Positions 1 through 64,000 are shown, counted from the first letter of the stretch. The stretch is DNA of 64,000 bases from Puniceicoccales bacterium (GCA_031283895.1 JAITAV010000004.1:426-64425); one strand, 5' to 3'. Made by a program: numbers and translations. Notes: generated by a model from the letters alone, not told the origin.

Positions 1-295
1 TGGGTAAGGTAGCAAATACACTTGGTTTTAATAATAATTCAAAATGAGAACTCAGAGCTTCGCGTAAGGTCAATATCTGTTTTGTATCTGCATCCACAAT
101 AGTTTCTTCGCCAGACAATTGCGTTAAGGTAAGCAGTTTGTCAACAAATGTTGCATTATTTTGGGGATAAATAAATACAATATCACCCGGTTCAAATGTA
201 CAATTTTCATTGGGAACAGAAAGTACCACAAGGTAAACGCTTCTCTCATTTTCAACACCGGACAATAATTGCCTTTTTAATAAGACCGAGTGCAT
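1..295 (-). CDS. partial CDS (N-terminal part, continues past the left edge): CysJ-like FAD-binding flavoprotein domain
   Basis: My own reverse-strand translation from ATG 293-295 is open to position 1: MHSVLLKRQLLSGVENERSVYLVVLSVPNENCTFEPGDIVFIYPQNNATFVDKLLTLTQLSGEETIVDADTKQILTLREALSSHFELL. The 'Y/F-xPGD-x(5)-P-xN' and 'L-xEAL-xxHFEL' blocks are typical of sulfite-reductase / P450-reductase-type FAD-binding domains. It is absent from the ORF track because the window edge truncates it. Confidence 0.55.
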   Translation of the reverse strand, partial: MHSVLLKRQLLSGVENERSVYLVVLSVPNENCTFEPGDIVFIYPQNNATFVDKLLTLTQLSGEETIVDADTKQILTLREALSSHFELLLKPSVFATLP

Positions 296-420
296 TACAT
301 TGTCTGGGAATTTCATATTTATTATTTTTGTAATAAATGGCATTCTAGCCTACAAAGCGAGCAGAAAGTGCTTAAAAACGCCCCTTTTCGTTTGCGTGAT
401 CGCAAGCCTTTTACAACGCT

Positions 421-1419
421 TTACAGTATTTCACCAGTCCGTACAACTCCTCCTCGAAATACCTTTTCTCCCTGCCCACCCTTGAGTAGTCCTTGTTCAC
501 ACCTTATCCAAAACTCAAACTCCGTAGAACTTTTTAAAATCTGTTTTAAAAAATCTCCATCTATGGCAGGCCCTATATATTTGCAAAAATTCTTTAAAAG
601 TCCTAATGGATCGGCATTTCGATTCAATTTAAAGGTTTTATCAACCTGCTGTAAGTATTCAAATACGTGTTTGTAACGCGGGTAATCTATGGGGTCCCCT
701 TTACTGTGACTACGCCACTGGGAAAAAATCCATGGATTACGTATGGCTGCTCTTCCCAACATAGTCCCCCAACATCGAGTAAAACTTAAAACGTGCTTTA
801 TGTCGTCGAGTGTATTCATGTCTCCATTGGCAATGATGGGAATGGGTAGTTTTTCTACGGCACGTCGGACAAAGTCGTATCGGATTTGTCCTTCGTAGCG
901 ATCTTTTACGGTACGTGCATGAATGGTAATACAATCTACCTGCGCTTCGCATAAAATGTCCAAAATTTTTTCGAAATTCTCCGTATGTTCAAAACCAATT
1001 CGCATTTTTACACTCAAAGGCTTTGAGCAACCTGCCCGCAGTGAGCCAATTAATATTTTCAGAAGAGGCAAATTTCTTAACAATCCCCCACCCGTTTGCT
1101 TTTTGTAAATTTTTGGAACTGGACACCCTACGTTAAAATCGATGCCCGCAATGGGATACTTTTGTACAATTTCTGCATTTCTTAACAGAGCATTCGGATC
1201 ATTACCCATTAACTGTATCCACAGTGGACATTTGTCCGCATACGCCAAATTGTCTTCAATCTGGCGAGGATTGAGGGTAAAATTTTTGTGTACACGCACG
1301 AATTCGCTTACGTAAGCATCGGGAGCACCGTACTGATTGAGTATTTGCCAAAATGGACCCTGCGTTAAGTGACGCATGGGAGCTAATGCAATGCCATGCT
1401 GAGGGAAACTATGCGTCAT
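421..1419 (-). CDS. dus: tRNA-dihydrouridine synthase (Dus family)
   Basis: 332-aa ORF with ATG start. 'IALAPMRHLT', 'IDFNVGCPVPKIYKKQTGGGLL', 'SVKMRIG' and 'ITIHARTVKDRYEG' fit the Dus FMN TIM-barrel signature. Its ATG directly abuts the upstream gene's stop (1420). Confidence 0.9.
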   Translation of the reverse strand: MTHSFPQHGIALAPMRHLTQGPFWQILNQYGAPDAYVSEFVRVHKNFTLNPRQIEDNLAYADKCPLWIQLMGNDPNALLRNAEIVQKYPIAGIDFNVGCPVPKIYKKQTGGGLLRNLPLLKILIGSLRAGCSKPLSVKMRIGFEHTENFEKILDILCEAQVDCITIHARTVKDRYEGQIRYDFVRRAVEKLPIPIIANGDMNTLDDIKHVLSFTRCWGTMLGRAAIRNPWIFSQWRSHSKGDPIDYPRYKHVFEYLQQVDKTFKLNRNADPLGLLKNFCKYIGPAIDGDFLKQILKSSTEFEFWIRCEQGLLKGGQGEKVFRGGVVRTGEIL

Positions 1420-1857
1420 TTAATCTTTTATACAATTTTTCGTCCAATCCTTGGCATCCGGCAAATCTTGAAACAAACTCTGATCTACGAATAAGGGTTT
1501 TTTATGCGTTAATGCCAGTAAAATGGCGTCACTTGGCCTTGAATCCAATTCGACAATTTTAATAACCCCTTCACTCTTCTGCTTTAGCAAGACTCGAGCA
1601 AAAAATATGCCCTCTTTCATGCCTGTGATGACGATGCACTGCACCTCAATATCGAATCCAAAACATAAGTTGCGAATAAAATCGTACGTTAAAGGCCTCG
1701 TTACATTGCGGGCCTGTTGATAAGACGTAATTTGTTCTCCCATCAAAAGATCTACATAGATAACAAACGTCTTATCGTTATTCCCTAAAAATAAAGCAAC
1801 ACCCTTGGGAGTTGTAATAATATTTTTAATGATAACTTCTACAACTTCATTACGCAT
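1420..1857 (-). CDS. bifunctional nuclease family protein (BFN/DUF151)
   Basis: 'TRPLTYDFIRNL', 'IFFARVLL' and 'ELDSRPSDAILLAL' match the BFN domain pattern. The track ORF runs to 1926, but the in-frame ATG at 1857 (MRNEVVEV) gives the usual domain length. Confidence 0.8.
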   Translation of the reverse strand: MRNEVVEVIIKNIITTPKGVALFLGNNDKTFVIYVDLLMGEQITSYQQARNVTRPLTYDFIRNLCFGFDIEVQCIVITGMKEGIFFARVLLKQKSEGVIKIVELDSRPSDAILLALTHKKPLFVDQSLFQDLPDAKDWTKNCIKD

Positions 1858-2000
1858 GTTGTTATAAAATGACAGGATCTGAGATTTAGAAAATATTTTT
1901 TTTAAGAATAATACTTGTCGTATCATGTTTTACATTATAGGATTATTAACCTGTAGTTGTAGGCTAGAAATGTTTTTAACGTATACCTAACAAAGTTCCT

Positions 2001-3188
2001 ATGAAAATTGCTATTTTAACATCGGGAGGTTTGGCTCCTTGTCTTTCGGCGGCCGTAGGTGGATTCGTTCAACGTTATACCGAGCTTGATAAAAACGTTG
2101 AAATTATGACGTACTTGAATGGATATCAAGGACTTTTGCTGGGCCAATCGCGCATGATCACCGAACAAGCTCGTTCGGAAGCGTATCATTTGCTGAAATT
2201 TGGTGGCAGTCCTGTGGGCAACAGCCGTGTAAAGTTGTCTAACGTAAAAGATTGCGAAAAAAAAGGACTTATTCATGCGGGCCAAAATCCATTCGAGGTC
2301 GCTGCGCGTCAATTAATGAAAGATCAGGTTCATGTACTCCACACAATTGGTGGTGACGACACAAGTACAACCGCTGCCGAATTAGCCCATTTTTTGGCAC
2401 AAAATAATTATCCTCTGCATGTTGTTGGCCTGCCTAAAACAATTGATAACGACATTTTTCCGATTCGTCAAAGTCTCGGTGCAACGACTGCAGCCGAACA
2501 AGGCGCTATCTTTTTTGAAAACGTTGTTCACGAGCACAGTGCCAATTCGAACATGTTAATTATACATGAAATCATGGGACGCAACTGCGGATGGTTAACT
2601 TACGCGACCGCAGCGTGTTACACATCGAGATTAGTCCAAAAAACATTTGCTCCCGCTTTGGGATTTCCAAAAGAGAAATTTGAAATTCATGGCATTTACA
2701 TTCCAGAAATTGAATTTGACCTAGAACACGAGGTTAAACGATTAAAACCGTTATTTGATCGGCTGGGATGTTTAAATTTGTTCGTTAGCGAAGGTGCCTG
2801 CGTTACCGCTATCGTTAAGGAATTGGAAAAAAATGGTGAAAAAATTGCACGGGACGCGTTCGGCCATATAAAATTGGACCATATCAATGCAGGCAAATGG
2901 GTTGGAGAACAATTCTCAAAAGCTTTAGGTGCACAAAAAATGCTGGTACAAAAAAGTGGCTACTTCGCCCGTTCAGCCGCACCCAATGCATTTGATTTGC
3001 ATCTCATTCAATCGTGTGTGGATTTTGCGGTCGAATGTGCATTCAAAGGAATAAGTGGTTTGGTGGGACACGATGAAACACAACGCGATACTTTACGCTG
3101 CATCGAATTTGAAAAAGTGAAAGGTGGTAAGCTCTTGGATGTCAACAATTCCCATGTACAACAATTTCTACAATCTATTAACAAGTAA
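2001..3188 (+). CDS. pfp: pyrophosphate-dependent 6-phosphofructokinase
   Basis: 395 aa. 'KIAILTSGGLAPCLSAAVGG', 'TIGGDDTSTTAAEL', 'GLPKTIDNDI' and 'IMGRNCGWL' are PFK motifs. GGDD (Asp rather than Gly) and PKTIDND (Lys) are the residues associated with PPi rather than ATP use. Confidence 0.9.
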   Translation: MKIAILTSGGLAPCLSAAVGGFVQRYTELDKNVEIMTYLNGYQGLLLGQSRMITEQARSEAYHLLKFGGSPVGNSRVKLSNVKDCEKKGLIHAGQNPFEVAARQLMKDQVHVLHTIGGDDTSTTAAELAHFLAQNNYPLHVVGLPKTIDNDIFPIRQSLGATTAAEQGAIFFENVVHEHSANSNMLIIHEIMGRNCGWLTYATAACYTSRLVQKTFAPALGFPKEKFEIHGIYIPEIEFDLEHEVKRLKPLFDRLGCLNLFVSEGACVTAIVKELEKNGEKIARDAFGHIKLDHINAGKWVGEQFSKALGAQKMLVQKSGYFARSAAPNAFDLHLIQSCVDFAVECAFKGISGLVGHDETQRDTLRCIEFEKVKGGKLLDVNNSHVQQFLQSINK

Positions 3189-3226
3189 AACAGGTTTTTG
3201 CAGTTGATTATTAGGTGTTGCATTCA

Positions 3227-3853
3227 ATGTTTCGTAACATCTATTCATACATAAATGAGAGCACCTCTAATGACACACTTTTGTCACTAAAACATTTAAA
3301 ACTCGACAGATCAAATAAAGAATTTAACAATTTATGTTTGTTAGACGTGAGACAGGCTTTTCGAAAAAGTATAAAGATTGTCCTCTTGAACGATACTCAT
3401 GAACTGCTGCTAATTTTTACGGAAAATCCTGCGATTACATCCATTGACAACGTTTACGGAGGTGGATTTTGGCAACTCGTTGGAGGTGGAATAGAAGATG
3501 GTGAAACATTGGAGCAAGCTGCCGCAAGGGAATTATTTGAAGAGACAGGCTTAACGCGCAACGAAGTTATCTTTGGCAACATCATTTGGGAAGGGCAATG
3601 CGATCTTAAGATGTACGGTACAGTAACACGTATAAAACAACAATTTGTCATGGCCCGGACCTCTCAAAGGGTCACTTCATTGCAAAATTTAACGCAAGCA
3701 GAAAAGCAAGTGATTAAAAAATTGCAATGGTTTTCACTGGATCAAATAAAAAATAGTTCGGAAATCATATACCCCACAACGCTTCCAGAATATTTAGAAG
3801 CAATTATACGGGGCCGTATACCCCCTATGCCCATAAAAATAAACCTATCATAG
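3227..3853 (+). CDS. NUDIX hydrolase with N-terminal extension
   Basis: Nudix box 'GGGIEDGETLEQAAARELFEETGL'. The track start at 3215 is GTG and the first in-frame ATG is 3227. Substrate unknown. Confidence 0.8.
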   Translation: MFRNIYSYINESTSNDTLLSLKHLKLDRSNKEFNNLCLLDVRQAFRKSIKIVLLNDTHELLLIFTENPAITSIDNVYGGGFWQLVGGGIEDGETLEQAAARELFEETGLTRNEVIFGNIIWEGQCDLKMYGTVTRIKQQFVMARTSQRVTSLQNLTQAEKQVIKKLQWFSLDQIKNSSEIIYPTTLPEYLEAIIRGRIPPMPIKINLS

Positions 3854-3951
3854 AAGGGTTCGAAGCAGGAAACAACCCTACAAGAGGTGGTTTTTGCTTT
3901 TTAAAAGTTGTGCTGTATCATCCGGTACCGTTTTACGATATAAGGGGTGTA

Positions 3952-4887
3952 TTAATCTACTTCTCTGGTTGAGAATAGGTTAACGTTCGACAAAATTTGC
4001 TTAAAAAGTTCTTCATCGTAGATCCATTGTCTAAAAAAATTGCGACACGCTATATGCACGCGTTCCAGTTGCTGCCATAGGGTAGTACACATCCATACTA
4101 TGCGTTTGGAATCTGCATCGATATTGCAATGATCCAATATTTTTAAAATTTCATTCCATGGGTCCGGAAGTTCTTGCTGACATCGATACCAAGGCTCAAA
4201 ATATTGAAGCCAATTTACTTGCTGAAGGAATAAAAATCCCCGTGATGGGTGATGACTTTCAACAAAAAGCTTTTTAAATTCATCAAACACTTTTCGACGA
4301 CTTAAGTTTTCCGGTGACATTTTTTGGCACATACTGCGTGTGTGTGGATGTAATTTTAAATGAAATCGACCGGTAAATTGCATACCTCGCAACACTCTCA
4401 AAGGATCCTCAAAAAAATGAGAGGAAACGTGTTTTAAAATACCTGCTTGCAAATCGTTTTTACCTCGAAAAGGATCCCATAGTACACCCGACGTTAAATC
4501 AATCCCCATAGAATTGATGGTAAAATCTCTTCGTTGAGCCGCTTCTGCGTAGGTAATGAAAGGTGCAAGTTGTACTTCGAATGCCGTATGTTTGTGGCCC
4601 GTTACCCATTCGATCCGTGGAATACTAACATCGATGCGATATGAAGTAAGCTTAAGTACACCAAATTTGTAACCCGATAAATCGATTTCGCCAAAGCGGC
4701 GCTTCAAAATATCCCGTACTTTCCCCAGGGCTAATCCGAAAACTTCGATATCAAAATCTTGGATGTTCCTGTTTAATAAAATATCACGAACGCATCCTCC
4801 CACCAAGATTGCTTTGCCACCTGCTTCTTGAACACACTTGATCAAATACCTACAATACTCGGGAATTTCAAAATTAGGTAGGGTCAT
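3952..4887 (-). CDS. cca: tRNA nucleotidyltransferase / poly(A) polymerase family (CCA-adding type), short form
   Basis: 'GGKAILVGGCVRDILLNRNIQDFDIEVFG', 'RRDFTINSM' and 'EDPLRVLRGMQF' are the class II nucleotidyltransferase head motifs. The track start 4914 is TTG; ATG at 4887 gives a 14-nt overlap with the upstream gene. At about 311 aa it is short for a full CCA enzyme. Confidence 0.8.
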   Translation of the reverse strand: MTLPNFEIPEYCRYLIKCVQEAGGKAILVGGCVRDILLNRNIQDFDIEVFGLALGKVRDILKRRFGEIDLSGYKFGVLKLTSYRIDVSIPRIEWVTGHKHTAFEVQLAPFITYAEAAQRRDFTINSMGIDLTSGVLWDPFRGKNDLQAGILKHVSSHFFEDPLRVLRGMQFTGRFHLKLHPHTRSMCQKMSPENLSRRKVFDEFKKLFVESHHPSRGFLFLQQVNWLQYFEPWYRCQQELPDPWNEILKILDHCNIDADSKRIVWMCTTLWQQLERVHIACRNFFRQWIYDEELFKQILSNVNLFSTREVD

Positions 4888-5506
4888 TCTCGGTGGAGAA
4901 AAAGTAAGATTCAAGCATTAAACATAGGCAATGATAGACCGGCAAATGTAACTCTTGGACTTTAAAAGTTTCTGTTTCTGGCACACAAATACAAACATCA
5001 CAAAGATTTTTCATTTGTCCGCCGCTTTCACCTGTTAATCCCAAAATGGTCATTTTTTTTACGCGTGCAACTTCCGCAGCCCGCAAAATATTTTTTGAAT
5101 CACCCGAAGTACTCAAACACCACAATGCATCTTGCTCTTGCCCTAAACCCCATACCAATTGAGCAAAATACCATTCGGGACTGCAATCATTGCAGAAAGC
5201 GGAAATAATGCCCGTTAAATTGGGCAACGGAATTACAGGTAAAGCGTGTTGCAGATTTTTCATTGCATCTGCGGACAAAGAGGATGTAAACCGTTTAGAT
5301 AAGCATTTAGGACCTGCAAAGCTTTTTAAAAGTTCACCTGCAATGTGATCGGCGTCGGAAGCGCTCCCTCCGTTACCGGCCAGTAATACTTTCCCTTTTT
5401 GCCTAAAGCAAAAACATAACAGAGTAAAAGCCGATTGAATATGCAATTTACAAGGCATTAATTGAGGGTAACGCCGCAACAAAACATCTAAATGTTTACT
5501 TTGCAT
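4874..5506 (-). CDS. SIS-domain protein (phosphoheptose isomerase GmhA / DiaA family)
   Basis: 'GKVLLAGNGGSASDADHIAGEL' and 'LSTSGDSKNILRAAEVA' form the SIS sugar-isomerase signature. ATG at 5506 (MQSKHLD) overlaps the trxA 3' end by 11 nt. The longer track ORF (to 5563) starts at TTG. Confidence 0.75.
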   Translation of the reverse strand: MQSKHLDVLLRRYPQLMPCKLHIQSAFTLLCFCFRQKGKVLLAGNGGSASDADHIAGELLKSFAGPKCLSKRFTSSLSADAMKNLQHALPVIPLPNLTGIISAFCNDCSPEWYFAQLVWGLGQEQDALWCLSTSGDSKNILRAAEVARVKKMTILGLTGESGGQMKNLCDVCICVPETETFKVQELHLPVYHCLCLMLESYFFSTENDPT

Positions 5507-5828
5507 GTGCCTCAATTTTAGCCACAAGTTCTTCTTCCGATAATAGTCCAACATGCATATCAACTACTTGCCCATTTTTTATAAAAATAAGCGTTGGAAT
5601 ACTGCGAACATTGTAACGTGCGGAGAAATTTTGCGCATTTTCACCGTCAACGTTCATTTTTCCCATTTTAACTTTTGTCCCTATTTTTTTAGCCACCGCA
5701 TCCAAAATAGGTGCCAAAGCGCGACAAGGACCACACCACGGCGCCCAAAAATCTATTAAGACGAGACCTTTTTGACGCGTAAAGTCGTCGAAGTTATCTT
5801 TTGTTAGTTCTGTCGTAGTTTCCGTCAT
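5496..5828 (-). CDS. trxA: thioredoxin
   Basis: 'FWAPWCGPCRALAP' contains the WCGPC active site. About 110 aa from ATG 5828 (MTETTTELTKDNF). The 149-aa track ORF has an implausible N-terminal extension. Confidence 0.92.
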   Translation of the reverse strand: MTETTTELTKDNFDDFTRQKGLVLIDFWAPWCGPCRALAPILDAVAKKIGTKVKMGKMNVDGENAQNFSARYNVRSIPTLIFIKNGQVVDMHVGLLSEEELVAKIEAHAK

Positions 5829-6144
5829 AATTTTCTCTCGTAAAGTATAAATTTCCCTTCCTTGCCGAATAATTGCTTTGCTATTTTGAGATTCAAAATC
5901 AACTTTGCCAGAAATATGCATCAACACGATAAACCATACCATCACCCCTCCCTCATTTTCTCAAAAACGTCAAAATAATACCGTCAAGCAGACATTTTTA
6001 AAGCAAGGCTATTTATATTCTAGCCTTACGGCAACCCTTAATTTTTACAACGTAACCCAAAATCTCGCACGAAAAATGCTTGTATTACCACAAGGAGAAA
6101 ACCTTGCGTTCGTTTTCCTCGTATCTTATCATTAAAATCGTACC

Positions 6145-7110
6145 ATGTCATCGAGATTTCTGTCATCGTTGATGAACAAAAGCTTCATTCGGGGAATGGG
6201 TGTTTTCCCTTTTACGCAGGGAATTTGTTCACCACTTCCTTCGCCGATTACCCATTCTTTAAATTTTTCAGAACAAATAAGAGACACCCATGATCACTCC
6301 TATATTTTACGCGTTGCGAGCCCGCAAGATGCGGTTTTAATTAAAGAAGTTTTGTACGCCTACGGACACAGTAAGTCCAATTACAAAAATCTAGAATTTT
6401 TTCCCGAGGATAAACTTGCAACCATTATCCATAACATGACGCATTGCCTGGAACATGGCTACTTTATTACCTTTGTCATCACGGTGAAAGATTTTCCAAC
6501 GGAAAGGCCCATTGGCTTTTTACAAATAGATCCGTATAATTTACAAACCATTGATAAGATTTTTAACGATATTCTGTTTCCACAATGGAATAACTTTCTA
6601 ACGCATCCACTTCAGGAAGAACATTTATGTGCAGATGATGTACACGCTCTTACAGCATGGTTAAACGAACACACAAAAGAGGACTGTATACGAGAATACT
6701 TTTCGCACATAAAGGGAGCGTGTTGCAAATCTTTAGAAAAAATACCAGCACGTTGGAAAAATTTTATTATTGAAAGCTTCCGTTGCTTGTATGCATTAAA
6801 AAAACATTTATCCTCTGATCAATTTGTAGCCAACGTATCCTACGGACTTCTCCCGCAATTCCAAATGCAGGGAATCATGTCACAAGCGTGGCACAAGGTC
6901 ATACAAAAACTCCAAGAGACACCCATCAAAATTCTGTTTTCGGATCGCATAGCGCTTAAAAATCGAGCTTCTTTGCATCTGCTGCGAAAACTAAATTTTA
7001 AGACAAGTGCCCTTTATCAAATGTATTATTCTCAAGATTATCATACTCGTTGCCATCCTCAAGGCATGTTTCCCGAGCTTTGCGTGGCACTTACATATAA
7101 CTTAGGTTAA
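6145..7110 (+). CDS. GNAT-like N-acetyltransferase fold protein with a large internal insertion (tentative)
   Basis: The N-terminal part 'YILRVASPQDAVLIKEVLYAY...PIGFLQID' and the C-terminal part 'VSYGLLPQFQMQGIMSQAWHKVIQKL...ILFSDRIALKNRASLHLLRKLNFK' resemble GNAT beta-strands, the Q/RxxGxG/A acetyl-CoA loop and the '..N..S..l..k.GF' tail. About 90 aa are inserted between them. No family-level identification. Confidence 0.4.
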   Translation: MSSRFLSSLMNKSFIRGMGVFPFTQGICSPLPSPITHSLNFSEQIRDTHDHSYILRVASPQDAVLIKEVLYAYGHSKSNYKNLEFFPEDKLATIIHNMTHCLEHGYFITFVITVKDFPTERPIGFLQIDPYNLQTIDKIFNDILFPQWNNFLTHPLQEEHLCADDVHALTAWLNEHTKEDCIREYFSHIKGACCKSLEKIPARWKNFIIESFRCLYALKKHLSSDQFVANVSYGLLPQFQMQGIMSQAWHKVIQKLQETPIKILFSDRIALKNRASLHLLRKLNFKTSALYQMYYSQDYHTRCHPQGMFPELCVALTYNLG

Positions 7111-7216
7111 TTAGAGCCACATCGATACACGTCTTTAGTCTCATATTTATGTGTAATCTTGGTTTACGTCTCAAATTATTTAAATTCCATATGTGTTTGT
7201 TGTGGCATTGTCATAA

Positions 7217-7607
7217 ATTGGAGGCGAAAGCATGGAAGACCGCATTGACATGTTTTTGTCGACTAGAAAACTGAATATTCAATCGGTCCCCGTCAATTTG
7301 CCCAATCCTATCCCGGGAACCCCTTATGCGCATAACAAGATTTTAGCAAATGATGAGATGTGCCGCATTATTGCCCTAGCGCGGTTTTTGCTTCCCAAAA
7401 CCTCCATTCGTATGGCAGGCGGCCGCCGGTTATTACCCGATAATGGCAGGCAATGTTTTTTATCAGGTGCCAATGCAGCTGTTTCTGGAAATGTGCCTAA
7501 CGACGCGGAGTACAGCGATCGAGCAAAATGTCAAATCGTTGACCGAATTGGGATTCACCATCGCATTAAAAATATTTATATCGGGGCTCGCAAGTAATAT
7601 GATTTAA
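7217..7607 (+). pseudogene. bioB: biotin synthase (BioB)-family radical-SAM remnant: C-terminal third only, frameshifted
   Basis: Track ORF 7232-7597 reads 'EDRIDMF...IQSVPVNLPNPIPGTPYA...IIALARFLLPKTSIRMAGGR...CFLSGANAAVSG', collinear with the BioB C-terminal region. In-frame codons just upstream read IGGES (GxGE motif) after a stop at 7214. The expected '..LTT.......d...l..lGF' tail appears only in the +1 frame from about 7482 (FLEMCLTTRSTAIEQNVKSLTELGFTI, stop 7605-7607). The CxxxCxxC radical-SAM core is absent; only about 120 nt separate it from the preceding gene. Confidence 0.7.
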
Positions 7608-8160
7608 ACAGTAGCAACCCACTTAGGGTTACGATGTGCTGAAAAGCATTTTCTTTGATCATTGTATCCAAATGGGATAAAGGTATCAAACGTGTTGCCA
7701 AATCTTCCGATGGATCAAAATGCGTATCGTAAAGCTTCTTGCAGTGTTTAAACAGGAAAAAGTAAACACGATTCGTTTGCATGGCTGGATTAGGATAATA
7801 ACGTCCCAGCAAAGATACTTGTTCACTCGCGTATCCCGTTTCCTCTTTTAATTCACGCAGAGCACCTTGCTGAGGATCTTCATTGGGTTCTATACCGCCT
7901 CCGGGCAACTCTAACGTTAAGTTGTTACTCCCTACCCTAAATTGGCTCACCATTACAATTTCTTGGTTATCCGTTAATGCGATGCTTTGCACCCAATCCT
8001 TACAATCGATCAACCAAAAATTTTGTGATCGCCCATCCGGGTGCCTGCCTGCCTTTTTAAGTAACCGTGCTCCTTCTTGGATGTTGCAAAGTGTTTCTTC
8101 AGGCCCTAACTGCCACAAAGGTGGGGTGTTTTCTTGAAAAAACGCCCCATCACTATTCAT
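7576..8160 (-). CDS. NUDIX hydrolase (ADP-ribose pyrophosphatase-like)
   Basis: Nudix box 'GGGIEPNEDPQQGALRELKEETGY' and 194 aa. Overlaps the upstream metallopeptidase gene by 8 nt. Confidence 0.85.
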   Translation of the reverse strand: MNSDGAFFQENTPPLWQLGPEETLCNIQEGARLLKKAGRHPDGRSQNFWLIDCKDWVQSIALTDNQEIVMVSQFRVGSNNLTLELPGGGIEPNEDPQQGALRELKEETGYASEQVSLLGRYYPNPAMQTNRVYFFLFKHCKKLYDTHFDPSEDLATRLIPLSHLDTMIKENAFQHIVTLSGLLLFKSYYLRAPI

Positions 8161-8830
8161 CTCGACCTCGAGATGTCAGTAGCAGATAATAAATTAAATT
8201 ACCTAAAGAAGCCACAAAGGCTGCGACATAAGTTAAAGCTGCTGCATTTAAGGTTTCACAAACACCGCGAGATTCTTGCTTATTAACAATGGCTAAATTG
8301 ACTAAAATTTTTTTTGCTCGAGCGCTTGCATCGAATTCAACGGGTAAAGTAACCAACTGAAACAGGGTGAGTAACATGTAAATCCAAACGGCTACCTTTA
8401 TTAAACCAAAAAAGTTCAACACAAAGCCTCCCAAAATCACAAATGGCAATATTTGGCATGCGACGTTGGTAACGGGAACCAAAGCAGAGCGCCACTGCAA
8501 AGGAGCATAAGCCTGTTTGTGTTGAATGGCATGTCCCGCTTCGTGAGCCGCAACCCCCAAAGCCGCTAAAGACGTCCCATAGTAATTTTCTTCACTTAGG
8601 GCCAAACGCTTGCTCAATGGATCGTAATGATCCGTTAACTTTCCACGAGTGCTTACAATTGAAACATCCGTAATACCCGCTTGCTGCATGACCGCTTCCG
8701 CCGCTTCTGCTCCCGTTATGCCACCTGAAGATTTTACTTTAGACCAATAACTATATTTAGATTGAATTTGAATTTGCGCCCATAATCCCAAGAATAATGG
8801 ACAAAGGATCAAAATTATATACATTGTCAT
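8153..8830 (-). CDS. membrane zinc metallopeptidase (YugP-like neutral zinc peptidase family)
   Basis: 'HEAGHAIQH' HExxH motif, 'LTDHYDP', an N-terminal TM and two C-terminal TMs. The track start 8884 is TTG; in-frame ATGs lie at 8830 and 8824. Confidence 0.8.
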   Translation of the reverse strand: MTMYIILILCPLFLGLWAQIQIQSKYSYWSKVKSSGGITGAEAAEAVMQQAGITDVSIVSTRGKLTDHYDPLSKRLALSEENYYGTSLAALGVAAHEAGHAIQHKQAYAPLQWRSALVPVTNVACQILPFVILGGFVLNFFGLIKVAVWIYMLLTLFQLVTLPVEFDASARAKKILVNLAIVNKQESRGVCETLNAAALTYVAAFVASLGNLIYYLLLTSRGRDE

Positions 8831-9128
8831 AAAAACCTCCAATAAAATGTGACAACGATAACATATACGATTACAAAAAATCAAGCGAAAGTTTGAAAAG
8901 CATTTATTTTTTACATGAAATGCGTATCACGCTCATTTTATGGTCGTGCGATGTAATACAACATTGAAATGCGGACAACACCTTATTCCCTATTATCACT
9001 ACTCCTTTTTCACGCTGCACAAGAACTGAATTGGGTACTCCTCATAGCATAATACTACACGGAGGATTACAATTTTACGGTCGAAAGTGCTAGAATAGCT
9101 TGAGGTGTCCATCATAAGTTCCGAGAAC

Positions 9129-10349
9129 TCACAAATCTTGCAATAGCCACCGAGTCAGAGAAATATCTTCTGTTTGCAGTAATATTTGATGGAGTTTTTC
9201 CGAGTAAGATAAAAATTGCTGCCTGGTAGCCTCAGGATCGTCTAAAAATTGCTGCATACATTGTGCAACCTTAAAGGCTTGTAATGCGGAGCTTTGTAAA
9301 AATTCTGGATACGCTTGCTCTTTCAATAAAATATTTGCCATACTTAGAAAAGGTACCCTCACAATACATTTTCCCAAGGCATAAGTTATGGGATGTGCAC
9401 GATAAACAATGACCCCGGGAATTCCCGCCAAAGCTATCTTTAATGAAGCAGTACCCGAACTCATCAATGATCCACAAATTTCCAAAGGATGCAGTAAATT
9501 GCCGTGATCGCATAAACGAACGGCACTTTGCAGATGATCCTTTGCGATTTTCTCTTCCAAAATGGCTTTGATGGATGCGTCCGGGTACACGACAATACCT
9601 CTTAATTTTTCATATTTTAATTTTAAAAATTGAAAAGCGTTTAATAAAATAGGGAAAATACGTTTTACGGCCGCCGAACGACTTCCAGGTAATAATAACA
9701 ATTCTCCATCTAAATCGTATGCAAAAGGTAATTTTTCTCCGATCAGAGGATGCCCAACGTAACAAACATCCAAATTAGTATCGCCAAAATACGCTTTTTC
9801 AAAGGGGAAAATAACCGCTAATCGATCCAAAAATTTGGCCATTAAAAACCGACGATTTCGCCTCCATGCCCAAATCTGCGGTGCTATGTAGGCGCAAACT
9901 TTTACATTTCCACCGCCTTTACAACTCAATTTTTTTTCAAACAACTTTTTGGCCAAACGCAAATTAAACCCGGGGAAGTCAACCAAACAAACGATACGTG
10001 GGCGATAAACTTCTATCCATCGAACAATCCAATCCATGAGTGCTTTGAATTGACGATAGTATTTCAAAACTTCTATAAGTCCTACAACAGACCACCTTGT
10101 GATATCCAGTAATAGGTGGGCGCCTGCTTGCTGTAACGATTGTCCACCGATTGCGCAGATATTTAAATTGGGATGCAAAGCTTTTAAATCTCTGATACAA
10201 GCAGCGGCGTGCGCATCCCCAGAGTGCTCTCCGGCAATGACCAACATGTCTATTCGTTTGTCGACGACATGTTTACTTTTGTCGGTAACAATATTCTTTT
10301 CACCTAACTTTTCCACATGCATCATACTTTTCTTGTCTACATACCACAT
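9129..10349 (-). CDS. lpxB: lipid-A-disaccharide synthase
   Basis: 'MLVIAGEHSGDAHAA', 'DFPGFNLRLAKK', 'YIAPQIWAWR' and 'LLLPGSR' are LpxB signatures. Start is ambiguous: ATGs at 10349, 10325/10322 and 10247. The first three overlap the upstream symporter gene. Confidence 0.88.
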   Translation of the reverse strand: MWYVDKKSMMHVEKLGEKNIVTDKSKHVVDKRIDMLVIAGEHSGDAHAAACIRDLKALHPNLNICAIGGQSLQQAGAHLLLDITRWSVVGLIEVLKYYRQFKALMDWIVRWIEVYRPRIVCLVDFPGFNLRLAKKLFEKKLSCKGGGNVKVCAYIAPQIWAWRRNRRFLMAKFLDRLAVIFPFEKAYFGDTNLDVCYVGHPLIGEKLPFAYDLDGELLLLPGSRSAAVKRIFPILLNAFQFLKLKYEKLRGIVVYPDASIKAILEEKIAKDHLQSAVRLCDHGNLLHPLEICGSLMSSGTASLKIALAGIPGVIVYRAHPITYALGKCIVRVPFLSMANILLKEQAYPEFLQSSALQAFKVAQCMQQFLDDPEATRQQFLSYSEKLHQILLQTEDISLTRWLLQDL

Positions 10350-11667
10350 TCCGCAGAAAAATTAAACCTATTAGATTGGGTATAACCATCAGTCCATTAA
10401 CGATATCTGCAATGGGAAAAATAGTTTCTAATTTCAAAAATGGTCCAATCGTAACGCATACAAGAAAAATTATCCTGTACACAATAACCCAATTTTCACC
10501 CGTAAGATATTGAAAACATTTTTCTCCATAATAGTTCCACCCAATAATGGTTGTAAAAGCAAAAAATATAATCCCAACATTTACAACGTACGACCCCAAC
10601 GGTAAGTATCCCATCCCATTACCAAATGCAAAAGCGGTCAAGGTAGCCCCTTCTAATGTAGGATGCGGTACGAAAAAATCTGTCGCACCATGTACCAAGA
10701 TTAACACTAATCCAGTCATACTGCATGTCAACATTGAAAAAAATGTTCCGGTCATGGAGATCAATCCCTGCTTTTCCGGAGAATTTGTTTTGGCAATTGC
10801 AGCCGCAATGGGGGTACTACCTAACCCCGATTCGTCGCAAAAAATACCGCGACTTACCCCTATTTGCATAACCTTCATCGTAGTTACGCCCACCCCTCCA
10901 CCGAAAACAGCTTCAGGGTTGAAAGCTCCCACAAATATGAATTTCAATGCATTTGGCAATAAATTTATATTACGTATAATAACTAAAATTGCACACAGTA
11001 TGTATGCTAAAGTCATAAAAGGAACTACTTTTTCAGATACTTTAGCTATACATTTTATTCCGCCCAGAGTAATTACAGCTACCAATATGGTTACCCATAA
11101 AGAGGTTGAAAACCTTGTTATACCAAAAAAACTTGCCGCCACAGCAATTGAATTCACCTGACAAAAAGTTCCAATCCCCAAGAAAGCAACCCCTACTCCA
11201 AACAAAGCAAAAGCCTTTGCCAACCATTTGCTGTGCAATCCATTTTGAATGTAATACATAGGCCCTCCATCAACCGTACCATTTTTATTGATTCTCCTAT
11301 ATTTTATTGCCAATACACTTTCTGCATATTTTGTTGCCATTCCAAAAAATGCAACGACCCACATCCAAAACATGGCCCCAGGACCACCGGTTAGAATAGC
11401 CGTAGCAACGCCAACAATGTTACCCGTTCCTATGGTAGAAGCAAGCGAGGTACACAGTGAAGCAAAACAAGAAACATCCCCCGTGGATTTTCCTTCATCT
11501 TCTTTTTTGTAAAATAAATAACTCAACGCCAATTTTAACTTAAAAATTTGTATAAACCGCAATCGCAACGTATAGTAAATACCCGTACCTAACAATGTGG
11601 ACATCAGAGGAAATCCCCATAAAAATGAATTAACTTCTTTCAAATGGGCTGTCCAACACGCAATCAT
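10300..11667 (-). CDS. alanine/glycine:cation symporter (AGCS family)
   Basis: Polytopic, about 455 aa. 'GDVSCFASLCTSLASTIGTGNIVGVATAI', 'GGPGAMFWMWV' and 'GIFCDESGLGSTPIAAA' are AGCS motifs. ATG at 11665-11667 overlaps the upstream stop (TAATG); the track start 11673 is TTG. Confidence 0.88.
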   Translation of the reverse strand: MIACWTAHLKEVNSFLWGFPLMSTLLGTGIYYTLRLRFIQIFKLKLALSYLFYKKEDEGKSTGDVSCFASLCTSLASTIGTGNIVGVATAILTGGPGAMFWMWVVAFFGMATKYAESVLAIKYRRINKNGTVDGGPMYYIQNGLHSKWLAKAFALFGVGVAFLGIGTFCQVNSIAVAASFFGITRFSTSLWVTILVAVITLGGIKCIAKVSEKVVPFMTLAYILCAILVIIRNINLLPNALKFIFVGAFNPEAVFGGGVGVTTMKVMQIGVSRGIFCDESGLGSTPIAAAIAKTNSPEKQGLISMTGTFFSMLTCSMTGLVLILVHGATDFFVPHPTLEGATLTAFAFGNGMGYLPLGSYVVNVGIIFFAFTTIIGWNYYGEKCFQYLTGENWVIVYRIIFLVCVTIGPFLKLETIFPIADIVNGLMVIPNLIGLIFLRNVVCRQEKYDACGKVR

Positions 11668-12596
11668 TAACAACGTTCCTGCGTACCTTGCCTAATAAGA
11701 TCCGTAATTTGTAAGGCAACAGCCAAAGTAGAACGGGCAACCCATCCATTAATTTTAGGCTGATGGGTTTTCAAAATACAGTCTATAAAATCACTCAATT
11801 CAACCTTCAAAGGTTCTTCTTTGTGCAAAGGAACCTCTTCTTTTTTAAGCTCAAGACCCTCCTTGTAAAGTAAATGTCCTCTCTGGTCCATAAAGTCCAA
11901 AGACAAATATTTATTGGGTTGAAAAACTCGAATTTCGCGTACTTTTTTTAAGCTGACTCGGCTTGCATTAAAATTGGCAATGCAGCCGTTTTTGAAACGG
12001 ATACGCGCATTGGCAATATCTTCCCCCATGGATAGTACGCTTACACCCACCGCTTCTATAGATTCTATAGGGGAATTGACCAATTGTAAAACAATCCCAA
12101 GGTCATGTATCATTAAATCTAAAACAACCCCTACGTCCGTTCCACGTGGGTTAAATGGAGCTAATCGATCCGCCGTAATATAACGCGGTTCGCTGACGTG
12201 AGTTTCTAAAAAACTGGTAACCGGATTGTAATGTTCTATGTGCCCAACCTGCACGTAACGTCCGCAAGCATCCGCCATCTTAGCCACTTTTTCCGCTTCG
12301 GATAGGGTAACGCACAAAGGTTTTTCGATCAACAGATGACAGCCTAAACTCAATAATTGTAAAGCCACTTCTGCGTGTGTCGTCGTAGGTGTAACGACGC
12401 TAACCGCATGACATTGCTTGGCCAATGCTTCAACATTTTTAAAAGCTTCACAATGGAATCTATGAGCAATCTCCTGAGCACGTTCAAAATTCAGATCGAA
12501 AACACCCACCAAATGTACCTTATCCAATTCAGCATAAATACGCGCATGGTGTGACCCCAAGTATCCAACACCAACAACACCACAATTTACTTGCAT
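11667..12596 (-). CDS. Gfo/Idh/MocA-family NAD(P)-dependent oxidoreductase
   Basis: N-terminal Rossmann 'GVVGVGYLGSHHARIY', 'EKPL' motif ('LLIEKPLCVT') and a C-terminal alpha/beta domain. ATG at 12596 (MQVNCGVVG); the track start is TTG at 12626. Confidence 0.8.
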   Translation of the reverse strand: MQVNCGVVGVGYLGSHHARIYAELDKVHLVGVFDLNFERAQEIAHRFHCEAFKNVEALAKQCHAVSVVTPTTTHAEVALQLLSLGCHLLIEKPLCVTLSEAEKVAKMADACGRYVQVGHIEHYNPVTSFLETHVSEPRYITADRLAPFNPRGTDVGVVLDLMIHDLGIVLQLVNSPIESIEAVGVSVLSMGEDIANARIRFKNGCIANFNASRVSLKKVREIRVFQPNKYLSLDFMDQRGHLLYKEGLELKKEEVPLHKEEPLKVELSDFIDCILKTHQPKINGWVARSTLAVALQITDLIRQGTQERC

Positions 12597-13252
12597 CGTT
12601 TCAATTCCCCTTGTTCTAAACGACAATATTTATTTGTTTGCCTAGCAAAATTTTCATTATGCGTCACTAAAATGAAACTCGTTGTAAATTTCTGACAAAT
12701 GGAAAAAAACATTTGTGAAACCCGTAGACTTGTTTGTTCATCCAAACTGCCCGTAGGCTCATCGGCTAAAATCAAACGTGGATTCATCATAAAAGCGCGA
12801 CCAATGGCTACGCGTTGCCTTTCTCCTCCCGATAAAGTTCTGGGTAATTGATATGAAAACTTTTCCAATCCTAATTCTAAAAGTAGATGATGCGCCCGAT
12901 TCATTACACCTGTATCCACTTTTTCACCCATAACACGCACGGGGAGCAATAGATTTTCTAATACATTTAACTCTTCTATCAAATAATAATGCTGAAAAAT
13001 GTAACTTATGCCCGGTATATGCGGATTTAAATGATGAGAAATCATTTGATTACAAAAGCAAATGGTTCCGGAATCGACACTTTCTAATCCACCTAAAGCA
13101 AACAATAATGTCGACTTTCCTGAGCCTGATTCTCCACAAATGGCCATGGATTCACCCTCAAAAAGCTCGAAATTCACATCGTGCCACAAGCAAAAGCGTT
13201 CAGTTTTCGAACTTACAAAAAATTTAGTCAATTTATCTGCACTAAGAAGCAT
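12587..13252 (-). CDS. lolD: lipoprotein-releasing ABC transporter ATP-binding protein
   Basis: Walker A 'GESGSGKST', signature '[14 protein letters not shown]', Walker B '[11 protein letters not shown]'. Sits immediately after a LolC/E-type permease gene (1-nt gap). ATG at 13252. Confidence 0.85.
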
Positions 13253-13253
13253 T

Positions 13254-14477
13254 TTACTCACTTCGCAAACTCCTGGCAACGAGTGAAAAACTTGCTTTAA
13301 GCGCCGGAATAATGGCAGCCAATAAAGCGATTATAACCGTCAAACCTCCTATGAGAGCAAAATCTTGCCATGCGTAGGCCGCCGGTAATTTCGAAAAAGA
13401 ATAAAAATTCCACAAAAAATTTTCGGGAAAAATTAAGCCCGTTAAAAAACAAATTATACCATTTCGATAATGCAATACGCTCATGCCTCCTATAAAGCCT
13501 AACAGGATACCTAAACTGCTTAAAAAAGCAGCCTGCCAACAAAATAACGCAGTAATTTGCCAACGTTGTGCTCCCCAAATGCGCAACAAGGCAATTTCAC
13601 GCGTTTTTCTTACCACAGAAGACATCAAACCACTACTTATGGAAAAACATGCCACCAAAATAACAAACAATAGCACAAAAAAACTCATTGCTTTTTCTAA
13701 TTTAAGGATATACAAGAAGTCTGTATCTAATTCCATCCACGAATATGCCCTCAAAGGTTTAGGCAAATGAGCATTTAATTTTAAGCACAGTTGTTGAATA
13801 GAAGTCCCTGGTTTTACACGCAAACTGAATCCATGGATTCCATTGTTTAAGCCATACAGATCCTGCAAAATTTTCAACGAACACAGCAACGTATTTTTGT
13901 CAATTTCAGCCCATTCCGTCTCAAAAATACCGACAACCGGTAATTCTTTGGGTAATAAAACTTCATCTCGTTTGATAGCCTCTAAAGACAAAGGGGAATA
14001 GATATCCAAAGTATCTTTCACGTTGATATTTAAAGTTTGGGCCAACCCTTTTGTCACAAAAACCCCTTGATTTAAATCGGCAATGTCGCCGGAACATACG
14101 AATGAACGCAGAGGCAAAACGGATTGAACCGTTTTTTCATCCACCCCCAGACATCTTGGGAACTGTACGTAATCTCCATGTTGAACCAAAGCAATGCCTT
14201 GTACAAAAGGTGTTACATGCGCCACACCTTCAAAATTCTTTAACGTATGCATCCATTGGGTACAATCTTCAATAATGGAAGAGGATAAAATTTTTATCTG
14301 ACCATTGATTTGAATTAGTTTGTTGTGAATCGTTTTATCAAAACCATTCATGATGCTAAGAACGACTGTCAAGACCATGACCCCAAGAGCGATACCAATA
14401 ATGGATATCCAAGTAAAAAACGTTCCCATGCGGCCTTTAGGAAACAAATAATGCAACGCTAACTTTAAAGTCCACAT
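13254..14477 (-). CDS. LolC/LolE-family lipoprotein-releasing permease (MacB-like periplasmic domain plus FtsX domain)
   Basis: About 407 aa. N-terminal TM, large periplasmic domain, and a C-terminal FtsX-like 3-TM bundle ('REIALLRIWGAQRWQI'). ATG at 14477 (MWTLKLALHYL); the track start is TTG at 14486. Confidence 0.85.
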   Translation of the reverse strand: MWTLKLALHYLFPKGRMGTFFTWISIIGIALGVMVLTVVLSIMNGFDKTIHNKLIQINGQIKILSSSIIEDCTQWMHTLKNFEGVAHVTPFVQGIALVQHGDYVQFPRCLGVDEKTVQSVLPLRSFVCSGDIADLNQGVFVTKGLAQTLNINVKDTLDIYSPLSLEAIKRDEVLLPKELPVVGIFETEWAEIDKNTLLCSLKILQDLYGLNNGIHGFSLRVKPGTSIQQLCLKLNAHLPKPLRAYSWMELDTDFLYILKLEKAMSFFVLLFVILVACFSISSGLMSSVVRKTREIALLRIWGAQRWQITALFCWQAAFLSSLGILLGFIGGMSVLHYRNGIICFLTGLIFPENFLWNFYSFSKLPAAYAWQDFALIGGLTVIIALLAAIIPALKASFSLVARSLRSE

Positions 14478-14490
14478 GAATACCAATTAT

Positions 14491-14515
14491 AAAAAAAGGG
14501 ATTCCTTTGAATCCC
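14491..14515 (-). terminator. rho-independent terminator downstream of dnaN
   Basis: On the minus strand: GGGATTC-AAAG-GAATCCC (7-bp stem) followed by TTTTTTT (plus-strand A-run 14491-14497). Lies 12 nt after the dnaN stop. Confidence 0.75.
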
Positions 14516-14526
14516 AACGCACTTTT

Positions 14527-15669
14527 TCAAGACAGACGCAATGGCATAACAACGCACAAAAATTTTTCAAACGTCTTAATAACACCGGGACTCAATTCGT
14601 CTTTGAATTCAAAAAATATCTCATCTTCTTGCAAAGATCGCAATGGATCACTTAGGAAGCGAGGATTAAAGGCAATGGTTACCGGATCTTCGCTATAATC
14701 GATGGCCATGGCTTCTTGAGCTTCACCCAATTCTGCACTTGAAGCCGACAGTTCCAAAATATTATCTCCAAATTTCAATTTGACTGTATTGTTTTCTTGA
14801 CTGGAAACTAAGGATACACGTTGGATGCATTCCAATAACAAACCACGTTCCAATTTTACACGGTGCACCGTCGTTTGCGGAATAACTTGTTGGTAATTTG
14901 GGAAACGACCTTCCACTTTCTTGGATACCAAGTAGATAGAATTCTGGAGTCCATTTTCAATTGCTGTATTTTCTAAATTTAACTCAAAGGCAACCTGTTT
15001 ATCGTTGAAATAAATTCTAATGGGAGCCATTTGCTGCAATAACCTTTCCAATTCGATGACTGTTTTTGCAGGTAAAATAAACTCAGCACCTTCCAATGTA
15101 GTAGGTGCTTCGATATCTTTTTGTATCAAACTGAGACGTCGGCCATCCGTAGCAACCAAATGCAACTGCATTTTATCATTTTCTTTACGAAAAGCAAAAA
15201 AAACCCCATGCAACAAATAACGATTTTCATCTTCCGATTGAGCAAACGAAACGTGTCGCAACATGTTGCCTAAGGTTTGCTGCTCCAACGAAAAACCTTT
15301 ATCTTGCGAGAATGTTGGTAAAGATGGAAATTCCGTATCATTCATCCCCATAATCCTAAATTTTGAACGGCCTGAAACTATTTTAGCCTGATTTTGTGAG
15401 CACTCCAACTCAACATCCGCTTCTGGTAAAGCTTTAATGATAGAGGCAAGTTTTCTTGCGGGTAATGCAATCCGACCTTCAATCTGAACGTCTGCTTTTA
15501 CGGAACAACGAATTCCCATGTCCAAGTTAGTCGTCGTAAGTTCAAGAACATTATCTTTCGCATTTAAAAGAACATTCCCCAAAATGGGCAAAGAACTACG
15601 AATACCTACAACATTCAATACTTGTTGCAGCCCATTTACAAAAGTGGCTTTCGCAATACGTATTTTCAT
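14527..15669 (-). CDS. dnaN: DNA polymerase III beta sliding clamp
   Basis: 380 aa. 'MKIRIAKATFVNGLQQVLNVV...PILGNVLL' and three-domain length typical of DnaN, with C-terminal 'CVVMPLRL'. Confidence 0.92.
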   Translation of the reverse strand: MKIRIAKATFVNGLQQVLNVVGIRSSLPILGNVLLNAKDNVLELTTTNLDMGIRCSVKADVQIEGRIALPARKLASIIKALPEADVELECSQNQAKIVSGRSKFRIMGMNDTEFPSLPTFSQDKGFSLEQQTLGNMLRHVSFAQSEDENRYLLHGVFFAFRKENDKMQLHLVATDGRRLSLIQKDIEAPTTLEGAEFILPAKTVIELERLLQQMAPIRIYFNDKQVAFELNLENTAIENGLQNSIYLVSKKVEGRFPNYQQVIPQTTVHRVKLERGLLLECIQRVSLVSSQENNTVKLKFGDNILELSASSAELGEAQEAMAIDYSEDPVTIAFNPRFLSDPLRSLQEDEIFFEFKDELSPGVIKTFEKFLCVVMPLRLS

Positions 15670-15744
15670 CTATGATGACATTGAGAGAATTTGGATATTT
15701 TGGCAATATTTTTGTAAAAATAAACTAAAAAAATTTTTGAACAG

Positions 15745-15788
15745 CCTAAAAAAGAGAAAGAGGACTCATAAACTTATGAGTCCTCTTT
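15745..15788 (-). terminator. rho-independent terminator after the 158-aa paralog gene
   Basis: Perfect 15-bp inverted repeat: 15757-15771 (aaagaggactcataa) pairs with 15774-15788. On the minus strand it is followed by CUCUUUUUU. Confidence 0.8.
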
Positions 15789-15812
15789 CCAATTCAAATT
15801 CACATACTCTAT

Positions 15813-16289
15813 TTATCTAGCCGTAGCCGTTAATTCAATTACTTTCAAAACTTTCTCGCACAAATTATCACCTTTTGCCAAAGCTAAATTCCGACAGTGG
15901 TGTTCAATATCAGGATATTCGTTCAACGCTCCTGCAATCACATCGTCCGGAATAGAGATCCATTTGTTCGGTTCTGCAAGACTATTCCATAAAACCTCAA
16001 AAGCTTCTTCCAATTGCTCTTGCGACCCAATTGCCGCAAACGATTTCACTGTTTTACAAATCGCCACGTTAACCAGTCCATCGTTTGACGGAATCGCCGC
16101 TTGCAAGCCACTTACCGAAACGTTGGGTGCGCGAAAACGTAACATCACAATATCTGCATTGGCTGCACTCAAAACGTCTTCAAGGTTCTCTTGTTTTCGC
16201 TCTCTGTGCAGCAAACACCCATAAAGTACATCACCTAAAGTTACATTTCTCCCACATTTAGCCTGTAATTGATATAGTAAACTACCCAT
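15813..16289 (-). CDS. hypothetical protein, truncated paralog of 16352-17161 (no signal peptide)
   Basis: 158 aa with ATG start. Aligns to the central part of the neighbour: 'SQEQLEEAFEVLWNSLAEPNKWISIPDDVI' vs 'SQEQMEEAFEVLYTHVTEFNDWMSISEDKVI'; 'NDGLVNVAICKTVKSF' vs 'GDGLINGVIRETLKRF'; 'GDNLCEKV' vs 'GEHLCSKL'. Confidence 0.6.
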   Translation of the reverse strand: MGSLLYQLQAKCGRNVTLGDVLYGCLLHRERKQENLEDVLSAANADIVMLRFRAPNVSVSGLQAAIPSNDGLVNVAICKTVKSFAAIGSQEQLEEAFEVLWNSLAEPNKWISIPDDVIAGALNEYPDIEHHCRNLALAKGDNLCEKVLKVIELTATAR

Positions 16290-16301
16290 GAATGCCTGAG
16301 C

Positions 16302-16328
16302 AAAACCCCTAAGCTATTTAGGGGTTTT
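16302..16328 (-). terminator. intergenic GC-cored stem-loop between the two paralogs (partial terminator or processing hairpin)
   Basis: 11-bp perfect stem aaaacccctaa / ttaggggtttt with 5-nt loop. Lies 24 nt after the stop of the upstream paralog and 13 nt before the ATG of the downstream one. The U-run is only the 4 U of the stem on the minus strand. Confidence 0.5.
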
Positions 16329-16351
16329 TATCTTATTCTTTATTGAGTAGT

Positions 16352-17161
16352 TCAAGTAAAAACTTTGGGGTCAGCTGCCAATGCAAGCACTTTTACAAGC
16401 GCACGCATACCAGGAACAGCACATATAAGGTTATCAGGTGGACCAGGATTCATAAATGTTTCACCGTATAAGACCCATTGATGCTCCAAAGAGCGGGCCA
16501 ACTTTTTATTGTGGAAGTCCAATTCATTCGCCAAATAGTGGGCTAACTTTGAGCACAAATGCTCTCCGTCCGCTTGCTTAAATCGACGGAAATGAGTATG
16601 GAGGTCAGCATGGTGTCCCCATAAAGCTGCATCTGTAATCACCTTATCTTCAGAAATAGACATCCAATCATTAAATTCTGTAACATGGGTGTATAAAACT
16701 TCAAAAGCTTCTTCCATCTGTTCTTGTGACCAGGCCTTTACAAACCGTTTTAAAGTTTCACGAATTACTCCGTTAATTAACCCATCACCCGGTTGTACGA
16801 ATGCTTGCAAACCATCTACTTCAGCATCTGAATTACAAACTTCCTCAGAAAATATGCTGTCTAAATCCATCCGTTTACGATCCCAACACCATAGATGCCG
16901 ATACAAGATTTCATCCAGAGTCAAATCTGGGAATTGCGCTTGTAATTGTTGCAACGTATGACCGTTTAATTCTTCAGAAAAGATGTGCAATTTCCCTGCC
17001 AAAGATGAGAAAAAAACACCTTTGAGAGTACGCTGTTGTTCCTTAGTTAAGGATAATTTTTCGGGGAACGTAAACCAACCCGCATGGACTTTAGGAAATA
17101 GACCAAACATAATACCGAAAAATAATGTATGCGTTAAAAATTTATAAAATAGGTTTTTCAT
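16352..17161 (-). CDS. hypothetical exported protein (full-length paralog)
   Basis: 269 aa with ATG start. Signal-peptide-like N-terminus 'MKNLFYKFLTHTLFFGIMFGLFPKVHA|G'. I recognise no family. Confidence 0.65.
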   Translation of the reverse strand: MKNLFYKFLTHTLFFGIMFGLFPKVHAGWFTFPEKLSLTKEQQRTLKGVFFSSLAGKLHIFSEELNGHTLQQLQAQFPDLTLDEILYRHLWCWDRKRMDLDSIFSEEVCNSDAEVDGLQAFVQPGDGLINGVIRETLKRFVKAWSQEQMEEAFEVLYTHVTEFNDWMSISEDKVITDAALWGHHADLHTHFRRFKQADGEHLCSKLAHYLANELDFHNKKLARSLEHQWVLYGETFMNPGPPDNLICAVPGMRALVKVLALAADPKVFT

Positions 17162-17206
17162 AACATTGCATACATATAAAGCAATATTAAGGCCACTTTG
17201 AAAAAC

Positions 17207-18208
17207 TTATGACGTAAACAAACTTATCTGTTTAGAATGACCTGCCTGGTTCTCGGAATCAAATGCCGGCGGTTTGTGTATCCTAGACTGCAGCAAATTT
17301 TCACGATCCTGCACAATTCTTTCGGCAATTTTTTCAACATGCATTGTCAACCAACGGTAAGTTAAGCTCCCTGGACAATAATCTGCGGGCCCGTAGCAGT
17401 CCACTCTACCGCTTTCCAACAACGCATCGTTTTGCATAAACTCCTGCATATTATCCGGATGATGTACGGCAAAAGTTTTTCCACCTCTCTCTTTCATAAC
17501 GGAAAACATGGGAACGTCCGTAGCCCCATCCGCAATATAGATCATATTTTTAATGGGAATTCTCCGATCTTCAGGCAACATGGAGGCGTTTACATCCAAA
17601 TTGGCATGCTTGTTAACACCTTTGTTGATTTCGAATAAAAAACGAGTTTTTGTCGTATTGTCAATCACTCGAGCGATCTGACTAATTTCTCTGTATTCCG
17701 AATCAATGGGCAAAATCTCCTGATGCAAAAAACCGGGCAACATGGGCTCTTCAATGAATTCGCATCCAAAGATATCATCGACGTAGGGAGCTATTTTACT
17801 GCCGCGAATCATTTCAGCTAACCCACCGCTGATAATGTAGTGTTCTAGTTTCAACTCATGTGCGTTAAAACGTTCGTTTTTTTCTACCACATCTTTCAAG
17901 ATTTGAAAAAATGTCGGCAATCCTTCGAAAAATATTAGTGAGGTTCCCAATTGTTGTAATTTTTGGTTGCTCAAACCGCGAAAAGGTCCTGTTTTTACGT
18001 ATGTGAGTAGATGATTTAAATAGAGTAAATCTTCCGTCACCGCAATATTTTGTTGTCGGTACACGCGTGACAATGCCCCAACTTCTTTCCAAAAGTTTTG
18101 CTCATCCACCACATAAGTTTCAAAAAGGGGTCTTTGCATGTATCCGGGTATGAGCGTTTTGTCAAAATCCCAAATACATGCCATTAAATTTGAATTCGTA
18201 ACGTGCAT
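17207..18208 (-). CDS. HAD-superfamily phosphatase (phosphoserine-phosphatase-like, subfamily IB pattern)
   Basis: Motif I 'IWDFDKTLI' (DxDxT), motif II 'YIISGG', motif IV 'IYIADGATDVPMF'. Its ATG (18206-18208) directly abuts the stop of the coiled-coil gene (18209-18211). An alternative ATG lies at 18184. Confidence 0.75.
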   Translation of the reverse strand: MHVTNSNLMACIWDFDKTLIPGYMQRPLFETYVVDEQNFWKEVGALSRVYRQQNIAVTEDLLYLNHLLTYVKTGPFRGLSNQKLQQLGTSLIFFEGLPTFFQILKDVVEKNERFNAHELKLEHYIISGGLAEMIRGSKIAPYVDDIFGCEFIEEPMLPGFLHQEILPIDSEYREISQIARVIDNTTKTRFLFEINKGVNKHANLDVNASMLPEDRRIPIKNMIYIADGATDVPMFSVMKERGGKTFAVHHPDNMQEFMQNDALLESGRVDCYGPADYCPGSLTYRWLTMHVEKIAERIVQDRENLLQSRIHKPPAFDSENQAGHSKQISLFTS

Positions 18209-21200
18209 TTATAAAAGATCCTTTAATTTTTTACTAAAAAGCGTGTGAAAAAAACCAGTCTCACTCATACCCTCTCTGTATATTTTTTGAAACACCGATT
18301 CCGCCTTATCCAATGAAACTTGTATTCTGTCTTTCGCAGGGCATGGGTCTGTGAAATACTGGCATCCTATAAACCATTCGATGTCTGTTAACTTTGCATC
18401 CTCTAAGGCTAAAACTTTTAGTTCTCTTGCCATGTTTTCTAATTGCTCCTGAAGTATAGACGGTTGACCGCCACCAAAAAAACCTGTAAGTGGGCTTGCT
18501 ACATCCTCTGCTACCTTTAGTACACCCAATACGTAAAATTTCATTTTTATTTGACGCAATGCATCCAAAACATTTTTCTCATCCTTTGAACCTTGGCATT
18601 GCTCTAACTGGTCTTTTAAAGTTTGAAAATCAACATTACAGAGCTTCATCAATTGAAAATTTTTCAGCATTGCCAACCCTAATTTCTCAGTACACTTACC
18701 AGACGGCCAAATACTAAAGCAGTTATTGGCTTCTACCGTCAAATTTTTTACACTATTATAATGGTCATCAGTATTTGTTACCAATTGCTTATAATCTTCA
18801 AATTTTGCCACAAAAAGTTCTAGCGACTTTTGTAGTAACTCTTGTTCTAATGTAAGCCGTATGTCTAAAGAATCCTTTGTTTTTTGTAAAAAAGTCTTTA
18901 TGTCCTTGTCTCGTGGCACAACCAACATATTTTGCATACAGATGAGAGATCTTTTTAATTCGTTCATAATCCGTGTCTTACTAGATATCAACGTACAAAT
19001 TGATTCATTGAGATTTATCAAATCTTCATAACAATGTATCGTATGCTTTCTATCTAGCGTTTTAATTCCTTGCGTATATATTTCATTACATCTTGCGTAA
19101 ATAAGACCTACGACGTCGTTTGGTAATGGCCGCATGGACGGCGCTGGCAACTCAGGTGGGACCTTGTAACTCATCACATCTAAATACTTTGGATCTCTAA
19201 GAATTTTATCCACAGTTTTTAGAAGTTCTTTGCGACTATCACGGTTAGAGTGTGCTAAGAGTTGGATGACTTGCTTTTCCAGGCCATTGATTTGATCTTG
19301 CAGGCCTCGATTCTGAGCTTCCAAAGCACGTTTCTGATCTTCCAAGGCCTGATTCTGAGTTCGCTGATCTCCCAACTCCTGTTGTGACTGGGTCAATCGA
19401 GCTTGCAAATTAACTCTTTCGGCGATAGTTGCTTGCAATTGATCGGTAGTTGTTTGCAATTGAGTCGTAAGCGCCTGTTTCTCAGCCTCCTTAGCCTGTT
19501 TCTCAGCCTCCTTTTGAGCTACCTGAGCGTCCAAGGCCTGTTTCTGAGTTCGCTGATCTCCCAACTCCCGCTGTGACTGGGTCAATTGAGCTTCCAAATC
19601 ACCTTTTTCGGCAGTCAATCGAGCAATGTCAGCCTCCTTAGCCTTTATCTCTTGATCCTTTTGAGTTACCGTATTTTGCAAGGGTATCAGCAACTTCCAA
19701 ATTACCTTTTCCTGTTCCCGATTCAATCGAGCAATGTCATCCTCCTTTTGAGCTACCTGAGCTGTAAGCGCATTATTCTCAGCCTCCTTAGCCTGTTTCT
19801 CAGCTTCCAAGGTCTGATTCTGAGCTCGTTGATCGGTTAACCCCCGTTGTGACTGGGTCAATTGAGCTTCCAAATTACCTCTTTCGGTAGTCAACCCACG
19901 AATGTCATCCTCTTTTTGGGTCAATTGATCTGTCGACGCTTGCAATCGAGCTTCCAAATTACCTCTTTCGGCGATAGTTGTTCGCAATTGACCCCTAAGC
20001 GCATTATTCTCAGCCTCCTTAGCCTGTTTCTCAGCCTCCTTTTGAGCTACCTGAGCATCCAGGTTTCGACTGCGTGCTTGTTCATCTCTCAACCCTGTTT
20101 GAGTGTGTGTCAGCTGATCTTGAGCCTCTGTTAACCCCCGTTGTGACTGAGTCAATTGAGCTTCCAAATCATCTCTTTCGGCAGTCAATTGAGCCACCGC
20201 CGTCTCTCTTTGGGTCAATCGAGTTCCCAAATCATCTTTTTCGGCAGTCAACCCACGAATGTCATCCTCTTTTTGGGTCAATTGATCTGTCGACGCTTGC
20301 AATCGAGCTTCCAAATTACCTCTTTCGGCGATAGTTGTTCGCAATTGACCTTGAGCTGTTCGCAAGGCAGTATCCTTTTGAGCTACCTGAGCGTCCAAAG
20401 CACGGTTCTGCTGTTGAGCCTCTGCCAACCCCTGTTGTGACTGGGTCAATCGATCGGTAGTTGTTTGCAATTGAGCGTCCAGCACATTTTCCTTCGAATT
20501 CCTATGACCTTCTTCGATAAGATAAGGACGAAATTCTTTAGGTTGACTCTCCAATTCGGTTATTTTTTCTTGTAACTCTTTAATGGATGCATTTCTTGAA
20601 CTTAGTTCCGATAGCAAGCGATCCATTTGTCTGTCATCCGTAGGTTTAGCAGTCGAAATCTGTTCCTTGGGCTGTTCCTGCTTAGGTGTTTCTTTTTCTT
20701 CAATAGGCTGAATTTTATTTGACTTTGCATCTTGCTTACTTTGACTTTCCAAAGAGTTTTTAGATTGAATGGATATCTCTGGCACGAGAGTTGGAGCTGC
20801 CTCTGGCAGTTTTTGGTCCGCATGAACTAATTCGGTATTGATAAAATTTACACCCTGAGTAGGTGCGTACCTCTTGGGCATATCCAACGTATTTACGTTT
20901 TCTACGGTGATAAAAGAATCTGCTACTTTTATAATATTTGGGTATTTCGTTAACACATTACTATTCTTTAGGAGCTGCTTCAAATAAAGCTTTTTTGCCA
21001 TTTCAGAAGGTACACCAAAAACTTTTGCCATCGTTTCAACTTTCTGAAAATTACTTTGCACCACTTCCCTATCCGTGAGGCTACCCAAAGCTCTCATTGC
21101 AGTCACAAAACTCACCGCTTCCTTATATTCATTAGGAATTATGTGCAGATTTTCATTTAACCGAGAAAGTAACTCGCTGGCCGTTAAATGCCTATCTCTA

Positions 21201-21430
21201 GTTACGAGATTCACCAAAGTAGCCCACATGCCGCCAGTTTTTGATCTGGCAACGTCTTCCACAAATTGCCTATACATAGTTTGCTTATGTTCCGCAGTTG
21301 CTTCACCAAAACTTTTAGCCCAGCCTATTGGATCTTCAGTTATCGAAACGTAAGCTTCCGCAGTGCAATACATCACACTCAAACACAAAAATGTAAGTAA
21401 ACATTTAAGGAAACGACACCGAATAAGCAT
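18209..21430 (-). CDS. large exported coiled-coil repeat protein
   Basis: 1073 aa. Signal peptide 'MLIRCRFLKCLLTFLCLSVMYCTAEA|Y'. A central region of about 470 aa is Q/E/A/L/T-rich heptad-like sequence with repeated modules (LEAQLTQSQRGLT x3, AEKQAKEAE x3, and a 35-aa block GQLRTTIAERGNLEARLQASTDQLTQKEDDIRGLT x2). It is flanked by non-repetitive N- and C-terminal domains. Confidence 0.85.
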   Translation of the reverse strand: MLIRCRFLKCLLTFLCLSVMYCTAEAYVSITEDPIGWAKSFGEATAEHKQTMYRQFVEDVARSKTGGMWATLVNLVTRDRHLTASELLSRLNENLHIIPNEYKEAVSFVTAMRALGSLTDREVVQSNFQKVETMAKVFGVPSEMAKKLYLKQLLKNSNVLTKYPNIIKVADSFITVENVNTLDMPKRYAPTQGVNFINTELVHADQKLPEAAPTLVPEISIQSKNSLESQSKQDAKSNKIQPIEEKETPKQEQPKEQISTAKPTDDRQMDRLLSELSSRNASIKELQEKITELESQPKEFRPYLIEEGHRNSKENVLDAQLQTTTDRLTQSQQGLAEAQQQNRALDAQVAQKDTALRTAQGQLRTTIAERGNLEARLQASTDQLTQKEDDIRGLTAEKDDLGTRLTQRETAVAQLTAERDDLEAQLTQSQRGLTEAQDQLTHTQTGLRDEQARSRNLDAQVAQKEAEKQAKEAENNALRGQLRTTIAERGNLEARLQASTDQLTQKEDDIRGLTTERGNLEAQLTQSQRGLTDQRAQNQTLEAEKQAKEAENNALTAQVAQKEDDIARLNREQEKVIWKLLIPLQNTVTQKDQEIKAKEADIARLTAEKGDLEAQLTQSQRELGDQRTQKQALDAQVAQKEAEKQAKEAEKQALTTQLQTTTDQLQATIAERVNLQARLTQSQQELGDQRTQNQALEDQKRALEAQNRGLQDQINGLEKQVIQLLAHSNRDSRKELLKTVDKILRDPKYLDVMSYKVPPELPAPSMRPLPNDVVGLIYARCNEIYTQGIKTLDRKHTIHCYEDLINLNESICTLISSKTRIMNELKRSLICMQNMLVVPRDKDIKTFLQKTKDSLDIRLTLEQELLQKSLELFVAKFEDYKQLVTNTDDHYNSVKNLTVEANNCFSIWPSGKCTEKLGLAMLKNFQLMKLCNVDFQTLKDQLEQCQGSKDEKNVLDALRQIKMKFYVLGVLKVAEDVASPLTGFFGGGQPSILQEQLENMARELKVLALEDAKLTDIEWFIGCQYFTDPCPAKDRIQVSLDKAESVFQKIYREGMSETGFFHTLFSKKLKDLL
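19270..20470 (-). repeat. in-frame tandem/dispersed DNA repeats inside the coiled-coil gene
   Basis: 19891-19993 is identical base-for-base to 20248-20350 (103 nt, offset 357 nt = 119 codons), with diverged flanks extending the homology. Shorter modules recur near 19481/19776/20010 (ctcagcctccttagcctgtttctcagc) and near 19570/19843/20135 (ccgttgtgactgggtcaattgagcttccaaat). Region boundaries are approximate. Confidence 0.9.
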
Positions 21431-21579
21431 AAAAACAACTGCCTACCAACTTGGCTAAACACAAATATTTTTCAAGAGAAAATTTTACTAAAAGAAACAT
21501 AAAACATAATTACGTCAAATACAATTTTATTATATATTGCCATTGACACACAAAGGTCAACTTTTTAAAATGTGTCGCC

Positions 21580-22044
21580 ATGGTTGAGTTTTCTGATTTT
21601 ATTGCTGCCTATGGAAAAGAGGTTGGACTTTCCGATTTACAATTAAACCAAGACAATCTTTGTTCTCTGAATTTTGATTCTAAGATCAACGTAGATATTG
21701 TTTTTAGAAAAGAACAGGATCAATGCATTTTTGCTTCAAAAATAGGTGAGATCCCTTTAGACAATAGAGAAATATTTTTTAAAGAACTACTCAAAGCAAA
21801 TGCTTTTGGAATCGAAACCGCAGGTGCTAGTTTAGGAATTGACGAAGAAAACGATTCTATTGTCCTCAGTTATATTTTTATTACTCAATCATTCGTCTAC
21901 GAGCTATTCAAAACAGTGCTCAACAATTTTGTTGACTTGGTGGAAAAATGGATGCAAAAGCTTGAAGATTTAGAGAAAGTTAACGATTTAACTACGGACA
22001 ATGATATGCCTTTTTCTACCCCTGCCAATTTTATTCACGCTTAA
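21580..22044 (+). CDS. class I type III secretion chaperone (CesT/SycE/Slc1-type)
   Basis: 154 aa and strongly acidic (27 D/E vs 12 K/R by my count). The N-terminal pattern 'FSDFIAAYGKEVGLSDLQLNQDNLCSLNFDSKINVDIVF...CIFASKIGEIP' is the canonical CesT-family beta1-beta3 layout. Sits between two candidate substrates. Confidence 0.65.
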   Translation: MVEFSDFIAAYGKEVGLSDLQLNQDNLCSLNFDSKINVDIVFRKEQDQCIFASKIGEIPLDNREIFFKELLKANAFGIETAGASLGIDEENDSIVLSYIFITQSFVYELFKTVLNNFVDLVEKWMQKLEDLEKVNDLTTDNDMPFSTPANFIHA

Positions 22045-22095
22045 CTTCATTTTTAAACGAAAGATTTCCGAATTAAATAAGTATTACAACGCAAA

Positions 22096-22120
22096 AAAGA
22101 GGTATAGAGTTTGCCTCTTT
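22096..22120 (-). terminator. rho-independent terminator in the convergent gap (mainly minus strand)
   Basis: Stem aaagagg (22096-22102) pairs with cctcttt (22114-22120), with an 11-nt loop. On the minus strand the hairpin runs into six U (complement of the A-run 22093-22098). Confidence 0.55.
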
Positions 22121-22143
22121 CGTATGGCATAAAGTAATTAGAA

Positions 22144-23250
22144 TTAATTGTCTTTGGAGTATTCCTCTTTAACAGACTGTGCTGACCGTTCCGACGCAAC
22201 CTTTTCGAATTGAATTCTCTCTTGTTCTATAATTTCCTTTCTCGTTTGCACCGCATTCCCCAAAACACCCCCTTCACGCAAACGTTTTAACTGTGGATTG
22301 GCCTCTTGTTTTAAAAGAGCTTCACTGGCCTTTATTTCTATCTCTAGTTCTTTGTACCGATTGGATTCCATCAATACCTTTGTAGATAAAGAAAGTGCCT
22401 GTTGTTCCCTTTTTTTAACGGCATAATCCTGTTGTTGATAACTTGAACCCAAGCCATTTAACATGTCCACAAAAGATCTAGCATTACTTTCCGTTAAAGT
22501 ACCAAAGGTATTTAAAGATTGCATTAGATTTGCATACAACGATTCCAATTTCGACCCATACTCTGAAGAATTGTAATCTTCTGTTAATTCACCTATGTAA
22601 GCCGATCTTTGTGCAAGACTTATAGCTCCTTCAGTGTTTCCACAGATAATCCCTAACAACTGACCTAATTTGTCCTGATCATCTTGGCCAGCGGCACCAA
22701 TAACCTCCTGCAATCCTTGTCTTAATGCCTGAATTAAAGAAGGATCGATGCTGTGAGGGGTACTCGAGAAATTTTCAAGTTCTATGGACAGCGACAATGT
22801 TTGCCTTAGATTTTTTGCCTGTGCACCGGTAATCGGTTGATCCGAATTTAAAACAGCTATTATACTATCGTAATTATTTTTAACTTCTGAATTATTACCA
22901 CCGTAATTACCAAAATCTCCCTCTAATTGGCTCAAAAAAGCTGCCCTGTCAGCGATACTCATAGCTCCTGTTTGAGGATTACCTTTTATCAAAGCAATTA
23001 ACTTACTCATCAATTCTTCAATTAAAGCCTCTTCGGCAGCAGAATCTATTAAATTCTTTAATGTTTCCAATGCAGTCTTCAAATTTTGAGTAAATTCGTT
23101 GCTCACATAACGCGCATTGGAATTATTTTGCGTGAAATCATTCAACAAGGTAGAAAGCTCATCGTGCTGAGTGCTTGCATTTCTTAAATATTCGGAAACT
23201 TCACCTGTTTGACCGGTTTGGTCTGTATTAGAAACATCGCTTACTGACAT
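22144..23250 (-). CDS. hypothetical protein, candidate T3S substrate with internal duplication and C-terminal coiled coil
   Basis: 368 aa with ATG start. The N-terminus is Ser/Thr/Asn/Gln-rich and non-hydrophobic ('MSVSDVSNTDQTGQTGEVSEY'). Two modules of about 100 aa align: 'LIALIKGNPQTGAMSIADRAAFLSQLEGDFGNYG' vs 'LLGIICGNTEGAISLAQRSAYIGELTEDYNSSEYG'. Convergent with the chaperone gene. Confidence 0.6.
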   Translation of the reverse strand: MSVSDVSNTDQTGQTGEVSEYLRNASTQHDELSTLLNDFTQNNSNARYVSNEFTQNLKTALETLKNLIDSAAEEALIEELMSKLIALIKGNPQTGAMSIADRAAFLSQLEGDFGNYGGNNSEVKNNYDSIIAVLNSDQPITGAQAKNLRQTLSLSIELENFSSTPHSIDPSLIQALRQGLQEVIGAAGQDDQDKLGQLLGIICGNTEGAISLAQRSAYIGELTEDYNSSEYGSKLESLYANLMQSLNTFGTLTESNARSFVDMLNGLGSSYQQQDYAVKKREQQALSLSTKVLMESNRYKELEIEIKASEALLKQEANPQLKRLREGGVLGNAVQTRKEIIEQERIQFEKVASERSAQSVKEEYSKDN

Positions 23251-23384
23251 ACCATCGAAGAAAGCTAAAATCGTGCCAAATATGTAATATAATAGCGATT
23301 AAATTTCGTCCTTAACAGACGTTTTGCTACTTTTTAACTTGAAAGAGAAGAAAACTTATTGTTACAATATCTAGTGCACGTTGT

Positions 23385-24746
23385 ATGAAATTAAGTCACT
23401 ACATTGAAAATAGTTCCATGATTGATATACAGAGTACCACTTTTAAAGGTGCTCTTGAGGAATTAATGCAGTGTTACCCGCTTAAAAAAAAACGAAACCT
23501 TGCTACTTTGGTCGAAGAGTTACTGATTCAAGAAAATACAGTGTCCAGTTATTTGGGCCAAGGGATTGCTTTGCCTCATTTAAAAATACCCATGCAAAAA
23601 GCCTATGTATTCGCATTTGGACGTGTACGTACACCTTTGCAAGATGTAACCATCAATGGTAGCGAAAGTATCCGTCTCATTGTTTTATTTCTAGCTTCTT
23701 CTAAAACGGAAAATTATCTGACAACATTGGCTTCATTAGCTAAGATATTGCAGTCAACTGAATTAACGCATCATATAAATGATATTTCTTTAGAAGAACT
23801 TCGTTTCAGAATTTTAGATGCATTTAAAACAGTGCAAATTAGATCTGCCAAAACAAATGATCGCTTTAACCGATTAATGCTGCGAGAATCTTTAAAAATT
23901 GCCAAAGCCGGTAATTGCTCCGCTTTATTTCTATTTGTAGATACTTTCTTCAATACCACCCGTTTTGTTAAAGAATTAAACCCTGATTTGAAAGTGATAA
24001 CCGTTACGCATAAAGCATCGGAAGTTGCGCAAAAAGACTCCACCTACATCTTACCTGTCCAACTTTTTTCTAATGGTCGGTTAACGCAATTGCGAAGTGC
24101 CATCCTACTGGGTATTATGCACAAGTGTATACGACACAATGAAAAGATTTGCTGTATAGGCGGTATCCCCAATAGTAATCGGTTGGATACCGTGCTTATC
24201 ATTGACGTCAACAGAGAAATCCAGTCACTCTTTTCTAATCAGGCCGACATTCTCCCTAAAAATGTGCAACCCGAAGTCTTTGAAAAATTACTTTCTATTG
24301 CAACCGAATTGGCCGTTGAAGGCAGGGAAGGAAAACCTGTGGGTTGCCTTTTTATACTTGGAGATGTTCAAGAACTGGCGCCGTACGTGTATCCACTCAT
24401 TTTGAATCCATTTCACGGCTACAAAGAAGAAGATCGCAATTTACTCAATCCATTTATTGAAGAGACCATCAAAGAGTATTCTCTGCTGGATGGTGCTTTT
24501 GTCATTGGTGGCAACGGTATTTTGGAAAGTGCAGGCAGTCTCATTCATACCAAAGACCAAATCTCTTTGCCCAGCGGCTTTGGTACGCGGCACTCTGCAG
24601 CTTTAGCTATTTCCAATACGGTTGACTGTATCGCATTAACCGTTTCTGCAAGCAATGGGCAAGTAACGCTCTTCAGAAAAGGCAAAATGTTACCACTCAT
24701 TGAAAAAGGTATTGGTCACACGCATTCTGTTTACCTTGTTAAATAA
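23385..24746 (+). CDS. three-domain protein: PTS EIIA type-2 (Ntr/fructose class) + PK_C-like linker domain + DisA_N/DAC diadenylate cyclase domain
   Basis: 453 aa. N-terminal 'ENTVSSYLGQGIALPHLKIP...RLIVLFLASSKTENYLTTLASLAKIL' matches EIIA-2, including the phospho-His loop. The middle 'NCSALFLFVDT...VITVTHK...ILPVQ' resembles the pyruvate-kinase C-terminal-like domain seen in CdaZ-type cyclases. C-terminal 'GREGKPVGCLFILG', 'LLDGAFVIGGNG' and 'GFGTRHSAALAIS' match DAC motifs (DGA and RHR, here RHS). Confidence 0.75.
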   Translation: MKLSHYIENSSMIDIQSTTFKGALEELMQCYPLKKKRNLATLVEELLIQENTVSSYLGQGIALPHLKIPMQKAYVFAFGRVRTPLQDVTINGSESIRLIVLFLASSKTENYLTTLASLAKILQSTELTHHINDISLEELRFRILDAFKTVQIRSAKTNDRFNRLMLRESLKIAKAGNCSALFLFVDTFFNTTRFVKELNPDLKVITVTHKASEVAQKDSTYILPVQLFSNGRLTQLRSAILLGIMHKCIRHNEKICCIGGIPNSNRLDTVLIIDVNREIQSLFSNQADILPKNVQPEVFEKLLSIATELAVEGREGKPVGCLFILGDVQELAPYVYPLILNPFHGYKEEDRNLLNPFIEETIKEYSLLDGAFVIGGNGILESAGSLIHTKDQISLPSGFGTRHSAALAISNTVDCIALTVSASNGQVTLFRKGKMLPLIEKGIGHTHSVYLVK

Positions 24747-24795
24747 AAATTTTGCCAAATTATAATCCCGCGTTAGTTTCAATTACCATTCTTAT

Positions 24796-25548
24796 ATGAC
24801 GCTTACGCTAAAAGTTTTGGGAAGTAGTAGCTCCGGTAACTGCGGATTACTTATACATCAAGACAAATATTATCTCATTGACGCTGGATTTTCGAGCAGA
24901 CGTATCCTACAGCTACTGAAAACTTATCGTATTACTTTGAGCAATCTATCTGGGGTTTTTATTACGCACGAACATCAAGATCACATTGTTGGCTTAAAAA
25001 TATTAACGAAACAACCGCATTTAAATTTTTATGCAAATTTTGCAACATTCAGTGCCATTAAAAAGAAACACGACATAAAAGGTCTTTGGAAAATCTTTAA
25101 AACGGGGCAATTTTTCGATATTGATCCTTCATTATCCGTAAAAACTTTTCCTGTGCCTCACGATGCTGCAGAACCCGTAGGGTTTTTATTCAAAACCTGT
25201 AATTATAATTGCGCCTGGGCAACAGATTTAGGGCATATCACGCAAGACATTTATCAATCCATAATGGAAGCTCAGGATATTGTTTTCGAAGCTAATCATG
25301 ATGAAGTGCTCGTTCGCAATCACCCAACGCGCCCTTCGTATATTAAAGAGCGAATACTTGGGCCCCTAGGCCATCTGTCGAACAAAGCCGCTTTCGACTT
25401 CATCAAAAATAACCGCGGTCCCTGGAAAAATATCTGTCTGGCTCACCTAAGCAAAGACTGTAATTCGTGCGAAATTGTAAAGCAGTTATTCCAACCACTT
25501 GCCAATGCGTATGGGTTTAAATTGACGATTGTAGATCCTACAGCTTAA
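24796..25548 (+). CDS. MBL-fold metallo-hydrolase (YycJ/WalJ-like)
   Basis: 'LKVLGSSSSGNCGLLIHQDKYYLIDAGFS' and 'FITHEHQDHIVGL' (HxHxDH). 250 aa, 49 nt downstream of the DAC gene. Confidence 0.8.
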   Translation: MTLTLKVLGSSSSGNCGLLIHQDKYYLIDAGFSSRRILQLLKTYRITLSNLSGVFITHEHQDHIVGLKILTKQPHLNFYANFATFSAIKKKHDIKGLWKIFKTGQFFDIDPSLSVKTFPVPHDAAEPVGFLFKTCNYNCAWATDLGHITQDIYQSIMEAQDIVFEANHDEVLVRNHPTRPSYIKERILGPLGHLSNKAAFDFIKNNRGPWKNICLAHLSKDCNSCEIVKQLFQPLANAYGFKLTIVDPTA

Positions 25549-25571
25549 AAATTTGCACAAAATTTACAACT

Positions 25572-25610
25572 AAAGTCTTAAGAAATGTGATATTTTAAAA
25601 GACTTTTTAA
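25572..25610 (+). terminator. AT-rich hairpin plus T-run after the MBL gene (weak terminator candidate)
   Basis: aaagtctt (25572-25579) pairs with aagacttt (25599-25606), with an 19-nt loop, followed by tt. Confidence 0.35.
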
Positions 25611-25699
25611 ACGGTATATATAAGCATTTCCTTTTTAAGAGCTACGGTTGCGTTTAATACGTTTTTATAAAAATATATAAATTTTATTGATATTGGAAT

Positions 25700-26473
25700 A
25701 TGATATGCTATTGCCTTACAAAAATTATGAAAGCAAAACTACTATGGATGTTCATATTAACGACAAGCGCACACCATGCCCTTTGTGACTTTTTAGGATT
25801 TGGGAGAATGTACGAACGTTACGATTTTGAGGATATGCGTGTACAAACATATACGTATCCATTTCCACTTATTTTTTATTACAAACAAGGCGGAGATACC
25901 TCTGAACGATCTGATTTCAGAATTAGAGATGTTGTATTAACTTTCAATAATCTCCCAGATAATATTCAAACACTTTTACAAAGTAAAAATATTCCGGTAG
26001 AAGATATTCAGGTATTCGAAGCGTATGCAAAACTCAAACAAGCAGAATGCAATTATTTTACCCACACATGGGCCATGGATGTTATGACCAACAATCGGTC
26101 GGCTGTGGTAGACAGTGGCATTTTTGGAGCATTTAATTTGGAAGCCGTCAATGGGGAGATAGGCATTGGGAGCCTCGTTCCCCAAACAATGTCTTTTCAC
26201 GATAAAACCTATTTAAGTGGTCAAGGAGGAAAGTCGGCAAGGTTTAAAGTTAAGGACGTTAATCAATTGTCAGGGGGTTGGTTTGTTTCCGTCTACGATC
26301 CTACGCATGCAGCGAACCAATCCAATGGTAACATAGAAGGACAACGGCCGAGAGCCATCGTCGTAAAATGGACAATTATTCCATTACTTTGGTTTACGGA
26401 GTGCCCTGATTTAACATTGTCTCCTTACCCAGTATTTACATGGGATAGCGATCCAGTGAATGAAGTATTGTAA
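25700..26473 (+). CDS. hypothetical exported protein
   Basis: 257 aa. Signal peptide if started at ATG 25727 ('MKAKLLWMFILTTSAHHA|L'). No recognisable family. Confidence 0.6.
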   Translation: MICYCLTKIMKAKLLWMFILTTSAHHALCDFLGFGRMYERYDFEDMRVQTYTYPFPLIFYYKQGGDTSERSDFRIRDVVLTFNNLPDNIQTLLQSKNIPVEDIQVFEAYAKLKQAECNYFTHTWAMDVMTNNRSAVVDSGIFGAFNLEAVNGEIGIGSLVPQTMSFHDKTYLSGQGGKSARFKVKDVNQLSGGWFVSVYDPTHAANQSNGNIEGQRPRAIVVKWTIIPLLWFTECPDLTLSPYPVFTWDSDPVNEVL

Positions 26474-26621
26474 ATAATCTAGAAACCTTTTCGATGAGTT
26501 TGAAAAATTAATCCACTGTATTCCAACTACCATACAATTGTAAAACTCAACAACGGTATTTAAGTTACTCAAGGTGAACGTTTCTAGGGAAATGTTTGCC
26601 TACATCACACTTCTAATAATC

Positions 26622-35409: not shown

Positions 35410-36462
35410 ATGCAATTGCAGAGATTTAGCTTTAATGCATTAAAGGATTTTTTAAAACAGCAAAATGAGCCCATTTTTCGCTATAAACAGTTACAACAAG
35501 CTCTGTTCAGAGAACCTCATTTAACTTTTCACGAATTAACGACGCTTCCATTACCCTTACGAGAAAAACTTATTTCAGTCTTCGGGGACGACCTTTTACC
35601 TTTGCGACTATTGCGCGTTCAAAAAGGTATGCAAGCCAGTAAATACCTATTCGCATTACAAGACGGAGAAAGAATTGAAAGCGTATATATGCAGTTTCAA
35701 GAAGGTCTCAAGTCTTTGTGTATTTCAACGCAGGTTGGATGCGCATGCCGATGTGCTTTCTGTGCAACGGGAAAGATAGGCATTCAACGAAACTTGACGG
35801 TCGAAGAAATTTTAGGCCAAGTGTTATACGTATCAAAAACTGTCACACCTATAGATCGAATCACCATCATGGGTATGGGAGAAGCGTTACTCAATCCGCA
35901 TATTTTTGAAGTCATTCACCATTTTACGGCCACCGATGAATTTCAACTAAGCCCCTACAAATTAAGCATTTCAACCGTCGGCATTGTGCCAGGCATTAGA
36001 AAATTAACGCAACTTTATCCCCAAGTGACGCTTACGTTTTCTCTTCACTTCCCAAGTCAAACCTTGCGAGAACAATGGATGCCAACGGCACAACATCACC
36101 GTTTAGAAGATATTTTTGAAGCTCTGGACGAGAGGGCAAAATTAACAAACCGTAAAATTTATCTGGCTTACATGGTTATGGACGGCATTAACAATAGACT
36201 GCAAGATCTGGAAGCACTTAAGTCTATTTTTGAAGCGCGTGGTCCATTAAGACATCTATACCATGTAAATTTAATCCCCTTTCATCCGATTCCTCATTCA
36301 AAAGTGCAAGAAACTCATAAATCCGTTGTACTTCGATTCCAGAAACAGTTAAAACAACACCGTATCGTGGCAACTGTACGCCAGTCGTTTGGAAAATCCA
36401 TACAGGCCGCCTGCGGACAACTTTCGGCCGCATATCCAGTACATTTACAAAAATCTTCTTGA
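35410..36462 (+). CDS. rlmN: 23S rRNA/tRNA adenine-C2 methyltransferase (radical SAM, RlmN/Cfr family)
   Basis: 'CISTQVGCACRCAFCATG' (CxxxCxxC), 'GMGEALLN', 'ISTVG' and C-terminal 'CGQL'. ATG at 35410 (MQLQRFSF); the track start 35359 is GTG. Confidence 0.9.
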   Translation: MQLQRFSFNALKDFLKQQNEPIFRYKQLQQALFREPHLTFHELTTLPLPLREKLISVFGDDLLPLRLLRVQKGMQASKYLFALQDGERIESVYMQFQEGLKSLCISTQVGCACRCAFCATGKIGIQRNLTVEEILGQVLYVSKTVTPIDRITIMGMGEALLNPHIFEVIHHFTATDEFQLSPYKLSISTVGIVPGIRKLTQLYPQVTLTFSLHFPSQTLREQWMPTAQHHRLEDIFEALDERAKLTNRKIYLAYMVMDGINNRLQDLEALKSIFEARGPLRHLYHVNLIPFHPIPHSKVQETHKSVVLRFQKQLKQHRIVATVRQSFGKSIQAACGQLSAAYPVHLQKSS

Positions 36463-36613
36463 CTACGTAATTGCCCCATTCAAACTCACGGCAGTCTCGT
36501 TAAATCGACAGGAGAAACGCAATATATTTTAATTTTTTACAGATATTTAACGCATGTTTTGACTCATTGATTGTTCGTAATGCGCAAAAAATGGATGTTC
36601 ATTCATTAAATTT

Positions 36614-37249
36614 ATGCATTTTTTAAAAAAGCAATATATTCTTGATGTGCTCAATCAATTGTACCCAAATCCACAGGCCAGTTTACTGTTTGCGGATCAA
36701 CCCTTTAAATTATTGATCGCTACCCTACTTTCGGCTCGTTGCAAAGATACTCAAGTCAACAAAGTAACCCCCATTTTATTTCAAAAAGCTCCCACACCTC
36801 AAGCTATGATTCAACTTCCAATTGCAACGATTCAAAACATCATACAACCTTGCGGTCTTTCTCGGGCAAAAGCTAACAACATTTGGCAATTATCCCACAT
36901 GTTATGTGAGCAATTCCATGGACAAGTTCCCAATAATTTTGAAGATTTGGAAAATCTACCCGGCATTGGGCATAAAACAGCTTCTGTCGTTCTAGGGCAC
37001 GCGTTTCACCAACCCACATTTCCAGTCGACACGCATATTCATCGTCTTGCCCTTCGTTGGGGTTTATCTCATAAACATTCCGTCAAACAAATTGAACAAG
37101 ATTTGAAAACTCTTTTTCCGCAGAACACGTGGTTTAAACTACATCTACAAATGATTTATTACGGCCGTGAATACTGCAATCGCCGTCAATGTACGCATAC
37201 ACACCTGTGTCTCATTTGTCAAAAGTTAACGAAAAATGACGAGCGTTAA
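36614..37249 (+). CDS. nth: endonuclease III
   Basis: HhH-GPD: 'LLSARCKDTQVN', 'LENLPGIGHKTASVVLGHAF', 'FPVDTHIHRLALRWGL', plus a C-terminal Cys cluster. Confidence 0.9.
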   Translation: MHFLKKQYILDVLNQLYPNPQASLLFADQPFKLLIATLLSARCKDTQVNKVTPILFQKAPTPQAMIQLPIATIQNIIQPCGLSRAKANNIWQLSHMLCEQFHGQVPNNFEDLENLPGIGHKTASVVLGHAFHQPTFPVDTHIHRLALRWGLSHKHSVKQIEQDLKTLFPQNTWFKLHLQMIYYGREYCNRRQCTHTHLCLICQKLTKNDER

Positions 37250-38650
37250 GTCGTCTGATAACCGATCTGATCCCGAAAAATCTTCTACACTCTTTACAAT
37301 TTTTTGAACCAATTCCTTAGGCGGTTTGTCCCTGTTCTCATCTATAACTTTAAACAAATTTTGCTGTGAAAACTCTTGATTTTGAGCATTCAAAGCTTCC
37401 GTCACACCATCCGTGTACAAAATGCACGTATCTCCACGTTTAAAGTCGTAAGTTGCTTCCTCAAGCAAATTATCAAAGATTTCACTCGACACCATTCCAA
37501 GCCCAATCCCTTGAGGCATTAATTTTTTGACAGGTAAGTCGGGTTTAATCAGTAAAGGACATTCATGTCCAGCTCTCGAAATTTTCAAAGTTTGACAACT
37601 TGTATCTAAAACACAATAAACCATCGTGACGAACATTTCTTGACTTGTCTCAGCATATAAATATTGGTTCATTATTTTCAGCACAGCAGCCGGTGAATCA
37701 TACAAACAAGTGCAGTGTTTTAAATGCGCAACACAGGTTGTCATTAACAGAGAAGCGGCAATTCCTTTACCAGCAACGTCAGCTACAACGAATGCAGTAC
37801 GATCATCATCTAATTTGAATAGAGTATAGAAATCACCGCCGATTTGTTGCGCCGATTTACAGTAAGCGGAGAAATCGCAATGAGACAGTTTTATGAAATC
37901 AGAACACGGCAGCAAAAAAGATTGCACATGGCTTGCTAGTTTTAAATCAAAATCCAACTTACTTTTTTCAATTTGACAATTGATAGATTTAACATTGTGC
38001 AGCATAATACCTGCCTGCTGAGTAATTAATTCCAATAAACGACCGGTATTTTTCGAAAAAGGTACATCGCGTGTCGAATTTGCAACTGCCAAAATACCCA
38101 ATAACTCATTTCCAAAACAAACAGGAGAAATTAACAAATTTTTTATCCTCAAGGCTTCATCTAAGTGGTGAACGACATAACGGTCGATACCACCTGCTTC
38201 TAAAGCAATTGGATGGAGCGTTTGAGCAATTTCACCCACGATGCCTTCACCGTAATGAAATATCTCCCCTTGATATATCAACGATAAAATTTCTGCACGC
38301 GATAAATGATCAGGAATTTTTGTCTTTAGAGGAGGGAATAGGCCTTCACTTGCAACTTTTTTGAGCTGCTTGGAATCTGGAAAGTATTCATAAAAACAAG
38401 CACTCATACCTTCGGTACTGGCTAAACTGCTGTGCAATATTAAATGATAGAGCTGTTTTTGTGAAACGCCTTGGCTTATTGCATGCATAAATGCATGCAA
38501 TAAGTCTAAAATAATTGTTTTTTCTTTTTCAGTACATGCCCGTATATCTTCTTGCTTGGAGTACGCCGACCTAGCTTTTAAATAAAGCGCCATCAACCCG
38601 ACGCATCCCACCAAAATTCCCAATACAACATACACAACTTCCGAAATCAT
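37226..38650 (-). CDS. membrane-anchored GAF + PP2C/SpoIIE serine phosphatase (RsbU-like)
   Basis: N-terminal TM 'VVYVVLGILVGCVGLMALYL', a GAF-like segment ('GEGIVGEIAQT...LISPVCFGNELLGILAVANS'), and PP2C 'GGDFYTLF...FVVADVAGKGIAASLLM...TDGVTEA...DDLTLV'. Confidence 0.85.
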   Translation of the reverse strand: MISEVVYVVLGILVGCVGLMALYLKARSAYSKQEDIRACTEKEKTIILDLLHAFMHAISQGVSQKQLYHLILHSSLASTEGMSACFYEYFPDSKQLKKVASEGLFPPLKTKIPDHLSRAEILSLIYQGEIFHYGEGIVGEIAQTLHPIALEAGGIDRYVVHHLDEALRIKNLLISPVCFGNELLGILAVANSTRDVPFSKNTGRLLELITQQAGIMLHNVKSINCQIEKSKLDFDLKLASHVQSFLLPCSDFIKLSHCDFSAYCKSAQQIGGDFYTLFKLDDDRTAFVVADVAGKGIAASLLMTTCVAHLKHCTCLYDSPAAVLKIMNQYLYAETSQEMFVTMVYCVLDTSCQTLKISRAGHECPLLIKPDLPVKKLMPQGIGLGMVSSEIFDNLLEEATYDFKRGDTCILYTDGVTEALNAQNQEFSQQNLFKVIDENRDKPPKELVQKIVKSVEDFSGSDRLSDDLTLVIFR

Positions 38651-39132
38651 TTTTGTGAAGACAAATATTGTACAACATCCTGAAATCGAACTCTATTTTG
38701 TGCATTAATTTCCATCAAAAATTTGTGAGCATTCAGCAAAAATTCGGATTGTACTCCCCTTTTTTGCTCATTTTTTAAGCAGAATCCCACTTGTTCTACA
38801 CGTGCAATATCTTCGACCAAGTGAACCCACAAATCTAACCCAAGTAGTTTAACCGTTTCTAAAAGTTTAGCGTTTAGGCCACTAAATACGCAAAGTCCCC
38901 CTAGGTTTCTTAATTTTAGAGCTAATCCAGCTAAAATTCCAAGACACGTACTATCGATACCGCTACACTCTTCAAATAAGAAACAATATTTAACACAATT
39001 TTCTTTAAGTTTTTTTTGCAAAAACTCATTCAGGGATGGACAATTTAGATAGGTAGCTCTCCCCTTGATTCTGACCAATACGGAATCTTCATTTTCATTA
39101 ATCCAATAAACGGGTTCCTCTTTGTTATCCAT
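38647..39132 (-). CDS. STAS-domain protein (anti-sigma-factor-antagonist-like)
   Basis: 'VRIKGRATYLNCPSLNEFL' and 'GIDSTCLGILAGLALKL' (conserved DS[ST] phospho-site loop). Its stop overlaps the phosphatase start (ATGA). ATG at 39132; the track start is GTG at 39177. Confidence 0.75.
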   Translation of the reverse strand: MDNKEEPVYWINENEDSVLVRIKGRATYLNCPSLNEFLQKKLKENCVKYCFLFEECSGIDSTCLGILAGLALKLRNLGGLCVFSGLNAKLLETVKLLGLDLWVHLVEDIARVEQVGFCLKNEQKRGVQSEFLLNAHKFLMEINAQNRVRFQDVVQYLSSQK

Positions 39133-39371
39133 AAGGTACGTATGGCATAAGAGGACTTCGTATGTCAATGCCAACACGTTGATAATTATAGAAAATTCGT
39201 AATCAAAAGCAAGTATTTTACTGTCAAATCTTTAAATTAACAATGAGACTAAATTATTTACACTTTTGCATTGATTCATCCAATAATATGCCACATGGTA
39301 GCATGCACAGATCAATGTATAACCCTTAACCCTTTTACGAGGAAAGTCCTTGTAGGAGATGAGTATAAATT

Positions 39372-41045
39372 ATGACAACAATCATGGATAGTTTGCTGGA
39401 TGCAAACTCACTTAAGTGTCTAAAACAAAATTCAATCGTTGCAGGTACGATTTCTGAAATTCGACCTAATGAAGTTGCCGTCAATATTGGAGCTAAAACG
39501 GAAGGGATTATTCCTGCCAGTGAATTTCCAAATTTTGATGAGCTATCGGTAGGTGAACAAGTAGAAGTCTTTGTTGAGCGCGTTGAAAATATAGAAGGCC
39601 GTCCCGTTTTATCGTACGACAAAGCCCAACAACAAAAAAATTGGGAAAAGATTTTGGAAAAATGCGAAGAAGGCGAAGAACTTTCCGGACGTGTAAAAGG
39701 TAAGATCAAAGGTGGCTTAATCGTCAGCATTGGTGTAGATGCGTTTTTGCCGGCTTCTCAAATTGACGTTCAGGCTCCCAAAAATTTGGATCAATACATA
39801 GGTCAAACTTTCGATTTAAAGATCGTAAAAATTAATAAAGAACGCCGTAACATTGTTGTTTCTCGCCGTGAATTAATTGAATCTCAACGCCAAAAGAAAC
39901 GTCAACAAATATTGAAAGAAATTGAAGTGGGATCCATACGTAAAGGTATTGTTAAAAACATCACCGATTACGGGACTTTCATTGATTTGGATGGACTAGA
40001 TGGGTTGTTACACATCACCGATATGACTTGGGGACGCATTTCTCACCCCAATGAAATGCTTAAAATAGGTGAAGAAATTGAAGTGATGATTACCGATGTC
40101 GATCGCGAAAAAGAACGCGTTTCATTGGGCATCAAACAAATGCATGCTAATCCATGGGACCAAATTGAAAGGCGTTACCCGGTAGGTTCTAAAGTTCGTG
40201 GCAAAGTGGTTAACTTAGTTCCCTATGGTGCTTTTGTTGAATTGGAAGAAGGGGTCGAAGGACTTATTCACATTACAGAATTCTCTTGGACAAAGCGCGT
40301 TAATAAACCCAGTGAAATGCTGCGCGTGGGCGACGAAGTTGAAGCGGTCATATTAGATGTTCAAAAAAATGAGCAAAAGATTTCTTTAGGTATTCGTCAG
40401 TTATCAGAAAACCCATGGGATATGGTCCTACACAACTACCCAGTTGGAGCACGCGTACGTGGCAAGGTACGTAATTTAACGACCTATGGTGCATTTATTG
40501 AGTTAGAAGAAGGTATTGATGGCATGGTCCACATTTCAGATATGACTTGGACACGGAAAATCAGTCATCCGGGAGAAATATTAAAAAAGGGAGATGAAAT
40601 CGATGCTATTGTACTCGAAGTAGATCCTTCTCAGCAACGCATTTCGTTGGGTGTTAAACAATTAAGTGAAGATCCATGGTCCCGTATTGAAACATTGTAT
40701 AAGATTGGTGATATCGTTACGGGCAAAGTGGCTAAAGTTGCTTCCTATGGTGCATTCATTGAACTCCAAAATGACATTGATGGACTCGTACACATTAGTC
40801 AAATGAGTGAAGAACATGTCGAAAAACTCAAAAATATTATCAAAGTGGGTGATACTGTGGAAGCTCGCGTTATCAAAATTGATAAAGACGAACGTCGCTT
40901 AGGTTTATCCATTAAAGCCGCCACTTACGACGAATCACGTCTGGCAGAAGAAATTAAGTTATACGATACGACCGAAGCCAATCAAGATTTAACCAATTTG
41001 GGTGATTTGTTGGATCAAGCGACACAGGCTAAGCGTTCCGAATAG
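39372..41045 (+). CDS. rpsA: 30S ribosomal protein S1
   Basis: 557 aa with six S1 repeats (repeated 'G..v.G.V..l..yGAFvel..g.dGl.HiS' blocks). AGGAG lies 15-19 nt upstream. Confidence 0.95.
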   Translation: MTTIMDSLLDANSLKCLKQNSIVAGTISEIRPNEVAVNIGAKTEGIIPASEFPNFDELSVGEQVEVFVERVENIEGRPVLSYDKAQQQKNWEKILEKCEEGEELSGRVKGKIKGGLIVSIGVDAFLPASQIDVQAPKNLDQYIGQTFDLKIVKINKERRNIVVSRRELIESQRQKKRQQILKEIEVGSIRKGIVKNITDYGTFIDLDGLDGLLHITDMTWGRISHPNEMLKIGEEIEVMITDVDREKERVSLGIKQMHANPWDQIERRYPVGSKVRGKVVNLVPYGAFVELEEGVEGLIHITEFSWTKRVNKPSEMLRVGDEVEAVILDVQKNEQKISLGIRQLSENPWDMVLHNYPVGARVRGKVRNLTTYGAFIELEEGIDGMVHISDMTWTRKISHPGEILKKGDEIDAIVLEVDPSQQRISLGVKQLSEDPWSRIETLYKIGDIVTGKVAKVASYGAFIELQNDIDGLVHISQMSEEHVEKLKNIIKVGDTVEARVIKIDKDERRLGLSIKAATYDESRLAEEIKLYDTTEANQDLTNLGDLLDQATQAKRSE

Positions 41046-41079
41046 GTATATACATAAAGATGCTTCTATTTGAGCACCT

Positions 41080-42939
41080 TTGAATAAGTTAGTACGTATG
41101 TTCAAATTGTTTACTTATGGTTTAAAACTAGGCATTTATAGTTTTTGTTTGGCTTCGAGTATCGCACTCGCTTATATCCTCAAGTACGAATTTTCAATTC
41201 CACTATCGATGCAAGAAGTTATGTGGCATAACATTTGTACGTTAGTCCCTATAAAGATAATCACGCTCATATTAGTGGGCGAATTTAAAGGGATTTTTTC
41301 TTATTTCCGCCTGCCGGATTTGGTTAAAATTGTGAGCTGTTTTTCCATCATATCCTTTGTTTTCCTACTATCAAAATTTTATATTCAAAGCTCTCTACTT
41401 CCTTCTCGAGAAATTATTTTGGCAGATTTATTGTTTTCGATTTTGTTTATATTATTTTTTAGAACTAGCCTACGTATTATTAATAACCGTGGAATTTTTA
41501 ATAAAACGCATAGGAAAGGTCGTCCCGGAAGCATTAACGTTGCTGTCATTGGAACCAACGAAGTGGGGTCTGATATTATCACGGAACTAAAGAGTAAACA
41601 ATTCTACGGTTTGACGCCCGTAGCGGTGGTGGATGATGATTCAAAATATTATGGAAGAACTTTGCATGAAATTCCCATATTGGGAACACCCGAATGCTTG
41701 CGAGATTGTAAAGAACATTACAAAATTGAAGGGATGGTACTCGCATCACATAATCTTTCTACCAGACGACTCAACGAACTCTCTCAACTAGCTCAAGAAC
41801 TTAATTTAAAACTTCTAACAATCCCATCCCTTGGAGAATTCATTGAAGGACACGCTTTTGCAACACGCTTACGTACGTTAGACGTAGAAGATTTCTTGGA
41901 AAGGAAACCCATACACTTAAATTTAGAACGGAGTACGGCCCTTATTGCCGACCGAGTTGTCGCCATTACAGGCGCCGGAGGTTCTATCGGTCGAGAACTT
42001 TCTAAACAGATTGCCATTAAGCATCCGAGCCAACTTATTGTAATGGACCATTCGGAATACAACTTATTTAAAATCGAACAAGACTTACTGCGTGAAGGAT
42101 TATCTTGTATGCCCGTCTTAATAGATATAAGTAACGCCCGGGATGTTGAAAGCTGCTTACAAAGATACCATCCTGATTTAATCTATCATGCAGCTGCTTA
42201 CAAACACGTTCCGTTATTAGAAAATCAATCGCTTATAGCTTTAAAAAATAATGCCTTGGGTACAGGCATACTGGCAAGATTAGCCAGTAAAATGGAAGTA
42301 GAAAGGTTTGTATTAATTTCCACCGATAAAGCTATTAATCCCATTAACAATATGGGGGCGTCTAAACGCATTGCCGAAATGCTTTGCATGGCTTTGCAGC
42401 ATCAAGCTGAAAATCGAACTCAATTTATGGCAGTCAGATTTGGCAACGTTTTAGGATCAGCAGGCAGCGTACTACCGATCTTCAAAGAACAAATTGCACG
42501 TGGAGGTCCCATTACGGTAACACACCCGCAAATGACGCGGTTTTTTATGACCATTCCAGAAGCTGTTGGACTCATTTTGGAGGCTTCATCCTTTGAATCG
42601 GTTGCGGGGAAGACTTTTGTTTTAGACATGGGAAATCCAGTAAAAATCTTAGATGTGGCCAAAAAAATGATCGAACTTAATAACCTTCGTGTGGGTATTG
42701 ACATTGAAATTATATTTACAGGTATTCGGCCAGGAGAAAAACTGCACGAAGATTTAGTCTACAATCCAGATCATTTTGATAACACCATCCATCAACACAT
42801 ATGGCTTACGAAAGATTCTATGGAATATTTGTCACACATACGTACAGTAGATAGGCATTTGCAGGAGATAGAAAACTTGAATAACGATGAAGAAGGTATT
42901 CGATTCATACGCACACTAATTCCCCATTTTAAGATGTAA
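41080..42939 (+). CDS. membrane-bound nucleotide-sugar 4,6-dehydratase/epimerase (CapD/PglF/WbpM family)
   Basis: About 615 aa. Four N-terminal TMs, two Rossmann segments ('VAVIGTNEVG', 'VAITGAGGSIGREL'), catalytic 'AAAYKHVPLLE' and 'RFGNVLGSAGSV'. The track start is TTG; ATG at 41098. Confidence 0.85.
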   Translation: MNKLVRMFKLFTYGLKLGIYSFCLASSIALAYILKYEFSIPLSMQEVMWHNICTLVPIKIITLILVGEFKGIFSYFRLPDLVKIVSCFSIISFVFLLSKFYIQSSLLPSREIILADLLFSILFILFFRTSLRIINNRGIFNKTHRKGRPGSINVAVIGTNEVGSDIITELKSKQFYGLTPVAVVDDDSKYYGRTLHEIPILGTPECLRDCKEHYKIEGMVLASHNLSTRRLNELSQLAQELNLKLLTIPSLGEFIEGHAFATRLRTLDVEDFLERKPIHLNLERSTALIADRVVAITGAGGSIGRELSKQIAIKHPSQLIVMDHSEYNLFKIEQDLLREGLSCMPVLIDISNARDVESCLQRYHPDLIYHAAAYKHVPLLENQSLIALKNNALGTGILARLASKMEVERFVLISTDKAINPINNMGASKRIAEMLCMALQHQAENRTQFMAVRFGNVLGSAGSVLPIFKEQIARGGPITVTHPQMTRFFMTIPEAVGLILEASSFESVAGKTFVLDMGNPVKILDVAKKMIELNNLRVGIDIEIIFTGIRPGEKLHEDLVYNPDHFDNTIHQHIWLTKDSMEYLSHIRTVDRHLQEIENLNNDEEGIRFIRTLIPHFKM

Positions 42940-43047
42940 AATGGGGAGCTGTATTATCTGCGTATTTATTGTATCACGCCGAGTGTTTATCAAAAATAAT
43001 ACCGCAAGAAGATTGACTACCCAAACAAACATTTTTATGTTTATAGC

Positions 43048-43713
43048 ATGAGGAAAAGTCGGAGCATTTCTGAAGAAATTAAAGAAAAAGAAGATATGTC
43101 GACAGAATTTAAAATTTGGGCGTGGTTAGAACGTTATTGGAAAATTTTAGCTTCCATAGTTGCTGTCGTTGTTTGCACTTGGGCTTCATGTCTATTGGTA
43201 AGATGGTATCAGAGGAAACGCGTCCAACATTACCTTGCCCAATATGAACAGCAGAAAACCCTATCTGAACAGTTGCAGTGGGCAGAAAAAACGCTACCTC
43301 AAGGATTAAAATCGTTGCAAGGGTTTACTTTCCTTGAAAAAGCAAATGATGATTTTAGTCATAAAAATTATTTATCTGCCGTTCATTATTATCAAAAAGC
43401 AATGCAATATTTGACTATTTTTCCACTCTTGGAGCAAGCACAATTAGGTTACGCGTTTTCAAATATTTATGTATTTAATGTAGAAGAAGCCGAAAAAACT
43501 TTTCTCAACCTTGTTTGTTGTTCTTCTGACTACATACGAGCACAAGTTTTCTATGCACTGAGTTACATAGCGTACCAAAAGAATGATTCCAGAGCCTTTG
43601 ACGACTACTGCAAAGAATTAGCACGCTTCCCGGAAGGCGATGCTTTTTTAAGCCAACTCAACATCTTAAAAATAGTAGACACTTCCAATGATCAAAAAAA
43701 GAACTTGCTTTAA
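43048..43713 (+). CDS. bitopic TPR-like membrane protein (YfgM-like architecture)
   Basis: 221 aa with an acidic N-terminus, one TM ('ILASIVAVVVCTWASCLLV') and a helical-repeat periplasmic part. Overlaps the next gene by 26 nt. Confidence 0.45.
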   Translation: MRKSRSISEEIKEKEDMSTEFKIWAWLERYWKILASIVAVVVCTWASCLLVRWYQRKRVQHYLAQYEQQKTLSEQLQWAEKTLPQGLKSLQGFTFLEKANDDFSHKNYLSAVHYYQKAMQYLTIFPLLEQAQLGYAFSNIYVFNVEEAEKTFLNLVCCSSDYIRAQVFYALSYIAYQKNDSRAFDDYCKELARFPEGDAFLSQLNILKIVDTSNDQKKNLL

Positions 43714-44755
43714 CATTTCTGGTCGTCCCATTGGACCTCAGTATGAACCTTATTTCGTTGCAGAGTTATCAAGCAATCATCAACAATGCATTGAACATGC
43801 CAGGGGACTCATAAAACATGCAAAAGATGGTGGGGCTGATGCCGTAAAGATACAAACATACACGGCAGATACGCTTACTTTACCCATTAGGAATGATCAA
43901 TTCAAAATTGATGGGCCTGGGAGAATCCAATATTTATACGATTTGTATCAATTAAACTGTATTCCATTGTCATGGCATGAAGATTTAGCGGACTATGCAA
44001 AAAAGTTAAATATTGCACTTTTTAGTACCCCTTTTGATGAAACATCCGTTGATTTTTTGGAAAAAACAATTCACCCACCCGTATATAAAATTTCATCTTC
44101 CGAAATAACCCATTTACCATTACTCAAAAAAGTAGCATCCACCGAAAAACCTGTCATTTTAAGTACCGGCTTGGCAAAACCTGAAGAAATAGAAGAAGCG
44201 ATTGAAACCTTACGTAATCACGGATGCAAGCAATGGATGTTGTTAAAATGTATTTTCTCATACGCCACAGGTCAACTGAGTTTAAATCTACGCGCCATCT
44301 CACAACTACAAAAAAGGTATACTTGTCCCATAGGTATTTCGGATCATTTTCTGTCCCACAACATGGTTCTTGGAAGCGTTGCTCTGGGTGCATGCCTCGT
44401 GGAAAAGCATCTTATACTCACGCGCCAAGACGATGCAATGGACAGTAAAATTTCTCTGGAGCCAGAAGAATTTCGTTCTATGGTACGCGCTGCAAAAGAA
44501 TTGTACAAAGAACTCGGAGAAGCAGTCATTGGACCCATCAGTTCGGAAAATGATCCCTATCACCTCAAATATAGACGTTCCATCTATGCGTGCAAACGCA
44601 TAGAGAAGGGAGAAGTTTTTTCAATGGAAAATTTAAAAATTATACGTCCTGCTTTTGGTCTAGCTCCCAAACATTGGGAACAAGTTTTAGGGAAACAAGC
44701 AAAACATAACCTAGAAAAGGGCACCCCTTTATCTGCCGACGACATTGCTACTTAA
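43688..44755 (+). CDS. NeuB-family nonulosonic acid synthase (NeuB/PseI/LegI type) with C-terminal SAF domain
   Basis: 'ISGRPIGPQYEPYFVAELSSNH', 'GADAVKIQTY', 'YKISSSEITHLPLL', 'ISDH', and SAF 'KRIEKGEVFSMENLKIIRP'. Confidence 0.85.
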   Translation: MIKKRTCFNISGRPIGPQYEPYFVAELSSNHQQCIEHARGLIKHAKDGGADAVKIQTYTADTLTLPIRNDQFKIDGPGRIQYLYDLYQLNCIPLSWHEDLADYAKKLNIALFSTPFDETSVDFLEKTIHPPVYKISSSEITHLPLLKKVASTEKPVILSTGLAKPEEIEEAIETLRNHGCKQWMLLKCIFSYATGQLSLNLRAISQLQKRYTCPIGISDHFLSHNMVLGSVALGACLVEKHLILTRQDDAMDSKISLEPEEFRSMVRAAKELYKELGEAVIGPISSENDPYHLKYRRSIYACKRIEKGEVFSMENLKIIRPAFGLAPKHWEQVLGKQAKHNLEKGTPLSADDIAT

Positions 44756-44871
44756 GTGTCGGCAGTCCATATTCATAATTCACAAATATCAGACAGGTTT
44801 ATTGTGCGCAGTTCCTTTCAGGTTTAGAGCAAGAAAACTTAATTTTGCTTTAAAAATAGAGGCCTACGTCG

Positions 44872-45480
44872 TTACGACAGAGGGTGTTGGAGTAGTGTTA
44901 TTTGAATAAATTCCGAAGCCAAAAAATTAATATCAATTTTTTGGTCTACTAAAATTTCCTGTAAAGATACGGCGTTTTCTTGAACCTCCTTTGACCAAAG
45001 TTCATGGTGTGCATGGTATATATTCATTCCAAAACCCATGACCCAAGCCGTCGTTAAATTGTTTTCAACTTTTGATTCCAATAACATGCCGCTGAGCTTT
45101 TTCCCTTCCCACAAAATATCGTTGGGATCCTTCAAATAAAAAGGCTTACGAAATAACTGTATTAGTTTCTCACAAAAGCACCGATTGAGTAAAACGCGAA
45201 TTTCATTTAATTTTTCTGGCAATATGCATTCTCTAAAGCCAATGGTTAAACTGAGTTGTCCATGATTATCTTCCCAAATTCGACCGTGAGTACCTCGCCC
45301 TTGGGTTTGAATTTTACTTAAGACAATGACGCATCGATCTTGGACCGTATCCAACAGTCGAAATGCTTCTAAATTTGTACTATCAATAACCTCGTAAACA
45401 AATAAAGGATAGTGGGCACACTTACCGGTGAGTAGCTTTTGTAATCGTTGGACGTCTAACTCATGTTTCATACCAACCAT
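44872..45480 (-). CDS. birA: biotin--protein ligase catalytic domain protein (short, no DNA-binding domain)
   Basis: 'VIDSTNLEAFRL' and 'KIQTQGRGTHGRIWEDNHGQLSLTIGF' (GRGRxGRxW motif). At 202 aa it appears to lack the usual C-terminal cap domain. Confidence 0.7.
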   Translation of the reverse strand: MVGMKHELDVQRLQKLLTGKCAHYPLFVYEVIDSTNLEAFRLLDTVQDRCVIVLSKIQTQGRGTHGRIWEDNHGQLSLTIGFRECILPEKLNEIRVLLNRCFCEKLIQLFRKPFYLKDPNDILWEGKKLSGMLLESKVENNLTTAWVMGFGMNIYHAHHELWSKEVQENAVSLQEILVDQKIDINFLASEFIQITLLQHPLS

Positions 45481-45542
45481 TGCACGTTCATTTTACTCCG
45501 TAACTCACCTTTTACCTAGAAAAGTACCTCATAAATTATGGC

Positions 45543-48500
45543 TCATTTTTGTGCAAGATAATGATAATACGCCAATCGACTGTGAATGATGGTTTGAGCA
45601 TTTTTCTTTAAGCAGTTTGCACGTTCTGGATTTGATTTTTCCAAACCTTTAAATCGATTTTCTTTCTGTAAGTACTCTGTTAATGGGATTTTAGCCTCAA
45701 CGGCATCCAATTGCATTGGATTTTCGTTTTGTAACGTACGACGAGGATCAAAACGATACAGTGGCCAATATCCAGATTCTACTGCCAATCGCTGTTGCTC
45801 CGCACCATATTTCAAATCGTAACCATGTTCAATGCAATGGCTATAAGCGATGATCAAAGAAGGTCCCGAGTAACTATTAGCTTCCATAAGGGCGTTCATT
45901 GCTTGCCCTGGCTTAGCACCTATGGCAATCTGCGCCACGTAAACATGCCCGTAGGACATCACCAACAATCCCAGATCTTTTTTTGCTCTTTCTTTACCTG
46001 CAGCGGCAAATTTGGCGACCGCACCTAAGGGTGTTGCTTTCGATTGTTGTCCACCCGTATTGGAATACACTTCCGTATCCAGCACTAAAATATTCACGTT
46101 GCGTCCACTGGCCAATACGTGGTCCAGTCCGCCGAACCCAATGTCATAAGCCCAACCGTCACCGCCTATAATCCAAACAGACTTCTCCACTAGGAAATCA
46201 ATTAACGGCAATAAAAGTTTAGCGCTTGGCGTATTCAATGTTTGCAAACGCTCATTTAATATTTTTATGCACTTGCGTTGTTCAAGCACTTGCGCTGCGT
46301 TATTGGGGTCTATTTTGAGAATTTGTTCCACCAAATTTTCTCCCACTTCTGAACGCAAAGAGAAAAGCAAATCTCGAGCAATTTGTGTTTTTTTATCCGC
46401 GGATAAGCGGAGACCGAATCCAAATTCCGCATTGTCTTCGAACAAAGAATTTGCCCAAGCGGGTCCACGCCCATTTGCGTCTTTTGTGTACGGCGTAGTA
46501 GGTAAATTACCTCCGTAGATGGAAGAACATCCCGTAGCGTTGGCAATCAGCAAGCGATCTCCAAATAGCTGCGAAATGAGCTTAATATACGGGGTTTCTC
46601 CACAACCGGCACAAGCTCCAGAGAATTCAAAAAGTGGCTGTTTGAATTGCGTTGCTTTTAGATCTAATTTACACCGTGTTGTGTCAGGCCAAGGCAGCGT
46701 ATCAAAAAATTGACTGTTTCTCTGTTCTTGCTGAAAAATCTCGTTTTTAGCGATCATGTTTAGAGCTTTATGACTGGGATTCACCTTATCTTTTGCCGAA
46801 CATATCTCGGCACACAAGCCGCAGGCGGTACAGTCTTCCGGATAAATTTGTACGGTGAGGGCCTCATGGGGATGCTCTTTCGAACGAAAATCGACCGATT
46901 TGAACCCAGAGGGAGCTTTTTCTAAAAATGTTTTAGCGTAATGTTTCGAGCGAATTGCCGCGTGTGGGCATATCAGCGAGCAACGATTGCATTGAATACA
47001 AACACTTGGATCCCATGCGGGTAGTTCTTGCGCAATATTTCGTTTTTCCCATTGGGTGGTTCCCGTCGGCCAAGTTCCGTCGGCGGGGAAAGAGCTCACC
47101 GGCAAACGATCCCCCTTTTGCTCCAACAATTGCTGCGTTACCTTTTGAACAAATTCGGAAGCGCCGCTTAGGTTTAAAGGAATACGCCTGCGTGCTTTTT
47201 CTTGCACTCCTTGATGGACAATAAAATGTAAATTTGATAAAGCTGCATCCACCGCAGCGTAATTACTCTGCACAGCACTTTCGCCTTTTTTTCCGTAGGT
47301 CTTTCGAATGGCGTTTTTGATGCATTGAATAGCCTCTTCTTTCGGTAAAATCCCTGAAATTGCAAAAAAGCACGTCTGCATAATTGTATTAATCCGACCT
47401 CCCATGCCTGCTTCTCTCGCCACTTTAAAGGCATCGATGGCATACACTTGAATATTTTTATCCACGAGGGCTTGCTGGACTTCCCGAGGGAGATTTGACC
47501 ACACTTGGTCCGCTGCAAATGGAGCATTGATGAGCAATGTACCATTCTGTTGTAAGCCTGCCAAGATATCGTAGTGCTCAATAAATTGAAATTGATGACA
47601 TGCAACCAATTGTGCAGTTTGAATTAAATAAGGGGCTTGTATGGGCTTTGAACTAAATCGTAAATGTGAAGTCGTCATCGCACCGGATTTTTTTGAATCG
47701 TATACAAAATAAGCCTGCACGTATCGTTCAGTTTCCGAACCGATAATTTTAACGGTATTTTTATTGGCTCCCACCGTACCATCGGACCCTAATCCGTAAA
47801 AAATAGCCCTAAACGTATCGTCACTTTCCAATTCAATAGGTTCCTTGACGGGCACCGACAAACAGGTTACGTCATCCTCAATCCCTATGGTAAAAGAGGA
47901 TTGCAGGGTGCCCTGGACGGCCGCATCAAAAATACTTTTCACCATACTGGGGTTAAATTCCTTGGATCCCAACCCATATCGTCCTCCCAAGATACGTGGT
48001 AATGCCCACTGTTTCAAACGGACTCCTTCCTGGAAGGCGGATTGCACGTCTTGGCATAGAGGTTCAGCCACGGCTCCAGGTTCTTTGGTACGGTCCAAAA
48101 CGATTACTTCCTTGACGGACCGCGGCACCGCCTGTAGGAAATGCTTCATGGAAAATGGACGAAATAAATGTACGCGAAGCACACCCACTTTTTCACCACA
48201 CTGCATCAGGTGTTGAACCATTTGCTGTACCGTTTCGCTACCTGAACCCATGAGGACAAAGATACGTTCGGCCTCCGGATGCCCCATGTAATCGAACAAT
48301 CGATAGCGCCTGCCCGTCAATTGTTCAAATAGTACCATTTTGTTTTCAACAATTTCCGGCATCGCTTGATAAAAACGATTGCTGGCCTCACGACATTGAA
48401 AATAAATGTCGGGATTTTGGGCCGTTCCACGAATGACAGGTGCGTCGGGTGAAAGCCCACGATGACGAAAAGCCAAGATATCTTTTTCGTCCACTAAAGC

Positions 48501-49082
48501 TCTCAACGTATCATCGCCCAAAGGATTGTAAGTATTGATCTCGTGCGATGTACGAAATCCGTCGAAAAAGTGCAAGAATGGGACGCTGGCTTTTAGAGTG
48601 GACGCGTGCGCAATGGCAGCCAAATCTTGAGCCGATTGGACAGAATGGGACGATAGAAGTGCAAATCCTGTTTGACGAACGGCCATTACGTCCGAATGAT
48701 CTCCAAAAATGGATAAAGCATGCGTAGCCAGAGTCCGAGCCGTTACGTGCATGCAAAAAGGCATTAATTCTCCGGCAATTTTATACAAGTTTGGAATCAT
48801 CAGCAACAATCCCTGCGAAGCCGTGAATGTGGTGGTTAATACACCTCCTTGCAAAGTTCCATGGACGGTACCTGCAACGCCACCTTCCGACTGCAATTGA
48901 ATCACTTCGGGAATAATTCCCCAAAGATTTTGCTGATGTTCCGCGGACCACTGGTCACACCATTCTGCCATGGGTGAAGACGGGGTAATGGGATAAATGG
49001 CGATGATTTCACTCAGTCTATAGGCAACCGATGCCACCGCTTCATTGGCATCTTTGATGGCTCTCTTGACCGCATTGCTCAT
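45543..49082 (-). CDS. nifJ: pyruvate:ferredoxin (flavodoxin) oxidoreductase, single-polypeptide form
   Basis: 1179 aa. 'AIYPITPSSPMAEW', two ferredoxin motifs 'CIQCNRCSLICPHAAI' and 'CTACGLCAEICSA', and the TPP domain 'GGDGWAYDIGFGGLDH'. Confidence 0.95.
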   Translation of the reverse strand: MSNAVKRAIKDANEAVASVAYRLSEIIAIYPITPSSPMAEWCDQWSAEHQQNLWGIIPEVIQLQSEGGVAGTVHGTLQGGVLTTTFTASQGLLLMIPNLYKIAGELMPFCMHVTARTLATHALSIFGDHSDVMAVRQTGFALLSSHSVQSAQDLAAIAHASTLKASVPFLHFFDGFRTSHEINTYNPLGDDTLRALVDEKDILAFRHRGLSPDAPVIRGTAQNPDIYFQCREASNRFYQAMPEIVENKMVLFEQLTGRRYRLFDYMGHPEAERIFVLMGSGSETVQQMVQHLMQCGEKVGVLRVHLFRPFSMKHFLQAVPRSVKEVIVLDRTKEPGAVAEPLCQDVQSAFQEGVRLKQWALPRILGGRYGLGSKEFNPSMVKSIFDAAVQGTLQSSFTIGIEDDVTCLSVPVKEPIELESDDTFRAIFYGLGSDGTVGANKNTVKIIGSETERYVQAYFVYDSKKSGAMTTSHLRFSSKPIQAPYLIQTAQLVACHQFQFIEHYDILAGLQQNGTLLINAPFAADQVWSNLPREVQQALVDKNIQVYAIDAFKVAREAGMGGRINTIMQTCFFAISGILPKEEAIQCIKNAIRKTYGKKGESAVQSNYAAVDAALSNLHFIVHQGVQEKARRRIPLNLSGASEFVQKVTQQLLEQKGDRLPVSSFPADGTWPTGTTQWEKRNIAQELPAWDPSVCIQCNRCSLICPHAAIRSKHYAKTFLEKAPSGFKSVDFRSKEHPHEALTVQIYPEDCTACGLCAEICSAKDKVNPSHKALNMIAKNEIFQQEQRNSQFFDTLPWPDTTRCKLDLKATQFKQPLFEFSGACAGCGETPYIKLISQLFGDRLLIANATGCSSIYGGNLPTTPYTKDANGRGPAWANSLFEDNAEFGFGLRLSADKKTQIARDLLFSLRSEVGENLVEQILKIDPNNAAQVLEQRKCIKILNERLQTLNTPSAKLLLPLIDFLVEKSVWIIGGDGWAYDIGFGGLDHVLASGRNVNILVLDTEVYSNTGGQQSKATPLGAVAKFAAAGKERAKKDLGLLVMSYGHVYVAQIAIGAKPGQAMNALMEANSYSGPSLIIAYSHCIEHGYDLKYGAEQQRLAVESGYWPLYRFDPRRTLQNENPMQLDAVEAKIPLTEYLQKENRFKGLEKSNPERANCLKKNAQTIIHSRLAYYHYLAQK

Positions 49083-49191
49083 ATAACTTGGATTTGACTC
49101 AATAAAAAGTTCTCTCAGTTTTTACATTTCAATGCAATGCTTTTCTCCATAAATTGCCTGTTATCAAAACCTAACAACAACGATTTGACCT

Positions 49192-51927
49192 TTATTTTAA
49201 ATAATTGGGTAGGTCGGTGGTGTAATTGGTCATGATATAAGACGTACTGGTGGTATCCTTATTGTAAATATTTTTTAAAACATTGTAGGTAGCGTCACCG
49301 ATCGTTTGCGTCTTACGGCCGCGATTGATGCGGTGATAAAATGGCATGCATGCCGTAGGACGCATCGATCGAAAATCGACGAAGTTTATGTCAGGCGAAG
49401 CATATGAAAGTGGGGTACGGCCGTAATCACAAAAATTGATGGGTGGCTCCCACTGCATTTTGCAATAGTAGGGAAGCATCAATGAACCTCGAAAATTAAC
49501 CGCCAGGTTAATATCTTCTAAAGCTCTAAATGCACCATAAATGCCCAAATCAGGTTGCAATTCATTTTTATTATCTTTTAACCAAAGATCAGGATGTGTT
49601 GTTCCCGTCATAATGTGCGCATAAACACTAGGTGCAGAACCTGTGACGGTATGGTTTGAATTCCCAAGAGGTGTACGTAGGTAAGAATTGTAAGCGTCCG
49701 TACCACTTGACCAATCTTGCCAATTATCGCTCAATAAGGTGATAGAATCTGCCGCAATAAAAGCTTTGGGCTGCGTACTTGTAGTATTGAAATTTCCTTT
49801 TATGTATAGCGGAAATGGGCACACAATACTTAATCCACCCGTCGGTAAGGTACTTGCATTAATAATACGAATACCAAAATCTAACACCGGTGATAACGAT
49901 GACGGATATACGTAAGATCCATTGTTATATGAATTCAAAAAAGCAGTTCTGGATGCTATATAATTTGTACGGATATCCTGCGAAGTATTTGCAGGAGCTT
50001 TATAGTTGTCACCATTGCGTGCACCTAACCAATAACGATGAAAAAGGAGCGTACTGTTAACATCATTCTGAAAACTTGCAAGAGTCATGGGAGAACCGCT
50101 GTTGAGAGAGGTTATGAAAGCAGCTACGTCAAAATCCAACAATTGAATCCACTTAGCCCTATTACGATCGTAGATAAAATTGTAATGCGACGGAATATAC
50201 ACCCTGGCAATCTTGTTATCGAAACTTTCTGGTCGCCAATACGTGACGTAATCAACCAATTTTGCGGGTGGTGCAGAGATGTCCGAAACGGTTCCCACCG
50301 TTTCCGTTTTTAGTTTTATAAAAGAAGTTCCGGAAACACTACCGCCACCAATTGTAGGAACCGTCAATTTGTTGTTATACATCTGTGTAAAAATTCTCTC
50401 GCTCTCAACATTAAATGTGGCACTATTCGGCGTATCATTATCCGCAAAATAATAATAACGTGTGCCCGATGAGGTACCTTTCCACAAACCAACCGAATCA
50501 ATCAAACTATTGGAGGAGCTGCCGACATAAGGATCCACAAAATTTAGGTAGGTTTTTACGTAAAGATTATCTTTTGTGGCGGGGAAATGTGTCGTGCCAT
50601 AAGTGACGTAGGGAAAATTGATGGTGGGTGTAAAACTAAATGTTGTGGTTGTCTTAATAAAAACATCTATAGCGAGCCTGGGAAAACGACAAGGTTTTTG
50701 AGCTTCTATCAGGCGCGCTTTTTCGGTAATTTGCTGATTTGTTAATCCACGCAATGAGGAAAATGCCGACCGGACTTTGCCAATATTTGAACTACTGTAG
50801 GCAGTCGGCCCTTGCTGATTTTCAATGTTGCATAAATTGTACAAACCGGCACATAAGTCGACCGCATGTTCATTGGTTGCGGAAGCAACGGCTGTATAAT
50901 TCGGGTACCACCATCCCGAATAAGCAATGGGATCAAAGCCCGTAGGTCTGTAAATTCTTCCGCGGGTAGTCACATTCCCCCCCCACCATGACAGAATACA
51001 ATCTTTATCAAAAGTATTGGTTACATTGCTGTAGCGACCCGTATCTACCAAATCACCATGGTTATTGCTCTGACTAGACCCAATCCTATAATTTTGCAAG
51101 TAAACATTATTTGCACCACTACTGTAAGGATTCACATAGCCGTTGTAAAATGTACCGTTGTCATAAAGGCAATATTTGGAAGGGATGGTGATCGATGAAA
51201 ATGATTCCCCACCCTGCCTAATGCGCAACAAATGTCCCGCTATGTTAAATCTATCGAGAAAATATGTTGAAGGCGATCCTTTTCCAGTATATCTGAATAT
51301 ACGAAAATTTCCATTAATTTGGACAGGACCATAAAACATAACCGAACCATCAAGATTACCGTTGTAGGCTGTGTCTCCTTCCGAATATAGTTGAAAATCG
51401 CACAGTGGGTTACGTTCAATTTCCATCAATTGAACCATACGCATTGTCCAATTGGGCACAAAATTGGAAACAATACTTAAATTGAGCAACAGAAATACTT
51501 CGGATAAGTAACGTTCGTCGTTAGCATCTTTCTTTTTATCTTGCCAAAAAATAGGGCCTCCAAAAACTTCCCACGTACCCGGCTGCAATGGAAAATCTGC
51601 AGGTACAATCTGTGTTTTAACAAAAGAGGTATTAAAATTAATCACACCGCTATTGGCCTTACGCTTGTAGGCATCAACACCTAAAAAAATATTGGGCATC
51701 TTGGGGTTTTGCGTCAACTGATACGCGTAATCACGTACCAAGTGCATTGCATTTTCCATGAGATAATAACCCTGCGTTTCTTGTACAAAAATGGCACTTA
51801 ATCTGGCTTCATACATCGTCGTATTGCAGCAGATTCTCAAAGCCCCAGCTAAAATGAATATGAATATAATAGAAGCAAAAAACCCGTTTCCACATTCTTT
51901 TTGTTTCGTCCTACACTGCGAACCCAT
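49192..51927 (-). CDS. very large exported protein with minor-pseudopilin (GspK/PilX)-like N-terminus
   Basis: 911 aa. The N-terminus 'KQKECGNGFFASIIFIFILAGAL...EARLSAIFVQETQGYYLMENAM' resembles the hydrophobic helix plus '..A.y.AEaG' segment of GspK/PilX-type proteins. The remainder is N/Y/T/G/S-rich and probably beta-rich. No family assignment. Confidence 0.35.
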   Translation of the reverse strand: MGSQCRTKQKECGNGFFASIIFIFILAGALRICCNTTMYEARLSAIFVQETQGYYLMENAMHLVRDYAYQLTQNPKMPNIFLGVDAYKRKANSGVINFNTSFVKTQIVPADFPLQPGTWEVFGGPIFWQDKKKDANDERYLSEVFLLLNLSIVSNFVPNWTMRMVQLMEIERNPLCDFQLYSEGDTAYNGNLDGSVMFYGPVQINGNFRIFRYTGKGSPSTYFLDRFNIAGHLLRIRQGGESFSSITIPSKYCLYDNGTFYNGYVNPYSSGANNVYLQNYRIGSSQSNNHGDLVDTGRYSNVTNTFDKDCILSWWGGNVTTRGRIYRPTGFDPIAYSGWWYPNYTAVASATNEHAVDLCAGLYNLCNIENQQGPTAYSSSNIGKVRSAFSSLRGLTNQQITEKARLIEAQKPCRFPRLAIDVFIKTTTTFSFTPTINFPYVTYGTTHFPATKDNLYVKTYLNFVDPYVGSSSNSLIDSVGLWKGTSSGTRYYYFADNDTPNSATFNVESERIFTQMYNNKLTVPTIGGGSVSGTSFIKLKTETVGTVSDISAPPAKLVDYVTYWRPESFDNKIARVYIPSHYNFIYDRNRAKWIQLLDFDVAAFITSLNSGSPMTLASFQNDVNSTLLFHRYWLGARNGDNYKAPANTSQDIRTNYIASRTAFLNSYNNGSYVYPSSLSPVLDFGIRIINASTLPTGGLSIVCPFPLYIKGNFNTTSTQPKAFIAADSITLLSDNWQDWSSGTDAYNSYLRTPLGNSNHTVTGSAPSVYAHIMTGTTHPDLWLKDNKNELQPDLGIYGAFRALEDINLAVNFRGSLMLPYYCKMQWEPPINFCDYGRTPLSYASPDINFVDFRSMRPTACMPFYHRINRGRKTQTIGDATYNVLKNIYNKDTTSTSYIMTNYTTDLPNYLK

Positions 51928-52228
51928 GGAAGCAGTTTAAGGGTTGGGGCAGGCGCCTGCAATAAAATTTTACCGCAAAACATCGTCACCTTTTGCGGCC
52001 GTTTTTGGGTTCTTTGAAAAAAACTCAACCCATATGCCATATTCATTGCACCTGCCACATATGCAAAAAATATGCCTGCAGGTGTTGAGAAAATTTTAGC
52101 CAACATCCGTTGGAGTAAACCACGGACGCACTTAGACCAGTACAATGGGACCACTTTTTTGAAAAAGATTACAACATAAGTTTTCGCCCCATAAAAAATA
52201 ATTGTAAATCGCAAATTTTTGTTGACTT

Positions 52229-52264
52229 GTGGGACCAAATGGGGCTTTATGGGGTTAAGTGGGT
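52229..52264 (+). promoter_or_regulatory. putative MraZ operator: four [GA]TGGG[AGT] direct repeats at 10-bp spacing
   Basis: GTGGGA 52229-34, ATGGGG 52239-44, ATGGGG 52249-54, GTGGGT 52259-64, with exact 10-bp phasing. TTGACT (-35-like) lies at 52222-27. The mraZ ATG is at 52270. Confidence 0.7.
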
Positions 52265-52269
52265 AAAGT

Positions 52270-52725
52270 ATGGTCGTCGGCAAAAGTGTATTCGTAGGTG
52301 AATTCTTACATCAATTGGATGCAAAAAATCGCCTGTGCATACCTTCCAAGTGGCGATTTTCCGGTGATCAGGAAGACGTTTATCTGGCTCTTCCAAATCC
52401 ATTGGGCTGCATCACCATCTATCCGCCAAAAATGATCGACAGGCTGGAAGCAAAAGTATCGGACGTCAGTTTGGGCGACGTTCGGGGCCAAAAAGTGTTG
52501 GCAAAATTATTTTCTCAAGCGGATACCTTCGGATGCGACAAACAAGGACGTATTATTCTTTCGGAAAAACTTATTCGGCACGCGGATATATCTAAAAACG
52601 CGCTGCTGATAGGAAGTTACGCCACTTTTAACATCTGGGAACCTAAGGCTTACACGCAATACCTAGCTTCTCCTCTCGAAGATGATAACGAGATGAGCCA
52701 ACTTTTAAAAACATTGGGGTTATAA
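52270..52725 (+). CDS. mraZ: transcriptional regulator MraZ
   Basis: 151 aa. Two SpoVT/AbrB-like halves carry 'LDAKNRLCIPSKWR' and 'CDKQGRIILSEKL' (the DxxxR motifs). Confidence 0.92.
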   Translation: MVVGKSVFVGEFLHQLDAKNRLCIPSKWRFSGDQEDVYLALPNPLGCITIYPPKMIDRLEAKVSDVSLGDVRGQKVLAKLFSQADTFGCDKQGRIILSEKLIRHADISKNALLIGSYATFNIWEPKAYTQYLASPLEDDNEMSQLLKTLGL

Positions 52726-52729
52726 TGGA

Positions 52730-53650
52730 ATGGATGAGTTAAAACACATTCCGGTCCTCAAAGATGCAGTTCTACATTGTTTCAAAGACATCAACAGACT
52801 CATCCTAGACGCCACATTTGGAGGCGGTGGACACACAACGGCGCTATTGGAACAAAATAAACATATCCACATTATCGGTTTAGATACGGATCCGGATGCA
52901 ATATCACGTGCCGAGGGTATTCGAGATAAATTTCTACACAGATTTCAGTTCTTCCACTGTAATTTTTCATACCTCAAACTGCTTTGCAGGAAATTTGACG
53001 GTATTTTAATGGACTTAGGGGTTTCTTCATTTCAACTCGACCAAGCACAACGCGGTTTTTCTTTTCAACACGATGGTCCTTTGGACATGCGAATGAATCC
53101 CCATGAAGGCATGTCGGCAAAAATCTTTTTGGAAACGGGCAGTGAACAGGAACTGATTAGAGCCATTCGCGATTTTGGAGAAGAGCCGCAGTGGCGCTCT
53201 GTCGTAAAACAAATCCTCTCTTTGCGTCATTCAACATCTTTTGAAACAACCTTCGATCTTGTAAACTTTTTACTCGAGTACACATCCCTGCGGCGTTCCA
53301 AAAAGCCGGGCATACATCCGGCAACCCGCGTCTTTCAAGGAATACGCATCTACGTCAACCAAGAGCTGGATCATTTACAAAGTGGGTTAAAGCAAGCCTT
53401 TGAATGCCTAAATCCGAACGGAATTTTAGTAGTTATTACGTTTCATTCCCTCGAAGATCGCATTGTGAAACAATTTTTTAATGAAAAATGCGGCAAAAGT
53501 CTCCATTGCCTGGATGCGGAACCACGACAATTCAAGCAATCGCAAGCGTCCTTAGTTTTTAAAAAACCTATTGTTGCCGACGACAATGAAATTAGTTCCA
53601 ACCCACGGTCACGTTCGGCCAAATTCCGTGCTCTTCGAAAAAACTCATGA
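52730..53650 (+). CDS. rsmH: 16S rRNA m4C1402 methyltransferase
   Basis: 'HIPVL', 'DATFGGGGHT', 'DLGVSSFQLD', 'GPLDMRM' and 'NPRSRSAKFRAL'. Confidence 0.93.
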   Translation: MDELKHIPVLKDAVLHCFKDINRLILDATFGGGGHTTALLEQNKHIHIIGLDTDPDAISRAEGIRDKFLHRFQFFHCNFSYLKLLCRKFDGILMDLGVSSFQLDQAQRGFSFQHDGPLDMRMNPHEGMSAKIFLETGSEQELIRAIRDFGEEPQWRSVVKQILSLRHSTSFETTFDLVNFLLEYTSLRRSKKPGIHPATRVFQGIRIYVNQELDHLQSGLKQAFECLNPNGILVVITFHSLEDRIVKQFFNEKCGKSLHCLDAEPRQFKQSQASLVFKKPIVADDNEISSNPRSRSAKFRALRKNS

Positions 53651-53958
53651 AAATCATACCTTCAAAATGTGCCTGCTGTTTAATTTTTGCACTTAGCCTA
53701 ACCGTTACGGGGGCTTTTGGACTCCTGTGGATACGACAGCAAGTTTACTTGCAGGCTTCTTATGGAAAACATTTGGAAAAAGAATTATCGCTGCTGGGCC
53801 AAAAAATACAGCAAACGGATTTACGCATATCACAAATTCAATCAACACGTTATTTAAAGCAACATTGCAAGCATTTGCAACAGCCTACCTATCGGCAAAC
53901 GATTTGGACGCAGTCACAAGTAAATCCTTCAAATCTCTCCCGCCTTGCGGCTAAATAA
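53647..53958 (+). CDS. ftsL: cell division protein FtsL-like
   Basis: 103 aa with one TM ('CLIFALSLTVTGAFGLLWI') followed by a coiled coil. Start and stop overlap rsmH (ATGA) and ftsI (TAATG). The call rests on position and topology. Confidence 0.65.
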   Translation: MKIIPSKCACCLIFALSLTVTGAFGLLWIRQQVYLQASYGKHLEKELSLLGQKIQQTDLRISQIQSTRYLKQHCKHLQQPTYRQTIWTQSQVNPSNLSRLAAK

Positions 53959-55652
53959 TGTTACCTTTGTGCTCAAAACGTTACCTCCTGCTGACCAGTA
54001 CACTCGCATTTGGATTCCTCGTTTTGGGTGCGCGTACTTTATATTTATACCAGCACAGGCATACCTATCAAGACATCCTACAAGCTCGCCAGCGCACGTA
54101 CATTTTGAACGCACAACGAGGAAAAATCTTTGACAGCACCGGGCAATGTTTGGCCAGCAATCGGCGTGTTTACGAAGTGGGTGTCGACCTAACCCAAGTA
54201 CAGGAAAAAGATTTATTTCAACTCACACGGCTGGCAAAGTTATTAAAAGTTTCTCTCCCTCACTTGGAATCCATTTGGAATTTCAATGCCGCATGTCGTT
54301 GGAAAAAAATCAGAGACAACGTTCCCGAAAGCATTTATCAAAAAATTTGCGCATTGCAAATCAAAGGGGTTTATGGCCATGCAAAAAACTTGCGCGTTTA
54401 TTTCGATACGCATTCATTGGGACATATTATTGGTTTTGTTAACCGTGAAGGCCAGCCTGTTTGCGGGATTGAACGTTCCATGCATTTCTATCTCAACGGG
54501 CAAATGGGAGAAAATCGATTTGAAATGGATGGTAAACGTAATGAATTGGTACAATTTCGTACGCATGCCATTGTTCCACAACACGGGCATAACATAGAAA
54601 TTACACTCGATACAAAAATCCAAGCGTTGGTTGCCCAGATTTTAGAAAAGGCCGATCAACAATACCATCCGAAATCTATTCAAGCCTTAGTTACAAGGCC
54701 TAGATCCGGCGAAATTTTGGCACTTGTCGTCTACCCAGGATTTGACCCAAACCATTATGGACGTTACCCACCCGAAAATTTAAAAAACAAGGTCGTATCG
54801 GACGTTTACGAGCCAGGTTCTGTATTTAAGGCTATCACCGTCAGTGCCGCATTGGATACGCACAGTGTGCAAGAAACCGACCTATTTGACTGCGGGTTAC
54901 AAACCGCCGAATACAAGGGGAAAATGTTGCCTCTTCCCAAAGACTGGAAACCTTTTAACCAACGCATGTCCGTTGCTGACATTCTAACCCATTCAAGCAA
55001 TCGTGGCATCGTACAAATTGCTTTTAAATTGGGTGCGAATAAACTATTTGATTACGGGCAACGTTTCGGATTCGGCGAATCAACAAAGTCGGGATTCGCG
55101 GGAGAAACTCGAGGCATATTGCATCCTCCCAACCAATGGGATGGACTTACCATAACCCGCCTTCCCATCGGACATGCGCTCGCATGCTCTCTCATCCAGA
55201 TGCATTATGCCATGGGAGTTATCGCCAACGACGGCAAGCTGATGTACCCGCAACTTGTTAAACGCATCTACGATTCCAAGGGAGAGATTATACGGACATT
55301 TTCACCCGTTGTGCGCAGACAAGTCATCCAAGAGCAAACCGCTAAAAAGATGCGGCAATTACTCACTCATACAGCATCTTCAAAAGCCTACATCCCTCAC
55401 TACTTTGTGGCGGGGAAAACGGGAACTTCGCAAAAAATTATCGATGGCAAATATTCACACACCCAACATATCTCCTCCATGTCTGGATTTTTTCCCAGTC
55501 AAAATCCACAAATACAAATTACGATTACCGTTGACAGCCCGCAAAGTCAAGGTACAGCCTACGGGGCACAAATCGCCTCTCCCATTTTTAAAGAAATTGC
55601 CGAAGGTATCATTGCTTACTTAGGAATCCCACCCGAATCCCATATTTCGTAA
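53958..55652 (+). CDS. ftsI: class B penicillin-binding protein / peptidoglycan D,D-transpeptidase
   Basis: 564 aa with an N-terminal TM, a PBP dimerisation domain, and the transpeptidase motifs SxxK 'GSVFK', SxN 'HSSN' and KTG 'GKTGTS'. Confidence 0.9.
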   Translation: MLPLCSKRYLLLTSTLAFGFLVLGARTLYLYQHRHTYQDILQARQRTYILNAQRGKIFDSTGQCLASNRRVYEVGVDLTQVQEKDLFQLTRLAKLLKVSLPHLESIWNFNAACRWKKIRDNVPESIYQKICALQIKGVYGHAKNLRVYFDTHSLGHIIGFVNREGQPVCGIERSMHFYLNGQMGENRFEMDGKRNELVQFRTHAIVPQHGHNIEITLDTKIQALVAQILEKADQQYHPKSIQALVTRPRSGEILALVVYPGFDPNHYGRYPPENLKNKVVSDVYEPGSVFKAITVSAALDTHSVQETDLFDCGLQTAEYKGKMLPLPKDWKPFNQRMSVADILTHSSNRGIVQIAFKLGANKLFDYGQRFGFGESTKSGFAGETRGILHPPNQWDGLTITRLPIGHALACSLIQMHYAMGVIANDGKLMYPQLVKRIYDSKGEIIRTFSPVVRRQVIQEQTAKKMRQLLTHTASSKAYIPHYFVAGKTGTSQKIIDGKYSHTQHISSMSGFFPSQNPQIQITITVDSPQSQGTAYGAQIASPIFKEIAEGIIAYLGIPPESHIS

Positions 55653-55728
55653 ATATATGTTTAACATTTGCTTACCCTCTTCCACTTATCTCACCAATCC
55701 CATCCTTTCATTTCCATTACTCAAATTT

Positions 55729-57228
55729 ATGTCACAACCTGTGGATCTAAAAACATTGCTGAAAAATGTTGAAGTTATAAAAATTATGGGGCCCAAAAGT
55801 AACCCGCAAATTAAAAGTCTAGCCGTACACAGTCAAATGGTTCAATCGGAGTCTTTATTTTTTGCAATTTCAGGAACAGAATACCATGGTTCCGACTTTA
55901 TTGAAGAAGCTTCTCGGCGTGGAGCCGTAGCCTGCATTTGTGAACAACTCATCCCTCACATCGGACACATGCTCCAAATTCAAGTGAAAGATGCACGGCA
56001 AGCCCTCAGTCAAATTGCAAACAAATTTTACAATCGCCCCGATACGCAACTACAACTCATAGGGGTTACTGGGACAAGCGGCAAAACGACCACTTCTTGG
56101 CTTCTCAAGCATATACTAACCGTACATTGCAAGGAAGGTACGGGATTGCTAGGTACGCTTCACTACGACCTTGGAAAAAGAATTTTACCCGCCCCAAGAA
56201 CAACCCCCGATGCACTCAGTATCGCTGCCTATCTGAGGGAGATGGTACAGTCTCAACTTAAATATGCGGTTATGGAAGTTTCTTCGCACGGCATCGAACA
56301 AAAACGCGTTGCCGCATTGCAATTTGATACCGCCATCTTTACAAATTTAAGTACAGAACACCTCGATTACCATAAGACGATGGATAATTATTTCATGGTA
56401 AAAAAGTCTCTGTTTTGGCAAAAAGGCCTCAAGCATGCTGTGGTCAATCAAGACGATCCCTATGGCCAGAAACTGCTTCAAGACCTACCACATTCATTGA
56501 ATATAATTACTTTTGGCACTCATACATCGGCTACTTTACAAGCCAAAAATGTGCACATCCATTCACAGGGAACTCAATTTGATTTAGTGCACCCACAAGG
56601 GCAATGGACGGTAAAAACGCCTCTTTTGGGTATCTTCAATGTTTACAATTGTCTGGCTGCTTTAGCCGTTTGCTATGCACAAGGATACGACCTTACCCAA
56701 TCCGTTGAAGCCCTGAAAACCTTGTCCACTATTCCAGGACGTCTGGAAAAAATCCTAAGTGTTCAAAACGATGGCATGGATGCTTTTGTTGATTACGCTC
56801 ATAAACCTCAAGCGCTCAAAAATGTTTTGCAAACGTTACGCCCATTAACTCAAAGGAAAATACATTTAGTGTTTGGATGTGGCGGCAATCGCGATCGTAC
56901 CAAACGGCCTTTAATGGCACGTGTTGCCGAAACCTATGCAGACGTCAATTGGGTAACAAGCGATAATCCACGTACGGAACCTCAATCCCAAATTTTTGAT
57001 GACATAAGAACAGGACTACTGTATCCCGACAAGGTCACTTTTACCGAAGACCGTGCAGAAGCCATTCGTAAAGCATTTGCAAATTGCAAATCGGGTGATT
57101 GCCTTCTTATTGCCGGAAAAGGACACGAGTGTTATCAAGAAATTAATCATCAATTTTTTCCATTTGACGACCGAGCCATTCTTAAAACTTGCCGTTCATC
57201 CAAAAATGACAAATTGCAAGCAGTTTAA
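55729..57228 (+). CDS. murE: UDP-MurNAc-L-Ala-D-Glu:meso-diaminopimelate ligase
   Basis: 'GVTGTSGKTTT', 'VMEVSSHG', 'DYAHKP', 'GCGGNRD' and 'SDNPRTE' (the DNPR motif linked to meso-DAP specificity). ATG at 55729 (MSQPVDLK); the track ORF starts 72 nt earlier. Confidence 0.9.
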   Translation: MSQPVDLKTLLKNVEVIKIMGPKSNPQIKSLAVHSQMVQSESLFFAISGTEYHGSDFIEEASRRGAVACICEQLIPHIGHMLQIQVKDARQALSQIANKFYNRPDTQLQLIGVTGTSGKTTTSWLLKHILTVHCKEGTGLLGTLHYDLGKRILPAPRTTPDALSIAAYLREMVQSQLKYAVMEVSSHGIEQKRVAALQFDTAIFTNLSTEHLDYHKTMDNYFMVKKSLFWQKGLKHAVVNQDDPYGQKLLQDLPHSLNIITFGTHTSATLQAKNVHIHSQGTQFDLVHPQGQWTVKTPLLGIFNVYNCLAALAVCYAQGYDLTQSVEALKTLSTIPGRLEKILSVQNDGMDAFVDYAHKPQALKNVLQTLRPLTQRKIHLVFGCGGNRDRTKRPLMARVAETYADVNWVTSDNPRTEPQSQIFDDIRTGLLYPDKVTFTEDRAEAIRKAFANCKSGDCLLIAGKGHECYQEINHQFFPFDDRAILKTCRSSKNDKLQAV

Positions 57229-58585
57229 TCCCATAGATTTAGCCCAATGGACTCGGGGTACTTGGACACATCTTCCTATAAAAACTATTCAAAATTTCTG
57301 CTTTGATACGCGCCTACTCAAAGCGAATGAATGTTTCCTTGCCATTAAAACAGATCACAACGATGGGCACGCCTATGTGGAACAAGCGCAACAATTGGGA
57401 GCGGCCGCCGCCATTGTGGAACGTAAAGTATCGTGCTCCCTCCCCCAATTAATTGTCTCCAATACCTTGCAAGCATTGCAATGCGTTGCCTTTCATTATC
57501 GCAACACGCTCCCCACAGAAATCTTTGCCATCACGGGCAGTTGTGGAAAAACAACGGCCAAAGAACTGCTTGCCCTTTTGCTAGGCCACGAAAAAACATT
57601 TAAAACTCCCGACAACTTCAACAATCAGTTGGGCGTTCCCCTATCGTTGACACAAATCGATCCGAATCAGCATACGCAGGCAGTCATTGAAATAGGTATC
57701 AGTAAACCTCACGAAATGGAAACACTGGCTAAAATTGTACACCCTAATACGTCCATTTTACTCAATATTGGACCTGCACATATAGGGAATTTTAACGACG
57801 ATATCGCACAACTTGTTAAAGAAAAAATGGCTCTATTTCAATTTTCGCAAAATAACATTTTTCTGCCTGATGCATTGCTAAAGTATCTTATGCCACCACA
57901 CGACTGTCGAACATATGCCATTGCTCAAGTAACACCTCAACCTATTCCAAATAAAATCCCTGTCTACTACTTATGTTATACAGCCCAAGCAATGCCCTAC
58001 GGATGGCAACTTCAATTATACAAGGGTACCCATCATTACGTTTTTACATTGCCCTTTCACGTAGGTACAGGCCAACTTTATACATTTGTCAGCATGTTGC
58101 ACGTTGCTTTGGAGTGTAAGATACCTGCCGATGTTCTCCAGCAACGATTAAACCTATGGACACCGGTTCATCAACGAGGAGAATGGCTGCACATTAACAA
58201 CAAACATTACTTTGGGGATTGCTACAATGCAAATCCTTTATCATTTGCAGACAGTTTACAACATTTTCAGAAAGAAGTCCCTCCCCATATACCTCGCTGT
58301 TACATACTTGGTTCCATGGCAGAACTCGGTGCTAAAAGCCCATTTTATCATCGTCAAATTGCCCAGTCGATACAGCACACGTCGCACGACGTTTTTGTAC
58401 TTATTGGCAATTTCGCGGATGACATAAAAATTGGACTTTTAGGCCAAAACATACAAAATACTCAAATACAAGTATTTAAGACCTCCCAAGAGGCAAAAGT
58501 TTTTTTAACAACGCTGCCCTTTGCATATTTTTTCCTTAAAGGTAGCCACCGTTATCATTTAGAAGCTTGTATCCCAACAGGTTAA
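57206..58585 (+). CDS. murF: UDP-MurNAc-tripeptide:D-Ala-D-Ala ligase
   Basis: 'ITGSCGKTTAKELL', 'EIGISKPHEM', 'DCYNANPLS' and 'LGSMAELG'. ATG at 57206 overlaps the murE end by 23 nt. The longer track ORF (57053) runs inside murE. Confidence 0.88.
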   Translation: MTNCKQFNPIDLAQWTRGTWTHLPIKTIQNFCFDTRLLKANECFLAIKTDHNDGHAYVEQAQQLGAAAAIVERKVSCSLPQLIVSNTLQALQCVAFHYRNTLPTEIFAITGSCGKTTAKELLALLLGHEKTFKTPDNFNNQLGVPLSLTQIDPNQHTQAVIEIGISKPHEMETLAKIVHPNTSILLNIGPAHIGNFNDDIAQLVKEKMALFQFSQNNIFLPDALLKYLMPPHDCRTYAIAQVTPQPIPNKIPVYYLCYTAQAMPYGWQLQLYKGTHHYVFTLPFHVGTGQLYTFVSMLHVALECKIPADVLQQRLNLWTPVHQRGEWLHINNKHYFGDCYNANPLSFADSLQHFQKEVPPHIPRCYILGSMAELGAKSPFYHRQIAQSIQHTSHDVFVLIGNFADDIKIGLLGQNIQNTQIQVFKTSQEAKVFLTTLPFAYFFLKGSHRYHLEACIPTG

Positions 58586-58720
58586 AAATGCATAAAATTT
58601 ATTTCTCTCATTTACTTACAGAAACTCACATCCCCCTCTCCTGTAAAGGATCCATTTTAAACGCTACAAAAACGATTTTATAATCTTTTGATGACCATAG
58701 CCTTTCTCGGATTATCAAAA

Positions 58721-61177
58721 TTATGAATTATTTGTCGTTGCCGTGGGTTTTTTTACGAACTCAAAACCGATCGTTCCGTTTTCTTTCAATACTAAATAGG
58801 CAGAAAAAAATTTCCCCGTCTTCTTTGAACGAAAACGATCTATGAGATCCGTTTTCCCTATCGTCAACAGCTTTTCAAACTGTTCGTTTTGGATAGTACG
58901 ATGCAACAAAGTCCTTGCCATTCTAAAAGTGCATGCATCCTCTTGCACGCGTTCACAAACAAAATTAACATCGGTGGCTCTTACAGTACTTTTACACAAA
59001 GGGCAAACACCTACGGAAGGGTATTTCGATAAATCTTCTGAAGTTAAATAATTACCTTCGCCTTTATGAAAATTAAATTTAACTTGATAATCATCCGTTA
59101 ATTCTAAAATTGCGCTGAACGATTTTCCCGCTTTTGAACGAAATCCCTCCAGAGGTCCAATTTTTTTGTCTTTTAGCAACTCAATAATTTCTTTTTCGGA
59201 CATTCTTCGATTTCCTATCATTTTAAAGATAGAAAACTTTCCATCTTGCGAACGAAAGCTACGAAAAGTCTCCAACATGGGCAACCCATCGCTTGGAGAA
59301 ATAATTTTCGTCTGGCGACCTTCTTGGTCACTTTCTTTGAATGCAAGTATATTTTCTACGATTTTAGAAGTCATTAATCGAATGTCCGACATAAACTGTG
59401 TCCTACTGAGTTGTCTGTTCTGGATCTGGCGCAAACGACATTCCCATTCTCCCGTTAGTGCGGGACTTGCCAACTCTTGTGATCGAACAACCTGCAAAAA
59501 TTCAAGCAACTGTTCCGCTTTAGAGGTCGGTACCAATTCCTTGTCTTGACGTTCCACATACCGAGTCCCAATAAGATTTTCAATGATTTGAGCACGTGTA
59601 GCCGGCGTACCTAATCCTTTTTCTTTCATGGCTTCAGCCAGTTCGTCATCTTCTACGAGCTGTCCTGCATGTTCCATACTGGCCAATAAACTTGCTTCTG
59701 TAAAACGAGCGGGAGGACGCGTTGTATCCTCCAAGCGCTCAAAATTCACCACAGATGCACGATTATTGTCTTCGGGAACCAAAGCGGGCAAGGTTTCTTT
59801 TAGATCCGTTTTTTTGACCACTTCTAACCATCCTGGATAGACCAGAACTTTGCCTTCTGTTTTAAAGACAAAACCTGCAAGGGAAGTTAAGCGAGTGGTC
59901 ACTGCAAATTCAGCGGGCGGAAAAAACACCGATAAAAATCTTTGGACAACCAAATCGTACACTTTACGTTCAGAATCTTTCAAATCACCTGGAGTTTTTT
60001 CAGTCGGAATAATGGCAAAGTGATCCGATACCGCCTTGTTATTAAAAATTGTTTTTTGATGCGTATTAAGCCATTGGTTGGACAAAATTTTTTGAGACAA
60101 CGACTGATAAGCGTCTCCCAAGTGCCGCAAAATTGATGCGCATACGGGTACATAATCTTCGGGTAACGCACGAGAATCCGTACGTGGGTAAGTCAACACC
60201 TTATGCTTTTCGTACAAAGCTTGTGCCGTGTCTAACGTAAATTTCGCAGGGTACCCGTAACGTTGATTACATTCTCTTTGCAGCGAGGTAAGATCAAAAA
60301 GACGGGGAGCCGATTGTTTTGTTCTTTTGGTTGTTTCGGAGACTTCTGCAAAGTTACCGAGAAACGACTGCAATGTCTCAAAGGTTTGATCAACCGCATC
60401 TTTCTCCCAAAACCGATCGCTGCGATCGTTGAGATTAGACAAGTTTTTATTAAATGGCACCTTCTGCAACCAACCTACATAGGTACCCTGCGTAATACTA
60501 AATTTACCCTGTATACGCCAGAATGGAACCGCAATAAAGTTACGAATGCTCTCCTCGCGCTCGCACATGAGAGCGAGTGTGGGTGTTTGTACTCTCCCTA
60601 CAGGAGCCACTTCACGACGACGCGCTCCCAACATTCTTCCGGTGACTACACGCGTACCGTTGATGCCCACCAACCAATCTGCCTCAGCTCTGCAACGCGC
60701 TGCATCTTGTAATGGTTGCATACTCTCGGCATCGCGCAAATGTTCGAACGCTTCACGAATAGCCTCCGGAGTCATTGAAGATAACCACAAGCGTTGTTTA
60801 GGCTTTTGACAATCGGCCAATTCGCATACATAAGTAAAAATTAATTCTCCTTCACGGCCCGCATCGCAAGCGTTTACTAAACTCTCTATCTCCTTGCGTT
60901 GCATCAACTTTTTTAGTGCTTCAAAGCGAGCCAGAGTTTTTTCAATGGGTTTCAGTAAAAATTTTTCTGGGAGAATGGGCAAATTTTTGAGTGACCACCG
61001 CTTGTATTTTGCATCAAAATCTTCCGGCATGTACAATTCTACAATATGTCCTACAGCCGAAGTTATGATCATATCCGCCCGCTCAAAATAACCCTGTTTA
61101 TTTTGCTTGAATGATCCCAAAGCACTCGACAAATCTCGGGCGACACTTGGCTTTTCAGCGATGACCAATTGCTTCAT
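58721..61177 (-). CDS. topB: type IA DNA topoisomerase, topoisomerase III-like, with zinc ribbon and two C-terminal repeat modules
   Basis: 'MKQLVIAEKPSVARDL' (TopB-type TOPRIM start), 'DAGREGELIF', active-site region 'LTYPRTDS', 'CPLCKS...' zinc ribbon, and duplicated 'F(R)SK(A/K)GK.FSA.L.L...' modules. Confidence 0.85.
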   Translation of the reverse strand: MKQLVIAEKPSVARDLSSALGSFKQNKQGYFERADMIITSAVGHIVELYMPEDFDAKYKRWSLKNLPILPEKFLLKPIEKTLARFEALKKLMQRKEIESLVNACDAGREGELIFTYVCELADCQKPKQRLWLSSMTPEAIREAFEHLRDAESMQPLQDAARCRAEADWLVGINGTRVVTGRMLGARRREVAPVGRVQTPTLALMCEREESIRNFIAVPFWRIQGKFSITQGTYVGWLQKVPFNKNLSNLNDRSDRFWEKDAVDQTFETLQSFLGNFAEVSETTKRTKQSAPRLFDLTSLQRECNQRYGYPAKFTLDTAQALYEKHKVLTYPRTDSRALPEDYVPVCASILRHLGDAYQSLSQKILSNQWLNTHQKTIFNNKAVSDHFAIIPTEKTPGDLKDSERKVYDLVVQRFLSVFFPPAEFAVTTRLTSLAGFVFKTEGKVLVYPGWLEVVKKTDLKETLPALVPEDNNRASVVNFERLEDTTRPPARFTEASLLASMEHAGQLVEDDELAEAMKEKGLGTPATRAQIIENLIGTRYVERQDKELVPTSKAEQLLEFLQVVRSQELASPALTGEWECRLRQIQNRQLSRTQFMSDIRLMTSKIVENILAFKESDQEGRQTKIISPSDGLPMLETFRSFRSQDGKFSIFKMIGNRRMSEKEIIELLKDKKIGPLEGFRSKAGKSFSAILELTDDYQVKFNFHKGEGNYLTSEDLSKYPSVGVCPLCKSTVRATDVNFVCERVQEDACTFRMARTLLHRTIQNEQFEKLLTIGKTDLIDRFRSKKTGKFFSAYLVLKENGTIGFEFVKKPTATTNNS

Positions 61178-61343
61178 ACATTAAAAACCGCAAAACTCGT
61201 TGGACAAATTTTTATCGGCCAAAACCATTTTCACATCCATGTGAACTTAATCATTAGATACGTAATTTCATTCAACTTCAACACTTTTTACGGATAAAAT
61301 TCGCGACAAACATCTTGCTAAAAAATGTAAAAACCGCTATTCT

Positions 61344-63560
61344 ATGCAAGTCATGATTGTAAATGCGCCTAAAAAATCAAATGTTTCGAAATCCTTAAGA
61401 CGTTCTTTGTTAGTCAAAATTATATCGAAAGCCATTCCTACAAAAGAAGACCTAGATTCAATCATTGAACTCACGGCCAATAAAGTCATCGATGACTTAA
61501 ATGCTCAAAGTATTACTTTGTATCTTATTGAAAACGAGCAAATATCATTCAAATACGTTTATTATTCACCTTCCCTTTGGGAACAACAACCTGATTTAGA
61601 AAATAAATTCACAGAAAAAAGAGAACAATTGCTTAAGTTAAAAATTCCGCTGGGTACAGGACTCGTAGGGAAGGTAATCCAAACCGGAGAAAGCAATATT
61701 TTTACCAAAGAAGATAATGGAAATGAGCTGTATAATTTAAGCAAAAATACTGACTTTGAAGTAACTTCTATGTTGACGGTTCCACTCAAAGATCAGCGTG
61801 TTATAGGAGCCATACAAGTACTCAATAAAGAACCAACGTCGGAAACACCGTACTTAAACCAAAAAGATCTCACTTATTTGCAAGAAATTGCCGAATATAC
61901 ATCCTTTTTGCTTTTACGTATTTTAGATCCAAACTACAAATTGAGTGAACAGGATACGGCTCGATATGTGGCGAGTTTTACGGAAAGTCCTCTAATCACC
62001 GAAGAAAAAGACTTGGTGATTGATGAACGCCTTATAAAAACTATCAATGGTGAAATAATAGCTCAAACAGGCGTATTCCCGTATAAATTTCTAGGCGATA
62101 AAAATGTTGGCGCCTTGATGAAAAATCCTCTTGATTATCAAGGCCGTGAGTTGTTTACACTCAAAACCCAGTTTTCAATCGATGAAGTTATTGTTATACC
62201 CAATTCTCTATTTGATAACTTGCATCGACGTTTTTTCAACGAGTCTTCAGCCGATCAACAGAATGCCCTTGAATCCGGCCAAGAGATTCATGCAATCACC
62301 TCGCAACTCAAAGAGTCGTACGAGGAACTGGAAAAAGTCTCCGATATTAACCTTGAAGAGTTAAAATCTGAAAATGAGGCGAGTGCGCCCCTCGTCAAAC
62401 TGGTAAACCAAATCATAGAAGATGCCTACTATGGGGGTGCCAGCGATATTCACATTGAACCCCAAGAATCCCGTCTTCTGGTACGGTATCGTATCGACGG
62501 TGTCTGCGTTGAAAAAATTAATTTGCCCGTCAAATCGTGCGCAGCTGTTATAGCACGCATAAAAATTATGTGCGATTTGGACATTGCACAAAAAAGATTA
62601 CCTCAAGATGGACGCATTGACTTTTCAAAATTTACACGTAAAAACTTAAGCATCGATCTGCGTGTTGCCACGTGTCCATCCCTATTTGGTGAAAAAGTGG
62701 TGATGCGTATTTTGGACAAACGAAAATCTGCACTCCCCATAACCTCGCTTGGGTTTTCCGAGTACAATTTGCAAATTTATCGCCACTGTATCCAACAACC
62801 TTACGGCATGATTTTACACTGCGGCCCTACGGGTTCCGGTAAATCGATGACTTTGTTCTCTGCATTAAAGGAAATTGCGAGTCCTGATATTAATATTCAA
62901 ACGGCCGAAGACCCTGTCGAATATACTTTAGCCGGTGTTAATCAGGTGCAAGTGCACAAATCGATCGGATTAACGTTTGCTGCTGCTTTAAGGTCTTTTT
63001 TGCGTATGGACCCAGATGTCATCCTGGTGGGAGAAATTCGTGACCAAGAAACGGCAGAAATTGCAATTGAAGCGGCCTTAACAGGACACTTATTGTTAAG
63101 TACCCTGCACACCAATGATGCACCTTCCACCGTTGCACGTTTTACGGACATGGGAATCGATCCATTTATGATTTCTTCTTCACTATTGGTTATTTGCGCC
63201 CAAAGACTCATTCGAAGAGTATGCAACAAATGCTGCACAAAGTGCATGCCTGACGATACGGAAAAAAAGCTCTTGGAACAAGCAATTCAGTGGTCAGGAG
63301 AAATTCCAAAGGCCACCGAACATGGATGTCTTCACTGCGGTGAATCCGGTATGCGTGGACGCATAGGTATACACGAACTGATGCAAAACTGCCCAGAAAT
63401 TACCAGCGCAATTAACAACAATGCCGATACCGCAACCATCAAAGAAATTGCCATCAAACATGGCATGCGCACCTTACATCAAGACGCCATGGCAAAAGTT
63501 AAAGAAGGTATTACAACTATCCTGGAAGCCGTTTCTACCGCCCCTCCGGATAAAATTTAA
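61344..63560 (+). CDS. gspE: type II secretion ATPase GspE/PilB family with N-terminal GAF domain
   Basis: 738 aa. GAF segment ('SITLYLIENEQ...GTGLVGKVIQTGES...LTVPLKDQRVIGAIQVLNKE'), a T2SSE_N-like segment, Walker A 'GPTGSGKS', Asp/His boxes ('ILVGEIRDQETA', 'TGHLLLSTLHTND') and a tetra-Cys cluster ('CNKCC...CLHC'). Confidence 0.9.
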   Translation: MQVMIVNAPKKSNVSKSLRRSLLVKIISKAIPTKEDLDSIIELTANKVIDDLNAQSITLYLIENEQISFKYVYYSPSLWEQQPDLENKFTEKREQLLKLKIPLGTGLVGKVIQTGESNIFTKEDNGNELYNLSKNTDFEVTSMLTVPLKDQRVIGAIQVLNKEPTSETPYLNQKDLTYLQEIAEYTSFLLLRILDPNYKLSEQDTARYVASFTESPLITEEKDLVIDERLIKTINGEIIAQTGVFPYKFLGDKNVGALMKNPLDYQGRELFTLKTQFSIDEVIVIPNSLFDNLHRRFFNESSADQQNALESGQEIHAITSQLKESYEELEKVSDINLEELKSENEASAPLVKLVNQIIEDAYYGGASDIHIEPQESRLLVRYRIDGVCVEKINLPVKSCAAVIARIKIMCDLDIAQKRLPQDGRIDFSKFTRKNLSIDLRVATCPSLFGEKVVMRILDKRKSALPITSLGFSEYNLQIYRHCIQQPYGMILHCGPTGSGKSMTLFSALKEIASPDINIQTAEDPVEYTLAGVNQVQVHKSIGLTFAAALRSFLRMDPDVILVGEIRDQETAEIAIEAALTGHLLLSTLHTNDAPSTVARFTDMGIDPFMISSSLLVICAQRLIRRVCNKCCTKCMPDDTEKKLLEQAIQWSGEIPKATEHGCLHCGESGMRGRIGIHELMQNCPEITSAINNNADTATIKEIAIKHGMRTLHQDAMAKVKEGITTILEAVSTAPPDKI

Positions 63561-64000
63561 TCCCTTTATGAGGCCATAAAACGTACAGCAGCATATAATT
63601 TTGCACACGTCTACAAAACACACAAATGGAGAGGAACCAATTTTGAAATAACTACCCAGGTGAGCTGTTCAGTCTACCATTCTGCTTTCAATCCGGTTTA
63701 GAATCAAAAGAAGTACCACTTTATCCAAGAGATATGTGCATAAGTAAATCGAATACCTTTATGCAAGTGATTCAGTAGAAAAATAACGAACATTGCCGGA
63801 TGAAATGCATGTTTTTAGTAGGCTTAACCCGTCCGTAATATCGATTTTTCGATAACAAAGGGTTAAGATGATAGATTTTCAAGAAGGGAATCGTACACGC
63901 ACTAGCACAATTTACAATGCATTTTACTCCAAAGGTTTGAGACAACATTTACGCCAATGGGTAGTCTCCTTTTCATTCCATGCAGCGCAGTGAAATACAG

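Follow-up and report, generated by a model that had tools for sequence, protein, structure and literature searches.

A PTS EIIA domain fused to a DacZ-like diadenylate cyclase from Puniceicoccales: a widespread bacterial family with a candidate phosphorylation switch

The stretch of DNA analysed here, 64,000 nucleotides from a Puniceicoccales bacterium and referred to in the following as the window, encodes a protein of 453 amino acids in a single uninterrupted open reading frame on the plus strand (positions 23385..24746). The gene is complete, and its ATG start is supported by the invariance of M1 across 24 orthologues. Three Pfam domains, all on the same strand and free of overlap, scored above their curated cut-offs. 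Residues 14-138 (23424..23798) form a PTS EIIA type-2, Ntr-like domain (PTS_EIIA_2, PF00359; E=5.7e-14, 52.7 bits against a cut-off of 27), residues 160-281 (23862..24227) a DacZ_P domain, a pyruvate-kinase C-terminal-like alpha/beta module (PF21755; E=1.9e-12, 47.4 bits against 27.4), and residues 310-435 (24312..24689) the catalytic DAC (DisA_N) domain (PF02457; E=4.3e-20, 71.9 bits against 27). The EIIA part contains the phospho-acceptor loop GQGIALPH (23556..23579, plus strand), which aligns with the GxGxAxPH loop of PtsN and IIA-Mtl and ends on the codon of His65 at 23577-23579. The DAC domain holds the DGA motif, D369-G370-A371, at 24489..24497 within the segment DGAFVI that begins at nucleotide 24489, and R402-H403-S404, the version of the 'RHR' motif found in this family, at 24588..24596 within GTRHSAA, which begins at nucleotide 24582; both motifs lie on the plus strand.

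We further searched the NCBIfam models. The top match was the DacZ cyclase model NF041371 (residues 178-436) with 104.5 bits against an equivalog cut-off of 430 bits, and the best match for the EIIA part was the PtsN model TIGR01419 with 42.2 bits against an equivalog cut-off of 138.7 bits, so that both scores fall far short of the level set for equivalogs; with respect to haloarchaeal DacZ the protein is therefore a relative and no orthologue. The middle domain matches the DacZ_P sub-model and not the haloarchaeal one. Domains of a DacZ_N superfamily were reportedly introduced by Galperin in 2023, and the DacZ_P model of Pfam is presumably one of them.

An AlphaFold2 model of the 453-residue protein, made from an alignment of 126 family sequences, reached a mean pLDDT of 89.6 and a pTM of 0.71, with pLDDT values above 90 across most of the DAC domain. 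In a Foldseek comparison with the PDB its C-terminus matched CdaA, DacA, DisA and CdaM with a probability of 1.00, and its N-terminus matched the EIIA-Ntr structures 2a0j, 3urr and 4gqx with TM scores of 0.71-0.74. In sequence, the nearest solved relatives of the EIIA domain are PtsN proteins (4gqx, 3urr, 1a6j and 2a0j), and the DAC domain matches CdaA, DacA, DisA and CdaM. The middle domain, when modelled alone, yielded a pLDDT of 84.2, and its top 50 PDB matches were all pyruvate kinases (probability 1.00, TMq 0.53-0.65). Because none but pyruvate kinases appeared among these 50, the description of this part as pyruvate-kinase C-terminal-like is correct. Note that no solved structure of the DacZ type was identified among the PDB matches, and that 9g69, a DAC protein of 292 residues, was of no help. 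The initial annotation had proposed an EIIA type-2 domain, a middle part of the DacZ/CdaZ type and a DAC domain in a single polypeptide, and profile searches with PTS_EIIA_2 and DAC (DisA_N) together with the predicted structure bear out both the domain boundaries and the folds; the three motifs that it had quoted are all in place.

As evidenced by a comparison with 23 orthologues, mean identity to the window protein is 45% in the EIIA domain, 52% in DacZ_P and 71% in the DAC domain, the best-conserved region of the protein, but drops to 23% in the linker. This difference between domains and linker indicates that all three domains are under constraint.

In the immediate surroundings of the gene, a consensus scan located a promoter-like site at 23339..23368 on the plus strand, 17 nucleotides upstream of the ATG, that consists of TTGAAA, an 18-nucleotide spacer and TG-TACAAT (agreeing with the consensus at 10 of 12 positions, with a TG that extends the -10 element). 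It is weak evidence, as such sites are no more frequent in the region than in its shuffled versions. An MBL-fold hydrolase is encoded 49 nucleotides downstream, and no terminator-like site was seen between the two genes. We considered this hydrolase as a c-di-AMP phosphodiesterase and operon partner and rejected it, since the adjacency occurs only in the subclade of the window protein (5 loci) and is absent elsewhere in the family. Pfam searches of most window reading frames and of five further loci showed no recognisable c-di-AMP receptor or phosphodiesterase adjoining the gene, and an Rfam search over the window returned no match at the gathering threshold, neither a ydaO-type riboswitch nor any other RNA. 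Loci from Opitutia repeatedly show a nuoA-like gene nearby, together with genes for a TPR protein and for an unknown protein of about 400 residues, dnaG, rpoD and trpA; the orphan nuoA-like gene is located directly upstream in 35 of 82 loci. In spirochaetes, clpS-clpA and a gene for a family-B DNA polymerase adjoin the cyclase gene.

The three-domain arrangement is not confined to the window. More than 2000 matches emerged from a search of 5.8 billion proteins, and the best 120 all contain the same three Pfam domains; sources named among them are Puniceicoccales, Opitutales, Cerasicoccus, Coraliomargarita, Rubellicoccus and Oceanipulchritudo. At the top stands P0001, which is 97% identical and annotated as 'diadenylate cyclase [Puniceicoccales bacterium]'. 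An origin from Chlamydia, at first suggested by the GC content and a CesT gene, was discarded because the top matches belong to Puniceicoccales/Opitutales. Among GTDB contigs, with one genome per species, relatives are encoded in at least 572 species-level genomes, and the best 80 of these at least 572 relatives are almost all labelled as Opitutales, Puniceicoccales or other Verrucomicrobiota. Outside these groups, the 80 contain one unclassified bacterium and two bins that carry the labels Polaribacter and Zhongshania and look misassigned.

Residues 150-453 were also used to search a library of representatives at 50% identity, which yielded 233 clusters at E<=1e-30. Our own HMM detected an EIIA domain in 79 of the best 150 clusters, and each of the 68 EIIA-bearing cluster representatives that were run against Pfam combined PTS_EIIA_2 with DAC (68/68), with a middle domain assigned to DacZ_P in 51, PK_C in 9 and DacZ_T in 4 cases. 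A second homology search, started from a divergent member, led to a large clade of identical architecture whose named members are metagenome-assembled genomes (MAGs) of Spirochaetia and Spirochaetota. The occurrence in at least 572 genomes, the uniformity of the 68 representatives and the presence of two phylum-level clades indicate that the fusion is ancient and stable and exists in at least two phyla. We give practically no credence to the idea that the reading frame arose by an assembly or annotation error that merged separate ptsN and dacZ genes: the frame is single and without stops, the AlphaFold2 model is confident across the domain junctions, and the full-length architecture recurs in hundreds of genomes, in independent isolates as well as MAGs and including complete chromosomes such as CP136920.1 of Rubellicoccus peritrichatus.

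On the sequence evidence, then, the protein is no one-off but represents the standard cyclase that Opitutia verrucomicrobia, and many spirochaetes as well, carry. The architecture, which the initial annotation had set against the regulatory modules of the well-studied bacterial cyclases, is not new: it belongs to a whole bacterial class, GenBank and IMG annotate it, and Pfam holds a DacZ_P model. The architecture is already catalogued, and the window adds another orthologue to it, not a discovery. In the DAC classification given by Braun et al. 2019 and credited there to Corrigan & Gründling 2013, the representatives of a bacterial class named 'DacD' stem from Lacunisphaera, Puniceicoccaceae, Coraliomargarita, 'Opitutae bacterium' and 'Verrucomicrobia bacterium' (PMC6741144). 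As these taxa coincide with those of the EIIA/DacZ_P/DAC family, 'DacD' appears to be the same family, an equation made by shared taxa. According to a 2026 paper that cites it, the work of Galperin 2023 sorted DACs into 22 families. The annotation had also raised the question of whether the family was already characterised: it is catalogued, in GenBank, IMG, Pfam and DAC classifications, but our literature search found no experimental or biochemical study of any EIIA-DAC protein.

The protein is probably the only c-di-AMP synthase of its Puniceicoccales/Opitutia host, and the same probably holds for gut and marine Opitutia. A survey of human-gut genomes places 19 Verrucomicrobiota species in its DacZ-only column, in a table that has no column for DacZ plus another class (PMC12901056), and this listing fits the role of a sole, housekeeping cyclase. 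One close relative of the window protein (L005) comes from the same genome catalogue as the survey.

The identity of the DAC residues raises the question of catalytic competence. D369, G370, R402, H403 and S421 are invariant in the 126 aligned family proteins, down to about 25% identity, and A371 is present in 114 of them. The third residue of the 'RHR' motif, a serine in the window protein, is a different matter. The RHR motif is described as important in DisA- and CdaA-type enzymes, and the initial annotation had taken the RHS variant as a hint at changed activity or nucleotide specificity. Position 404 is, however, free to vary within the family (A 81, S 14, T 14, Q 5 and R 3 of 126) while R402 and H403 stay fixed, and among the best 150 cluster representatives at 50% identity in the DacZ_P clade just 10 have arginine there, a variability found with or without an EIIA domain. 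RHS therefore appears as the usual state of the clade, with no sign of altered chemistry, and the earlier suspicion is not borne out. We thus regard it as very improbable that the domain is inactive or yields another nucleotide, all the more so as conservation in the protein peaks in this domain and a dead enzyme is not expected to persist as the only DAC class listed in these genomes. Because of the intact fold and the five invariant residues we infer that the DAC domain makes c-di-AMP from two ATP; when its exceptional conservation and its listing as the sole DAC class in gut Verrucomicrobiota are included, the domain is predicted to be almost certainly active.

For the EIIA domain the functional residues show a more complex picture. 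His65 aligns residue for residue with the phospho-acceptor histidine of the GxGxAxPH loop in E. coli PtsN (1a6j) and in IIA-Mtl (1a3a). It is invariant in 24 orthologues and kept in 122 of 126 members of the wider family, the preceding Pro64 in 124 of 126. In a few members the histidine has been lost, to arginine in P0133 and to glutamine in P0142 and P0185. Two further residues, which we take to be the accessory arginine (R57 in PtsN, R49 in IIA-Mtl) and the second histidine (H120 in PtsN, H111 in IIA-Mtl) of the EIIA type-2 active site, are Gln49 and Tyr111 in the window protein. At position 49, 112 of 126 family members have the arginine, but the window protein and its nearest relatives, most of them host-associated, have glutamine. 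Histidine at position 111 is kept in 45 of 126 members, and all Opitutia have tyrosine at this position. The Spirochaetia clade, on the other hand, retains the full triad when properly aligned (R49 in 117 of 117, H65 in 117 of 117 and H111 in 115 of 117). The same alignment disposed of apparent 'phosphomimetic' exchanges of the histidine to glutamate or aspartate in spirochaetes, as His65 is there in all 117. With Q49 in place of the arginine and Y111 in place of the histidine, the acceptor site of the window protein is not fully canonical.

These observations suggest a mechanism in which the C-terminal DAC domain would condense two ATP to c-di-AMP. In known DACs two catalytic domains must pair face to face, with accessory domains controlling the pairing; catalysis here would have the same requirement, and the two N-terminal modules could gate it. 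DacZ_P may bind a metabolite or promote oligomerisation, a role that has been suggested for archaeal DacZ/CdaZ; a bound metabolite would be a possible second input. In the EIIA domain, in turn, His65 would reversibly accept a phosphoryl group from a soluble carrier (HPr or NPr) that EI has charged at the expense of PEP. We infer this phosphorylation from the conservation of the histidine, which is compatible with control of the cyclase by the state of the EIIA domain. Phosphorylated His65 would then be the switch, and the output of the cyclase would track PEP/pyruvate or the carbon/nitrogen state. Taken as a whole, a housekeeping c-di-AMP synthase of a Puniceicoccales/Opitutia verrucomicrobium, in which EIIA and DacZ_P gate DAC pairing and His65 is phosphorylated via the PTS, is in our judgement the probable reading, held with some reserve. 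The sharper claim, that the fused cyclase is under the direct control of a regulatory PTS acting through phosphorylation of His65, would make this the first PTS-gated dinucleotide cyclase; we put it forward tentatively, as a possibility of somewhat less than even weight.

The search for PTS partners bears directly on this proposal. In the 64-kb window, a motif scan and Pfam searches of most open reading frames detected no gene for EI, HPr/NPr, HprK or EIIB/C, a motif scan of 82 loci (1.35 Mb) showed no EI, HPr or HprK within about 10 kb of the gene, and Pfam searches of five further loci (L083-L087) showed no PTS component, bringing the total to 87 loci of up to 21 kb each. Conserved PTS neighbours were thus discarded as partners of the family, the recurrent neighbours being housekeeping genes. 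PTS control of the cyclase is plausible but, as neither the window nor the 87 loci showed genes for EI, HPr or EIIB/C, unproven. This result could also mean that in this lineage the EIIA-like domain has ceased to accept phosphoryl groups from a PTS, or has never done so, and that it acts as a structural, dimerisation or ligand- or protein-binding module, with the cyclase controlled mainly via DacZ_P or by its level of expression. The replacement of two of the three active-site residues in the window protein, the loss of the histidine itself in a few members and a PtsN equivalog score far below the cut-off all point in this direction. In proteobacteria, however, ptsP, the gene for EI-Ntr, and ptsN reside in separate operons (PMC13104625), and missing synteny is weak evidence for this reason. 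Moreover, about 97% of the 126 sequences, which come from two phyla, retain His65 and Pro64, and the spirochaete proteins retain the whole arginine-histidine-histidine triad, a pattern that is hard to explain without phosphotransfer chemistry. We therefore consider a non-acceptor role of the EIIA domain rather unlikely. The case for the phosphorylation switch thus draws mainly on the near-universal His65 and the full triad in spirochaetes, and its main caveats are the exchanges at positions 49 and 111 and the lack of PTS partner genes in the loci covered. On the PTS in Opitutia we found nothing usable in the literature, and one paper infers that Kiritimatiella, a relative within the PVC group, possesses a rudimentary PTS of the regulatory kind.

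If the switch operates as proposed, carbon/nitrogen sensing through EI, by PEP/pyruvate or glutamine/2-oxoglutarate, would set the level of c-di-AMP and hence K+ and osmolyte homeostasis in Opitutia and Spirochaetia, and the R49Q exchange in the host-associated subclade of the window protein would represent a rewired or weakened input. The control of c-di-AMP synthesis is poorly understood outside Firmicutes and Actinobacteria, and the output of the PTS-Ntr is a long-standing puzzle; a 2026 review of the PTS-Ntr never mentions c-di-AMP (PMC13104625). The fusion family points to a direct link between the two and offers a clean test system, with one polypeptide and one conserved histidine. As the probable sole cyclase in gut Opitutia it would also matter for host STING signalling by gut Verrucomicrobiota. 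The family will be no surprise to a specialist on c-di-AMP, but it offers biochemists a good target.

Among systems of known function, the closest in layout are archaeal DacZ from Haloferax volcanii (HVO_1660) and DacY/CdaZ from Methanocaldococcus jannaschii, in which a PK_C-like domain directly precedes the C-terminal DAC domain, as is the case here; these are archaeal and have no EIIA domain, whereas the window protein is bacterial and has one. DacZ and DacY/CdaZ share the PK_C-like N-terminal fold, and their branch includes bacterial proteins (PMC6741144). Cyclase activity is proven for the archaeal enzymes, with dacZ being an essential gene of H. volcanii (PMC6741144, PMC10249747). CdaA/DacA, DisA, CdaS and CdaM possess a homologous DAC domain with the DGA motif and the R-H pair of the window protein, but carry RHR where the window clade has RH(A/S/T). 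The regulatory parts of these well-studied bacterial cyclases are others, namely membrane helices with CdaR/GlmM, a DNA-scanning HhH domain and inhibitory N-terminal helices.

The EIIA domain has its counterpart in PtsN (EIIA-Ntr) of proteobacteria (1a6j, 4gqx, 3urr and 2a0j), with the same fold, an exactly aligned GxGxAxPH loop and a conserved glutamate preceding it, but with R57 and H120 in the place of Q49 and Y111. PtsN acts in trans, whereas in the window protein the EIIA domain and its presumed target are joined in cis. Control of a second-messenger enzyme by the phosphorylation state of an EIIA protein has precedents that resemble the proposed mechanism in the way they work: in E. coli, phosphorylated EIIA-Glc acts on adenylate cyclase. 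In Caulobacter, phosphorylated EIIA-Ntr acts on Rel/SpoT (PMC10118264). In both cases the partners are separate proteins and the messenger is cAMP or (p)ppGpp, whereas here the EIIA domain is covalently fused to a c-di-AMP synthase whose regulation by it is proposed. PtsN controls K+ homeostasis and transport in proteobacteria (PMC13104625), and c-di-AMP controls K+ transport in Firmicutes. The EIIA-DAC fusion would thus merge in one polypeptide two systems, PtsN and c-di-AMP, that elsewhere serve K+ and osmotic homeostasis separately.

The gene for the EIIA-DAC cyclase is followed in the window, after a gap of only 49 nt, by a gene for an MBL-fold hydrolase (24796-25548, + strand; Lactamase_B_2/Lactamase_B), and a terminator-like site was not found between the two. 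A homologue with 88% identity to this hydrolase carries a precomputed match to Anti-Pycsar_Apyc1, a cyclic-nucleotide phosphodiesterase. Note that this family was not among the matches for the window protein in the Pfam scan (E<=1e-4). The pairing of cyclase and hydrolase is limited to the window's own subclade (L001-L005) and is not family-wide.

In many other Opitutia, the conserved pairing is that of the EIIA-DAC gene with an orphan nuoA-like gene (Oxidored_q4, approximately 124 aa), located upstream on the same strand in 35 of the 82 loci compared, at a distance of about 60-110 nt. Both Pfam-annotated Opitutia loci, L086 (nuoA-like gene at 9550-9924) and L087 (9569-9943), contain no further nuo genes beside it, and the gene is missing at the EIIA-DAC locus of the window.

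Upstream of the window's cyclase, a CesT-family type III secretion chaperone gene (21580-22044) is flanked by two large open reading frames without Pfam match, both on the - strand, encoding 1073 aa (18209-21430) and 368 aa (22144-23250). The entire region, 18209-23250, occupies both strands and could be a T3SS effector/chaperone islet. The Puniceicoccales genome has a low GC content and is probably that of a host-associated organism; within the window, GC content increases between 46 and 58 kb, where genes for PFOR and cell-wall synthesis are located, from about 0.37 to about 0.44. As no Rfam family matched at gathering score across positions 1-64000, the window holds no tRNA, rRNA or riboswitch. 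Further genes encode a T2SSE secretion/pilus ATPase of 738 aa with an N-terminally fused GAF domain (61344-63560, +), a separate T2SSF platform protein (28615-29787, -), and a STAS-domain protein adjoining a GAF-SpoIIE (PP2C) phosphatase (37226-39177, -), which together look like a partner-switching regulatory pair.

Two contigs with an Opitutia-type EIIA-DAC gene, whose products share 44-45% identity with the window protein, are binned as Polaribacter sp. (L052) and Zhongshania aliphaticivorans (L062), labels that probably reflect binning contamination. The named members of a second large clade of the three-domain cyclase are spirochaetes. In its loci (L083-L085), clpS-clpA and a family-B DNA polymerase gene adjoin the cyclase gene; L085 also encodes a cNMP_binding-GGDEF-DHH protein some 7 kb away from it. 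The Arg/His/His triad of the EIIA domain is fully canonical in the cyclases of this Spirochaetia clade.
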